From the NCBI RefSeq assembly GCF_963506605.1, contig NC_083278.1, positions 19,530,001-19,594,000 on the forward strand: a stretch of DNA of 64,000 bases. The letters are read 5' to 3'. A program made the translations under genes and the position numbers. Shown here in pieces: positions 1 to 64,000 of this stretch (its first letter is position 1; each line of letters starts with the position of its first letter). This stretch comes from Zootoca vivipara. Its lineage: Eukaryota. The notes beneath the pieces were generated by a model. It did no database searches. It was not told where the DNA came from and saw only the letters and a program-made list of their open reading frames with translations.

Positions 1-664
1 GCGCTTGGCAGATGCTTCTAGAACAATAACATCATTTTGCATTAATCTGCTGTGTGGCTGTCCTGAAAATTAGGGTACAAAGCAAAGTTATGCAATACAT
101 TTGACATTGTCCATTAGGACACCTGCTGTTTGTTTACTAGATGGGATGGATTTGGCATGTGAAAAGGTTTTTATGTAACTTTCCTGGAGTCCTTTTCCTC
201 CCTATTGTTCATTCATTACTGCATCTCTTCTCCATATGCTGAGGTTACTGGATAGGTTTTCTGCTAGTTTTGTTTTGCCTGTATGGCTGGAAATATTATT
301 CCTGTGATGCTCATTTCATTATTATTTATGGCCTGCCTGAGTAATGTTATTACTGTTGATTACTCACAATAGGTTATTTCATCAAACTGTTTTCAGAACG
401 CTTGAGGGGTGGGTGAGGGAGAGAAGTGACATTCCATAATTAATGCAGCCAGCGTGATTTGTAATGTTGTGTGGTTGATGTCTTTCTTGTTTCCCTCCCT
501 TCAATATACAGAAAAGAAATAAACATTTGAATTCCTCTTGTTTCTGATGGCCGTGCTGTCAAAAGAGTAGCCTTTTCCCAAGCCTTTTCTTTTCAGGCTA
601 CAATTCATAAATTGTAAGGAGCAGGCTGATTTCACAGATTTTTAAAGCACATAATTCAAAGTGT

Positions 665-775
665 GGGTTGCATCCAACATTAGTCATATTCAAAGTAGGC
701 CCATTGAAACAAATGGACATGGCCCACTAATTTCAAGTCAGGCTATTTTGAGTCAAATGTGGTTGGCTACAACCT
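665..775. mobile_element. Degenerate palindromic MITE-like repeat
   Basis: Imperfect terminal inverted repeat GGTTGCATCCAAC ... GTTGGCTACAACC around an AT-rich core. Confidence 0.35.
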
Positions 776-858
776 GTTGTGTTTTACCACTGTATGCACT
801 CAGCAGGGAGCTGCTACAAGGCAGACCTCTGTGCTCATTTAATACATTTAGCTGTGAC

Positions 859-925
859 TCCTGCATTGCAGGGGTTTGGACTAGATGACCCTTAGGGGCC
901 CTTCCTACAGGTCTATGATTCTGTG
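859..925 (+). mobile_element. 3' fragment of tRNA-derived SINE with CR1-type tail (POM/Squam2-like)
   Basis: CCTGCATTGCAGGGGTTTGGACTAGATGACC...CTATGATTCTGTG; same tail as the copies at 37156 and 61278. Confidence 0.55.
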
Positions 926-2704
926 TATGTGCTGTTTTCCCCTACCCCCCACCCCCAGGCACGCTACAGGTTTAAGATGTGTAAGCATTTTAAAACATAG
1001 TGTGTGACAATTAAACAGCTCTAAAGTCTTGTTCACACATGCATACAGATAACCAGGCAGCTGGTGATTGATAGCTGAATGTGTGCGCCAGACCCCTTGT
1101 TTGAGGTAGATAAGAAATAATATGGAAAATTTTTTGGGGGTGTTTAATCTGCAGTGGTTGGTTCACACACACAAGTCACAGCCTGCTACATTCACCAATT
1201 GATATATTTGCATGTGTGTGCAGACCTGCCCTTAGATACAGATCCATCACATGATACGCAGCCCAGATTCATCACTCCTTCATGCACTGTGTTTAATGTC
1301 TGTTTATTTTTATCCTGGCTTCCCCCTCTTCCCCCAAGATGTTTTTGTTTGGTTGGCCTTACTCTGAAAATTCCATTGGGTGACTTAATACCTGCCAAGA
1401 CCAAGGTTTGGATTCCTTTATTTCTTCAGTCATCACTGATGAATCACTGAAAATCTGACAACAAAGTGGGAAGCTCATACCTTACATGGCCTTCGGCTTT
1501 CATGATTTATCCGCAACAGCAAGACGAAGAAACAAGAACTTTGAAGTCAGTATTTGACAAATCAAGGAGGACCTTTTGTTCAAACATTTCTCCTTCTGAG
1601 ATGTGTTTTGGTTTTAAGCCTTTAAACATTTTGTAAATGCTCTTGGAATCCTTATGAGTTAAAGAAAACAATGGATTTCAACCTTTCTGTAATGCTGCAT
1701 TTTTTATGATACTCGTAAACATGTTAGTCTATGAGCCTTTCCTTATAAATCAAACACATCAAATTGGTTGGGCAATTTCGTCAGTGTAATTTTCTAGCCA
1801 TAACTCTGCAAACAAGTGAAGTTAAAAGTAATTATTTTCATGTTGTCATATTATTAAAACATAAAGGAGGATACAGCATAGTTTGATGAGAAAATATTTA
1901 TGCACCCTTTTCACATCATAAAGGCATGCACATTTTAAAGGATTTGAGTGAGTATCATATTTTGCGCTTTATTGTCAGCTATTATGTAATTTGGTTGGGT
2001 TCTAGAGATGACCTACTTATAAACAACAACAACAACAACAACACCACCACTCTGGCCCACTCCCTTTCTTTCTAATAACACTTAGCGCAAGCCAGATTTC
2101 CTCTGGAACCATTATGCACAAAGTTACATGGCAAGTTCACTCATTTCTTAAATTCCTACAATAATCTAGCTCTACTATGCGAAATTGCCTTGAACATCAG
2201 TGTTACCCCCTAAGTAAATAAAAGTGAAGCTCAAAAGTAAATAGCCAGAAAAAGGTTTTGAACTTGAAGTTTAGTGCTATTTAAGTTTTCATTTCATGCA
2301 GGTATGAGAGAGTTGGATGGAAATTTTGGGTTGACAGTTAACTTGCATTTAAAACTAGCCGGTGCCACAGAGCTGTCATCCAAAGGTGTATTTGAGCTAG
2401 GCAGAACCTTTTACATTTTTACCCAGTTGAAGGAATGCAGGTAAGCCAGGGAGGACCTTGGTTTAAGAGTCTGAGGGATAAAGTAAGTGTGCCTAGCTTA
2501 TTCTCCAGGGTCATTGTTGAATAGGCTAACTGAGCTGGTGTAGCTTATCACTGTTTTTGAACTTTGTTTACAAGAAAATGAGTTAATTTCTATTTCCTTG
2601 AGTTTATACATTAACTTTGTGTTTCATAGCTACGAGCTTGTATGTGTTTGTTCTGACACAGAGGAAGAAAAATGAAGTCTTTTTTTTTAGTCATGCAAGA
2701 CCTA

Positions 2705-3058
2705 AGGAAAAGGTAAAGGGACCCCTGACCTTTAGGTCCAGTCGTGACCGACTCTGGGGTTGCGACGCTCATCTCGCTTTATTGGCCGAGGGAGCCGGCG
2801 TGCAGCTTCCAGGTCATGTGGCCAGCATGACAAAGCCGCTTCTGGTGAACCAGAGCAGCGCACGGAAACGCCATTTACCTTCCCGCCGGAGTGGTACATA
2901 TTTATCTACTTGCACTTGATGTGCTTTCGAACTGCTAGGTTGGCAGGAGCTGGGACCAAACAACGGGAGCTCACCCCGTCGCGGGGATTCGAACCACCAA
3001 CCTTCTGATTGGCAAGCCCTAGGCTCTGTGGTTTAACCCACAGCGCCACCCGTGTCCC
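2705..3058 (-). mobile_element. Sauria SINE, full length
   Basis: Minus strand: tRNA-like head GGGACACGGGTGGCGCTGTGGGTTAAACC, box B GGTTCGAATCC, TTTACCTTT tail; flanking direct repeat TGCAAGACCTA at 2694-2704 and 3063-3073; homologous to four other copies in the window. Confidence 0.92.
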
Positions 3059-4199
3059 TATGTGCAAGACCTATGTGCCACTAATTTTGCATGATTGCCA
3101 ACTGTTTTCCTAAGATTACCTCTAGAGGTTAGTCCCAGCTCCTGGTTTCACTTTTCAGACTGAGTACCCTGTCAGTGAATTGGGCCCTCCAACCCACTCA
3201 CAAAAAAGATGCAGATTTGCAAAAGTTTTGTGTGTACAGTACTTTGTGTCATAAGCACAAAGCCCTGTTTTTCAGGTGGAACAGAAGGCCCCAAAATAAA
3301 TCAGTGGCCACACATGTCTGACAGACAGAATGTGAACACATGAAGCTTTCCCCATAATTGTATTTCCATATCAGGAAATGCTTAACCTGTTGATTTTTTG
3401 CCTGCCACACAGCTGCCATACAGCCCCAGCTAGCATGGTCAGAAATCAGGGGTGATGGGACTTGTTGTCCAACAACACCTGGAAGGCCACACATTCTCAA
3501 TCTCTGAACTGCACTATAAATTAAAAATAACAGAAGAAACCTAAGTGTGCAAAGAGAGGAAGAGGACAGACAACTGAAAACGTGAGCACAGGGCTCATTT
3601 ACATAGCAGTAAAGTTTAGTTTGGCATTGCATTTCAGCTGACCCAATGTATGTGACTGTGTCTAAAATATATATTAGAATATATTTTTGACTTAAAATTA
3701 TTGGAAGCTTCCAAGATTTTCTTTTTCTCTTAAGTCTACCAAAGTTGTTGTGATGCTTTTCCTCTCAATTAGGGTTGGAAAAACACAAATGCAAGTAAAT
3801 GCACATATTAAATCAAAAGCTAAAAATCTGTTAGGCTTGAGAGTTGATTTGAGAACACTGCTAAGCAATTCCAGGTGTGCTGGAATCAAGATTCAGAGTA
3901 CTGCATTGCAAGGTGAAGTAAATAATATTTGACATAAATTTGGTTAAATATTTATTCATATTCCATATGTGGCCATGCCTATTTTTTGTTATAGCCTGTT
4001 TCTCTTTCTGCTAAAAAATAAAATGACAAGTGAGAGACTCCAGGAATATCGAGGAATAAACAGTATGCCTGTTGGCACCACTCCAGACAACTGAATGATC
4101 AGGTTACTTTTTAGGAGCCAGCTGGATATCACACAGTTGATATGGTCTAATGCTGATAAGACATCTACTGGTTGTTTTTCAGCACTTCTCGTGATATGC

Positions 4200-4330
4200 T
4201 GTGGAGCCAATGTGGTGCCCACCTTTTATTCTTGGACTCCCATCAGCACTAGCCAGCATGGCAAGTAGTCAGGAATTATGACAACTGTAATTTAGCAACA
4301 TCTGGAGGGCATAATGTTGTCTATGCCTGC
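4200..4330. mobile_element. Old hAT-type MITE, diverged relative of the ~135-bp family
   Basis: GGACTCCCATCAGC...CAACATCTGGAGGG motifs shared with the young copies at 19000, 33177, 35554 and 37262; similar relics near 3415-3500, 13855-13972 and 43360-43450. Confidence 0.5.
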
Positions 4331-4400
4331 TTCTTTGCCATCAAAAGCATGGGGGGGAGGGAAGAAGGGGGAAACAGTGCTTGGATTATATGGCTGTTGG

Positions 4401-4600
4401 TAGGGCCGGCCTGCTCATGAGGCAAGGGAACTGCCTCAGGCAGCAGAATCTACAGGGGCAGCAGAACCCAATGCAGATCTTTTGTTTTTGTTTTTCCCTT
4501 GTCCCTGATGTAGATCTTCACTCACCCCTTCTTCTCTGGTAGGCAAGGAGCACCATTTTGTGGCTTGCCTCAGGTGCCAAAATGTCTTGGGCTTTCGCTG
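4401..4600 (+). mobile_element. Non-autonomous DNA transposon-like repeat
   Basis: Starts AGGGCCGGCC; the TGCCTCAGGCAGCAG motif recurs at ~40090 and related pieces lie at ~5480-5545 and ~27820-27850. Confidence 0.45.
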
Positions 4601-5279
4601 GCTGGTGGAGATGAGTGACAGCGAACTGCATGCCTGCCATGGGCACAAATAGCCACACACGTGCCAGTATGAACTAGTCAGGAAAAACTGCGCTAAGCAG
4701 GCCTTGATCTCTCCAAGACCAAGTGGTCTTTGAGTCATTTAATATCGACCTCAGTTTTATAGAATATCACCAAACCTGACAGCTTCTCTTCTGTTCTCCT
4801 CCAGTGACTTTGTACTTGTCATTTAAAGACTGCTTTTATTAAGTAGATTTTCCCCATGTATTTTCTCAGCTATATAAATTAAGCTTCTTGAACTGATATC
4901 TATAGCTTCTGCTCCATAATCCCCAAAGCGGCTTTGTTCTTTTCTGAATCTTATTTTAGGGTACAGTTTTCATGTGGAGTCGCCCTCTTCAGGATGGAAT
5001 CTTAAGCTAAAATAAGGCGAGAAGAGAAATAGTGAGGTATTTGGTGTACCGTGGCATTAAGAGTAATTCATGATATAGCTTCTGTCATTTCGAGACAGGC
5101 CCCTGTTCTCATACAAATTAAACATTGACAGAATACACAGCCATTGTACCATCCCTGTTTCGTACTGAATACCGTTTTCAGAATTTCACTGGTGTGGCTG
5201 GGTTCACCCGTGTGAAATACCAACTTTAAACCAGCTGCCTATTCACTTCTGGACCTTGTGTGGCTTATTGTCAAAATCC

Positions 5280-5400
5280 TTGACAGGAGATTGGGAGATC
5301 TTTCTCAATGGTGGTGCCTCAGTTATGGAATGCCCTCCTCAGAGTGATTGCTCTGGCACCAACATGGCTATAATTTGGGCGCAGCACAGTAAGCTTTATT
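5280..5400 (+). mobile_element. L2 LINE 3' fragment
   Basis: TTCTCAATGGTGGTGCCTCAGTTATGGAATGCCCTCC resembles the L2 ORF2 C-terminal FSVVAP.LWNALP motif. Confidence 0.45.
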
Positions 5401-6815
5401 TACTCATGCATTTTAATGGATTTACACGTGGTTATGGGTTGCTGTTGTTGCTGTTTTTTGATTGGAGGCATCCTTTTGGGGCAGGCTTCCAGCAGGGCAG
5501 CACTTCCTGTTTTGCCTCAAGCGGTGAAACAGGACCCACCACCCCTGCTTCCAGTATTATTGTGTCTTATTTTGTAATAGTGTCAGTTTTGCTATGCATC
5601 TACTGATCTTGCCATTAACTAAGTTCATTTGACCATTTTCTGAACTTCCTCAATCCCATTATGTGGATCACTTGCCCTACGCTCCTAATTCCTCTCTGCC
5701 TGCAATGCAGACACTTTCTAAGTGTTTGCAAGCATTAATTTCCAGAGGGGTGCAGAAAGCTTAAATGGGTAGTATTGGCTGCGTGAGAATCAAACATTCC
5801 TGGTTTACAGAAATGGCAGATTTTCTGCAGAAGAGCAAAACGAGATAAGACTATGGTCACAGTTCTTGGAGCATTTTGCTATAATAGGAATGGAATGGGA
5901 TATACAGTATGTGAATGTCAACCTCCCCCCCCTTTATTCCTTTTCTAGCAACTTATTTAATTCATTGTGGGCAAGTTTGTGTTTTGATTAAGGACTGCAT
6001 CTTGGAGCAGGCAGTGTAAACACTTTGGGAGGAATAGGTGGCCCAAATCTTAAATAGCAGGACCTCAAACACACATTTCTGTGTTTTATACATACTCTCT
6101 CTAGCTTGTATTCTGCCCATTTTGATTTGTTTCCAGCTTGACTCCTTCCTTTCCCCCATCAGTTGTTGCTGTAGCAATGCTAATATTTAATATTACAGAT
6201 TTATGTATTTTTAAACAGCACTACTTTATTGCTCTCCAATGAATATATGCTTCAATCCTATAGGATCTGTTCTATATCTAATACAGCAGAAAACTTGGTG
6301 GAAGCCAATGCTCCTAAACGGATACCAAAAATAATTCATGAAAGCGAAATGGAAAAGGAGTAAGTTAATGAAGAGAGAGCGAAGGCATTATTGATCATGA
6401 TTGGATTCAGAAGCAGCAGCTATTAGATTCAGTAAAAGAACTGAAATTTAATGAAGAATGTGAATGAAAGGTTAGAGGCAGTGTGCATAAAAATAACTTA
6501 ACAGGGATTTTGTTTTGTTCTCCTTTGGTTCTTCTCCCATTTATATAGTTTTCTTCTTTGAAGTAGTGCATAATTCAAGACAAAGAAGATTAAAGGAAGC
6601 AGACTAGTTATACCAGGATTGTAATGTGCAATCTTTTCATGTTTCCTTGTGGGGGAAGGCCCATTAAACTCAATATGGCATTACTTCTGCGTAAGCTCAT
6701 CTTGGATTGGGCAGTGTTAGAGATGAGTATGAAGAGTAATATGTAATACTGTATGTGCACTGACTTTCCACCTGGAAAAAAATATTCTTTGAACTGCGTC
6801 ACTAGTTCTTAGATA

Positions 6816-7047
6816 CAGTGGAACTTCGTGTTACATACCGTCCTTCTTGCGAATGTTTCGGGTTACGAGCTCCGCTCACCCGGAAGTAGATGCCCCTAGT
6901 TGCGACCTTTACCCCGGGATGCGAGCGGAAGTTGTACACCGGCAGCAGTGGGAGGCACCATTAGCGAAAGCGCCTCATGTTACGAGTGGTTTCGGCTTAA
7001 GAACGGACCTCTGGAACAAATTAAGTTCGTAACTGGAGGTACCACTG
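6816..7047. mobile_element. Tc1/mariner (Tigger-like) MITE
   Basis: TA|CAGTGGAACTTC ... GAGGTACCACTG|TA: inverted termini with TA target duplication; CpG-rich. Confidence 0.8.
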
Positions 7048-7388
7048 TACAGAGTTTGTAGCCAAAGACCAGAAAGCGTTCAAGGAGAGGAATAGCCAAA
7101 AATTAGTGTTCTCACAGCAGAACTAATGGAGGGACATAGTCATAGTAAGAGCCCCTGCTGGATCAGGCCAAAGGCCTATCTAGTCAATTCTCACAGGAGC
7201 CAACCAGATAAGAAGGACCTGTGCACAACTCACTTGTGGTTCCCAGCGACCAGTATTGGGAGGTATCCTGCCTCAGACAGTGGAACATAGCTGGAATGTA
7301 GCCATCATGGCTTGTAGCTATTGATAACCAGATCCTCCATGAATTTTCCCAGTCTTCTTTGAAAGCTATCCAAGTTGATGTTCATCAC

Positions 7389-7479
7389 CATAGCTGCCAA
7401 GTTCTCCCTTTTTTTTAAGGGAAATTCCCTTATGCTGAATAGACCTCCTCGCGAGAAAAGGGAAAACTTGGCAGCTATG
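7389..7479. mobile_element. 91-bp hAT-type mini-MITE
   Basis: Perfect 15-bp TIR CATAGCTGCCAAGTT/AACTTGGCAGCTATG; 8-bp TSD TTCATCAC/GTCATCAC; near-identical copy at 10479. Confidence 0.85.
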
Positions 7480-7503
7480 GTCATCACTACAAATTGTGGG
7501 AGT

Positions 7504-7844
7504 TTTTCCTTTTAGAGAGCTCCTGCACAAATTTCTCCCTGTTAATGTTTAGGGATCTTCCTCTGTCTATTTCACTTCAGACAGATCACACTAACCACAC
7601 ACTATCCTCAGCAGTCTCTCTCAGCATCCCCCCCCCCCCCAGAGAAGAACAGAAAATAGTTAAAAGTGACAGTTACTGGAATAACAGTCACAACAGAATG
7701 GAATGTGTCTCTCATGTGACTAAATAGTCAGCCAATCACATGAGAGCTACTGCCAAAGGGGGGGAAAACCCATGCTAAAAATACACAGCGATTCAACATA
7801 ATTAAACATTCCCATTTCAGGAAATCAAACCATTATCCTTAACA
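7504..7844 (-). mobile_element. Putative solo LTR inserted in CR1
   Basis: Interrupts the CR1 fragment; 5-bp direct repeat GGAGT at 7499-7503 and 7845-7849; right end TAACA; CCAAT box; left terminus degenerate. Confidence 0.5.
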
Positions 7845-8701
7845 GGAGTGGGTTCCATAGTGTAAATCTGCTGTGTGAAGAAGTACTTTCTTTTGAATCT
7901 TCCATCATTCAACATTATTGGATGGCCTTGGATTATTGTGTTATGAGATGGTAAAATTTCTCCTTGTCCTTTCCTCCATATCATGCATGCATTTTTTGCA
8001 ACTCCACATTTTATGTTGTCACCCCCCACTTGCCTTTTTTTCTAAACTAAAAAGTCCCAAATGTTGTAACCCTTGCTCAAACCCCTTGATAATTTTGGTT
8101 GCCCTTTTTTTGAACTATTTCATCCCATCTCTTCCTCTGTTATGTAGCCTGATGGAATCATTGCTGCTGGAGAGCAGCCTGTCCCTCTGCTATAGCTTAG
8201 TGGAATGTTGTTAAATTGTTTGCTAATTTTACATTAAACATAACTATCTCATTTAATATTAATCTTATACAGTATTTCCCGATTTCTCTTTTTAATTCCA
8301 TCTGGATTTTATTGGACCTTTAAAATGATGAATGCCAGTAGCCAAAAGTTTTTTTCTTGATCTTCTCTAATACCCTGCAATAATATACATCTGGTCCTAG
8401 AGATTTGTTACTTTTAAGTCTCACTAGATTATTTTCTTTCTACTTCACTAGTCCTTGAAATCAACTGGAATACTGGTTAAAACACTGGCATGCTTTTGAA
8501 TAAAAGGTATTTGGAATACATTCCAGTTAGATTTTTAGCTTCCTGGGTTTCCTGATGTTTTTTCTTCTCTTCTTACTGCAAGAATAGTTTTTGTGGCTTG
8601 GGTTCCCTTGTAATTCTCCATTAGGAACTGGTAAAATAGCAAACATGAGGAACCAGATATGGATTTAATACCATTTTCCAGCTGAGAATCACAACAAATG
8701 A

Positions 8702-8864
8702 CCATATTTTTCTGTCTATAAGATGCCCCCATGTACAAGACACCCCCTATTTGGGGGGACTCTGATTTAAGAAAAGGGGGAATCTATCTGTGTATAAGAC
8801 ACTCCCAAATTTTGTACATTATTTTTTAGGGGAAAACCCTAGTCTTATACATGGAAAAATACAC
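8702..8864. mobile_element. Tc1/pogo-type MITE
   Basis: Imperfect inverted ends CCATATTTTTCTGTCTATAAGA ... TCTTATACATGGAAAAATAC. Confidence 0.55.
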
Positions 8865-9142
8865 CAATTTCTGTTGAGCCATATGGTTTTAATTCTCTCT
8901 GTGTGTGCTACTTGTGCACTTCTCTGTAGATTCAAGCTACTCAACTTTTCTTGTGGTCTATATTATTAATGAGTGTTGTTTAAACTCCACAAAGATCTAT
9001 ACCAGGTAAGCTGAAGAAATTAAAACAATAATTCTTAAGGGGAGTAGCGAGTTCCCAGAAAGATTTCCCAAGGTCTTGCTTTCAAGCTTACCCATTGTGC
9101 CTTTGTGCCAGTCTATTTTGATTTTTTTAAAACTACTAGATC

Positions 9143-9265
9143 ACATAAGAATATAAGAGATCAGGCCAAAGGCTTATCTAGGCCAGCATCATGATCTCAC
9201 AATGGCAAACCAGATTGCCTATGGGAAGCCAGCAAGCAAGGCCTGAGCCCAACAGCATTCTGGTA
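9143..9265 (-). mobile_element. CR1 3' terminal fragment
   Basis: ACATAAGAATATAAGA terminal repeat followed by GATCAGGCCAAAGGCTTATCTAG, as at 7140. Confidence 0.55.
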
Positions 9266-10309
9266 CGGGTGGTGGTACAGCATTATAGCCTGGTGTCCAT
9301 GCTGATCAGATGTGTCAGGTCTACATGGGAAGTATATGTGTGCATGAATGATAAAAGATTGTAAGTAAGTCTTTCTTATTCTGGACACTGTAACATATAG
9401 CATATGATACAGTTGCACACAACCCAGGAACATTTTATTCCCAATTGTATCGTCTTCCTTAAAAACAAAACAAAAATAATAATGCATAGAACTCTTTTTA
9501 AAGGATTCCCATTTTGTTTCCTCAGAATTTTTCCAAACAATAGTAGTAACATTGCTTTGTAATAGAATCAGTGACTGTATTGTAGTTGACCTTCCAGTAA
9601 ATGGAAAAGCCATTGATTGTTTATACAGTCTTGCCCTTCTTCCCCTCCCCCACCCCATTAATCATTGTGACATGGCTGTTTTTCTTAGGTAACTTTTTTG
9701 TGTGCCATATAGCTAAGATATGTGCAGCATTAGTTCCTCGTTCCAAGTTTGAATTTTGTAAGTAGTCATGTGAAGACGTCTGCTAGAGCAACTTTAAATT
9801 TGCCCTCCAATAAGTAATTTAAAAGAGTGATGTTTTATACACCTGGTGCTCATAGAATACATTTTTGGCCTCTATATGCATATTTCTATGTGGAAGAAAT
9901 TCAGGGCACATGTAATTACTAGGAAAGCCTGTGAGACTCTGAAGCATTAGTCTACTTAAAAAAAAAGTTTCTCATTGCCTATGGCAATAGGCTAACAGCA
10001 CCCTGTGGGAGTATGTTTTTAAGGCAACGGAGTAAAAATGTTCAGAAGCATGGCTTATGATCCTAATGTTCCGAAGATACTCAGCTGAGGAACATTGCTC
10101 TTAAAGAAACATATCAGTTGTCATCATTTAGGGTATAATCCTTTAAATGCATACTAATTTCAGATTAGCTTTGAATCCTATACTCTTCTCAAAATGACTG
10201 GTATTTTAATCTGTACAGGCTGTTGCTAAAAATAAATCTGAATCAGTTAGAAAGTGATTAAAAAAATTCCTTCCAGTAGCACCTTAGAGACCAACTAAGT
10301 TTGTCACAG

Positions 10310-10347
10310 GTATGAGCTTTCGTGTGCATGCACACTTCTTCAGATAC
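10310..10347 (-). ncRNA. Minimal type I hammerhead ribozyme (Penelope-type), intact core
   Basis: Minus strand GUAU-CUGAAGA-A-GUGUGCAUGCACAC-GAAA-GCUC-AUAC. Confidence 0.75.
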
Positions 10348-10478
10348 ACTGAAACAGAAGTCACCAGACCCTTATGTATAGTCAGAGGGTGGGGAGGGGT
10401 ATTACTCAGAAGGGTGGTGGGAATGGGTGATTGGCTGATTGACTATACATAAGGGTCTGGTGACTTCTGTTTCAGTGT

Positions 10479-10568
10479 CATAGCTGCCAAGTTATCCCTT
10501 TTTTAAAGGGAAATTCCATAATGCTGAATAGGCTTCCTCGCGAGAAAAGGGAAAACTTGGCAGCTATG
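10479..10568. mobile_element. 90-bp hAT-type mini-MITE nested in the Penelope arm
   Basis: Same 15-bp TIR as 7389; perfect 8-bp TSD TTCAGTGT at 10471-10478 and 10569-10576. Confidence 0.9.
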
Positions 10569-11069
10569 TTCAGTGTATCTGAAGAAGTGTGCATGCACAC
10601 AAAATCTCATACCTATGACAAATTTAGTTGGTCTCTAAGGTGCTACTGGAAGGATTTTTTTTTTTTGTTTCGACTACGTCAGACCAACACAGCTACCTAC
10701 CTGTAATTAGAAAGTGATTGTTGAACTTACCCTATTAAGTTACTGTAATTTTATCCATTGGTTTAATGTAGTGAAATATGAGGGGAAGGCAGGATTCCAG
10801 TATAAAATAATATTCTGAGGTAAGTAACTAATCTCCCAGTGAGGACCACAACAAATCACCCATTATCATCCCAATTCAACAAATTCTGAAAATTAGTACA
10901 AAATTTGTCCTAACCAGAGGACTGACTTTTTAATCTGACTGGGTGTACCTTAAATTAACCAAATCATATAAAAACATAGAGCATATGGGGTGTTATTAGG
11001 GAAGATTGAGTGGAAGAAACCAATAGTGGGGGCAGCAGTCAAGGAGGGGGTTTCTGCACATGCTGTAGA

Positions 11070-11455
11070 TAGAGGGAAGTGAGAGGCAGATGGGGCGCAT
11101 CAACCTGGGAAGGTAGCTCATCTAAGAAGGAAATCTTTGATCCTAAACCTTCTCTGCCTTGTGGGTATCTTAGGGAGAAGGTAAGGCTAAGGAGTAAACC
11201 ATATACAAATATGGAATGGACTCCCTAAGGCATTGGGATTCCGCCTTGTACACATCCTTCCAGCAACTCCTGCAGCCAAGCTGGTGCCAAGCGTCTTGTT
11301 CTGCTTTCCTGAGAGGGGGATATTGTCATCTGGGCAGCCCAGGACCTCCATACACACTGCCCAGACTTGTGCCCCCCGGGGAGGTCACAGCTAACACAGC
11401 GGTTCCACATCACCCCTGGAGGCGTACTCCATTGTCTCTCGAGACGAATGCAACC
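11070..11455 (+). mobile_element. Interspersed repeat, possibly related to an RTE 5' UTR
   Basis: GC-richer block with GGAAGGTAGCTCATCTAAGAAGGAAA...CCTAAACC, which I recall from RTE-type leaders; family not confirmed. Confidence 0.3.
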
Positions 11456-14241
11456 AGCAATAAAAACCCTAAAACCACATGGATGATTTTGCCGAACATG
11501 TACTATAATGGAAACCTTTGACCAGACAGCATTGTCAGTTGTCATGTGCATAACCTGAACATCATTTCTTTGTGAAATATTGTGAAGTATTTCTCTTCTT
11601 AGGCGGCAGTTGCACCCTTTCAGTATCAGTACAAGACTGGTATTCAAGTATTGCACATTTTTCTGCTAAACGAAACAAATTCCACAAGGCTTCCACACAT
11701 TCTCTCTTAAATTACAACTGTAAGCTGTGTTTCAGTTGGTTTCCCATGTGTGTATATCTTCATAAAACAGTGATGAGGAACACCATGTTTGCCTTTCCTC
11801 TACAAGTGAAAGAGATGGTTATGGTTCCTCCCATTATGTTTATTTAGGATTCTTCTATTTCTAGCCCCAGAGTCAATAAATAATAGTGCAGATTCCCCCC
11901 CCCCAATGCCACTTACAGTATCTGAACCTTCCTATGCAGCTTCCATTAAAATATCCAGCTTTTTTTGCATATTAGATAATCGCAGGATGGTCATGGAAAA
12001 ATGTAACTCCAGTACATGATCTCAAGTCCCCCAGTGCTCAAAATCTGATGATAAAGGAAATAATTGAAAGTAAGCCCTGGCAGGACCGTTGAAATGCATT
12101 TTGACAAGAAAATGTAGTTTGGTTCCTAAAAGGTTGCGGTGACAATAGGTTATAGTGACAGCTTTTCAACAACTGTGTAAGCCTCCGCCAGATGGAAGGA
12201 AATTTGGCTTAATGAATTATAGGCAGTCCGGGTAACACAAGCCTCTCTATAAAAGCAGATCAGAAGGAAGAATAAAGTTACTCATACTGGCATGTGTTAA
12301 ATAGAATCATTGTTACAAATATGAAGTGGAGGAAATGAGCCAGAGAAAATGGTAAAGGATTAGAAACTCTGTGCTAATGTTGAAGACCTTTGGGCCCACA
12401 GCAGGACATGCCTCAATCATTGTTCCTTTTATCGTCTGATAATGTATGTTGTTTGCAGCGGACAACTGGGGTCTGAATGCCTTTCTATGTCAAGGTGACA
12501 GTGTTTCGGTCAGCCTATTCCTTGGAGACCCATTTATTGCAAACTGGACTGTGGATCAAGAAAATCAAGGATTTCCCTCTCTGTGTGTGTCTGTGTCTCA
12601 GAATAATTGCTCATGAACACTGAAACATCTTTTAGACAAATAATTTTAAATACCTTTTTGTAAGAATGAGCACTTACATAGCAGAGACATTTTAAGGTAT
12701 ATCCTGGATGATTCTGCCTCCAATGCAATGTTTCCCTTTAAAAAAACAACAAAATGTTGTCCTGATTTCACCATGGAAAATTAGCAGCTTGGTACAATTT
12801 GGTCCCAATTTAAGAGGAGTAAAATTTTGAGCTTGAATTAAGACAGAACATACGATTCACTAGCTGTGTCTAATATATATTATTTTAGGATACAGTAAAA
12901 GTCACAGTCATTTTCTTGCATACACCTCTGTGACCCAAAAGACACAATCCAGAAACTTCCTGCATTTCAGAGGTAGTCTCCACTTTTGGCTGGGGCCAGG
13001 TTGGATTTCTTCCCCAAACCATAATTAGAAGCAAATGTTAAGAGCCGAGAGGAATTGGTATCAACTAAATTGTCTTGCAATTGATGCAAATGCTCTATAA
13101 ACAATGGCAATACAATGAACTTTAGTTTTTTTTATAAAGCAATGTTGTAAACATCTGGCTTCCTCTGGAATTTTATTTTGGCTTAATTTATTTGTACTTA
13201 CATCCCTTTTAAAGGCTTTTAGAACCCCACTGCTGATATCCCAGTGATCTCTCATAACAAGTCTTAAGACGAGGACAGCAGCAACAACAACAACAAAGTT
13301 GAAACATTTCCTAAATTATTTGCGAAGCTGAGGCCCGAGCATTAGTCTTTTCTACAGTTGAGTCAGTTGGTAGTTCCGAAAGAAAAGAAGAGGCTTCTTT
13401 TACACACAGGTTGGATGGCTCTTAAAAAGCACATTCACAAATGAGTCCAGCTGACCTTTGCCCAATCTGACATAGAATACTACGATGGCAGTTCACGATT
13501 AATTGTCTCTGAAAACCCTCCTGATGAGCCACGTCAACCAAAGGCAATACAGTCTTAATTGTGATTATTCTGGCTGACCAAGAACTACTGGACTAGGGGA
13601 GTCCTTTAAACTTCAAATATATGGGTGTACATGGTCATCCAACCACTCCATTACCCTTGCTACTCGGTCTCTTGGTCCCACTTTTAGCTTATCATGTGGT
13701 GAATGTTACAGATTGTGGCAGATCTGTATGAAGCTGTGGAGAATGACGGTGTTTCCTTTCTGACCTTCAAGAAGTTCAAAGGCCTGTACGAATGTGGCCT
13801 GTACGAATAAGCAAAATCTTTCAGTTAGAATTGGTGCCCAATAACTTATAGGGCAGATATGGGTAACTTTTGACCTCCCAGATGCTGCCGAACTACAAAT
13901 CCCATCACCCCTGTCCATTAGCTGTACTTGCTGGAGCTAATGGGAATTGTGGTTCAAAAGTTCCCCACAGCTGCTGTAAGGAAATTAAATGATGCTAAAA
14001 ATAAAATGTTCTTATTTTTGGCTGTGTAAACATTTGTCTTCTTGTCAGCTTCCCCATTACCTGCATCATGCAACTGTGAGCTCATTTTTAGATATGTTCA
14101 CAGTATCTCAGCATGGATTAAGTTACTGTTATTAATTATATACTTGAACCACCTACCACAGAGTCAGGTAGGCTAAATGAAAAATGGATGGATGGCAATC
14201 CACATGGGGAGGGGAGGGGATATTCCAAGGAGCAGTGAAAT

Positions 14242-14383
14242 CAGGGCCGGCTCTAGGTATAGTCCCCGTGGCGCTGCTCGGCAAAGCCGCGTGGAAGCCA
14301 TGCTGTGCTCTGCGAGGGTGGGGGCGCCGGAGCGATCTCCGTGCCTCAGCGCCAGGGCGCCCGACCTGCTCGAGACTGCCCTG
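14242..14383. mobile_element. GC-rich hAT-type MITE
   Basis: CAGGGCCGGCTC ... GAGACTGCCCTG termini; perfect 8-bp TSD AGTGAAAT at 14234-14241 and 14384-14391. Confidence 0.85.
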
Positions 14384-14620
14384 AGTGAAATTGTGGATCA
14401 GTTTGGAAAACATGCCATGTAAGCTAATATACTGTAAAGCAACCCCAACCACAATTAATATAGGACTGAGAAGAGGAAGTAAAATTATGCTGCTTCTCTT
14501 CATCACCTTGATTGTGTCAATAAATGGAATTATGTGAAGGATTAATTCATTCAAGAGGGTGGCATGGGGATTCCAATCCAAGCTAATGATTTCTTAGAAT
14601 AAAGCCTGGCGTGGTGTTCT

Positions 14621-14877
14621 TGGCATGTCCAACAGGTAGATCGTGATCTACCGGTAGATTACTGGCCGTCTGCGGTAGATCACTGGTAGATCATTGGCTC
14701 CCCCCAAAGAAGCTGAACAACTGTGGCTCCCTTAAAAAAAAAAAAAAGCTCAACATTTTACCTCTTCCCCGAAAAAAACTCAACAACTTTGACCTGAACC
14801 CCCAAAAGGGGGGTAGATCACTGCCAGTTTTTAACTCTGTGCGTAGATTGCAGTCTCTTGGGAGTTGGCCACCCCTG
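14621..14877. mobile_element. hAT-type MITE
   Basis: GGCATGTCCAAC ... GTTGGCCACCCCTG termini and repeated GGTAGATC subterminal motifs; left end degenerate. Confidence 0.6.
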
Positions 14878-16361
14878 AATTAGTTTGGAATAAAAGAGTG
14901 GACCTTGTGTAAGTTTGGTTTGGCTTTTTTAAAAAACCCTTCTAAGGTTTAGTTAAATATTGGTTTGTTTCATAGTCTAATTTGTTTTTTCTGAATCTGA
15001 ATCTGAATGGCAGTCTTTTGCAGCCTTGCAAGTTGGGCAGAGGGTTGACTCTCCCCCTCCCCCAAATTAATGGATGTTTGTCACAAATCAGGTGTTGCTG
15101 TTTAAATGTGTTACTGTTGGACAGCTCACCCACATTCCCAATTCATGTATTCAGACAATTTCATTGCGCTTTATAAATAATGGATTTTGAATTTTAAGTG
15201 CATGCTGTTGTGCCCAGAAATGTCTTGTAAAAAAAATGTGGGGCTGCTAGCTCCAAGAGAGACATCTGTTTTGGATCATCCAGGTATTAGTTTAAGCATC
15301 AGAATTGAGCATGCAACCTTTTCCCCTCCCCTTTGAGGACATAAAAATGTTCACTCTAACCATTGGAACATCTTTTGGAACATCTTTTTTTTTTAAAAGT
15401 TGCATGTTTCATGAATACTGCCATTTGTAGTATCAAAGAAGCATTTCACAGCAACTGCTTCTCCCTAGCATTTCTGTTTTACAGCTTGACAGGTTTTGCT
15501 GAACCTGTTTTTACTAGGGTGGCTTGACCTCTGAACAGAAGCACTCTCATCTGCTTCAGTTCAAAGCAGAGCACAGATGTGGTGGTATCCTGCACTATCC
15601 TGTACAAAAGAGGACTGGTGGGAACCGTGGCTGGCTCCGTGTTGTCGTCGTCAGGCTTTTCCTTGCTGCTAGGCATTTATGTCTCTACAAAGGGGTATTG
15701 TGCACCACTGAATGACAAGCAGTTCTATATTAAGTAAGGCATGGAAATACGGCTCATTTAGAAGCCATGGGGGCTGACATAAATGCACAATAAATGGCAA
15801 CATTTCAACAAAAGATAGCTTTTTCGAGTTGATAATCTGATCAGTAAATATTTATTTCATAAGAAAAGCTCTTAAGATATTTGAAACCGGAGTTAGTTGG
15901 CCACATTAAGTTGACCACCCAGTGCCCTTGAAAATTACTGCAGGAGAGGTACACTGAGCAACATCACAGGAGGGATGTTTCTAGGACTAAGGTGAAACTG
16001 AAGCTTCCTTTTTATTTTTGCTGTTGGATACTGTGTATGGTTTAAATTTTATTGTTATATTTATAGTATTGAAACATACATTTTTGCATGTTGTTATATT
16101 TGCTATTGTTTTGCTATGTTATCATGAAATTATTGTTTTGCTACGTTATGGAATTGTTACTATGTTATTGTTTTGCTATATATTTTTAGGAAATAGTTTT
16201 AGTGGTGTTTGTTTGAAATGTGTTTCTGTTTTCTTCATTGTAAGATGCTTTGAGCATGATTTTGTGCATGTGTGTGTTTCATTGTGGAAAAGAGGCATAC
16301 AAATAAAATGAAGGAAGGAATGGTTCACCCCTTTCTCCATCATACCCATTACGGAGAAGTA

Positions 16362-17023
16362 AAGATCATGGCCACTGGTCCCATCACCTCCTGGCAAATA
16401 GAAGGGGAAGAAATGGAGGCAGTGAGAGATTTTACTTTCTTGGGCTCCTTGATCGCTGCAGATGGTGACAGCAGTCACGAAATTAAAAGACGCCTGCTTC
16501 TTGGGAGAAAAGCAATGACAAACCTAGACAGCATCTTAAAAAGCAGAGACATCACCTTGCCAACAAAGGTCCATATAGTTAAAGCTATGGTTTTCCCAGT
16601 AGTGATGTATGGAAGTGAGAGCTGGACCACAAAGAAGGCTGATCGCCGAAGAATTGATGCTTTTGAATTATGGTGCTGGAGGAGACTCTTGAGAGTCGCA
16701 TGGACTGCAAGAAGATCAAACCTATCCATTCTGAAGGAAATCAGCCCTGAGTGCTCACTGGAAGGACAGATCCTGAAGCTGAGGCTCCAATACTTTGACC
16801 ACCTCATGAGAAGACTCCCTGGAAAAGACCCTGATGTTGGGAAAGATTGAGGGCACAAGGAGAAGGGGACAACAGAGGACGAGATGGTTGGACAGTGTTC
16901 TCGAAGCTACGAACATGAGTTTGACCAAGCTGCAGGAGGCAGTGGAAGACAGGAGTGCCTGGCGTGCTATGGTCCATGGGGTCACGAAGAGTCGGACACA
17001 ACTAAATGACTAAACAACAACAA
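16362..17023 (+). mobile_element. 5'-truncated BovB LINE
   Basis: Near-identical to the 3' 660 bp of the element at 53808-57029 (KIMATGPITSWQIEGEEMEAV...); small frameshifting deletion near 16812; (CAA)n tail. Confidence 0.97.
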
Positions 17024-17139
17024 AGCAGAATGTCAGCATTAGCTAGGGATAAGTATTTGGATACATTTGTATGAAGAAATGGCTCCCAGTGCAACTGTTG
17101 CCTATCTATTGAGTTTAGCAATGAACATATATGTAACAC

Positions 17140-17440
17140 TATCTCAGGCCCAGATCACAATCCTCAAGGATCGCCTCTTCTCATAGAAACAATCCCGGAC
17201 CCTGCAATCATTATCTGAGGGCCTTTTCTGTGGTGGCTCCCTGCTTGTGGAATACTCTCTCTGGGGAGCCTCGCCTGACACCATTGTTACATATCTTTAG
17301 ATGCGGGATGAAAACATTACACTAGTGTTTTTATTGTTATTATGTTATGTATTGTTGTGCTTTTATAATGCAGATTACCTTGTGATCCTTTGATGAAGGG
17401 GGAGGGATATAGAAATTCTGTAGATAAATAAAATTAATAA
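17140..17440 (+). mobile_element. L2 LINE 3' fragment
   Basis: GGGCCTTTTCTGTGGTGGCTCCCTGCTTGTGGAATACTCTC motif and AAATAAA-rich tail. Confidence 0.55.
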
Positions 17441-18356
17441 ATGTAGCCCTCCATATGTTGTGGGACCAGTTCCCATGGGCCCCAGTCAGTGCAAAAACAA
17501 ATCTTCTCTGAGCTGCTGTTTGAGCACCTGCTCTCTTTTTTGGAGATCAGCATGATGATGGCCCTTACATTTGGACAGTACAAAAATGCATTATTTTGGG
17601 TGGGAGGGCTTTCCTTGGAAAGTCATCTGTCTTGAGATTATGGCCATGTGTGTAGCTTGAAAATTTATTTGGGAATTGCTTGTACAGAATAAGAGTGGTT
17701 CTTTATAAAGCTTTTAATTAGAAAGCTGACTTCAAATTTGTTAATTTCTGAGCAGCTTAATCTGCCCTAGAGGCAAACAAGCCCTTGATTAGTGAAATCC
17801 AGTGTTGTCTTTTGAATGGAGATAAGGAGTGCTGGGGAACCATTATCTGCTTTTCTGTCAATGGGTCTAGCATATTAGGTCTGCCAACCTGCAGGTCAGA
17901 TCACTACAGCAGCTTCATTATAAACACATATTGTTCAGCAGTTGCACTGACTTCATTAACTGTTCATTTTAATGTGCAAAGAGCTGACAGACACAGAAGC
18001 TGTTTCACCTTTTCCCTTGTCCGGTGGGAATGATTCAAAGAAATAGAAGTTCAGTGTGCCTTACTGTGACTTTATCATTAAATTTGCTTGTAATACCTTA
18101 TAAATTATAATTATAATATGATCCCCTTCTATCTCCCCCCAGCATGTGCTTCCCCAATTTGTTATAGTATTGTGTGTGATGATTCAGTATACTTTCCTTC
18201 CTGAGAAAGAAGAGTTATTATTCAGATACTACAGGGGCCTTGTTGATGTATAAAGACTTAAATTCTAAAGGGAAATAATGTCTCAATCCAGCTTATTATC
18301 AAGTAATATTTCAGAGACACTGCAATATCTTAAAAACCATTCATGTTCCCCCAGTT

Positions 18357-18358
<2 letters not shown>

Positions 18359-18391
<33 letters not shown>
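18359..18391 (+). repeat. (CAT)11 microsatellite
   Basis: Direct reading. Confidence 0.95.
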
Positions 18392-18640
18392 TTTGTTCCT
18401 CCCCTGCCCCAATTGCTCTCAGCTTATTTTTCCCAATCTCCTTGGGCAAGTGGTTTTTAAAGTTCTCATTATTTACAATGACCCTGGGAAGTGACAGACT
18501 TTGTTAACACAAAGCATTTTGGTTTTTAATATCACTCTGTGTGTGATGTATATACACACACATTTTTGAATGTTAACCATTGAAATAATAAGTAATCATT
18601 TCTGATACTGTGGAAATCAAAAGCTGATTATTACCACTAT

Positions 18641-19163
18641 AAAAAGGTAAAGGACCCCTGGTCAGTTAAGTCCAGTCAAAGGCGACTATGGGGTTGCGGT
18701 GCTCATCTCGCTTTCAGGCCAAAGGAGCTGGTGTTTGTCCACAGACAGCTTTCTGGGTCATGTGACCAGCATGACTAAAGAGCTTCTGGCACAATGGGCA
18801 CAGTGCCAGAAACCAGAGCACATGGAAACACCATTTACCTTCCTGCCGCAGTGATAGCTATTTATCTACTTGCACTGGTGTGCTTTTGAACTGCTAGGTT
18901 GGCAGAAGCTGGGACAGAGCAACGGGAGCTCACCCCGCTGCGGGGATTCAAACCACCAACCTTCTGATCTGCAAGCCCAAGAGGCTCAGTGGTTTAGACC
19001 AGTGGTCCTCAACCTTGGGCCTCCAGATGTTTTTGGCCTACAGCTCCCATGATCCCTAGCTAGCAGGACCAGTGGTCAGGGATGATGGGAATTGTAGTCT
19101 CAAAACATCTGGAGGCCCAAGGTTGAGGACCACTGGTTTAGACCACAGCGCCACCCGCATCCT
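18641..19163 (-). mobile_element. Sauria SINE interrupted by a MITE
   Basis: Homologous to 2705-3058; flanking repeat ATTACCACTAT/ATTACCATTAT. Confidence 0.9.
19000..19135. mobile_element. hAT (Buster/Charlie-type) MITE
   Basis: Long perfect TIR CAGTGGTCCTCAACCTTGGGCCTCCAGATGTTTT; 8-bp TSD GTTTAGAC. Confidence 0.92.
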
Positions 19164-19277
19164 AATTACCATTATGACCATTGTTGATTGTAAGCATCTG
19201 TCAAAGGAAAACTAGAGAGGTATTTAGTTCTAAAACCTTCTCATTAAGAACTATTATGACTTTTAGAATACATCTGA

Positions 19278-19386
19278 AGGCAGCCCTGTATTGGGAAGTT
19301 TTTAATGTTTTATGGTGTTCTTATATTTTGCTGGAAGCCGCCTAGAGTGGCTTGGGCAACCCAGTCAGATGGGCAGCATATAAATG
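19278..19386 (+). mobile_element. L2-type 3' tail fragment
   Basis: GGAAGCCGCCTAGAGTGGCTTGGGCAACCCAGTCAGATGGGC...TATAAAT; reverse copy at 30166-30285. Confidence 0.55.
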
Positions 19387-19605
19387 ATAGCAGTAGTTGT
19401 AGTGGTAGCTTTTCACTGGCTAAGTATACTAACAGCAACTGCATTCTATAAAAAAAAGAGCAACTATCACAAAGCCACTATTGAAATTCTGTCAAAGAAA
19501 CCAAAACACTAAAAACTTGCACAGATCATAAGATTTAAATTTAGAACCTCTGCCAACACAACCTTTTTTTATTACACAAGCTTCAAAACTGACAGCATTA
19601 ACAGA

Positions 19606-19735
19606 TATTGGTATCTGAAGAAGTGTGCATGCACACGAAAGCTCATACCAAAATAAAAACTTAGTTGGTCTTTAAGGTGCTACTGAAGGAATTTTTATTT
19701 TGTTTCGACTCAGACCAACACGGCTACCTACCTGT
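19606..19735 (+). mobile_element. 130-bp Penelope-like insertion (hammerhead plus pseudo-LTR 3' end)
   Basis: Perfect 12-bp TSD AGCATTAACAGA at 19594-19605 and 19736-19747; homologous to the 10260 and 63774 copies. Confidence 0.88.
19608..19651 (+). ncRNA. Minimal type I hammerhead ribozyme, intact core, 7-bp stem I
   Basis: UUGGUAU-CUGAAGA-A-GUGUGCAUGCACAC-GAAA-GCUC^AUACCAA; predicted cleavage after 19644. Confidence 0.8.
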
Positions 19736-21036
19736 AGCATTAACAGAGTTATAGATCTCGTCTTGTTAAACCTGCATATCTTGTGGTCCCAGGCTGCGTC
19801 CCACAGACAAAAGAACATCAGAGCAAAACACAGGCTTGGTAAAAAGATTATTTAAACTATAGTAGGAGAAAACCAGTGAATGCACCGGTCCATAGCTTGG
19901 GGGTCATCTTGGATTACCTGTGGAAGACAAGATTACATAGCCTTCATTGCTCAGCTCCCCAGCCTAGTTTAGTACAGTATAGGCCGTATATTTAAAATAC
20001 TGCTGCTCGCTTTTGGCTTTTTGGTTTTGGTTTTTAATACAATGTAAATGTTGCTAGTTATTTTTTTTACATCCGTGAGAGGACTTTGTTCAGAGAGGCA
20101 GACTACACATGTGTAAAATAAATGAAGAAAAATAGTCAATTAGCAGACTTGTACCTGCATAGTGCTGAGTTTTTTTAACCCCCCATGCTAGCACCATACA
20201 CTATCCTCCAGTAAGGGCATCATGTCCCTGCCCCTTGATATCCCTCTCAGCCATGGCACCAGTTTCTGAATCTCTAGCTACAAAAGCTGCCACTGAGGCT
20301 CATTATACCTGAACACATAATATCTATCTGTTGTCTTCTTCAGGAATGATGGCAATTGCAATTTTCATCCCTGAGTTGAGCTGTATTCTCCTTTTAAACA
20401 GGTCAAGTGTTTCAATTACCTCAGACCTTCTCCGTTAATTATTTGCTTTGCTTCCCAAGTTCATATCACTGACAGAATTAGAACGACAGGATTACTTACA
20501 GGAGCAGTAAAAATAATGATGATGGCTCCAAGTACTGATATTGATTTTCAACACCTTGGCTAACTTGTTACATTCATTCACATTTATAACTATTCTTTGT
20601 CTCATGTTTTCTAGCTTTTCATTGCTGCTCCAACATATTTCTCCTGGCCTATGCATTTACCTTGTTTTATCAAAGGTTAAGGAGTTTTCAAGATACAAAC
20701 ATCAAATCTCCCTGTTCTTTCAAAGTCAAGCAATATAATTTCCCCCTTTATAAAAACCCATAGTGTATGGGCCATTATGGACACCTGCTTTTTCTTCCTT
20801 TTACCCAGGTTGGTCTTGAAAACATTTACACTTCTCTGTATGTGTCCATGGTTACTGATTTCATAGAATTCAGTAACCGAGGGTCATATAGTTCAACCCC
20901 CTGCAAGGCAAGAATCTCAGCTAAAGCATCCATGGTAGTTGGCTATCTTACCTCTGCTTAAAAACCTACACCACTTCCCGAGGGAGTCCATTCCATTGTC
21001 GAACAGCTCTTACTTTCAGAAAGTTCAACCTGATGG

Positions 21037-21438
21037 AAGTTGATGATACAGAACTGAGTGTGGACCAATGATTATGGAATATTGTCTCAATGTGTGTTCA
21101 CAGTGGAGAGACTCCTACATGTGCATAGAGCGGAAGATGTACCCTTGTTTAATATGGATGCATGGTGGCTGAAATTGTTGGAGGCAAAGTTAATATGTTT
21201 AATTAGAGAAAAGCTATTGCTTACATTTATTAGTATTATTCATTGGGAACCCCTTTTGGACTTTTTGTGTGAAAGGGAAGATAAACATGCAATATTTGGG
21301 TTTGAGGATTGGAAAAATACTGGTTTATAGAAAGTGGATTTGTTGGATGTTGTCGTGGAGTGAATGTTTTGAATAATTCTTTTTATGTAACAGACAGAAT
21401 CCGACCCCCTTTTCTTTTTTATCTTTTATCAAAAAAGC

Positions 21439-21504
<66 letters not shown>

Positions 21505-21509
21505 CAAAT
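21037..21509 (+). mobile_element. L1-like LINE 3' fragment with (AT)n tail
   Basis: WWLKLLEAKLICLIREK...WEPLLDFLCERE...IFGFED resembles squamate L1 ORF2 ends as I recall them; flanked by the duplicated CR1 sequence GAAAGTTCnnCCTGATG. Confidence 0.6.
21443..21502 (+). repeat. (AT)30 microsatellite
   Basis: Direct reading. Confidence 0.95.
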
Positions 21510-22226
21510 GAAAGTTCTTCCTGATGTTTAGTCAGAATCTCCTTTCTTGCAACTTGAATCTCTTGGTTTGGGTCCCAATCTCCAGAGCAGGAGAAAACAA
21601 GCTTGTTCCATCTTCCATTTGACAACCCTCAAGGTATTTGAAGACAGCTATCATATCTCCTCTCAGTCTCCTATTTTCCAGGCTAAATATACCCAACTCC
21701 CTCAACTGTTCACCATAAGGCTTGGTTTCCAGACTCTTGATCATCTTGGTTGCCCCCCTCTGCACATGTTCCAGCTTATCAATATCCTTCTTAAATTGTC
21801 CTGAAGCACCCACTAATTAGCTAATGGGACGATCTCAGGTTGAGTGAGTTGGTGGAAACCCCCCCCCAAAAAAAAACCCCTATGCGTAATTTTATAAGCC
21901 TTCATAATGCAATCCCCAGTACTCATATCCGTTACCCCCCCCCCAAGAACTCCAGTCATTGCAACAGTTCCTTGTATGGGATGGGTTCCTGCGTCAGAGC
22001 CAGGATAGGGATTCAGCAGGCTTGCAGAAAAAGGGACAGAGCCTTCTCTGCCAGGCCATTTGGAACTGGTGGGACCCATACCTTTGTCTGAAATCTCCCT
22101 GCCCCTCCCAACTTGAGTTATCCACTTGAACTTCCAGACTGATGCTCCCAAGAACACTGAAAGTGAGGTGGAAGGTTCAGTATTTTACAAAACGTCAAAG
22201 TTTGTAAATTCAAGTGGAATATTCAA

Positions 22227-22552
22227 GGGGCTGATCAGGAGGTCGGTGGTTCGAATCCACGCGACAGGGTGAGCTCCTGTTGCTCTGTCCCAGCTTCTGC
22301 CAACCTAGCAGTTCAAAAACACCAGTGCAAGTAGATAACTAAGTACTGCTGCAGCAGGAAGGTAAACTGTGTTTCCATGCACTCTAGCTTCTGTCATGGT
22401 GTTCCATTGCACCAGAAGCGGTTTAGTCATGCTGGCCACATGACTCGGTAAGCTGTCTGTGGACAAACACCAGCTCCCTCGGCCTGAGGCAAGATGAGCT
22501 CCGCAACCCCATAGTCGCCGTTGACTGGACTTAACTGTCCAGGGGTCCTTTG
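22227..22552 (+). mobile_element. Sauria SINE, 5'-truncated
   Basis: Box B GGTTCGAATCC, CCAACCTAGCAGTTC, CATGCTGGCCACATGAC and CCAGGGGTCCTTT end. Confidence 0.88.
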
Positions 22553-25500
22553 GTTTCAGATTGAGGAATGAGGTGCTCGTGGAGGGCCAGGGATGACCAG
22601 AATTGTGCATGGCATTCTAAGTGTGACTGCTCCACAAGTTACGCATTTCAAGTTTCATTCCTGGATTCAGAGAAAACTTTCTCTAAAGGAATGCTTGTAG
22701 ACCATGTAGCTCCCTATGCTTTTTTTCTTTTCTAAACACCCTTGGTGTATTTCATACCCCATTTCATGTGGTTAATGCTCTCATAAACATTCTTTAATTA
22801 ATGTTGTTTCTCTTGCCTCAGGTAGAAGTTTCTTGCCATTCGTTAGTGAAGCATTTTGTCAAGCTGGGTGTCCAAGGGAAATCTTCTGTTGCAAGCTTAA
22901 TGTGTACATTTTTTTTATTGAAGTGTTTTAGACTGTCCTTTGCCAAGGTTAGGATGCACGATGGTAATAACTGCATAAATTTAAAACTGCTCCTTTAAAT
23001 TTACATCTATGCTTCTAAATGCTAACAGGGATTTTTTTAAAAAAGAAGTATGAGTGTGGTGAAATAGTACTATGTGGGTGATAGGAAAGATTATTGTCTA
23101 AAAATATAAACTTGCAGCCAAGCCACTGAACACACAGGGATAACTTCCTTGTATTTTGGCAGAAAATCAATGTATAGCATCAAGACAGTATATTGACAAC
23201 TTGATTATAAAGGACACTGAATATGCTTAACCCTGAAGCACTACTGTGGGATAGAACAAGATATTTATTCAGCCTCAACAAGTCTAGAATCTATTAAATC
23301 TCCTCTTACTTGTTTCTAAGGTAGCTGATGATAGTAGTTTGTTGTGCTCCTTTTCCTAACCCCACCCCATAATATATAGGGCTCTTTAATTCCAGCCTGC
23401 ATAGACACTAACCCGTTCATAGCCAGCTGTTTAAAATAGCTGTTCAATTTGCCTCAAATGGCTGAATATTTTTGATGCTGATACTGAAAAATTGTATTAA
23501 AAAAAACTTACTGGCAACTTGCTTGGTTGTTGCTAGTCAATGGGGAACAACCCAAGTTCCCTTTCAGGATAGATGGTGTTAATCATTGTGGAATATACCA
23601 ATTATGTGGTAAGGGGAGGCTCATACGCCAACTAGAATCCATATACAGTAAGGACAAGAATCTCCAGGCTCTTTTTTTATATATGGTTTGGCATCCTTTT
23701 ATTATTTTCATGGTGTTTAGTACATTTTACGGACAACCAACAATACAAGCTTGGCAAATCTGCAAATATTATTAAATGTTTAAGCATTATTCTATTTGGA
23801 ACTGATCTCCATCATCCTCTCAAGAAGTATTCCTGTGTTTTGTTTCGTTTCTTCATGAAACCTACATGCCTATGGCAATGTTCTGTTCTTTTGTTGTTGT
23901 TGTTTTGCATGTGTATGTGTCTTGTTTCTGTTACTTTGACATGCTCTGAGCGCCATGTTTTTTCATTAGATGATATGTTCTGAAAAACCAGTAAGAATGC
24001 AGGGACAATACCTGCATCTGCTGCATTTCTGAAATTGAGGTAGTAATGCTGTATGTGTTTGTCTGGGAGTATGTTCCGCTGAACCCAGTTTGCGAGCTTC
24101 TTGGTGAGAAGTTGGCTGAAATTGCCTCTCTCTCTCTCTCTTTTACATAGCAAACATAAGTGTCAGATATTGGCCATCTAAAGTCATAGAGGACTGTAGA
24201 TAGGATGCAAGCATTTATATTGTTGGTGAACAGATTTGCTCTTGGCAGTGCAAATGTCATTTAAAAAAACAGAAGTCATATGAAATATCAATAGGGCAAT
24301 TTCTTTTCAGGGTTCTGTTTCCCCCACACACACCTCAATTGTTTTTATACCAGTTAGTTTGCTGGAAGAATAAATTATTGTGATGCAGTGTCAGGGTTGT
24401 ATGTGAGAAACACAGGTTAAAATACCGGCTTCACTAGAAAGTTAGCTGTTAACCAGATTACTTTGACCACCTCACTTTTGTCCAGATTGATTCTCAAAGG
24501 GACTGGAAACAGAGAAAGAGTGGGTAAGGCTGTGGCTGCTGATTTCTATCAGTCATTTATGAAAATTAAATGTGGCTTTTTTTTTTTACTTATGGCTATG
24601 GTTTGGAAATCGGTAAAAAAAATAAAAAAGGTAGGGGAAATGTCTGAGAAGAAGGAAGGTTCCAAAACGAGTCAATTAAGTAGAGGCCTTTCCTTGACTC
24701 CATTCAGGTTCGACTTTGCCTAATTGCCATGGCAGACACAGCTCCTCTGTCACTCCTTATCCTACCACACTCTTCAGGGAACCAATGCAGGTTTAGTAGT
24801 CTCAGGTGTGCCTCTTCAGAGACTTGGAAGACAGTTGACATCAAGCAGTTGTTCAAACCCTAGTCTGTTTGTAAATATCAAAGCTCTTAGCTCGTTCACT
24901 TCATGAGCAACAATTTTAATTTGGTGTCCTGGTGTATAGCAAGCCACTTGTGTTCCATGAGTATGTGGTTGTGATGAAAGCCATTCCTTTAAGGTTTCTG
25001 CCACTTCTTCCCCTTTTCCCGAACTGGGGCAGGCAGGAAGTCCAGAGTTTAAGCCAATTATCTACCTCAAAGAGGTAATGACCAGCTAGAAACCCACCTA
25101 CCTTCATCACTGCAAGCAAGGGCAACTTGCTTTACTCATATTTCCTCTTAAGCAAAAGTAGGAAGTGCAACTCTGAGTAGCTCCCTGAGTGGCAGAGAGG
25201 AAACTCTCTTGGGCTTGTGACAAATTCTTTTGAAGAGCAGGTTACCCTCCAAAATCTAATGGAGCATTCTTTATTTCTATGTGCCTGAGTTTAGGGAAGG
25301 GGGTTGGAACAGCTGACCTTCCAGTTATTAAGATTCTGTAGATATCTGTTGATTTTCAACCAGTTATCAGACACACTTCAGATTCTTCTCTCTCTGCACC
25401 TCAGTTCAAACAAAGGTAGTTTTATCAATAGCGGTACCAGCTCTCCCATCTTTTAAATCAATAAATACAGGAGCAAAGTGTTCAAAGCTTGGAAATTGCT

Positions 25501-27673
25501 TGAACGTGAGTCTTTGCACTATTTTGACCTTGCAAATAAAATATAGGTTAGCAGTAATCCCTCAAGAGAGTACCCATAAGTACCCATGCTATGGTTTTTC
25601 TCATTGCTGATATAAAAACATTGACACCAATAAGAACCAGTTGCACATACAATTAATAGGATCACAGTTAGGTTTATTGGGTTTAGATTTACTAATATAT
25701 ATTCCCACTAAAAAAAAGTCCCAAAGCGATTAACAGCATTTTTTTTAAAGAATACAGTGATCAAATCACACAAACCCTTTCAATATAGATTTAACAATGC
25801 AATATTTGCTTTAAAGTATTTATATACCACTTAATATTTCAGAAATCTCTGAGTGGCATGCCTGAGTCTAAAAAATTATATATAGTTAAAACAAAAACAC
25901 AACCTAAAAGCAGCAATATAAAAGCATATAAAAGTGAATAAAAGACAAATTCAAGATACCCAAACATGTAAAACAGGTCTAATTTGATGGTTCAGGGAGA
26001 CCCTGTACCATTTCCTGCTTGCCTTGCTCAATTTCCATTGCAACTTCTGAAACAGGGTTCTGTCCCCTCTTTCTCTTGCAGTAGTTTCTCATGACCACAG
26101 CCTGTACCTGTGTCTACTCCTTGGTGAGCCTTCTTCCTTGACTATATTAGATCCACTAAATGCCTTAAAATTTAGGATGTACATGCATCTTAATTTTATT
26201 TATGGTCTGAACTCTTTTGCTGTTTAAAAGTATGCAGAACGTTTTTGAACAATGGAGGTGTTCTGGTAAGGGTTATTATCTCCACATATCCTGTGTTTCA
26301 TAATCCCAAGGCAAATTCTCTTGTTAGCTTTTTCCAACAACAGCTTAGGAGCTAATGCCTAGGGGGCGAGGTCACTTTGCCACCCCCAATAAAACATTTG
26401 AGGGGGGCAGCCCCCCAGTTGATGGGCATTGCCATTCAGAATGTGCGTATACACCTCACTACTATGCGAGGTGGAGCTTACCTGGGGCCTCCAAATATTT
26501 TGTTCAAGTTGGCACCCATGGCAGGAGGTGAGCTGAGAAGCTGCTGTCTGTTTACACATGTAGGCAGTAAGTACTTGAGAAGTGCTTTCTCGTCACAAAT
26601 AGCATGGGACGGGGTGACATGAGAATGACATTGTGTGTATAGCAACCCAAAATGGTGCCATATCCAGCACTTGAATGCACATTTTCATGCCATGTATATA
26701 CCCCTGTAATGTGAAATGTGGCATGTTTGCCCTATTTCATACCCAAGATAACATAATGGGGAGCTGCAACTTGAAGTGCTTCCTATGTTACCTGATTAGA
26801 GCATCAGACGCCATCTTTGGCAGAGTAAACTTTGGTTTTCTGCCTCCCGTTGGTGATTGGTCACCTGTTCTTTCTATTCCATTATTAAAAACATTGATCT
26901 ATGAAAAGGGAAACCAGACTTGAAAAGGTCAGGACCTATTTAGGGGGGGAGGGGAGAAACCTTTGAGTTTTCCCGGTAAACTTCTAAAGCACTGAAAATG
27001 CCGCAATCCCTTACAGCTTGAGGATCAAATTTCACATAACAGCAATGGCTTCAAAAATGGAATCGTAATAATGCAATGTAGTGCGGAGATCACAAAAAGA
27101 TGCCTATGGATCTGGCGGTGCAACATTTAGTCTTTTTATGTTCACTAGTGCATCATTTGTCAGCATTAAACCACTAGTTCAGGGAGTCTTCAGACACTTA
27201 AGATGAATGATACTCCTTTAAAAAAATCAATATTCACTTTAATATGATGTACGGTAATACTATAATGTAGCATTTTGATGGTATGTTTTAGAACATAATG
27301 CCATGTCTGCTTTTGAGAATAATGAAGAAATCACTATTATATCGCTAAAACTTTGTGGGACATTTATATATTTACTTGCATTAGTGTGCAAGCCCTGTTC
27401 TTTACTCACTTGGAAGTCTAGCCTGATTGATCACCAACATTTCCATAACAGTGCAGGACAAATTTGATTTTAAATATTTATTTCGTTATCTTTTGTATGG
27501 CATTTGAACCTGCTTCCATGTGTGTATGTTTTGTTGTCTGTGTGACTTCTAGTGAGAAGGAAGTTGTGAGTTTCATATAGATGTATGAACACATTCACAC
27601 ACAATGCCAGATTTGTTTTGAGTTTAAGCACTACTTGTGTCAATCAATTCAGCAGTCTGGCTGTGGGCCTCTC

Positions 27674-27817
27674 NNNNNNNNNNNNNNNNNNNNNNNNNNN
27701 NNNNNNNNNNNNNNNNNNNNNNNNNNNNNNNNNNNNNNNNNNNNNNNNNNNNNNNNNNNNNNNNNNNNNNNNNNNNNNNNNNNNNNNNNNNNNNNNNNNN
27801 NNNNNNNNNNNNNNNNN
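27674..27817. other. Assembly gap (144 N)
   Basis: Run of N. Confidence 1.
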
Positions 27818-27953
27818 TGCCTCAAGCAGCAAAATGTCTTCAGCTGGCATGGGGTTAGATTTTTTTTTGCTCAGTTTTGAACTTCCTTTTTTATATCTGT
27901 AAAATGAGGAACATTGCCAAGCTAATGCTCATAAGAGTACTAAGGGAGTTGCG

Positions 27954-28693
27954 TGTTAAGACCTCCCCCAATAAATAAAGACACTATTGTCACGGAATTT
28001 AGTTTAAGGTTATTGGCATAATTTTGGCAACAACTTTATTGATTACTGATCATGAGTGGTTTGCTTAGGCATTGGTTCTCGACTAGCTGCACCTCACCTT
28101 AGCAGGGCAGCACTGACGCCTGGATTCCGGCAGATGTCAGTAAGGGAAAACATCCAGGGGGAGCATTGGACCAGGTTCAGACTCAAGCTCACCCCAAATG
28201 CTCCCAGGGGCTCTGGCGTGGCCCTAACCCCTGGAAGAGGATCGGACATAAGCAAGGCGAGCCACTGGATTCCTTTAATGGAATACCCTTTCGCACATTG
28301 GAGGGGCAGGTGTGACAACCTCTCCTCCTCTCCACATTGAACCAATGCCTAACCGCCAAACATTAGAAAGTTTTGATGATTTGCTACGCGGCAGGTGAAA
28401 CCCAAGTGGCACTAGCCAATCAGCCAAGTGGGAAAATTCCTACCGGGACCCTGTCCCAAGATGACCCAAGACGGCATAGCAAGGTCATGATGAACCCTAA
28501 ATATAGGGAGGGTGGGCAGGTGATCCGGTGCACGAGGCGAAAAAAGAGGAAGCTCAATGCAACGTGCAGTGGTACATATACAGTAGGTCCCTCGGTTAAT
28601 GCATGAAATGATCCCATTGGCCAGAAATACCCCAGCAACCGAGGGATCACCAATCGTGTTGTTGTGGCTATCCACTCGCTCCCACCCACAACA
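27954..28693 (-). mobile_element. Solo LTR with a long, highly structured R-like region
   Basis: TGTT...AACA termini; on the minus strand CCAAT (28620-28616), TATAT (28580-28576), AATAAA (28040-28035) and downstream GT/T-rich sequence. No clean TSD, PBS or PPT seen. Confidence 0.7.
28381..28482 (-). ncRNA. ENE-like RNA structure (U-rich internal loop between two helices)
   Basis: CGGUAGG-AAUUUU-CCCA...UGGG-UUUCA-CCUGCCG, above a three-way junction closed by UUGCUAUG/CGUAGCAA. Confidence 0.45.
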
Positions 28694-29714
28694 GCAGTGA
28701 GGTCAGTCTTTATCATCTCACCGCAGTGCGTGCTCTGTGGGAGGAGGACAAGATTCAATAAAATTGTGAAATATTTTTGCATGGTCAAACCTTCTTTAGA
28801 AATTATTACAATGGATAGTGTGAATTAGCTCCACCGTGCATGTATGTGGCCATGTTTAATAGTCTGTTGCGCTTTTATTTCATTTGTGTTGGGGTAGTAG
28901 TCTCTTCCCAGTATTTTATGAGGTTGAAGCAAAAATGCAGGCATTGTCTCTTCTGAAAAATGTGCCACCTTCAAGTATTAGTGGCATTCTAAGGTTTGTA
29001 ACTTATTCCACAAATACATAAGATGGTCACTCAAAAACAGTATTCAAAAAACTGAGGAAACTTCTTAATAGTGGGTTACACCTACCCAGGCATATTCCTT
29101 TTGGCATCTTCTGAGACATTTATGTGATCTACAATACTAGTGTGGCTTTTCCGCAAAGGCAAGTGATGTTTGATCTACAGTGACAACCATATACTGAGAA
29201 ATTTGTACTTGCTAATGTTTCAGGGAGTTATATTTTCAAGGTCTGCTATTTTAAACAACTCGTTGCTCTGTTGCCTAGATCTGCCACAGTCAGCATGGAA
29301 AAAGAGATATGAGAGCATTTAAAATGTGCTCCTTTCCTTATAGAAAGATCTTGAGAGCAAAATAGAATTGGATGCCAAGTACGCACAACTGTCAAGGAGG
29401 GCACATGAAAACTGTCTTTATATTGGGTCTATAAACACTCCCCGTTTAATTGGTTTATTCCAAATTTCACTCTCAGATATTTGAATACAGTGATCTAGGC
29501 TTAATAGATAGGGTTAATATAATCTAGATTTTTAAAAAACATATATATGGTGGAATTCAATGGTGCACTCTCCCAATCGTTCTATCTTCACAAGCACTGC
29601 AGCTTACCAGATGGAACGAGGTAGTTCCAACTTTTTTATAGGTCACGCAAACTTAATAAGGAGGCATTTCCTCACCTTGGCTTTGTGCATATGTAGAAGC
29701 GTGCATATGACTCA

Positions 29715-29860
29715 GCCAGAAGCGACTAAGTCATCCTGGCCACATGACCCAGAAGCTGTCTGTGGGCAAACGCCGGTTCCCTCGGCCTATAGAGCGAGAT
29801 GAGCATGCAACCCCAGAGTCGTCCGTAACTGCATCTAACGGACAGGGGTAACTTTACCTA
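29715..29860 (+). mobile_element. Sauria SINE 3' fragment
   Basis: CCAGAAGCGACTAAGTCATCCTGGCCACATGACCC...CCCCAGAGTCG...CTTTACCT. Confidence 0.8.
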
Positions 29861-30118
29861 GAAGTTGTGATTCCTGCTTTGGGTTCCTTCCAACTCCACA
29901 TTTCTATGATGCTATGATACCTGCTCCCCCCCATGTGCTCTTCTGTAGGATTCCCCCCCCCCCAAGGCCAATTTCAGGAGGCAAGGGCATATGGGGGAGG
30001 TCCCCATTATGCAAGCAGAGTTCTTGCACAGGGCTTCCGCTTTTAAAGCTGGTTAGATTAATCCTGCCCTTACATACCTGCCGACATTTCTCTGATGAAA
30101 ATAGGGACGTCCTATTCC

Positions 30119-30166
<48 letters not shown>
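30119..30166 (+). repeat. (AAT)n microsatellite, tail of the adjacent L2-type fragment
   Basis: Direct reading. Confidence 0.95.
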
Positions 30167-33100
30167 TTTATACCCCAAGCATCTGACTGGGTTGCTCCAG
30201 CCATTCTGGGTGGCTTACAACATATATAAAAACACAACAAGACATTAAACATTTAAAAAACCTTCCCTACACAGGGCTGCCTGGATAACTCCATACCCTC
30301 CAATGTTTATCCAATGAAAATAGGGACGTCCTAAGGAAAAGCAGAACATTCCGGGATCAAGTGGTTGAAATAAAATGAAAAGATTTATAATTTCTGACAT
30401 ATACACTCTCTATGTATATGCTAGCTTTGAAAGAGATGGATTAATTTGACTCTTCCTTGTGTTTTGAAGCTTCTCGTATCTACATAGAGAAACACTAGAC
30501 AGCAGCGTGGAAAAGAACTTAGCAGAGGCAGCTATACTTCATCAGAAGAACAGCCAAGAGCTTTAAAGGAAATTAAAATGAGCCATAACAATGGGAATTC
30601 ACACAAGAGCATAAAGGATCTTTTTGAGATAAATAAAACATGCCTTATAAGGCATTGAGGGGGGGGGGAGTCCGTAATAATGGGAACTGTATCTCAAGGG
30701 AAACAACTGGAAAAATAAAAATAAGACTTCAGACATCAGGCCAGAGCTTTGTGTCAGCATGCTTACCAAAACTACTACTTCAAACACAATCTCCCCATTC
30801 TTTTACTCTGTTCTCTTATCTCCATGCCATGAGAACGGCTTATATCTGCATGAAATGTATACCCAAGAGTAACTATAGCTGTGGGGTTTTTTTGGCTGTG
30901 CAGACATTTAGGAGGCCTGTGAACAGGTTGTGAAGTTCTGTTACTTAGAGCTTCCTAATGAGCCTTCTGTACAAGCTGACATTTCAAGTTTCTCCAAATA
31001 TCTACAGCAAAACAAATGCATACAGGTATGCTTGGCCAGCCATCGGTCCCGGGTCATGGAAACGTGCTTAAGACACTGATTGTATTGAAGTAGATCACCT
31101 GCCAACGCATAGGGCCTCATTGATAGGCAGCACCGACAGTTGAAATAAGGAATACTGCTTCTTTTCTTGCATTGCCAAGGAGATAGGAGGAGTGGGATTA
31201 GCATCCTGCCTCCTATCCCTGTCAAGAGACACATACTGGAGGAAAACTAGAATTGGACTCGTACTTGACAACCGTGGACACTTTCTTAAAGGCTGCCTCT
31301 TTGGTTTAGAGCAATAATTCTAAGGCTCAACTTTGGGGAGTTAAGAACCCTCCAACTACTCAACGATCCCTTGTGTTCTGATTAGTGGTGGAGAAAGGCC
31401 CGAGTACCTGCTAGATTTATTCAGTTTCCTTGCAAATGCCACTTTTTTGTTTTAAAATTCTACAGTACTTGACTTTCCTTTCGCCACCCAACTGATGATG
31501 ATACACAAGGTCTTGGTTTGTAAATACAGTGCTGAAGTCGCTGCTGCATTTCGCTTAGAGCTCAGGGACTTTTTCTATTGCACTATTGATTTTGTGAAAT
31601 TCATGTTGTTTAGTACCATATGAAACATCAACAATACAAGGTTCTTCTTTTAGTTTTTAGGTTTTTTTCTTTTCTTTTATGGCCCACATGCTCGTGGAAT
31701 ACAATGTTTTGCTAATTCCCCTTTATCCCACTTTGACTATCTCAGTGTACCAGAGAGGAAAGTTCTTTAGTTGTCTTCTGACATTCTGCATCTTTCTGTT
31801 TTATACTCCACGATTGTTGGCTCTTCTTGTGGATGCTACTCCTCCAGGCAGTTTTTGAGACTTAAAAAAACCGAAAAAAGATCAAAACTTTCCTTTAAAG
31901 GAACTTGTACAAACCTCTCTTTGATGCACCACAGATCTTGGATTAAAATCAATGCAACAGCAACAACAGAAGAAAACAATTATCAATATTGTGTACAGTC
32001 TCTAAATTTCTAAAACAAAGCTTTCTTTCAAGTCTTCCACTTGCTAAAAGCCAATGGGAGGGCTTTGACCCGATTCTCCAGAGAGTTTGCTTTAGAAAAT
32101 GTTTTTTTCTTTCATTCTTTCTTGTCAGGTTTTTATATCATGCCATCTTAGACAGACTCAGACTTTATATAAAAAAAAACCTAAAAATGAAGCTGAGGAC
32201 GCAAGGGGGGAGAAGGTTAATAAAAGAGATACTAGGGCCTAGTTTATGCAAGTAGAAGATTATAGAATAAGAGTTATTGAGCAATAATATTTCAGACTTG
32301 CAGTCTTTGTGGGTAGAGAAGGAGGTATCATAATATCCACCCTCGCACAGCCGCCCCCCCCCCCCAACACCTTGAAAATAAATAATTAGTTGGGTACAGG
32401 CTTATACCCTATCCATTCCCTGACGTTAGGGAATTGGGGGGGGGGGGTTGTCTTTAGATGAGTAGGCAAATATGCATTCCTGTCAAAACCACCACCATCA
32501 TTGGAGGCTGAAATAGTGCCATACAAAAACAATGTAACTGGCCCCTGTTTGTGCAGATCAGGCTACTGAGCCCCAAAGATGTAAACTACAGTTGACTCTC
32601 AATCTATTTCAATCTATCTATTTAAGCTACGTTCCAGGCATAGCACATAAAACCAAAATTGTGTACAGTATATTCAAAAAGACACTCTCCCTGCACCACC
32701 AGACCCTGTCCCAATGTGAGCGCAATAGCAGGCGGGATTGCCAATGCCCCCCCCCCCCCAGATGCCCGCTCTCTTTATTATTTTTTTAGGCAAGCATGTA
32801 AAGCTGAATTTTCACAAGATAAATGTGCATAAGTTGTGAGTCGCCTGTATAGCAAAGATGAATACTATGTAATAAAAGCATAGATAAATGCCCTGCAAAA
32901 GTGAGTTCAGGTTTGGCTGTAACTAAGCCAACCAAGGCTTAGGTCCAGCAGGAGAACCAGAGGAGAAACCAAGAGGTCACAGTCTTCTCACCAGGATCCC
33001 ACACATTTGCACTTGATCATGGTTTGGTTTAGCGTTACGTGTGAACTGGGCCATGGTCTCTCACATTCTACCAGCTCTTTTCCTCGCTGTAAACGGTTTG

Positions 33101-33176
33101 CCTGATGTGCTTCATCTTTACCCAATAGGCCAGAAACAATGAACTGATACAGACTTAAATCATGCTTACATTAGAC

Positions 33177-33312
33177 CAGGCATCCACAAACTTCGGCCCT
33201 CCAGATGTTTTGGGCTACAATTCCCATCATCCCTCACCACTGGTCCTATTAGCTAGGGATCATGGGAGTTGTAGGCCAAAACATCTGGAGGGCCGCAGTT
33301 TGGAGATGCCTG
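33177..33312. mobile_element. hAT (Buster/Charlie-type) MITE
   Basis: TIR CAGGCATC..CAAACT.CGGCCCTCCAGATGTTTTGG; 8-bp TSD CATTAGAC. Confidence 0.92.
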
Positions 33313-34644
33313 CATTAGACTCACTGATTCCTATGGTTCCACTGTCATCATGACTAAAGCTGGATCCAAACCAATAATTAAACAGCCGGGTGCACTGAAG
33401 TAACTTACCCCCTCACCTATTCCCTTTTCTCCTTCTCCATCCTCTCAAACCATTTCAGTTCGAACTTCGGAGACATGTTTGTTTATAAATTTATACCCCA
33501 CCTTTCTGCAAAAGTCCCATCAGGCAGCTCACACAAAATGGACGGTACAAAATTAAATAGCCTAAAAACAAAACACAGAGCAAAGCAAACTTAGCAAGCA
33601 AAATCAACATCAGTTAAACACAAACAAGCTGCAGTTTTAACAGCAGATCACTCAGCAGAGGGCTGAGAACAAAGAGCAGTCCTTCCCTTCCACTCACTCG
33701 TTTCTTTTGCCAGCCTTAATCGCCTCTTGCTCCGAAGATCATGCTACTCCAGAAATTCTTATTGTCAGATGCCTTGACAAATGGCTACGTAATACAATGT
33801 GTCAACAGGTGATGTGCCCAGCTCTGTCCTAACACAATAAACATCTTGGCAGACTTGAAGAGGTGGCCTTAATCCCATCTGTTAGTTTGTTTGGAGCTGA
33901 AACCTGTGTAATGGGAAATAACAAAATATAACCCCTTACAGCAAGTGCAAAACTTTGTGCTTCCAGTTCTGTGTATTTATGGCAGAATAAATGTATGGGG
34001 TGGACTGCACAGCTCAAGCTTACATCCTTTTTCTCTAGATGGAGTCTCTGTCATATATTACGTGACCTTAGAGACATTCCAACAAATTATGAGTGCATCT
34101 TTCTGTATGTTACCTGCTACATGTTTTATGGTTTGAGCTTGAGAATTTCCTTTGCCTTGACTGGTTTTGTAGAGTGCAAGCACACAAACCGATAGGGGAC
34201 ATAGAACTGAACAGGTGGACATGCTGCGAATATTTTTTTTGCCACCGTGCATCTCCTTTTCACAACACTTGGTGCCAGAACAGCAGTTGCAGTAGAATAA
34301 CTACAGCCATTGGAATTTCACTTGGCCAGTTTTCCAAGTCTCCCCACTACCAAGTTGGCTGGGCTTGTTATATTCAGTGACTGATTAGAGTATTCTTAAT
34401 ATTTTTGTTAAAAAAAATATTGGAAGCTGTTGCATGCAAAAAGTTAACCTTTCATCCATCAACCCCCAGCTGCCAAAACTTATCTCAGTACTCCCATTTC
34501 TCCCCTCCCAATTTGCAGCTGAAAAGCAGGACTGTTGTGTGCTTAGCTTTTCCACCGCATACTCATCACCAACATTATTTTCTGGCTCATAGTTGTAGTG
34601 TTATGAAAAGAAATGGCTGGGAACAGAGGAAGGGGAGGAAGCTT

Positions 34645-35030
34645 TTTAAAAATATTTTTATTAATTTTCCAATAAAAACAGCCAATTAACATATAACCAT
34701 AATCCAATTAAAAACAATAAACTAAAAAAACCCAAATTGCACTCTATTAATTCCCCCCCCCCCAGGCTTCCCATAGTCTGGACCTCTTGAAGTATATCTC
34801 CCATGTCTCGTCCCTGCCTCCTCCTTCTTGTTCTCATATTTTCCACATTCCGATCTTAGTGCTTTAAAGTTCTCCGTCCCTGGCTATCTGATTCTCAATC
34901 ATATCCAAAATTGTATATCCTTACATCCATCGAGTACAGCTTTATTTGTAAATAGGTATTTTTCTAACTATCTATTTACCAGCGCAGCTTTTCCTTACTT
35001 CATTCCAATCTTCTGATCTGCGCTGCTATC
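34645..35030 (-). mobile_element. L1/Tx1-like LINE 3' fragment
   Basis: Minus-strand AATAAAAA end, T-rich 3' UTR with a G tract, and degenerate W-rich coding-like sequence upstream. Confidence 0.4.
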
Positions 35031-35412
35031 CAAATCTTCGTTTAGAGTTCAATGACGCAGCAACTCCCAGGTTGTTAAGTTACTCGCATCTGGGAATCAA
35101 GCTTTTAGCAGCACCCCTTTTACCTTTTGCTTCTTCACTGGAAATCTAGGGAGAGCAGTGGCAGCACTGTTTTGCAGCAGTGGCTGGTACAACAGAAAAC
35201 ATGTCTTCCAAATGTGTACCTCTAATCGTTGTCACTGAAATTTCCAAGCTTTATACTTAACGTTTCTGATGCACCTTGCTGTACCCTATCCTCCTTGCCT
35301 TCTTTTGGCCAACCACAAAGATTGTTTAGTTAACTACTGCCAGATAGGAGTACAAAAGTGGTGTTGCAACGTTCTTGTAAAGACATTTGCAATTTAATGC
35401 ATTGCCCTAGAG

Positions 35413-35545
35413 CAGGGGTTGTCAACATGCTGCCTTGCAAACTTTGTTGGACTCCAACTCCCATCAGCCCTAGCTGGCATGGTCAGTGGTCAGGGATGAT
35501 GGGACTTGTCATCCAGCAGCATCTGGAAGCCCACAGCTCCCTAAG
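35413..35545. mobile_element. Older hAT MITE
   Basis: Starts CAGGGGTTGTCAAC; flanked by CCCTAGAG at 35405-35412 and 35546-35553. Confidence 0.75.
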
Positions 35546-35553
35546 CCCTAGAG

Positions 35554-35693
35554 CAGGCATCCCCAAACTCGGCCCTCCAAATGTTTTGGGACTACAACTC
35601 CCATCATCCCTAGCTGACAGGACCGGTGGTCAGGGATGATGGGAGGGAATTGTAGTCCCAAAACATCTGGAGGGCCGAGTTTGGGGGTGCCTG
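35554..35693. mobile_element. Young hAT MITE in tandem with the older copy
   Basis: TIR CAGGCATCCCCAAACTCGGCCCTCCA; TSD CCCTAGAG at 35546-35553 and 35694-35701. Confidence 0.92.
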
Positions 35694-36479
35694 CCCTAGA
35701 GACATGAACCTGATAAGAGGGTTACTGCACCACATAGTCATATCCTTTTGTTCACTTCCAGGTAGACCAATTCATTTCTCAGCTTTTGGTGTTTGCTGAT
35801 GAAAGTCCATTATCCCCCCCCTTTTTTTTGTTCCCTTTATGATTTCTCCCATTGAAGAGAATGATAGTCAGGTGCCAAGAGCATTGTCCAGATCAGGCAG
35901 TCTATCCAGGGACCTGAAAATTTCTCACATAAATACTCAATTGTTAGATTGAATAAATGGGCTGAATTGTTAACGATTTATAGACCCTTTATAAAGGGGA
36001 AGGAGATGCGTTGAAGTCACGAGCACCTGAATTGATCAATGCTCTCAGTGTTCTACCAGAAACACATCTAAAGAAAACAGTAATAAAATATGTAGTAGCT
36101 CCTTATGAAAAGCTTCTATTTAGAATGGTAGCTTTTGAATGTGCCTTACAAAGAACAGGCTTCATATTCCCCTAAGGAAGCTATTGCACTAGTTTATTAA
36201 AAAAAAGGTTCATTTCTAATTAGCCCAGAAACATTTTAAGAATAGGACAAGGCTTTTTTCAATGGCAAGAAGTTAACTAAACCTCCTTGGGTTTGTTTGT
36301 TAGGAAGTGGTTTGTGAAAGATTCCACACGTTCCAAACCTTTGGCAGGTAAAAACGGAATTTTCTCAAAAAACATAGCTCCCTCCACTGGACATCAAAGG
36401 AGCATACACCTCACCTGCTGCCATTGGCTGCATACTATCAGTAACAACAGAACATTCCAACCTTTAACAGAAAACAACA

Positions 36480-36725
36480 GCAATGCGGGGGAACCGGCCA
36501 GGCCGCAGGGGTTTGTGAGGGGGACAGGGTGGGGCCAATCACAGGGATGACCCAGGGTGGGAGGAGGAGGGGGCAGAATAGGTCATAGGGTGGGACAGGG
36601 TGGGGGGAGTCACAGGGATGAGCCGGGGGTGGGGGGGGAGGAGGGGACAGAATAGGTCATGGGTCGGAACAGGGTGGGGGCAGTCACAGGGATGAGCCAC
36701 AGCAACACGTGGCCGGGACAGCTAG
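36480..36725 (+). mobile_element. Helitron 3' end (5' boundary not determined)
   Basis: Subterminal hairpin CCAC-AGCAACAC-GTGG (36697-36712), then CCGGGACAG-CTAG|T. Confidence 0.7.
36521..36696 (+). repeat. G-rich minisatellite, ~72-bp unit, ~2.4 copies
   Basis: GG(G/A)ACAGGGTGGGG...TCACAGGGATGA repeats start at 36521, 36592 and 36666. Confidence 0.85.
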
Positions 36726-36727
36726 TA

Positions 36728-36914
36728 CAGTAGTACCTCGGCTTACGAACGCGATCCGTTCCGGGTCGCAGTTCGTAACCCGAAAAGGTCGCAAACTGAG
36801 CGCCGCTTCTGCGCATGCGCGGGATGTGCGCGTGCCGAAAACACTTCCGGGTTTGCGGAGTTCATAACCCGAACTGTTCGCAACCCGAGTGGTTCGTAAA
36901 CCGAGGTACGACTG
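36728..36914. mobile_element. Tc1/mariner (Tigger-like) MITE
   Basis: TA|CAGTAGTACCTCGGCTTACGAAC ... GTTCGTAAACCGAGGTACGACTG|TA; very CpG-rich, so probably young. Confidence 0.9.
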
Positions 36915-37155
36915 TATATGATAAAATAGCATCTTGGGACTTGTTGAGTGGAGAAACATAAGGTGATTTTCAAAGCTGGCTGGTGCACCTGAAACTGAAA
37001 TGTCTGTTGCAAGAAGTAGAAACGTAAAGGGCTTTCTGCCATATCTCATTGCTCACATACCACTTGGAGGTGAAAGTGAGCAAGGAATTCTCCCCTCCCG
37101 GTACCCCTGTCAACCAGAACTAATATTATTGTTGTTCAGGTGAATGTGTCAACCT

Positions 37156-37420
37156 GGATAGCTCAGATGGTTAGAGTGTGGCGCTGAAATGCCAGTGTTG
37201 TAGGTTTAGTTCCTTTATGGAACAGCTGCATATTCCTGCATTGCAGGGGGTTGGACTAGATCACGCATCTCCAAACTTCGGCCCTCCAGATGTTTTGGAC
37301 TACAATTCCCATCTTCCCCGACCACTGGTCCTGTTAGCTCGGGATCATGGGAGTTGTAGGCCAAAACATCTGGAGGGCCGCAGTTTGGGAATGCCTGGAC
37401 TAGATGATCCTCAGTGTCCC
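37156..37420 (+). mobile_element. tRNA-derived SINE with CR1-type tail (POM/Squam2-like), interrupted by a MITE
   Basis: Box A-like TAGCTCAGATGG; tail ATTCCTGCATTGCAGGGGGTTGGACTAGAT[MITE]GATCC. Confidence 0.75.
37262..37397. mobile_element. hAT MITE
   Basis: Near-identical to 33177-33312; 8-bp TSD GACTAGAT. Confidence 0.92.
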
Positions 37421-40249
37421 CAAGGGTCAACAATATTCATTTGATTTGATTTGTTTAATTTATTCATATGTTCAAGGGTTTATAGGCCCAAGTGAGCTGA
37501 ATGTATTAACTGAAGTGAACAAAACGAATAAAGGGGAGTGTTGTCCTAGAGTTAAGTAGTTGTGGTAATAAGTCATAAGGGTAGGAACCTAAACACACCT
37601 ATATGAGAATTTCATTGAAATCAACGGGACCAACTTCCACATAATGTTTTAGGGCAGAACTTTATATTTAACTAATTCTTCTAACTGATTTGTTTAAATA
37701 CTAAAGAAGTAATAAAAATTAAGTACTGTGCATTCAAATTAAATCTTGGGTTTACCATAGGTGGCTTATGCTTGCTGTTTTACACTTGTTAATAAAAACA
37801 CCATGTTATAACTGTGTTTTCAGTATCCCAATAAAATAGGTTCATAAACCAATATTTAACCCACAGCAATGACTTACCGTAGTTTATTAATTCATTGGTA
37901 GTAGGACAAGCTTCAATTTTTTGTATCCTCTTTCTGGTAAATGTTTTTAAAGTAGGTACTCACAGGATTTCACTGTTTTATTCCCCATCTGTCATTTAAA
38001 CAATTGTTTGGGATTGTGCTGCTGCTGCTGCTACTCCTCTTTGGTGGTAGCTATGATTTTAGTTGTATATGACCTTTTTCTAACATAAAAGTATATTATT
38101 ATGTATATGATAAGTTAGGTGCCTTCATAATTATATAGAAAGGCAGGATATAAATTCCAGAAATAAAGAAAATTGTCCTTGGTGTGGTTCCTGTCTGTAA
38201 TGTATGCATATCTGGGAAACTATGAGTTCATCACAAATCCACTCTCAATCCTTTGGCGAACTTGTGAGCAATAGATTTCAGGGTTGACACCTGTTGCTTA
38301 TTTCAAAGAATAGCTCCCTATTTTGTAGTCAACTTAGATTTGCAAACAATGCAATTCTTTACATGCTTACCTGAAAGCATGTCTCAGTGTGTTCATCATG
38401 AGAGGATATACTTGTTGAAGATTCATTCCCCGTGTGTGCAGTCATGGGATTGTTGTCTATCACATGACGGTATATGTTTTCATTCCACAGAGTGGGAAGT
38501 GACGGAGACACGATGTTTGTGTTACTGCGTTCCGTGAAGTGGGACTATTGTCCTTTGTTCTTTCTCTTTGCTGTCTGATGCTAGAGAGAGAGGGAGCCAT
38601 GTTGCTGAGGTCTGTGCAAGTTGTTCATAAACTATGCCATGTGCAAGTTGTTCATAAACTAAGGTGCTCTTAAACCAAGGTACCACTGTATCTGGGAAGG
38701 ATATACTTGGATGAGGGCTGCTGTTGCTCACTGACCTCCTTGCTGCTTCAGTTTCCAGTATGCCATCTCAAACAGTAGACTTCCCAGCCTTACGAATGCA
38801 ATCACAGCCTGGGAGCTCCCTGGTTATGTCAGCGTATTGACCTAGGCTTCTTCTTGGTCCTAACTTACTCAGTTTTTTGACCTGCCAAATGACAGATTCA
38901 CATTAAACTTCACAAACCTGTTTCTTTCTCTTTTCTTTTCTTTTTTACTAGTTTTCTCATTTGGGGAAATTTTAGTTTTCCTGGGCAAGTGAAAAGACTT
39001 GACCAAAAAAACACACCATTATCTCTAACAAAAAGCAATTTTTCATTTTATGTATGATACTTTCTTGTTTGGCTTCAGAGGAAGGAGTGTATTGGTTCAG
39101 TTCCTCTCCAGTGTTATTTAAGGCATGACTGTACAAAGTGTAGGGATGTGTGCTTGGCTTTTCAAAACACTTCAGCACAATTTTAGCTTACGTTTTGCAT
39201 CCTTCATACGATCAAGGTCAGAGCACTCTAAGCAGGAACAGTCAATTCATTTGTTGTATGCATTATATATTGATGCCAGAAAAGTATTTATAACTCTGTC
39301 TGGGCTCTTAGATATACTTTCAAGTGCTCCTTAGAAGAAAGACTGTTTGGGAAAAGGGAAATTCTATTTCTGCATATGTTTTATTTTAGAATTCTTAAGG
39401 ATGAGTTCAAATAGATCTGCTGTATCCAGGTCCAGACATTTGTGAACATGATGCACAAAAAGAGCAAAATAAATTTACAAATTCTGTAAAGCTTTGTGGG
39501 CTAGTGCAGACACAACACCAGGCATCCCTTAATCAAATGGAAGGATTGCAGAATCCCCTCTCTGACCCATTCCACAAGCCTTGTTCCTTTCATACTCAGA
39601 TTCACATTAAGTAGTGCTGGATGTTTCATCTTTATAGGCATTAACTATGCTAACTTCAGTAAGAACCTAACCTTGCATGTATATTAAACCAGGAATCCTG
39701 GTTACATCTGCATTAGATCTTCCTATTGCATCCTCCTGAGTTCAACAAGGATCTGTCAGAAACTTAACTGATTAACTAATGGTTCCATATATGGTTAACA
39801 TACTTTCCCCCCTGTAGACTGAAAGTTCATATTATAGATCCCAGATGAAAACAAAGGACATACAACTGTGGAATATAGAACTATATGGAAAATAAAAGTA
39901 TTTTCTTCAACTCCTACACTAAATCCCTGAGTGCAGTGATTTGGAATGAGATGCCATCAATAAATGGATGGTGCCTGACTCTGCTTCTCCTTTTTGTTAG
40001 ACCCAGGTGAGGCTGGCAGTAGGAGTGTTGTCAGTGCCTGGACGTGGCAATGGCAGGACCAGCCCACCCAGGAGGCAAGGTGAGCCGACTGCCTCAGGCA
40101 GCAGGATTCACAAGGACAGTAGATTGCAGTCTCTCTCTTTCTTGTCCCCTTGTTCAGGATGTAGATTTTGCCTCATCTCTTCTTCCCTGGCGTGGAGGGG
40201 AGGCACCATTTGGGGGTCTGCTGCAGGTGCGAGAATATATTGAGCCAGC

Positions 40250-40320
40250 CGAGTAGTGGACTGTATGAGGGCGAGTAAACTGAAGCTCAGTGCAGATAAA
40301 ACTGAGGTACTGATAGGGGC
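40250..40320 (+). mobile_element. L2 RT fragment
   Basis: Translates as VDCMRASKLKLSADKTEVL, matching the L2 WM..NKLKLNPDKTE motif. Confidence 0.55.
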
Positions 40321-41405
40321 TAGTTTGTCTTCCCAGTTGGCTGGGGTTTAATGCAAAGGTTTGTAGGGTGGCCCTGTTAATCTACTCATTTTCTAATCTG
40401 AGAGTTGCATGGCTTTGGTGACACAGTTCACTTTTTATTAAGGTTGTAGCAGGTGTATGCGTTTAGGGTGTTTTGACAGGATTACTTCTGTAGTAATAAA
40501 TTAAGTCACATGGTTGTTTATTTCCTTTACATTTGATTTAAAATTTTAAAAAAGTGTTCTTGTTGTGACCCCACTATATTTATTTAAAAATTTGTAATGG
40601 GCCTTTCTTTTAAGACTCTCATTATATAGCATCTTAATCACAGAGTCTATTTTCTGCTCTGCTTTGCATATTGATGTAAATATTTGTTTATCCAAACAGT
40701 TATGAGCATTTATGCAAAAATGGTCACGAATCAAATGGGGAAAATATGGTGATTTGTTGTTTTAATGAACTTCTAATTTCAAGATGGCTGTCATGTTGAG
40801 CTCCTTGGGTTTATTGAGACCATTATTCACACAACTCCATCCCTCCATCCCTAAATTTAGAGGTTCTTTTTAAAAATCACATATAGGCTGTAGCTTACTG
40901 CTCATGTTACGTTGATTGACCTATTGTCATTTATTTTTCTTCAAAGATAATTTTTATCTTATTTTTATTTTTATCTTATTTTTAGCTGATTATATATGAG
41001 TGTGCAAGTGGAGACCTTTTAAAATGCTTTACTAAAATAAATATTTGTCCATAATATGAAATGGTACAAAGTATGTATGATGACACAGGGAATTCCTTTC
41101 TATTTAACCAAGGAATAGCTTTCTAGTTCCTTTAATAGCATTCTTCTGCTTCCATTTCAGAGATTTTAATTCTTCCAAAATTGCCATATTGGAGTCTTAA
41201 TTCCTTTCTATTACTGTGCTCTGAGACCTTTTATGATGATGAGGAAAATTAGTCTTTTTAGCAAGTAATTACTTAAATTACCTTAATTATCTAATAATGT
41301 AATGTCAGCAACAAAAATTTATATATACTTCAGCAGAATCATTATAATACTGATTAAAGTAATTGTCAGATCCTAAATACTAGCATGTCTTTCCCCAAAG
41401 CCGGG

Positions 41406-41409
<4 letters not shown>

Positions 41410-41451
<42 letters not shown>
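41410..41451 (+). repeat. (AC)n microsatellite
   Basis: Direct reading. Confidence 0.95.
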
Positions 41452-41453
<2 letters not shown>

Positions 41454-42052
41454 TTCAGTGTGCCTTGCTCTGTGCAATTTGGCTTGAGGTGTTTATCATC
41501 CCAGTCAGTGATGGCCAGAAAGGTATTTGGGATAATTAGTTAAGTGATTCATAATTGCTGAAACATCTGTCTGAATTAATCCCAGCAAAAGTAGCAGTTT
41601 TATTGAACTAAAAATATTCTCATAGTACATTTGGCTAAATTGCCCTCTTGGAATAATTCGAAAGGCATCTGGGAGACATTTCAGCCCATCGTCTCCACTT
41701 CTGCGTTGTATACTGTATATTCTATAATCGCTTACACATCATGTTTCATGATGGCACCTTTAGGCTACAATTTGGATCCCTGTAGGTGGAACCAATTTTG
41801 CTGCAGCTGCATGGTTCATCTGTGGAACCTAGACAGCATCTACTAGGGTTGGTACCTGATGTAATGTTTCCCCCAGTGCACACTGTGTGTTGTTACTCAC
41901 CTGTTAGGGCTCAAACAAGGATTGAGCAGGACATTGTATTAACTTTCATTCAAGGTTCTCTGTTCACATCACCTGCAAACTATGCTTGAGCTGCTGAAGC
42001 CAGTAGTTGAATCTACATTTTAGCAGACCTGGTTTCCTTCTTAAAACAAACC

Positions 42053-42501
42053 TGTCACAGAGGAGGCGCTGCGACTACTCTAGAGTAACGACTCTCCAGA
42101 CCGCTGCCTTTTCATGCTTTTATTGTGTGCAGACTATTTACAGTGCTAGAGCTGTACAGGATACATGTTCTTAGTCTGACCCAGAACCCTGGAATGGCGC
42201 TTCCTGCGTTTTCTTCCAACATAAGAGTCTGGGCACCCCAAATCTCATTCCGCGTTTCCTCCTGCGTAATTCCGGAACCGGAGGGAAAAAGGGTCTCCTT
42301 TCCATGTTTTCCTTCTCCCCCCTTTCCCCCGCTCTCTCTTCCTCTCTCACTTGCAACAGGGGCTCTGCTATCCTGCCAGAGCCCTGTCTCCTACTTCCTC
42401 CTTCCCCACTGGACTCTTCTCCCTCCCCGCTAGCTCCGCTGCTGGTGGAGGAACTGCTCCTCAAGATGGGAGGGGGCTCTCTGTACTGTTTCCCCCTCAC
42501 A
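42053..42501 (-). mobile_element. Solo LTR
   Basis: TGT...ACA termini; perfect 5-bp TSD AAACC at 42048-42052 and 42502-42506; minus-strand AATAAA near 42120. Confidence 0.82.
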
Positions 42502-42649
42502 AAACCATTATTATTAGTTTGCTAAAATGGGGATATTGTTAGTGCTTGAAAACAATTTTGTACAAATGATGAGGAGAAAATATAGTGAGTAGAATTTAAT
42601 TTGTATGTTTTTTAAATCGTAGAAAAGTGTAGTACTGTATAAATTGATA

Positions 42650-42810
42650 AATCCCCACTCTCCCATGAAGCTCAATGGGTCACCTTGGTCCAGTCGCTGT
42701 TTCTCAGTCGAGCCTACCTCACAGGGTTGTTGTGAGGATAAAATGGGGAGGGGAGAACCATGTACACCACCTTGATCTCATTGGAGGAAAAGGTGGTATA
42801 TAAATGTAAT
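42650..42810 (+). mobile_element. CORE/MIR-derived SINE (Squam3-like)
   Basis: CCTACCTCACAGGGTTGTTGTGAGGATAAAATG CORE-type motif. Confidence 0.7.
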
Positions 42811-45800
42811 CAACAAAGCAAAGATTATTGAAGAACAACAATTTGATCCAGTAGCAGGACTGGAAAAAAAACTGCCATTGCTGTGTTACTTATACAGTCT
42901 TGTTTCTTGCATTTTAAAATAAATGGTGCAAGCAGTGACCAAACGTGCTTGCACTAGACTGGTTGCATTTAACCATACCGTAGTTAAACTGTGTTTTAAT
43001 GTTGAACGCGAAAGGTTCTTGCTCCACTCCTGTTCTGCTACTCAGAAACAAGCCAGAGTCTTGTTTGTGATTCTTTTATCTGCAAACAAACCATGAGTGG
43101 TATGCAAATTTTGGGGTGTGTTTGTGTGGTTGGTTTTTTTTAGCTTATCGTGTGTGTGCTGTGATTAAGGGAAACAAAACATGTGATGGTTTGGCCATCA
43201 CAACAAGTCAGACTCTGATTTATGTCCTGGTGGCATTGCAGGAAGAAAAGTGAGAATTTTTTAGTAGTATTCACTAGCATGCTGAACCTTCACATTAAGC
43301 ATTATTGTTTTTAATTTTGGTTTGATGCAAACCAGGCCACTGTTTTCTAAGATCTCCCCTTCCCACCTCACCATTGGCTCTTCTGGCTGGCACTGGTGGA
43401 AGTTGTAGTCTAAAACATTTGGACAGCACCCAATTTGAGAAGACTAGGCTAGGAAATAAACATTCCAAATAACCAAACACAATGCGACTTTAAATGCTGT
43501 TCCCTGTTTGATGAAGTCATGCTTTGAGGCTGTGGTCATTGATGTGACTGGAAATAATATTGACATGGATGACTTTAAATCAGTAGAATCCAGGTTTAAT
43601 ACTTTTGGAATTGTTACATCAAAGGAGCCGGTGATCATTCTTTTTATGTGTGTGTAAGGTAAGGAAGGGAAGTGTCTTCCCCTCCACATATCTTTCCATT
43701 AGCTTAAAAATAGTAAGTGATCCTCATAGACATCTTCAAGCATGAAGATAAGAAGGTCAGAGAGATTTCTGGCTGGCCATCGGTTTCTATCCTGCTTTTA
43801 AGAAATGTTGTAAGGTTATTTGTCAGATGTGGAACCACAGAAATTGTTTTTGATCAAAGTGTAGATGGTCTTCAAAGGAATATTACAAGATATCTCTGTA
43901 TAAGTGTAAGTTGTCCGTCTTTCTACATCATAGGCATCATTGTGGAGGGAAACATCCATGTTCCCGAGTGATCTTCAGAGGAATAAATGTGTGAAAAGAT
44001 CCTAAAAATATGACCAGCTTTTTAAGTTTCAGAGCTGCTCAGATTTTATTTTACTCAAGCGCATATTATTTCAAAGCCACTTTGAAATTTCAGCATTTTG
44101 TGATACTGGTATATGAAAGGTTCATTGGGAATGAGAAGGCAAAAACGTTCCATTGTGCTATTGTTAACCATCTTTTTAGGGGCGGCATTTTCATTTATGC
44201 TTTACTTGAAATATAACTGCTTTGAGCTTCCTGGTTCGTAGAACCCCAAACAGTTTTGCTGTGCCCAAAATTTAGAATATTTCATTTTCCATAGGCAAAC
44301 AAATGTGAGAATTGTGAACATTACCTCCTTAAAACCAGCATGCAAATTTCTTCTAGAACTGTTCTACATTGTGGAGCATTTTCATTCAAGCACCAAAAGA
44401 CGCAAATCGTTATCTACATTTGCACTAAGTCATCAAATGCTCTCCCCCCCCCCTTTGCAAGCACTCCAGGGTTTTTCAGTAGTTGATTAATGATTTGTTT
44501 GGAATTCTAATTCTTCCTGTTTTCCATACTGCATTTCTAAAGAGATTAGCAGAATAGCAAATTCTGTACAATCAGCACATATGTGTGTTGGAACTCGCAA
44601 GCTCAGGTAAGAGAATATGCTTAGGTGGATCCAAAGCTGTTGTTTGCACAGGAGTGGCCAAAAGGGATTTAAGAATGCTATAAGCTAAAGAGGTGTATTT
44701 TAGTGTGGGCATCCAGCTATTCCCTCTAGCAGCATGACCCACAAAGCAAAATGTAGCCCACAAGACATATATTGGTTTATGCCAGCTGTTTTGAGAACAG
44801 ACACACACTCAAGGACAGTTCCCCCGCCCCTGATAATTTATTTGCAATTTCAACAAAAACAGAAGGTCTGTTGAGACTTAGTGTAAACTAACTTTTAAAC
44901 TGGAATAGCCTCTCTAGATACATGTGTTCCATTGCTGCTGTAGATAAGAATCTGTGGTCAGTCCATAAGCCAAAAAAGTAGGGGGGGAAATCTAGATTTG
45001 TACCACTGAGTTAAGAGAACACAAAAATGTAATCTTTTAAAGAGCAGCTATTGAGATCTGAACAGTCTCCGGACATTAATTAAATCATCCCATATAGGGG
45101 CAACTAAAATTGCCAGTGTTGGAGGGGGAAAATGATCATGTTTAAGCATCTGTTTGGTTTTAGTGCAGAGATGAGGAAGCAGGAAATGGTGTGTGAGCCT
45201 ACCTGCATTGGCAATTTTTCCCAAAACAGCAGTTCATATTGGAAGATACTATATTATTTGTTTTGCACAATGCTTCTGTATTGCACAGGCATGGAGACAA
45301 TGGTTGTGCTGAATCAGAGGTTGCAAACTCATGAAGACTTCCAGTGGTGGCCCTGGGCCAGTGCTCCATACTCTAAGCTTTTATTTTAAAATTTGAAGAA
45401 AAGGGGGGGCGTGCAAAACTCTATCCCTCCTAGAAAGTTTTGCAACAACATGTTCAGGTACCTTCTTAGCAATTTTTGCTAATAAGTGATGCAGCAACCT
45501 TGTACAGTATATAAAATGGGGTTCATGGGGAATGTGATAAAGAGACGTTTTATACAGCCTATTTATGTTTCCTTGCTCGGCAGACAAAGTAAACAAAATC
45601 CGAATAGTTTGCCGATTTGCTGTAAAAGCTGCTTTCCCTGTATGAGACACCCACCCCCACCCCGGAAATGCTTGCAGTTCTTCCTTTAAAGTTGCTTTAA
45701 GCTATTGTTTGTAGCCTTTTAATACTAGTCACTCACCCTTGAAAGGTCTACTATAAAATCTAGTCTAAGAATCTCGGGGAGTCAGCCACACTTGGTGTGG

Positions 45801-46326
45801 CATTTTGTAACTTCAATGGGTGCACAGCAGGGATTAATTTATCTTCAGCTGCTCAGGGTTTTTTTTTGTTTGGTTTGCTGGCAGGACTGAAATTATTTAG
45901 GCCCTATGGCTTCAAAACCGCAAATACTGCAAAAAATAGAACTAATGAGCTTGGGGTGTTTTGATCGGCTGAAAGCCGCAAATACCCAAGTTAAATGGGA
46001 CATTAATCATGGAACTAATTTTAAAATCTTTTACTTTCTAACTCCTTAAATTTGCATTGCCTGACGCTTCTTATTGGCATGACACTGGTATCAGATGTGG
46101 ATATTCACAGCCACAACTCTATAGAAATATGGAATGGTTTAGTAGTGATAAGTGTCACACCCGAAGAAAACAGCTACCTTTCTGCATATGGTTGATGTAG
46201 GGAATGAGGCAGAGTAATATCCTTTTATAGTAACAAAACTGGTACAAAAATCCTGTGGAGAAAAGGCTAGACTAACTTTTTGTGAAAGGAAATATATGGC
46301 TGGATACTTCTTCCAAAATGATGGTA

Positions 46327-46539
46327 CAGTCGTATCTTGGTTCTTGAACGTAATCCATTCCGGAAGTCTGTCCGACTTCCGAAACATTTGAAAACCAAGG
46401 CACGGCTTCTGACAAGCAGAAGCTTTGTTAGAAATTCGGCTTCTGAAAAACATTCAGAAACTGGAACACTTACTTCCGGGTTTTTGATGTTCAGGAGCCA
46501 AAACATAGGAGGCGTTTGAGAACCAAAGCAGTTTACCAG
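46327..46539. mobile_element. Tc1/mariner MITE, diverged
   Basis: Starts TA|CAGTCGTATCTTGG; internal AATCCATTCCGGAAGT shared with 49561. Confidence 0.7.
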
Positions 46540-46829
46540 TAGACTGTCACTTCACATCTATACCCCCAATTCTTATAATTTTTTGAACTTTGGTACCAGA
46601 ATACTATCTTTTTTCATTTTTTAAAAATAAGACAATGTATAATTGTAGGGTTCAATAAATTGTGATGGTGAGTCATCTGTCATTGCCATATGCAGGAATA
46701 CAAACTGACAGATTTCTGAATAGTTTGCAATGAAAGTTGAGACTGGAGGGAGGGTAGCAAAAAGCCAGAATAAGAATAGCAGTGGCAGGGAAACAAAATA
46801 AAAGTTGGGTATTTAGTGCCTCTGGTGCT

Positions 46830-47070
46830 ATGCTGCGGAACACCTTTCCAGCAGAGATTTGGCAAATATCCTCACTTTTGACTTTCAGGGATCTACGGAA
46901 GACCTATTTGTGCCAACAGGCCTTTACAGGTGTTTAATTAGCCAGTCACCTCAATGGTTTTGTTTTGTTTTTTTTGGTATTTAATAGTGTTTTGTGTTTT
47001 ATCGTTGTCCACTGCTCTGATATTTTATGAGATGGCGGTACAGAAATACCTTTGCCAATAAATAATGAAT
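46830..47070 (+). mobile_element. L2 3' fragment
   Basis: Degenerate L2 C-terminus/3' UTR ending in an AATAAATAATGAATGAAT tail. Confidence 0.45.
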
Positions 47071-48102
47071 GAATAAAACAAACCAGCAAATGCAAAGAGA
47101 ACTCTGGTGATTTATTTAATTTGCAAATTGAATATGGGATAGACTTAATAATAATTGATTTAAGGAATTCATTGGGAATCTACCTGAAAGCTGATCTAGA
47201 ATAAAAGCAAGGTTTCCCTGCCCTACAGAGGCCACAACTATCATTTCTTGCAACTTGGCAAACTGTTCAGGAGTGTCCATTGGAACAATCATTTAGGAAT
47301 GGCAGCTTTAGACAATTTTGATTCCTGTTTGATGGCACGACTTAAAAAAAGAAGAGAGACCCAGGCAATGCTACCTTTATTTGAACCCAGAATTTATCTG
47401 ATCCTGTAAGATAAATCCTGCACCTGTTACCTAGACCCTGTGGGAATGGGCAGACAGAGTGAGATTGCAGAAGCTTGAGGTGTGCTTGCTTTCTCTCCTC
47501 AGGTGTAATCTCTGGGGCAAAGTAAGAATGGAACAGGCCTTGCTTTCTGTACATAAATCATCAGCTATTGAAGGCAGGCATGGATGTAAGTCATGTGTTC
47601 TCCTGCAGAAGCCTTCACTTTGGAGAAGTAAATCCTTGCACGGGGGAATAGACACCCCTCATGTTTCTATTGAAGACATTTGACTTGATATTTTCCATGC
47701 AACTTGGGGAAAAGTAACTGAGAGTAATAGGAACCTTTTATTCCTCTAATGCCCCAATCATTTTGTGCTAGCCCCTTTTTTCATTGTGATGTCTTTAATA
47801 TGCTGATTTTTCCCCTTGTCCATGTCTCCTTGAACTGTGTTCAGCCAACTTACTACCAATTCCAGATAATCTGTTTTTATACTTGGGGAATCAAATAGAC
47901 ACTAACTCAGTGTTTACATTTAAAAGGCAAGTGTTGATGATATTGAAATCTGAAATAAAAACCTGTTTTGATAAATTGTTCCAGGAGCAATAAATTAAAA
48001 GTAAAGCGACAGAGAAATGTAAGCACAGAATGTTTGAATCATAGTAAAGCTGCTATCATTCAAGCTGGAAGCTTACCAATTTAACACATTGTTGCTTAGT
48101 AT

Positions 48103-48541
48103 TGTTCTGAGTTTGGCGAGGTGGGTGAAGAACTGCATGTGAGACCTTTCTAACCCTTGGCTCCAACAAGTGTGATATATACGTCAGGCTCCCTTCCTCT
48201 GTTAAGGTGATAGCCTGGGTGATGGGCCATTAGGGGAAACAAAGGAAAGGAGACAAAGGCGAGAGCAGAGAGGTGAAGCAGCAAGCAGGAAAGAGAGTCA
48301 GAGCAAAGTCTGAGTTCAGTGTTTGATTTCTGTTTGAATCCAAGGCTGCAGCTATGGGAGAAACAAGACCCTTTCGAGGTGTTAATGCAGTGAAATGCTC
48401 CATCATAGGCTCAGGTTGCATATATCTGTAAATAAACCATATATCATAAAACCACTGCTGTCTCCGCTGTGCCTCATTCCCAAAGGAAGCATGGAACCCC
48501 TGGAATTTCACACCGCTCAGAGATTGGTGTGGTGTACAACC
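48103..48541 (+). mobile_element. Solo LTR (4-bp TSD, Gypsy/ERV-type)
   Basis: TGTT...AACC (terminal base mutated); TSD GTAT at 48099-48102 and 48542-48545; AATAAA near 48431. Confidence 0.65.
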
Positions 48542-49560
48542 GTATTATTACACATCTTGTTGGATTGTGAGGCGTACTGTTTTTACACTCGGAAATGGAA
48601 GTCCTCTTAGCTGGATAAGACTTCTGCAGTAGACCAAGTTTCTTGTGCAGCTGCTGCTGGTGTGTGTGTGTAGCAGTTTCTTAGCAAGCAGTCTCAAACG
48701 CCCTGCTTGACACCCTCGGCAGTACTCACTTCCCCGTTTTATAGCTGGATATCAATCACGGCATGAGAAGTCAGTGACTGGTAAATGTCACCTGCTACTT
48801 CTCAAACAGTGTAAATTTTACCGTCTGTGCTGTGTTTCGTCACATTAATCCCAACCACCCCCTGATCAAAACCTGGATAGAGGATTAGAGCCAAGAGTGA
48901 GCGGTTTCATTATGGTGCATGCCTAGTTTAGTAACACAAATTAAAGAAGAGATGTTGTTCTAATTAGTATTAGTGCACTGGAAATACTTTGGCCTCTGCA
49001 TTTTATTCATGTGGCCTTTATTGTCTGAAGACAGTTCAAGCATTTGCTCCCCCCTGCCCATCCCCAGGAGCTGCCAACGAAAGATAGAAAGAGCATCTGC
49101 TGAGGAATCAAAGCAAATGGAAAGCGATTTCCAAATTCCAGGGGTTTTAAGTTTGATAACCTCTGCCTACTTCCAGCAGTAAGCTTGACTTCTTTTCTGG
49201 AGCAGCAGAAAATGCCTTTGATAATACAAACATTAAACAGGATGAGAACTCATCCAAGGAAGCACAGCTACCGTAGCTGCTCCTTTCATAAAAACACCCT
49301 TGTATAGGTTTACAAAATAAGGGCTGTTGAGGCGCTCTTGAGACTTACTAAGAAGCCCAATGCAGAGGATTATGTACTATGTATAGTGCTGATCTCAATT
49401 TCAATGGGTTGCTAGGACCACTCTCCATTTACTGGCAGGAGTCAGCTTTTGTTATACTTCCAGGGTGGCGCAGGTCTTTTAGCTGTCCAGGAAGGAGTAG
49501 CTTCAGTTCTGAATTTTCTTCTGCCTCCTACACTGTCTTACGCTCACTCAAGACCAGATA

Positions 49561-49763
49561 CAGTGGTACCTTGGAAGTTGAACGGAATCCGTTCCGGAAG
49601 TCCGTTCGACTTCCAAAACTTTCGGAAACCCAAGGGCGGCTTCTGATTGGCTGCAGGAAGCTCCTGCAGCCAATCGGAAGCTGCAGAAGTCCCGTCAGAC
49701 ATTCGGCTTCCAAAAATAGTTCGCAAACCAGAACTAAGCTGTTCCAAAACCAAGGCACGACTG
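49561..49763. mobile_element. Tc1/mariner (Tigger-like) MITE
   Basis: TA|CAGTGGTACCTTGG ... CCAAGGCACGACTG|TA; internal palindrome GATTGGCTGCAGG/CCTGCAGCCAATC. Confidence 0.85.
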
Positions 49764-52700
49764 TACTAGAAAGCAATAGACTTGACCTGTGTGCCCTTAA
49801 ACTCCAAGAAAGGGGCTTCCACAAAATCTATTGTAGAACAAGCAGTATAGTGGAAACCTATGTAGTGTTTCAATACATCTAGCACATTTAAAACTCTAAA
49901 ATCTTTTTAAAACTGAGCCCACAGTACTAAGCAGATAGCTCCTTGTGAATACGAGTGATGGGGACCACCAACAGTGGCTCCTCCAAAGACCTCAGAGATC
50001 AAGCGGGTATGTAAGGGATCAGGCAGTCCCTTGAGTTATCCTGGATCCAAGTCATTAAGGGCCTTGCAAATTAATAAAAGAACATTGAACCTGGAGTGGG
50101 CTTTCCAGATGCACCATGGCTGTCAAACATAATCTTCTGGTTCAAACTGTTCTGTTCTCATGACAGAAAAATGTTTGGCTTAATCAATAATGCCCCCAGA
50201 TTAATGGTGCAATAGAAAGCTGGAACACTACCCTCTTAGATGGCATTTCTTTCAACGGAGGCAAAATCAGCTTTTGTGCTTTTAATTAGTACTGGTTGAG
50301 CACTTTTAGTTGAATTATGTATTTGATGAATATAATAATGCTGTTGCCTATCATGTAAATTATTCAGGAAGATTATTTTTCTAGGTCTTTGAATAATGGA
50401 ATTATTCATAGTGAAGGTGTTGTGCGTTCCACTTGTCTTGTCACTTGCCAATGAGTTTAGCACTGGAAGAATCCAATATTTTAACTGATAATATTACAAG
50501 TTTCTAGTACTCACTGAAACAAGAAGAAACAAGAAATGTTTGGATAGTATCTGAAGAATGCTGGAAAAAAACAGAAGTAGGTTAGAAAGAAATCAGTGGT
50601 CTGTGTTTTGGGCTTCCAGTTCTCCGTACAGCTCCATGTATTTTCCATGCAAGTAGCCCTAGCTCACATAACTCCACTTACTAACTTGAGTGAATCTCTT
50701 TCAGCAACTTCCCTCTTTCTCTGCTGCTAATCCTTGCAAAACAAAACACTAAATTCTCATAAAGCCATATTTTTTGGAAGCAGGATAACTTGCAGAGTTA
50801 GCAGATATATGCAGATTTACTTAATTAGCATATCTGGGCATAGAATGTTAGTTTCCTGAGTACACAGAGTGCTGTTCAGAGTCCTCCCCCCCCCAATGTG
50901 TTGTAGAATAAATAATTTTATTCTGTTCCCAGCCAGATTCGTTCTTATTTTAAAGCATGGGGCAGGTTTTTCTTCTTCTGAAGGGCACATTTAGATGACA
51001 GAGGAATTTGAGGAAAATGTTAATGTTTTAAAAATGCAAAAATACAGTTACTCTGCACCACCCCACCCTGTCACTCATTTAGTGCTTTGTTGTTGCGTCT
51101 GAAGTGTCCAGGAACTAGACTAATGGATATTGTGGAGCTTGCCTGTAGGTGTATACCAGGTTAAATTAATCTGTTTTCGTAGTTAAAACGTATGCCTTTC
51201 TTTGGGGAGTTAATAACATTGCCAGCAAATTGTGTGAAGAATTGTTCGGAGAGTAATGGAAAGGAAATGGAATTAAATTTCTGGTGACATAGAAATATGG
51301 TGGAAGAGGTAGTGGCCTGCGACACGATGGACCTTTATATATTGGTTTGGGGGCAGGTGACGAAAAAAGAAAGAAAAAAAAAGCCCCAGTCATGGCGTTG
51401 GATCTTAGTCCTTCCTTTTACTTATGGTGCAAGTCTTGCTAATAAATGCTTCAAAATTCCTTCTTGTACGTTTGGATCAAATTCATTCAAATCAGCAGCT
51501 AGCTGAAAGAAAAACAAATTCGTGGATTCTTTTATTTAAAAAGGGGAAACGAGACTCTTGCCATTACAAATTTAATTTCCTATATTAATCTGCCAGTTAG
51601 TAGAATTAAAGCGTAATTTAAAGGTTTAGAGGTTCTTTGCGAAGTATGAAATAAGCCAGAGGCATAGCGGCGGCTTGAAGACTTGAATGATTGCCAATCC
51701 GCCTGGGCTTCAGCCCATTAGGGTCATCAGTCTCGCCAAAATGAAGAAGGTGTTGATGTTAGACATTTGTCCAAGGACTTCTTCTTTTTTCCAAAAAACA
51801 ACAACAACCCTGGTGTACTGGAATTCCTTCTAATCTCTTCTATTTCTTGCCTTGGGAAGGGTGTGTGTGTGTGATGTGTGCTTACTGTCGCTGACTTCCT
51901 TGCTTGGCTTTTTTTCTGGGGGGGAAACATACTTTGGCAAGCCAACTAACTCAGCGGTATCTTCTCTTTATTAGTCTGGAAGATCTTTCAATGGTAGATT
52001 TAATTTAAGGCAAGCTAAATCACATCTAGACAAATATATCTGTTATGGAAATGCATTTAATGAATTCCTCGGGCACTAAATAACTGCTTTGATGTAGCAT
52101 ACTAATATAAAAAAGCAGTATTTGTATAACTCTCAGAGTAATAGCAATAATAAAATTAAAAATGAAGCCATGGATAGAAATTTGCATGTGCATTCTGGCA
52201 AACATGATTACTCTTATTGCAGATGTGACTATGAGAGCAGGAACAGTAAGCATGCAAGTTCCTGAAAACAAGGTGCAATTTTCCAACCTGAGCACAAAGC
52301 ATCATGAAAGAATCATTTCCACCCAAAGGCAGCAGAGTAATTTTGATGTCAACCCTTTCTGTTTGCTTTATTCAATGTTGTTAACAGTTCTGTTTTGCAG
52401 AGGATCTTTTCTCTTAGAATTAACGTTGAAATATTGTGATAATGGTGAATTCAAAAATTTAGAGCAATTAAGAGCAAATACTAAAGTCTTCTGATGAACG
52501 TTAATACGCCTGGTGTTCAGCATTTTGCACAAAGACCTACAAATGCATTTACCGGTAGTTGGAAATTAGTATTGTCAGTAGTTATAGAATTGTGTAGGTG
52601 TGTTTCTGAAGTCGAGGAAGTGTGTTAAGTGCCTCAGATTAAATGTTTGGCCTTGCACTCATTTATGCATGCTTACAACATTGATCAGCCTTAAGTGTGT

Positions 52701-52808
52701 TTATTAGTTAATGTTCCAAGAAAGCCAGCAGAATTTGTTATGAATAACTGAGGCCTATAATGAAATACTGAGGTGTTGAGTAAAGCTGTTCAGCCACTGC
52801 TTCCTCTG

Positions 52809-52813
<5 letters not shown>

Positions 52814-52855
<42 letters not shown>
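52814..52855 (+). repeat. (AC)n microsatellite
   Basis: Direct reading. Confidence 0.95.
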
Positions 52856-52856
<1 letters not shown>

Positions 52857-53807
52857 AACTACCACTACCCAACCAGATGGGCGGGATATAAATAATAAAA
52901 TAATAACAAGAATTATTAGTTAACATTCCATACCTTAGGTCCGATTGCTTTGGGGTCTCCCCCTCGACTTGTTTCCGGATTTATTTATATTTATTTTAAA
53001 AAATTACATCCCACTTTTTGCCACATCTGCATCTCAAACATGCTTACATTTTTTTTAAAAAAAACAAATAAATACCATATACAGAATTTAAAGCATAAAT
53101 TAAAAACCAGTGATGAAAACATCAGGACAGCATTCATAGGAACATAGGATGATCTAGCTCAGTTTATTCTACATGGAATCACAGTGGCTTTCTAGGTTTT
53201 CAGGTGGTGATTTTTTTTTTCTACCCGTTACTGGAAGCACCAGGAATTGAACTTGGGACCCAGTGCATGCATAGTAAAACATCTGCTTTATCATGTGAAG
53301 CAGATGTTCTACTATGCTATGGCCCTTCTCCTAAAAGATCATTCATTTTAACTAGGAACCTGAAACTTAGTAGGACGGTGCTTGCCCAATTTGCAGCTCC
53401 CCCATGTCTGCTGATACCCCTCTCTTACGCATGGGTTGGTGCTATATTGGGAACATAAGCAAAGGTGCTCAACAGAATGAACTATGGAAATCAAGAGAAT
53501 GATAAGGGCTTTCATGATTTCTGAACATAAACTGAAGTTGTGATGCATACATAAAGCGCAATGTGAAATGGATCCCTGAGGAAATTGCTTATCAGTTATT
53601 CCACATGAAAACAATTCCCTGCACGTAAATACATTAGTATAATAGGAAAAAGTACTTATTAATCAATTAATTTTTTATAACGCCCTATCATCCGAGGATC
53701 ACAGGGTGGTTTGCAATATAAAAACACAAAATGCATAGCATAGTAACAAACAAAAACAATACCCCCTTTATAACCTGCCTCCTTAAGAGATTTATCTTCT
53801 CTGCAAT

Positions 53808-56800
53808 TTTGTTGTTGTTGTTTAGTCGTTTAGTCGTGTCCGACTCTTCGTGACCCCATGGACCATAGCACGCCAGGCACTCCTGTCTTGCACTGCCTCC
53901 CGCAGTTTGGTCAAACTCATGTTTGTAGCTTCGAGAACACTGTCCAACCATCTCGTCCTCTGTCGTCCCCTTCTCCTAGTGCCCTCAATCTTTCCCAACA
54001 TCAGGGTCTTTTCCAAGGATTCTTCTCTTCTCATGAGGTGGCCAAAGTATTGGAGCCTCAGCTTCACGATCTGTCCTTCCAGGGAGCACTCAGGGCTGAT
54101 TTCCTGAAGAATGGATAGGTTTGATCTTCTTGCAGTCCACGGGACTCTCAAGAGTCTCCTCCAGCACCATAATTCAAAAGCATCAATTCTTCGGCGATCA
54201 GCCTTCTTTATGGTCCAGCTCTCACTTCCATACATCACTACTGGGAAAACCATAGCTTTAACTATACGGACCTTTGTCGGCAAGGTGATGTCTCTGCTTT
54301 TTAAGATGCTGTCTAGGTTTGTCATTGCTTTTCTCCCAAGAAGCAGGCGTCTTTTAATTTCGTGACTGCTGTCACCATCTGCAGTGATCAAGGAGCCCAA
54401 GAAGGTGAAATCTCTCACTGCCTCCATTTCTTCCCCTTCTATTTGCCAGGAGGTGATGGGACCAGTGGCCATGATCTTGGTTTTTTTGATGTTGAGCTTC
54501 AGACCATATTTTGCGCTCTCCTCTTTCACCCTCATTAAAAGGTTCTTTAATTCCTCCTCGCTTTCTGCCATCAAGGTTGTGTCATCTGCATATCTGAGGT
54601 TGTTGATATTTCTTCCGGCAATCTTAATTCCGGCTTGGGATTCATCTAGTCCAGCCTTTCGCATGATGAATTCTGCATATAAGTTAAATAAGCAGGGAGA
54701 CAATATACAACCTTGTCGTACTCCTTTCCCAATTTTGAACCACTCAGTTGTTCCATATCCAGTTCTGACTGTAGCTTCTTGTCCCACATAGAGATTTCTC
54801 AGGAGACAGATGAGGTGATCAGGCACTCCCATTTCTTTAAGAACTTGCCATAGTTTGCTGTGGTCGACACAGTCAAAGGCTTTTGCATAGTCAATGAAGC
54901 AGAAGTAGACGTTTTTCTGGAACTCTCTAGCTTTCTCCATAATCCAGCGCATGTTTGCTATTTGGTCTCTGGTTCCTCTGCCTTTTCGAAATCCAGCTTG
55001 CACTTCTGGGAGTTCTCGGTCCACATACTGCTTAAGCCTGCCTTGTAGAATTTTAAGCATAACCTTGCTAGCGTGTGAAATGAGCGCAATTGTGCGGTAG
55101 TTGGAGCATTCTTTGGCACTGCCCTTCTTTGGAATTGGGATGTAGACTGATCTTCTCCAATCCTTTGGCCATTGCTGAGTTTTCCAAACTTGCTGGCATA
55201 TTGGGTGTAGCACCTTAACAGCATCATCTTTTAAAATTTTAAATAGTTCAGCTGGAATATCATCACTTCCACTGGCCTTGTTATTAGCAGTGCTTTCTAA
55301 GGCCCATTTGACTTCACTCTCCAAGATGTCTGGCTCAAGGTCAGCAACCACACTATCTGGGGTGTACGAGACCTCCATATCTTTCTGGTATAATTCCTCT
55401 GTGTATTCTTGCCACCTCTTCTTGATGTCTTCTGCTTCTGTTAGGTCCTTACCACTTTTGTCCTTGATTATGGTAATCTTTGTACGAAATGTTCCTTTCA
55501 TGTCTCCAATTTTCTTGAACAGATCTCTGGTTTTCCCCATTCTATTGTTTTCCTCTATTTCTTTGCATTGCTCATTTAAGAAGACCCTCTTGTCTCTCCT
55601 TGCTGTTTTTTGGAAATCTGCATTCAGTTTCCTGTATCTTTCCCTATCTCCCTTGCATTTTGCTTGCCTCCTCTCCTCCGCTATTTGTAAGGCCTCGTTG
55701 GACAGCCATTTTGCTTTCTTGCATTTCCTTTTCCTTGGGATGGTTTTCGTTGCTGCCTCCTGTATAATGTTACGAGCCTCCATCCATAGTTCTTCAGGCA
55801 CTCTGTCCACCAAATCTAAATCCTTAAACCTGTTCCTCACTTCCACTGTGTATTCATAAGGGATTTGATTCAGATTGTATCTTACTGGCCCAGTGGTTTT
55901 TCCTACTTTCTTCAGTTTAAGCTGGAATTTTGCTATAAGAAGCTGATGATCTGAGTTACAGTCAGCTCCAGGTCTTGTTTTTGCTGACTGTATAGAGCTT
56001 CTCCATCTTTGGCTGCAGAGAATATAATCAATCTGATTTCGATGCTGCCCATTTGGTGATATCCATGTGTAGAGTCGTCTCTTGTGTTGTTGGAAGAGAG
56101 TGTTTGTGATGACCAGCTTGTTCTCTTGACAGAACTCTATTAGCCTTTGCCCTGCTTCATTTTGAACTCCAAGGCCAAACTTGCCAGTTGTTCCTTTTAT
56201 CTCTTGATTCCCTACTTTAGCATTCCAGTCCCCTGTAATGAGAAGAACATCCTTCTTCGGTGTCATTTCTAGAAGGTGTTGTAGGTCTTCATAGAATTGG
56301 TCAATTTCACTTTCTTCAGCTCCGGTAGTTGGTGCATAAACTTGGATTACTGTGATGTTAAAAGGTCTGCCTTGGATTCGTATCGAGATCATTCTGTCAT
56401 TTTTGAGATTGCATCCCATTACAGCTTTTGCCACTCTTTTGTTGACTATGAGGGCCACTCCATTTCTACTACGGGATTCTTGCCCACAGTAGTAGATATG
56501 ATAGTCACCCGAACTGAATTCGCCCATTCCCTTCCATTTTAGTTCACTGATGCCCAGGATGTCGATATTTATTCTTGTCATCTCATTTTTGACCACATCC
56601 AGCTTACCTCCACTCATGGTTCTTACATTCCAGGTTCCTATGCAATATTTTTCTTTACAGCATCGGACTTTCCTTTCGCTTCGAGGCATATCCGCAACTG
56701 AGCGTCCTTTCGGCTTTGGCCCAGCCGCTTCATCAGCTCTGAATCTACTTGTACTTGTCCTCCGCTCTTCCTCAGTAGCATGTTGGACGCCTTCCGACCT

Positions 56801-57029
56801 GAGGGGCTCATCTTCCAGCGTCATAACTTTTATATGCCTGTTGTCTTTGTCCATGGAGTTTTCTTGGCAGGGATACTGGAGTGGCTTGCCAGTTCCTTCT
56901 CCAGGTGGATCACGTTTAGTCAAAACTCTCCACTATGACCTGTCCATCTTGGGTGGCCCTGCATGGCATAGCTCATAGCTTCTCTGAGTTATTCAAGCCC
57001 CTTCGCCACGACAAGGCATTGATCCATGC
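53808..57029 (-). mobile_element. Full-length BovB (RTE clade) LINE, ~3.2 kb
   Basis: Perfect 12-bp TSD CTTCTCTGCAAT at 53796-53807 and 57030-57041; RTE-type leader CCTTGTCGTGGCGAAGGGGCTTG; single ORF; (CAA)n tail. Confidence 0.97.
53822..56923 (-). CDS. BovB ORF: AP endonuclease plus reverse transcriptase (1033 codons open; first ATG at 56854)
   Basis: APE motifs GTWNVR, DILGISE, QVYAPT, GDWNA, IDYIL, SDH; RT motifs NYRTIAL, QAGFR, FIDYAKAFD, GVRQGCILSP, YADD; no stops or frameshifts. Confidence 0.97.
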   Translation of the reverse strand: MTKRDPPGEGTGKPLQYPCQENSMDKDNRHIKVMTLEDEPLRSEGVQHATEEERRTSTSRFRADEAAGPKPKGRSVADMPRSERKVRCCKEKYCIGTWNVRTMSGGKLDVVKNEMTRINIDILGISELKWKGMGEFSSGDYHIYYCGQESRSRNGVALIVNKRVAKAVMGCNLKNDRMISIRIQGRPFNITVIQVYAPTTGAEESEIDQFYEDLQHLLEMTPKKDVLLITGDWNAKVGNQEIKGTTGKFGLGVQNEAGQRLIEFCQENKLVITNTLFQQHKRRLYTWISPNGQHRNQIDYILCSQRWRSSIQSAKTRPGADCNSDHQLLIAKFQLKLKKVGKTTGPVRYNLNQIPYEYTVEVRNRFKDLDLVDRVPEELWMEARNIIQEAATKTIPRKRKCKKAKWLSNEALQIAEERRQAKCKGDRERYRKLNADFQKTARRDKRVFLNEQCKEIEENNRMGKTRDLFKKIGDMKGTFRTKITIIKDKSGKDLTEAEDIKKRWQEYTEELYQKDMEVSYTPDSVVADLEPDILESEVKWALESTANNKASGSDDIPAELFKILKDDAVKVLHPICQQVWKTQQWPKDWRRSVYIPIPKKGSAKECSNYRTIALISHASKVMLKILQGRLKQYVDRELPEVQAGFRKGRGTRDQIANMRWIMEKAREFQKNVYFCFIDYAKAFDCVDHSKLWQVLKEMGVPDHLICLLRNLYVGQEATVRTGYGTTEWFKIGKGVRQGCILSPCLFNLYAEFIMRKAGLDESQAGIKIAGRNINNLRYADDTTLMAESEEELKNLLMRVKEESAKYGLKLNIKKTKIMATGPITSWQIEGEEMEAVRDFTFLGSLITADGDSSHEIKRRLLLGRKAMTNLDSILKSRDITLPTKVRIVKAMVFPVVMYGSESWTIKKADRRRIDAFELWCWRRLLRVPWTARRSNLSILQEISPECSLEGQIVKLRLQYFGHLMRREESLEKTLMLGKIEGTRRRGRQRTRWLDSVLEATNMSLTKLREAVQDRSAWRAMVHGVTKSRTRLND

Positions 57030-57259
57030 CTTCTCTGCAATAGGAGCATTTAAATAAGCTGTCTACGAGATGCACCTATGGTCTGAGACAGTATATTCCC
57101 AGAAAGGTTACACCACGTGATGCTATGGCGTGTGTGATTGGCTTTAGACTCAATTCACATAAAGCATTTGAATGGAAACATATCAAATCCAGCATATTTA
57201 TTAATTAATAACTGAATGTTTATAGCTGCCCCATACCATAAGAATCATTGCCACCATAG

Positions 57260-57435
57260 TCTGCTGCTCTTCCTCCAGTGAGCTCAAGGCAGCATACACA
57301 AAACAACCCTGTAAAAGGAGACTGAGAGATGGTGACAGGAGGGAGTCTGCATCATGCCTGGCAAAATTTGAACCCAAGTCTCCAATGAACCCAAGACCCC
57401 AAGTCCTAGTCCAACATTCCAACCACAGCGCCACA
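57260..57435 (-). mobile_element. CORE/MIR-derived SINE (Squam3-like), diverged
   Basis: Minus strand starts TGTGGCGCTGTGGTTGGAATGTTGGACTAGGAC; contains ACAGGGTTGTT. Confidence 0.55.
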
Positions 57436-57970
57436 TGTGTTGAGGGTAGTCAGAGAGGGGGAGGGTTCATTGCAACAGAGTGTCTACAAATTTTCCTTAA
57501 TAGTTGGTGGGGAAATTGTCAATCACATTTCTTGTTTTGTCCCCACCTCCTTTAAGCCAGAGGAAGAGGGGGGCAAGCAAGGTATGTGAGGAAAAGCAAT
57601 ACAAGTACTTGTGGGGAGAGACTACAGTTTTGAGTCAGACACAGCTGGAGAGACAAGGAAACAGCAGGCTCTGGGAAATACCTTTTTTTTTGGGGGGGGG
57701 GTCTGCTTCTCTCTGGAAATCTAATGGGGGCAGTGCATTTGTCTGCTCAGCTATCCCCTAACCTGTATATTTAGTTGATTGTGGCTGATTACTGCTGTAC
57801 TGTTGCCTTGCATTTGGGGTATTTCCATCTCCTAGCAGCCAATTTCTGTTATTAAATTAGTAGCATTACCAGTCAGACACACAGTGAAGCAATTTACGGA
57901 TCGGAAACATCTCCTAACAAACTTAAGAATGCATAGTAGCAAATACCTTACCTTACAGTATCAAATTCTT

Positions 57971-58285
57971 AAAGGTAAAGGTAAAAGGACCCCTGACCGT
58001 TAGGTCCAGTCGCAGACGACTCTGGGGTTGTGGCACTCATCTTGCTTTACTGGCCGAGGGAGCCGGCGTACAGCTTCTGGGTCATGTAGCCGGCATGACT
58101 AAGCCGCTTCTGGTGAACCAGAGCAGGGCACAGAAATGCCGTTTACCTTCCCGCCGGAGCGGTACCTATTTATCTACTTGCATTTTGATGTGCTTTCGAA
58201 CTGCAAGGTTGGCAGGAGCAGGAGCAGGGACCGAGCTCACCCCGTCGCGGGGATTCGAACCGCTGACCTGATCGGCAAGCCCTAG
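57971..58285 (-). mobile_element. Sauria SINE, 5'-truncated
   Basis: AAAGGTAAAGGTAAA tail; body homologous to 2705-3058; box B present. Confidence 0.9.
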
Positions 58286-59207
58286 ATTGCCTGTCGTTGG
58301 AAAATTACAGGTCTGTCACCTCTGTGTTGTTGGAGCCAGCTGATTTTGTTAGTCAAGGGCCTTAGGAAACTAGAAACTTTGCTCACACAGTTTTTTCTTT
58401 TTGAAGTCTTTAGACAGGTTGTCATCAAAGCATGCATCCTTTTAAACCAATTTACAGTAGTTACCATTGAAGATGGAAGCCATTCTTGTTCATTTGTGTA
58501 AACCCCAAGGACAAATATATATTAATATATGCACACACAAAAAACAACCCACCTGCCTCTGTTGGTGTTTTTGATTCCATTTTGACACTGTTTGCTAAAA
58601 ATAAAAACATGGAAACAAACTTTTCAGCAGTTCTAGGCTTTGCGAGAACTTTGCTTCACAACTCTGAGGTCATTGAGTGTTACTTCATCAGGGACATTTC
58701 TTGCTGAATAAAGGTTTGTGGTTTGGGGAGCTAGTTCAGTTCTGCCTAGCTTGTGAGAGGTGCAGTGCTCCATCTTGCATGTAATAATGTAGTTTAATTC
58801 CTACACTCTTGGTTTAACAGGACCAAATATAATAATGTTGTGTACACCCCAGTCTCCAAGCAGCAAGAGATTCCTGGGATTCCAGATGTATATACCAGGT
58901 GAATATACTTGGAATGAAGGTCTATGGAGACTGTGGTGTCTTTACGATATATGTTTATATTTACACATATATACAACCTGAGCACAGGAAGGAAGGGGTC
59001 AGAGCATTAGTACTCCAACATATCTTGCTTCCCAGTTAGGTTTCCAGGGAAGCCCCCACCCCAACCCAACCCATAGCTTTGGGATTCAGCCCATGCAGAA
59101 AAGTCAAAACTGCCTGAATTCAGTCACAACAGTAGCATCCCCTGGCCTATTTTCCTCTTTCCTAGGATGATGTAGCATCCAGCCAGGTGAATGGCGGACA
59201 CTTAGTT

Positions 59208-59221
59208 GTTGCTATGGCAAC
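59208..59221. promoter_or_regulatory. Candidate RFX X-box
   Basis: Near-palindrome GTTGCTATGGCAAC matches the X-box consensus; inverted CCAAT box ~80 bp downstream. Confidence 0.3.
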
Positions 59222-61277
59222 ATGCCCCACTCTTTCAGTCATGCAAAAATATGGTGCTCAGCTAAGCGCTATGGCCATTAGCGTAACATAAACTGGTCTG
59301 ATTGGTTTAGTAGCAGCTTCTACTAGATTCTAAACCTCACAGATACTGAATCAGTGGCCTGGAAGGGATTCGTGGATATCATGCAGACAGACCCCCACCC
59401 CCCTGCTCTGAAAGCCTTGTATCACTATATATTCTTAAAATTCTTTCTTTGAATAATACTTTCCCCCCAAAAGGTAGCTGCTTGTGTTCCTATATTGTGT
59501 TCCTACCAATAACTGGAGCTCGTAAGCACTTATATAATATAGATATTTTCTTTTGAATCTTACATATAATTAGAGTATCTTGATGAATTTGTATTTTTGA
59601 CATTGTATGTCGTGTCCTTGACATACTTACTGTTCTTGGAATAATTCATGTGAAATGTATCTCAACTATGAATCAGTAAATACATTTTTTTCTAATTCTA
59701 AGCCCATTCACGCTTTGTAGGTAGGGTGTCTTAAACTATATCTGATTAACTTCCTGTTTCCACCTAGAAAATGTCATATTAAGGAGAGGAGTTTAAGGCG
59801 GTTGGGGGGGAATGAAAAATGAAACAGATGAAAGAATGGAGGGAAAGTAATACTGATGAGAATGGAGGAAAGTCTAGAGAGGGAAAATAACAAAATGTTA
59901 TGATGTTAACAAAGAGCAGTGTGCTTATTCATAACAGGATTCACATGGTTTATAGCTCAAATCGGTGAAGTAAATTGATATGTGGAAGCGCGTGATACTT
60001 ACACATAAGAAAAATGGTTATAAACCAAACTATGCACAATCTCAAAATTCACATAATAACCTAAATAACCTAAATTGTTTTGCTTGTTTCAATAATCAGA
60101 CATGTTTATGGAACATTCATCCTTCCTAATTAACATCTCAAATTAACAAGTGAAATGCTGATTTATAACATGCAGGTATCTCTACTATCCTATTGAAAAC
60201 CTTTATAAGATGCAAGATATATGGCACGACATCTGGAAATGGTTATTCAGTAGATGAAATAACAAAATCATGAAACTGAATCACCAAGACTGAAAGCTAT
60301 TCCTTGGACCTTTGCACTCAGTAATAGTATGACCATATGAGATTATTTGCTCCTCAGCAATTTTGCTGCTTTTAGTCTGTCATGTGAAAGACCTGGGCCA
60401 GACATCTGAAATGGAAGCAGTTCTTAATGTGCTTTTTTTAATGGAGATTGTGCTCTTTTGTGCACTCATTGTTGCAGAGAGAGGACTACTTTGCCTTGTA
60501 AAATATCACAGATTATTTCTATTGTCAATGAAAATTACAGGCTGAGCTTCAACTGAAAATGAAGGTTTGTCTTCTGGGCAAAACTGGACACAAGTTATCT
60601 CGTACCTGCCATTGGGTGGATTTGCTCTGTAACACCTTTCACTCATTAGTTGTGCAGGTGGGAACAAACACCTGAGCATTACTCCTTTCTCAAACTGATA
60701 GCTTAGAAACAAAAATCTCTTTCTCTAGTAAGTGGAGGGGCACTCTTGCACTATTGAGTAGCAAAAGTGGGATAGAGCAGCAGCCACCCAGAACATTTAT
60801 GGTATAAAAGAATTTCAGGCAGTAAAAGTTTTGGGATGAAGCAATTAAGTCTATCCTTTTTAATATATATATATTTATATTTTATTGAAAATATTTAAAT
60901 TGAACAAAATAAAATGAAAAAATATAAAAAGAAACAAAAAGTGCCCTAATAAAAATATGAAAAATAGCACTATAATTCCTTATATAGTTGTCTAATGCAA
61001 AGGTATATAAGTAAAATTATTTTTATTATACATATACATTTACTTATAACTCACTATATTTTAAATGAATACATTCAAAACCCGAGGGAGCACTATATGC
61101 AAGGCATGTGTGTTGTAGATGATTCCACAATTGAATGAGACTTACTCCCAGTTAAGGGCGGTTAGGATTGCAGCCTTAATTGTGAAAAGAATAGCTTTTT
61201 TTGTAGTTCCTTTTTCATACTACTAAACAAAGCAATGTTATAGGTAGTCTAAAAGACAGTGGAAGTACAAATTACGA

Positions 61278-61415
61278 GAGTGGCAGAGCATGAGATTCTT
61301 AATCTCAGGGTTGTGGGTTCAAGCCTCACCTTGGGCAAAAGATTCCTGCATTGCAGTTGGTTGGACTAGATGACCTTTGTGGTCCCTCCCAACTCTGCAA
61401 TTCTATGATTCTATG
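61278..61415 (+). mobile_element. tRNA-derived SINE with CR1-type tail (POM/Squam2-like)
   Basis: AGAGCATGAGATTCTTAATCTCAGGGTTGTGGGTTCAAGCC tRNA-like head; tail ATTCTATGATTCTATGA. Confidence 0.8.
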
Positions 61416-62604
61416 AAATCCCTGATATATAGATATAGTGTGTTCCCCTTTTTGACTCTTATCACATATATACACACATATATGCACACTCACTCACAAA
61501 CTGTCATGTTTCCATTGTTTGGTGAAAGCCAGCATTCTTATTTTAAGGATCTTAGTCCAGGTATTTAGATGCAACATATAAACAAGAGAGGTATGCATTA
61601 GTCTTTAAGAGCCACCAAGAGCTGCTTTGCTTCTGCAGAAGCCTCAGGGTTAGTATGTATTCTGAGGCAGATGTAATTGGGTTTCATCCTGTTTCTTCCC
61701 CCATCTTTCCTCAATAGTGGCTTCAGTTCTACAACAGATATTTTGCTCAGTCCAAGATTAAAAAAAAAAGTGTCAGGGAGCATATTGTAGTTCTGAAGCA
61801 CCTGCCAGATGTCTTCTACCTCCAGGCTGCAACTCCACTCATTACATCTTCCTGTTTCTTGTGCACATTTTGAGCATCTCTCTAGAGGCAAGCCATTATC
61901 TCTTTCTGTGTGTCTCTCTCTGTCTCTCAGGTAGCAACATTTTTTCTCTCTCCCTTCCTGAGAAGCTCAGTTTAAGCTGCCACATCTATCGTTTCAGTAC
62001 GTACCATCTCTGTGTGTAATACATCAAGAGTTCTACTTCTTAGAGTGCGTGTTTTTTCAGTAATTTATGAAAGCAATTTAAAATGTTTTCTTAATTTTAG
62101 AGCAACAGGCACAGTTTGGTTAAATCTGAGCAAGAAATTCATGTATAGAAGGCGGTCTGTGGTTAAAAAAACAAACTCTATCATGCTTGAATGTGGGAAT
62201 TAGTGGACAATTAGTTATTCAAAAATTTGCTGTGGTTGCTGTTATATGTTATTAGTACATTGATATGTATATATAAACACGTAACAGTATATAATAGTGC
62301 ATTTGAAGTATTTTTACTTGCTCCTGTTTTTATTCTGGCTGGCTGCATGCTACATTGCAGATACTAAGCTCGGGTAAATTAAAAATGTTCTCTAGGGTCT
62401 CGAGAAAAATTAGACTTGTATGCAAAGGCTATTTTTAATTTCACCAAATTGCTTCTTATAATCCCAACACCAAGTATATTCCCTACTGAAAGTATATGCC
62501 ATATCTTAAGGAGAACAGAATATAAAGTGTCTGCTGGACATAAGTTAGCAGATGGGGTCATATATGGACAGATATAATTTCATGTGATGAAGAAGGGAAA
62601 ATAG

Positions 62605-62605
62605 G

Positions 62606-62649
<44 letters not shown>
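62605..62649 (+). repeat. (GTT)15 microsatellite
   Basis: Direct reading. Confidence 0.95.
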
Positions 62650-62650
<1 letters not shown>

Positions 62651-62794
62651 TTACTGCCGGGGGCTTGTTCAGGGGATGAGTTCGACTTTGAGATTTATAA
62701 ATTGACTTGACTGCCTCAGAAAGAGGATATCACAGGAACCATCCTTTTCTCGGCTTCCCTTACCCCCCTGCTGCATCCCAGGGAGTATTGTTTC

Positions 62795-63720
62795 ATATTA
62801 GCAGGGCAGGGGAGGCTTCCAATGCACCATCTGATTGGGCTTTATGGGACCAATTCCAGCTCTTGTGGCCTGAGGATGTGGACAGTGTGCTTGTAGCTGT
62901 CCAGCCAACCACATGGCACATCATGGCTGATTCGAGGTAATGAAAAAAGGCTGGGTGGGTGTGTCATTGCAGGCTTAAGTGGTACCTACCACCTATTAGA
63001 AGGTGGTAGTATGTCCACTACTTGGGGAGGGGGACCCACTCTGGATCCAGAGTGCTTACTGGCAAGAAAGCCTGCTTCCCGGATCAATGAGCAGCGGTGG
63101 TTGCATGACCACAGGCAATGTCAGGGGAGGGAATCCCTTTGATCTTGTGGCTCTTCCGTCGGGTGCATGGGATGCTGGGAAAGCCCACAAAATTCAAATC
63201 AGATTGGACCGATCGCAGGACAACTTTTGATTTAAACGGCCCAATTGCGGGCCATTGTAGGTGAGTCATTTGAGGTGGACTTGAGTGAAGCCTTATCCTG
63301 CATGGCTTCAAACAGGTCCGGCTCCTTTCTGTTTAAGCTGCCTGTGCTTGCGCTTGCATGGTTCAAGTCTTGGATGGCAGAAAAAAGGCATTGGGTTGGA
63401 TCCTTAGTCTTGCAGACAGGGTGGGCCAGGACCCAACCCTTGTTTCCTCAGTCAAAGTATCAGGGTACACCATTATAGGGGTCCAAGGGGAAGGGTTCTG
63501 TCTGATGCACAGACAGGGGCTAACAAGCCATAGAACTCCCCAAAATGGTGTCCTGGAGGGATTGCCAAGATAATAAAGCATGCCATATCACGATCCTACA
63601 TCCTGGATCGACCCTGAAGGAATTATCACCCAGCAAACAGAAGTTGTGGCCAATTTGATTCCAAGACATTGTTTTGCCATTGTTACTCCTCTCCAAGAGC
63701 CCAACCCCGATGGACCCTGT
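62795..63720 (+). mobile_element. Degenerate, internally deleted L2 ORF2 remnants
   Basis: EASNAPSDWALWDQFQLLWPEDVDSVLVAVQPTT resembles the L2 pre-RT region; the remainder is fragmentary. Confidence 0.45.
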
Positions 63721-63773
63721 CATATGGCATCTGGAATTGCAACTAATACCTAATTGCTAATATCTCTTTGGGG

Positions 63774-63912
63774 TTCAGGTAGGTAGCCATGTTGGTCTGA
63801 TGCAGTCGAAAGATATATAAATTTTTTTTTTAAATGTCCAGTAGCACCTTAGAGACCAACTAAGTTTGTTCTTGGTATAAGCTTTCATGTGCATGCACAC
63901 TTCTTCAGATAC
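63774..63912 (-). mobile_element. 139-bp Penelope-like insertion
   Basis: 10-bp TSD CTCTTTGGGG at 63764-63773 and 63913-63922; homologous to 19606-19735. Confidence 0.85.
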
Positions 63913-63913
63913 C
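63874..63913 (-). ncRNA. Minimal type I hammerhead ribozyme (CUU cleavage triplet, G-U at the base of stem II)
   Basis: Minus strand GGUAU-CUGAAGA-A-GUGUGCAUGCACAU-GAAA-GCUU-AUACC. Confidence 0.65.
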
Positions 63914-64000
63914 TCTTTGGGGGACATCTGGGGGGGGGCACCTATTTCCTCAAGCTACAGTAACTATAATATGTTGTTTTTATTGTATATTTAGCTGTTG

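Follow-up and report, generated by a model that had tools for sequence, protein, structure and literature searches.

What is the branched fold that can be drawn on the minus strand at 28381..28482 of the window (the whole 64,000-nucleotide stretch of Zootoca vivipara DNA analysed here), in what kind of repeat does it lie, and what could it do for that repeat? The initial annotation had read it as an ENE-like, poly(A)-clamping element inside a lizard LTR, an assignment in which the class of the host, the reality of the fold and its function are separate matters.

The repeat that carries the fold

All features relevant to the argument lie on the minus strand:

27949..28754, minus: 806-nt solo unit of a Ngaro retrotransposon, with the order A-spacer-B, which nhmmer matches to the A2-spacer-B2 part at the end of intact YR elements
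28521..28754, minus: repeat A, presumed promoter part; its 3' boundary (GGATCA) is placed by comparison with relatives
28620-28616, minus: CCAAT in repeat A, from the sequence
28580-28571, minus: TATA-like stretch in repeat A, from the sequence
28552-28542, minus: pyrimidine initiator-like run in repeat A, from the sequence
28358..28520, minus: unique spacer that separates A from B and is present once per intact element
28497..28515, minus: candidate splice-acceptor-like tract at the spacer start, a pyrimidine run with YAG after it, present in 18/21 family representatives versus 23/126 control windows
28381..28482, minus: three-way-junction RNA module, from predicted fold and family covariation; closing helix P1 pairs 28482-28475 with 28388-28381
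28445..28467, minus: side hairpin P2 (with a bulged G in the families, damaged here)
28390..28444, minus: ENE-like arm, from predicted fold and alignment
28444-28439 with 28395-28390, minus: lower helix P3 of the arm
28438-28433 (AAUUUU) and 28400-28396 (UUUCA), minus: strands of the U-rich loop
28432-28429/28404-28401 and 28426-28423/28410-28407, minus: upper helices of the arm
27949..28357, minus: repeat B with the poly(A) signal, from homology to intact elements
28339..28352, minus: 5' arm of a 14-bp long-range stem closing B
28065..28078, minus: 3' arm of this stem, 25 nt upstream of AATAAA
28035..28040, minus: poly(A) signal AATAAA, with a GU/U-rich stretch downstream of it

The window unit is an old copy, 86–89% identical to 29 sister copies depending on the region. 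A DNA search of the species' own genome, in which the best 40 of 5655 candidates were scored, gave at least 42 matches at 80–90% identity, the window itself excluded. None of the 22 copies (of 30) that had both ends carries a 4–6 bp target-site duplication. The unit termini are ATCGTG...CGCAA, and AA stands immediately 5' of the unit in 17/22 copies, while the unit itself also ends in AA. With the duplication absent, AA at both the left flank and the unit end, and no TG...CA termini, we rejected for the host repeat an LTR retrotransposon or the solo LTR of an ERV.

What it is instead became apparent from a PF00589 search of the genome, which returned 62 tyrosine-recombinase matches, ten of which were taken with their flanks. 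Seven of these ten loci contain two near-identical B repeats 3' of the ORFs, and all seven intact relatives having both B copies and upstream DNA show the split direct repeats A1-ORFs-B1-A2-B2, with B1 and B2 99–100% identical. Both relatives scanned against Pfam (L046 and L051) have RVT_1 and Phage_integrase above the cut-off, and L051 alone has a GDSL/SGNH-like fourth ORF, its Lipase_GDSL_2 match (E 1e-6) lying below the cut-off. This layout and coding capacity identify the host element as one of the Ngaro type (order DIRS), arranged as described in PMC9210276 and PMC8547959. A Ngaro reverse transcriptase, tyrosine recombinase or hydrolase-like ORF was not found in the window. With nhmmer, the window unit aligns to the A2-spacer-B2 ends of these intact elements at E-values as low as 2e-22. 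In 7/7 intact copies, A1 covers just the first 213–264 nt of the 376–588 nt stretch between B1 and B2; for L055, the A1 copy used comes from another unit close by, in inverted orientation. Because the homology of the window unit is to the A2-to-B2 end and A1 stops short of the spacer, we read this unit as A-spacer-B, and its simplest origin is likely a leftover of recombination between A1 and A2. A search for a full-length member of the window's own family with two junction patterns gave 0 matches.

The fold occurs once per element, in the unique A2-B2 spacer, in 7/7 intact relatives. An early idea of ours, that the module also sits at the RNA 5' end within A1, was rejected, as A1 lacks the spacer part. 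Close to this arrangement is Xenopus DIRS-53_XT, a Ngaro element with an SGNH ORF that shares the order A1-ORFs-B1-A2-B2, the reverse transcriptase, the tyrosine recombinase and the hydrolase-like fourth ORF (PMC9210276); unlike in that element as it is presented there, A2 and B2 of the lizard elements are held apart by 160–320 nt of unique, structured spacer. The excerpts of PMC9210276 on DIRS-53_XT-type Ngaro elements describe no RNA structure. Non-coding remnants made of A and B are likewise known as the solo AB repeats of Cafeteria Ngaro elements (PMC8547959), and SIRE, which consists of the VIPER A2, a short exclusive part and B2, is similar (PMC6681497). In contrast to both, the lizard units number thousands and fall into many families, each carrying the RNA module.

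Several further observations concern these elements and their surroundings. L046, L049, L050, L052, L053 and L051 are intact-looking, with 99–100% identical repeats and long ORFs, for which reason several Ngaro families were likely active recently. Tandem repeats lie downstream of A1 in the 5' region of intact-looking elements, several acceptor-like repeats stand in tandem in the L051 family, and the fourth ORF is also preceded by a similar acceptor-like tract. In L004 (2240-3380), a Ngaro unit of another family is inserted at AA within a copy of the window family and is itself broken by a SINE-like repeat. Elsewhere in the window, an open 1036-aa LINE ORF with endonuclease and reverse transcriptase, presumably RTE/BovB-like, occupies 53822-56932 (minus strand) and ends in a (CAA)n tail; a 97% identical LINE 3' fragment lies inverted at 16362-17023. 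Palindromic MITE-like repeats of about 150 nt are located at 18983-19152, 33172-33319, 35548-35699 and 37256-37403, and copies of a common SINE-like repeat, which we take to be Sauria SINE, at 2704-3022, 18642-18981, 22230-22551 and 57972-58269.

The fold in the window copy and across families

The strands named in the initial annotation are all present: the lower helix, the AAUUUU/UUUCA loop, the upper helices CCCA/UGGG and UGGC/GCCA and the closing stem all form in the 102-nt minus-strand fold at 28482-28381, and the AATAAA at 28040-28035 follows 341 nt downstream, close to the 340 nt it had given. The proposed side hairpin GUCUUGGG/CUUGGGAC did not hold up; it is missing from the minimum free energy structure and depends on changes private to the window copy (28469, 28448 and a 5-nt deletion), whereas the side hairpin of the family carries a bulged G. 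The minus strand folds with -39 kcal/mol (z -2.1, 5/200 shuffles equally good), but the plus strand of the same piece scores nearly alike (z -2.0, 7/200 shuffles), which makes the folding energy of a single copy weak evidence. In longer transcript context, the lower helix of the window copy has a probability of 0.08–0.55, varying with the ends chosen. Its U runs of 4 and 3 recur in 13/30 family copies, 3 and 3 in six. The window copy is thus best described as the fossil of a functional module that probably does little itself.

The family as a whole is more informative. A pattern of loop and stem had 436 exact matches in the genome, versus 0 for the reversed control, and 30/30 matches examined were Ngaro-type units. 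Most of ten copies from different families share the three-way junction, with z-scores from -3.5 to +0.2 that are mostly weak. For covariation, 60 model matches were reduced to 37 copies, leaving out near-duplicates and deleted copies, and aligned on sequence alone; 22 pairs (813 cells) were scored, the upper helices being left out because MAFFT did not align them. In this alignment, 93.4% of the 813 cells pair, as opposed to 28–49% in slid controls. Two-sided changes occur at 10/22 pairs, a number reached by 0/500 shuffles, although 26/37 rows had been chosen for the motif or for resembling it, and rows that share descent can exceed shuffles without selection. Examples are a U-A to A-U change in the lower helix (6 rows) and a G-U to C-G change in the closing helix (5 rows). 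As the core is largely conserved in sequence, the two-sided changes stem from few lineages. G-U cells outnumber A-C cells by 119 to 19, an excess that speaks for RNA of the element's sense strand and, together with the two-sided changes, agrees with the RNA role on this strand that had been suggested from G-U pairs in the window copy. The two G-C pairs beneath the loop and three U's per strand are invariant in 37/37 copies.

Selection bias was controlled by choosing copies by their downstream flank alone; the flank pattern has at least 1669 exact matches in the genome and 0 in the control, and the first 30 were used. U runs on both strands of the loop reach at least 3 in 30/30 of these copies, at least 4 in 25/30 and at least 5 in 5/30, and the G-C pair closing the loop has a probability above 0.5 in 20/30. 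Conservation of the U-rich loop, the second point on which the annotation had made itself refutable beside covariation, is therefore observed in copies picked by flank as well. Overall, the opposed U runs vary in length from 3 to 8, with runs of 5–6 in young intact families. The lower helix exceeds a probability of 0.5 in transcript context in 6/8 intact elements and 11/17 family solos, and across six families found without the motif, arm identity is 0.67 compared with 0.49 in A (shuffled 0.48–0.49). The sense strand folds better in 30/30 flank-picked copies, which we do not count as evidence since G/U-rich strands fold so anyway. Taken together, pairing, covariation and loop conservation indicate that the fold is real, conserved across many lizard Ngaro-type families and beyond chance at the family level.

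These data also bear on the caveat that the sequence could be a DNA element, a site for NF-kB or another transcription factor with an incidental fold. The plus strand of the window copy does contain GGGAAAATTCC. However, the 10-bp NF-kB consensus matches 0/30 flank-picked copies and its 11-bp form 1/30, the 5' promoter repeat A1 lacks the motif, and both the two-sided changes and the excess of G-U over A-C indicate RNA of the sense strand. We rejected the NF-kB site on the consensus count and its absence from A1, and consider a DNA element of any such kind highly improbable.

Relation to known ENEs and occurrence outside Ngaro

An ENE is defined by a U-rich internal loop beside G-C pairs (PMC7583470), and the annotation's claim of such a geometry upstream of a poly(A) signal is borne out. 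U runs lie on both strands of an internal loop within a stem-loop, on the transcribed strand and upstream of the poly(A) site, next to G-C pairs of the kind used for A-minor contacts, with two non-U nucleotides per strand intervening. This A-A/C opposite Y-R step, which separates the U's from the lower G-C pairs, counts against a clamp, as do the short U runs, at least 5 on both strands in just 5/30 flank-picked copies.

The single-domain ENE of KSHV PAN shares the stem-loop with a U-rich internal loop by G-C pairs, located 5' of the poly(A) signal; it makes five U-A-U triples, while 3–6 would be possible in the Ngaro module, depending on the family (PMC7583470). Unlike in PAN, the Ngaro arm sits on a three-way junction, and a long-range stem is proposed to deliver the tail. 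A similar location is found in the ENE of Evade/Copia93, which lies in a retrotransposon RNA, in the unique spacer before the 3' terminal repeat, and requires its U's and flanking G-C pairs (PMC12501189). The ENEs and dENEs of plant and fungal transposable elements are likewise motifs of retrotransposon RNA (reviewed in PMC7583470 and PMC13541005). In contrast to these elements, the Ngaro module has a single rather than a double U loop, a vertebrate tyrosine-recombinase host and two identical poly(A) signals. We rejected a double ENE for the window, as there is one U loop only, the upper internal loop being a 2x2 pyrimidine mismatch. Stickleback retroviruses are already listed among transposable elements with ENEs (PMC7583470), so the Ngaro module would not be the first in a vertebrate. 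MALAT1 and MEN-beta, with their blunt-ended triple helix, share the U-rich internal loop; unlike them, the Ngaro module has neither a tRNA-like element nor a conserved A tract, and a canonical AAUAAA is present. ARAGORN predicted 0 tRNA-like genes in 27000-30000, and among family copies we saw no conserved genomic A tract after the module. Rfam gave chance matches only, none at gathering level, for the window surroundings and four related loci. The ENE, Ngaro, DIRS and CR1 literature searched, key ENE surveys excepted, yielded no published description of the module; the ENE lists of Tycowski (2012, 2016) and Torabi (2021, Science and PNAS) could include such a case. Judged by its geometry, the module is likely a new, putative ENE variant.

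Is the module confined to Ngaro? The annotation had proposed a resemblance to a motif in turtle and frog CR1 3' UTRs, which would imply a module shared between LINE and LTR elements. Part of this stands: the GGAAGGAAUUUU...UUUUGCCUUCC form occurs in DNA that is not Ngaro and is homologous over the whole module, but the module was found in 0/25 lizard CR1 3' ends, which represent essentially one or two families with short UTRs. This motif form had four matches in metagenome contigs, all in GC-rich, vertebrate-like repeats (L098-L101) that we presume to be bird-like, as the CR1 fragment in one of them resembles the avian type. The model built from Ngaro copies scores these records at E ~1e-6, a value biased by their having been picked by pattern. 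Outside the pattern, they retain the closing helix, the bulged-G hairpin with a G-C to A-U change, and the CACUU tail. No match to a Ngaro protein was found in these records. The CR1 fragment near one of the modules is a later, separate insertion, missing at the sister locus. Degenerate tandem copies of the module also lie downstream of the module in L098-L101. Homology of this extent indicates that the module exists outside Ngaro.

In the lizard genome, by comparison, all routes led back to Ngaro or to weak matches. The one strong model match among the 25 CR1 loci falls in a Ngaro unit adjacent to the CR1, on its upstream side. The two-part GGAAGG-type pattern had two matches, a diverged Ngaro-like copy (L064) and a weak one (L065, model E 0.03); the single-strand pattern also had two, both Ngaro-like; and the bird-like module as a DNA query returned eight, all Ngaro units. 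Two pattern matches in viral contigs, neither of them matched by the model, were taken as chance.

A putative clamp on read-through RNA

How could the tail reach a loop some 340 nt away? The start of B pairs with the strand shortly before AAUAAA, in 14 perfect pairs in the window copy. An AAUAAA-like site lies within range in 29/33 copies examined, 266–335 nt beyond the modelled end of the module in 28 of the 29 copies having one. The B stem is equalled or bettered by no more than 2 of 200 shuffles in 23/29 copies, occurs in the compensatory forms AGGCAUUGG/CCAAUGCCU, AGGCGUUGG/CCAACGCCU and AGGCUCUGG/CCAGAGCCU, and has a probability above 0.5 in 8/8 intact elements and 13/17 family solos. In the model, this stem would loop out about 300 nt of B and bring the cleavage site to within a few tens of nt of the module.

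From these elements, we propose that the module is a putative poly(A) clamp of the single-domain ENE type, by which RNAs with their end in B2 would be favoured, a reading that we prefer by a small margin. Under the established model of the layout and of repeat annealing (PMC6681497, PMC8547959), Ngaro RNA would start in A1, have to run past the poly(A) signal of B1 in order to take in the B1-A2 junction, and finish in B2. The module would thus be carried only by RNAs reaching past B1, and RNAs cut at B1 would be without a clamp. By cutting the 340 nt that separate the module from AAUAAA down to a few tens, the B stem could allow the tail to fold back onto the loop, where the returning tail would form 3–6 U-A-U triples above the invariant G-C pairs. 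Poly(A) bound in the U-rich internal loop would then be deadenylated more slowly.

The same placement permits another interpretation, in which a protein recognises the module on full-length RNA, with the U's as part of the binding site, for Gag-like packaging, for setting up reverse transcription or for CTE-like nuclear export. Retroviral export elements sit in a position comparable to that of the module before the 3' repeat. The module is single-copy and confined to read-through RNA, and sequence conservation at the junction, at the bulged G and at CACAACUU further downstream exceeds what a triplex needs. On the other hand, the module also occurs in non-Ngaro DNA without a Ngaro protein match, so a host-facing role fits better than one specific to a Ngaro protein, and opposed U runs (3–8) flanked by G-C pairs are the signature of an ENE (PMC7583470). 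We regard a protein signal as unlikely, if worth keeping in view.

Less probable still, to our judgement, is an enhancer of 3'-end processing, in which the module and the acceptor-like tract make the poly(A) signal of B2 stronger than the identical one of B1. Since B1 and B2 are 99–100% identical, the choice of poly(A) site must come from context, and the contexts differ: an acceptor-like tract lies 5' of the module in 18/21 families, in 8/8 copies inspected, what stands before B1 is another structure, a small GC hairpin, and the B stem would carry the module close to AAUAAA. This hairpin (GAGCC/GGCUC type, variable between families; L046 ~6335-6360 and homologues) lies directly 5' of B1, in the place that the module holds before B2. 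Yet the U's of the module are opposed within a helix, whereas U-rich upstream enhancers are usually single-stranded, and a splice joint into the spacer is absent from the RNA reads, at low depth. An enhancer role is compatible with an ENE role; clamp, protein signal and enhancer are not mutually exclusive.

These reads come from three RNA runs of the same species and one study, about 6% of each, which were mapped to the 3' part of the intact element L046. Spacer depth is 0.3–7, with reads solely in the expected sense direction in 3/3 runs, a call that assumes the direction given by most stranded libraries; the upstream part of A has a depth of at most 0.45, and one run has antisense reads over B. 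The reads are mostly 90–99% alike to L046, suggesting that they come from related copies. In one relative, RNA depth climbs at the place matching the presumed promoter part of repeat A. Neither a poly(A) end nor a splice joint into the spacer was seen in the L046 mapping at depth up to 7, and among the matches listed there was no RNA record carrying the L046 end.

Finally, we would like to place the clamp reading in a wider context. The putative clamp, confined to the spacer, and its delivery stem are a candidate for how Ngaro favours RNA that ends at the second poly(A) signal. The bird-like, non-Ngaro homologue hints at module exchange between elements. A more far-reaching proposal combines the two: a portable three-way-junction ENE exchanged between unrelated classes of vertebrate retroelements (Ngaro and CR1 LINE), and a read-through switch in Ngaro that selects the replication template by tail clamping, in which the long-range delivery stem and the clamp would protect only transcripts not cut at the first of the two identical poly(A) signals. 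In this combined form the proposal is tentative, and we hold it to be doubtful. The clamp by itself, if confirmed, would make tyrosine-recombinase retrotransposons a further host of ENEs and a branched scaffold a further setting for them. Thousands of solo units in lizard genomes (at least 1669 exact matches to the flank pattern) also bring along a presumed promoter, an acceptor-like site, a candidate stability element and a poly(A) signal, with possible effects on host transcripts.
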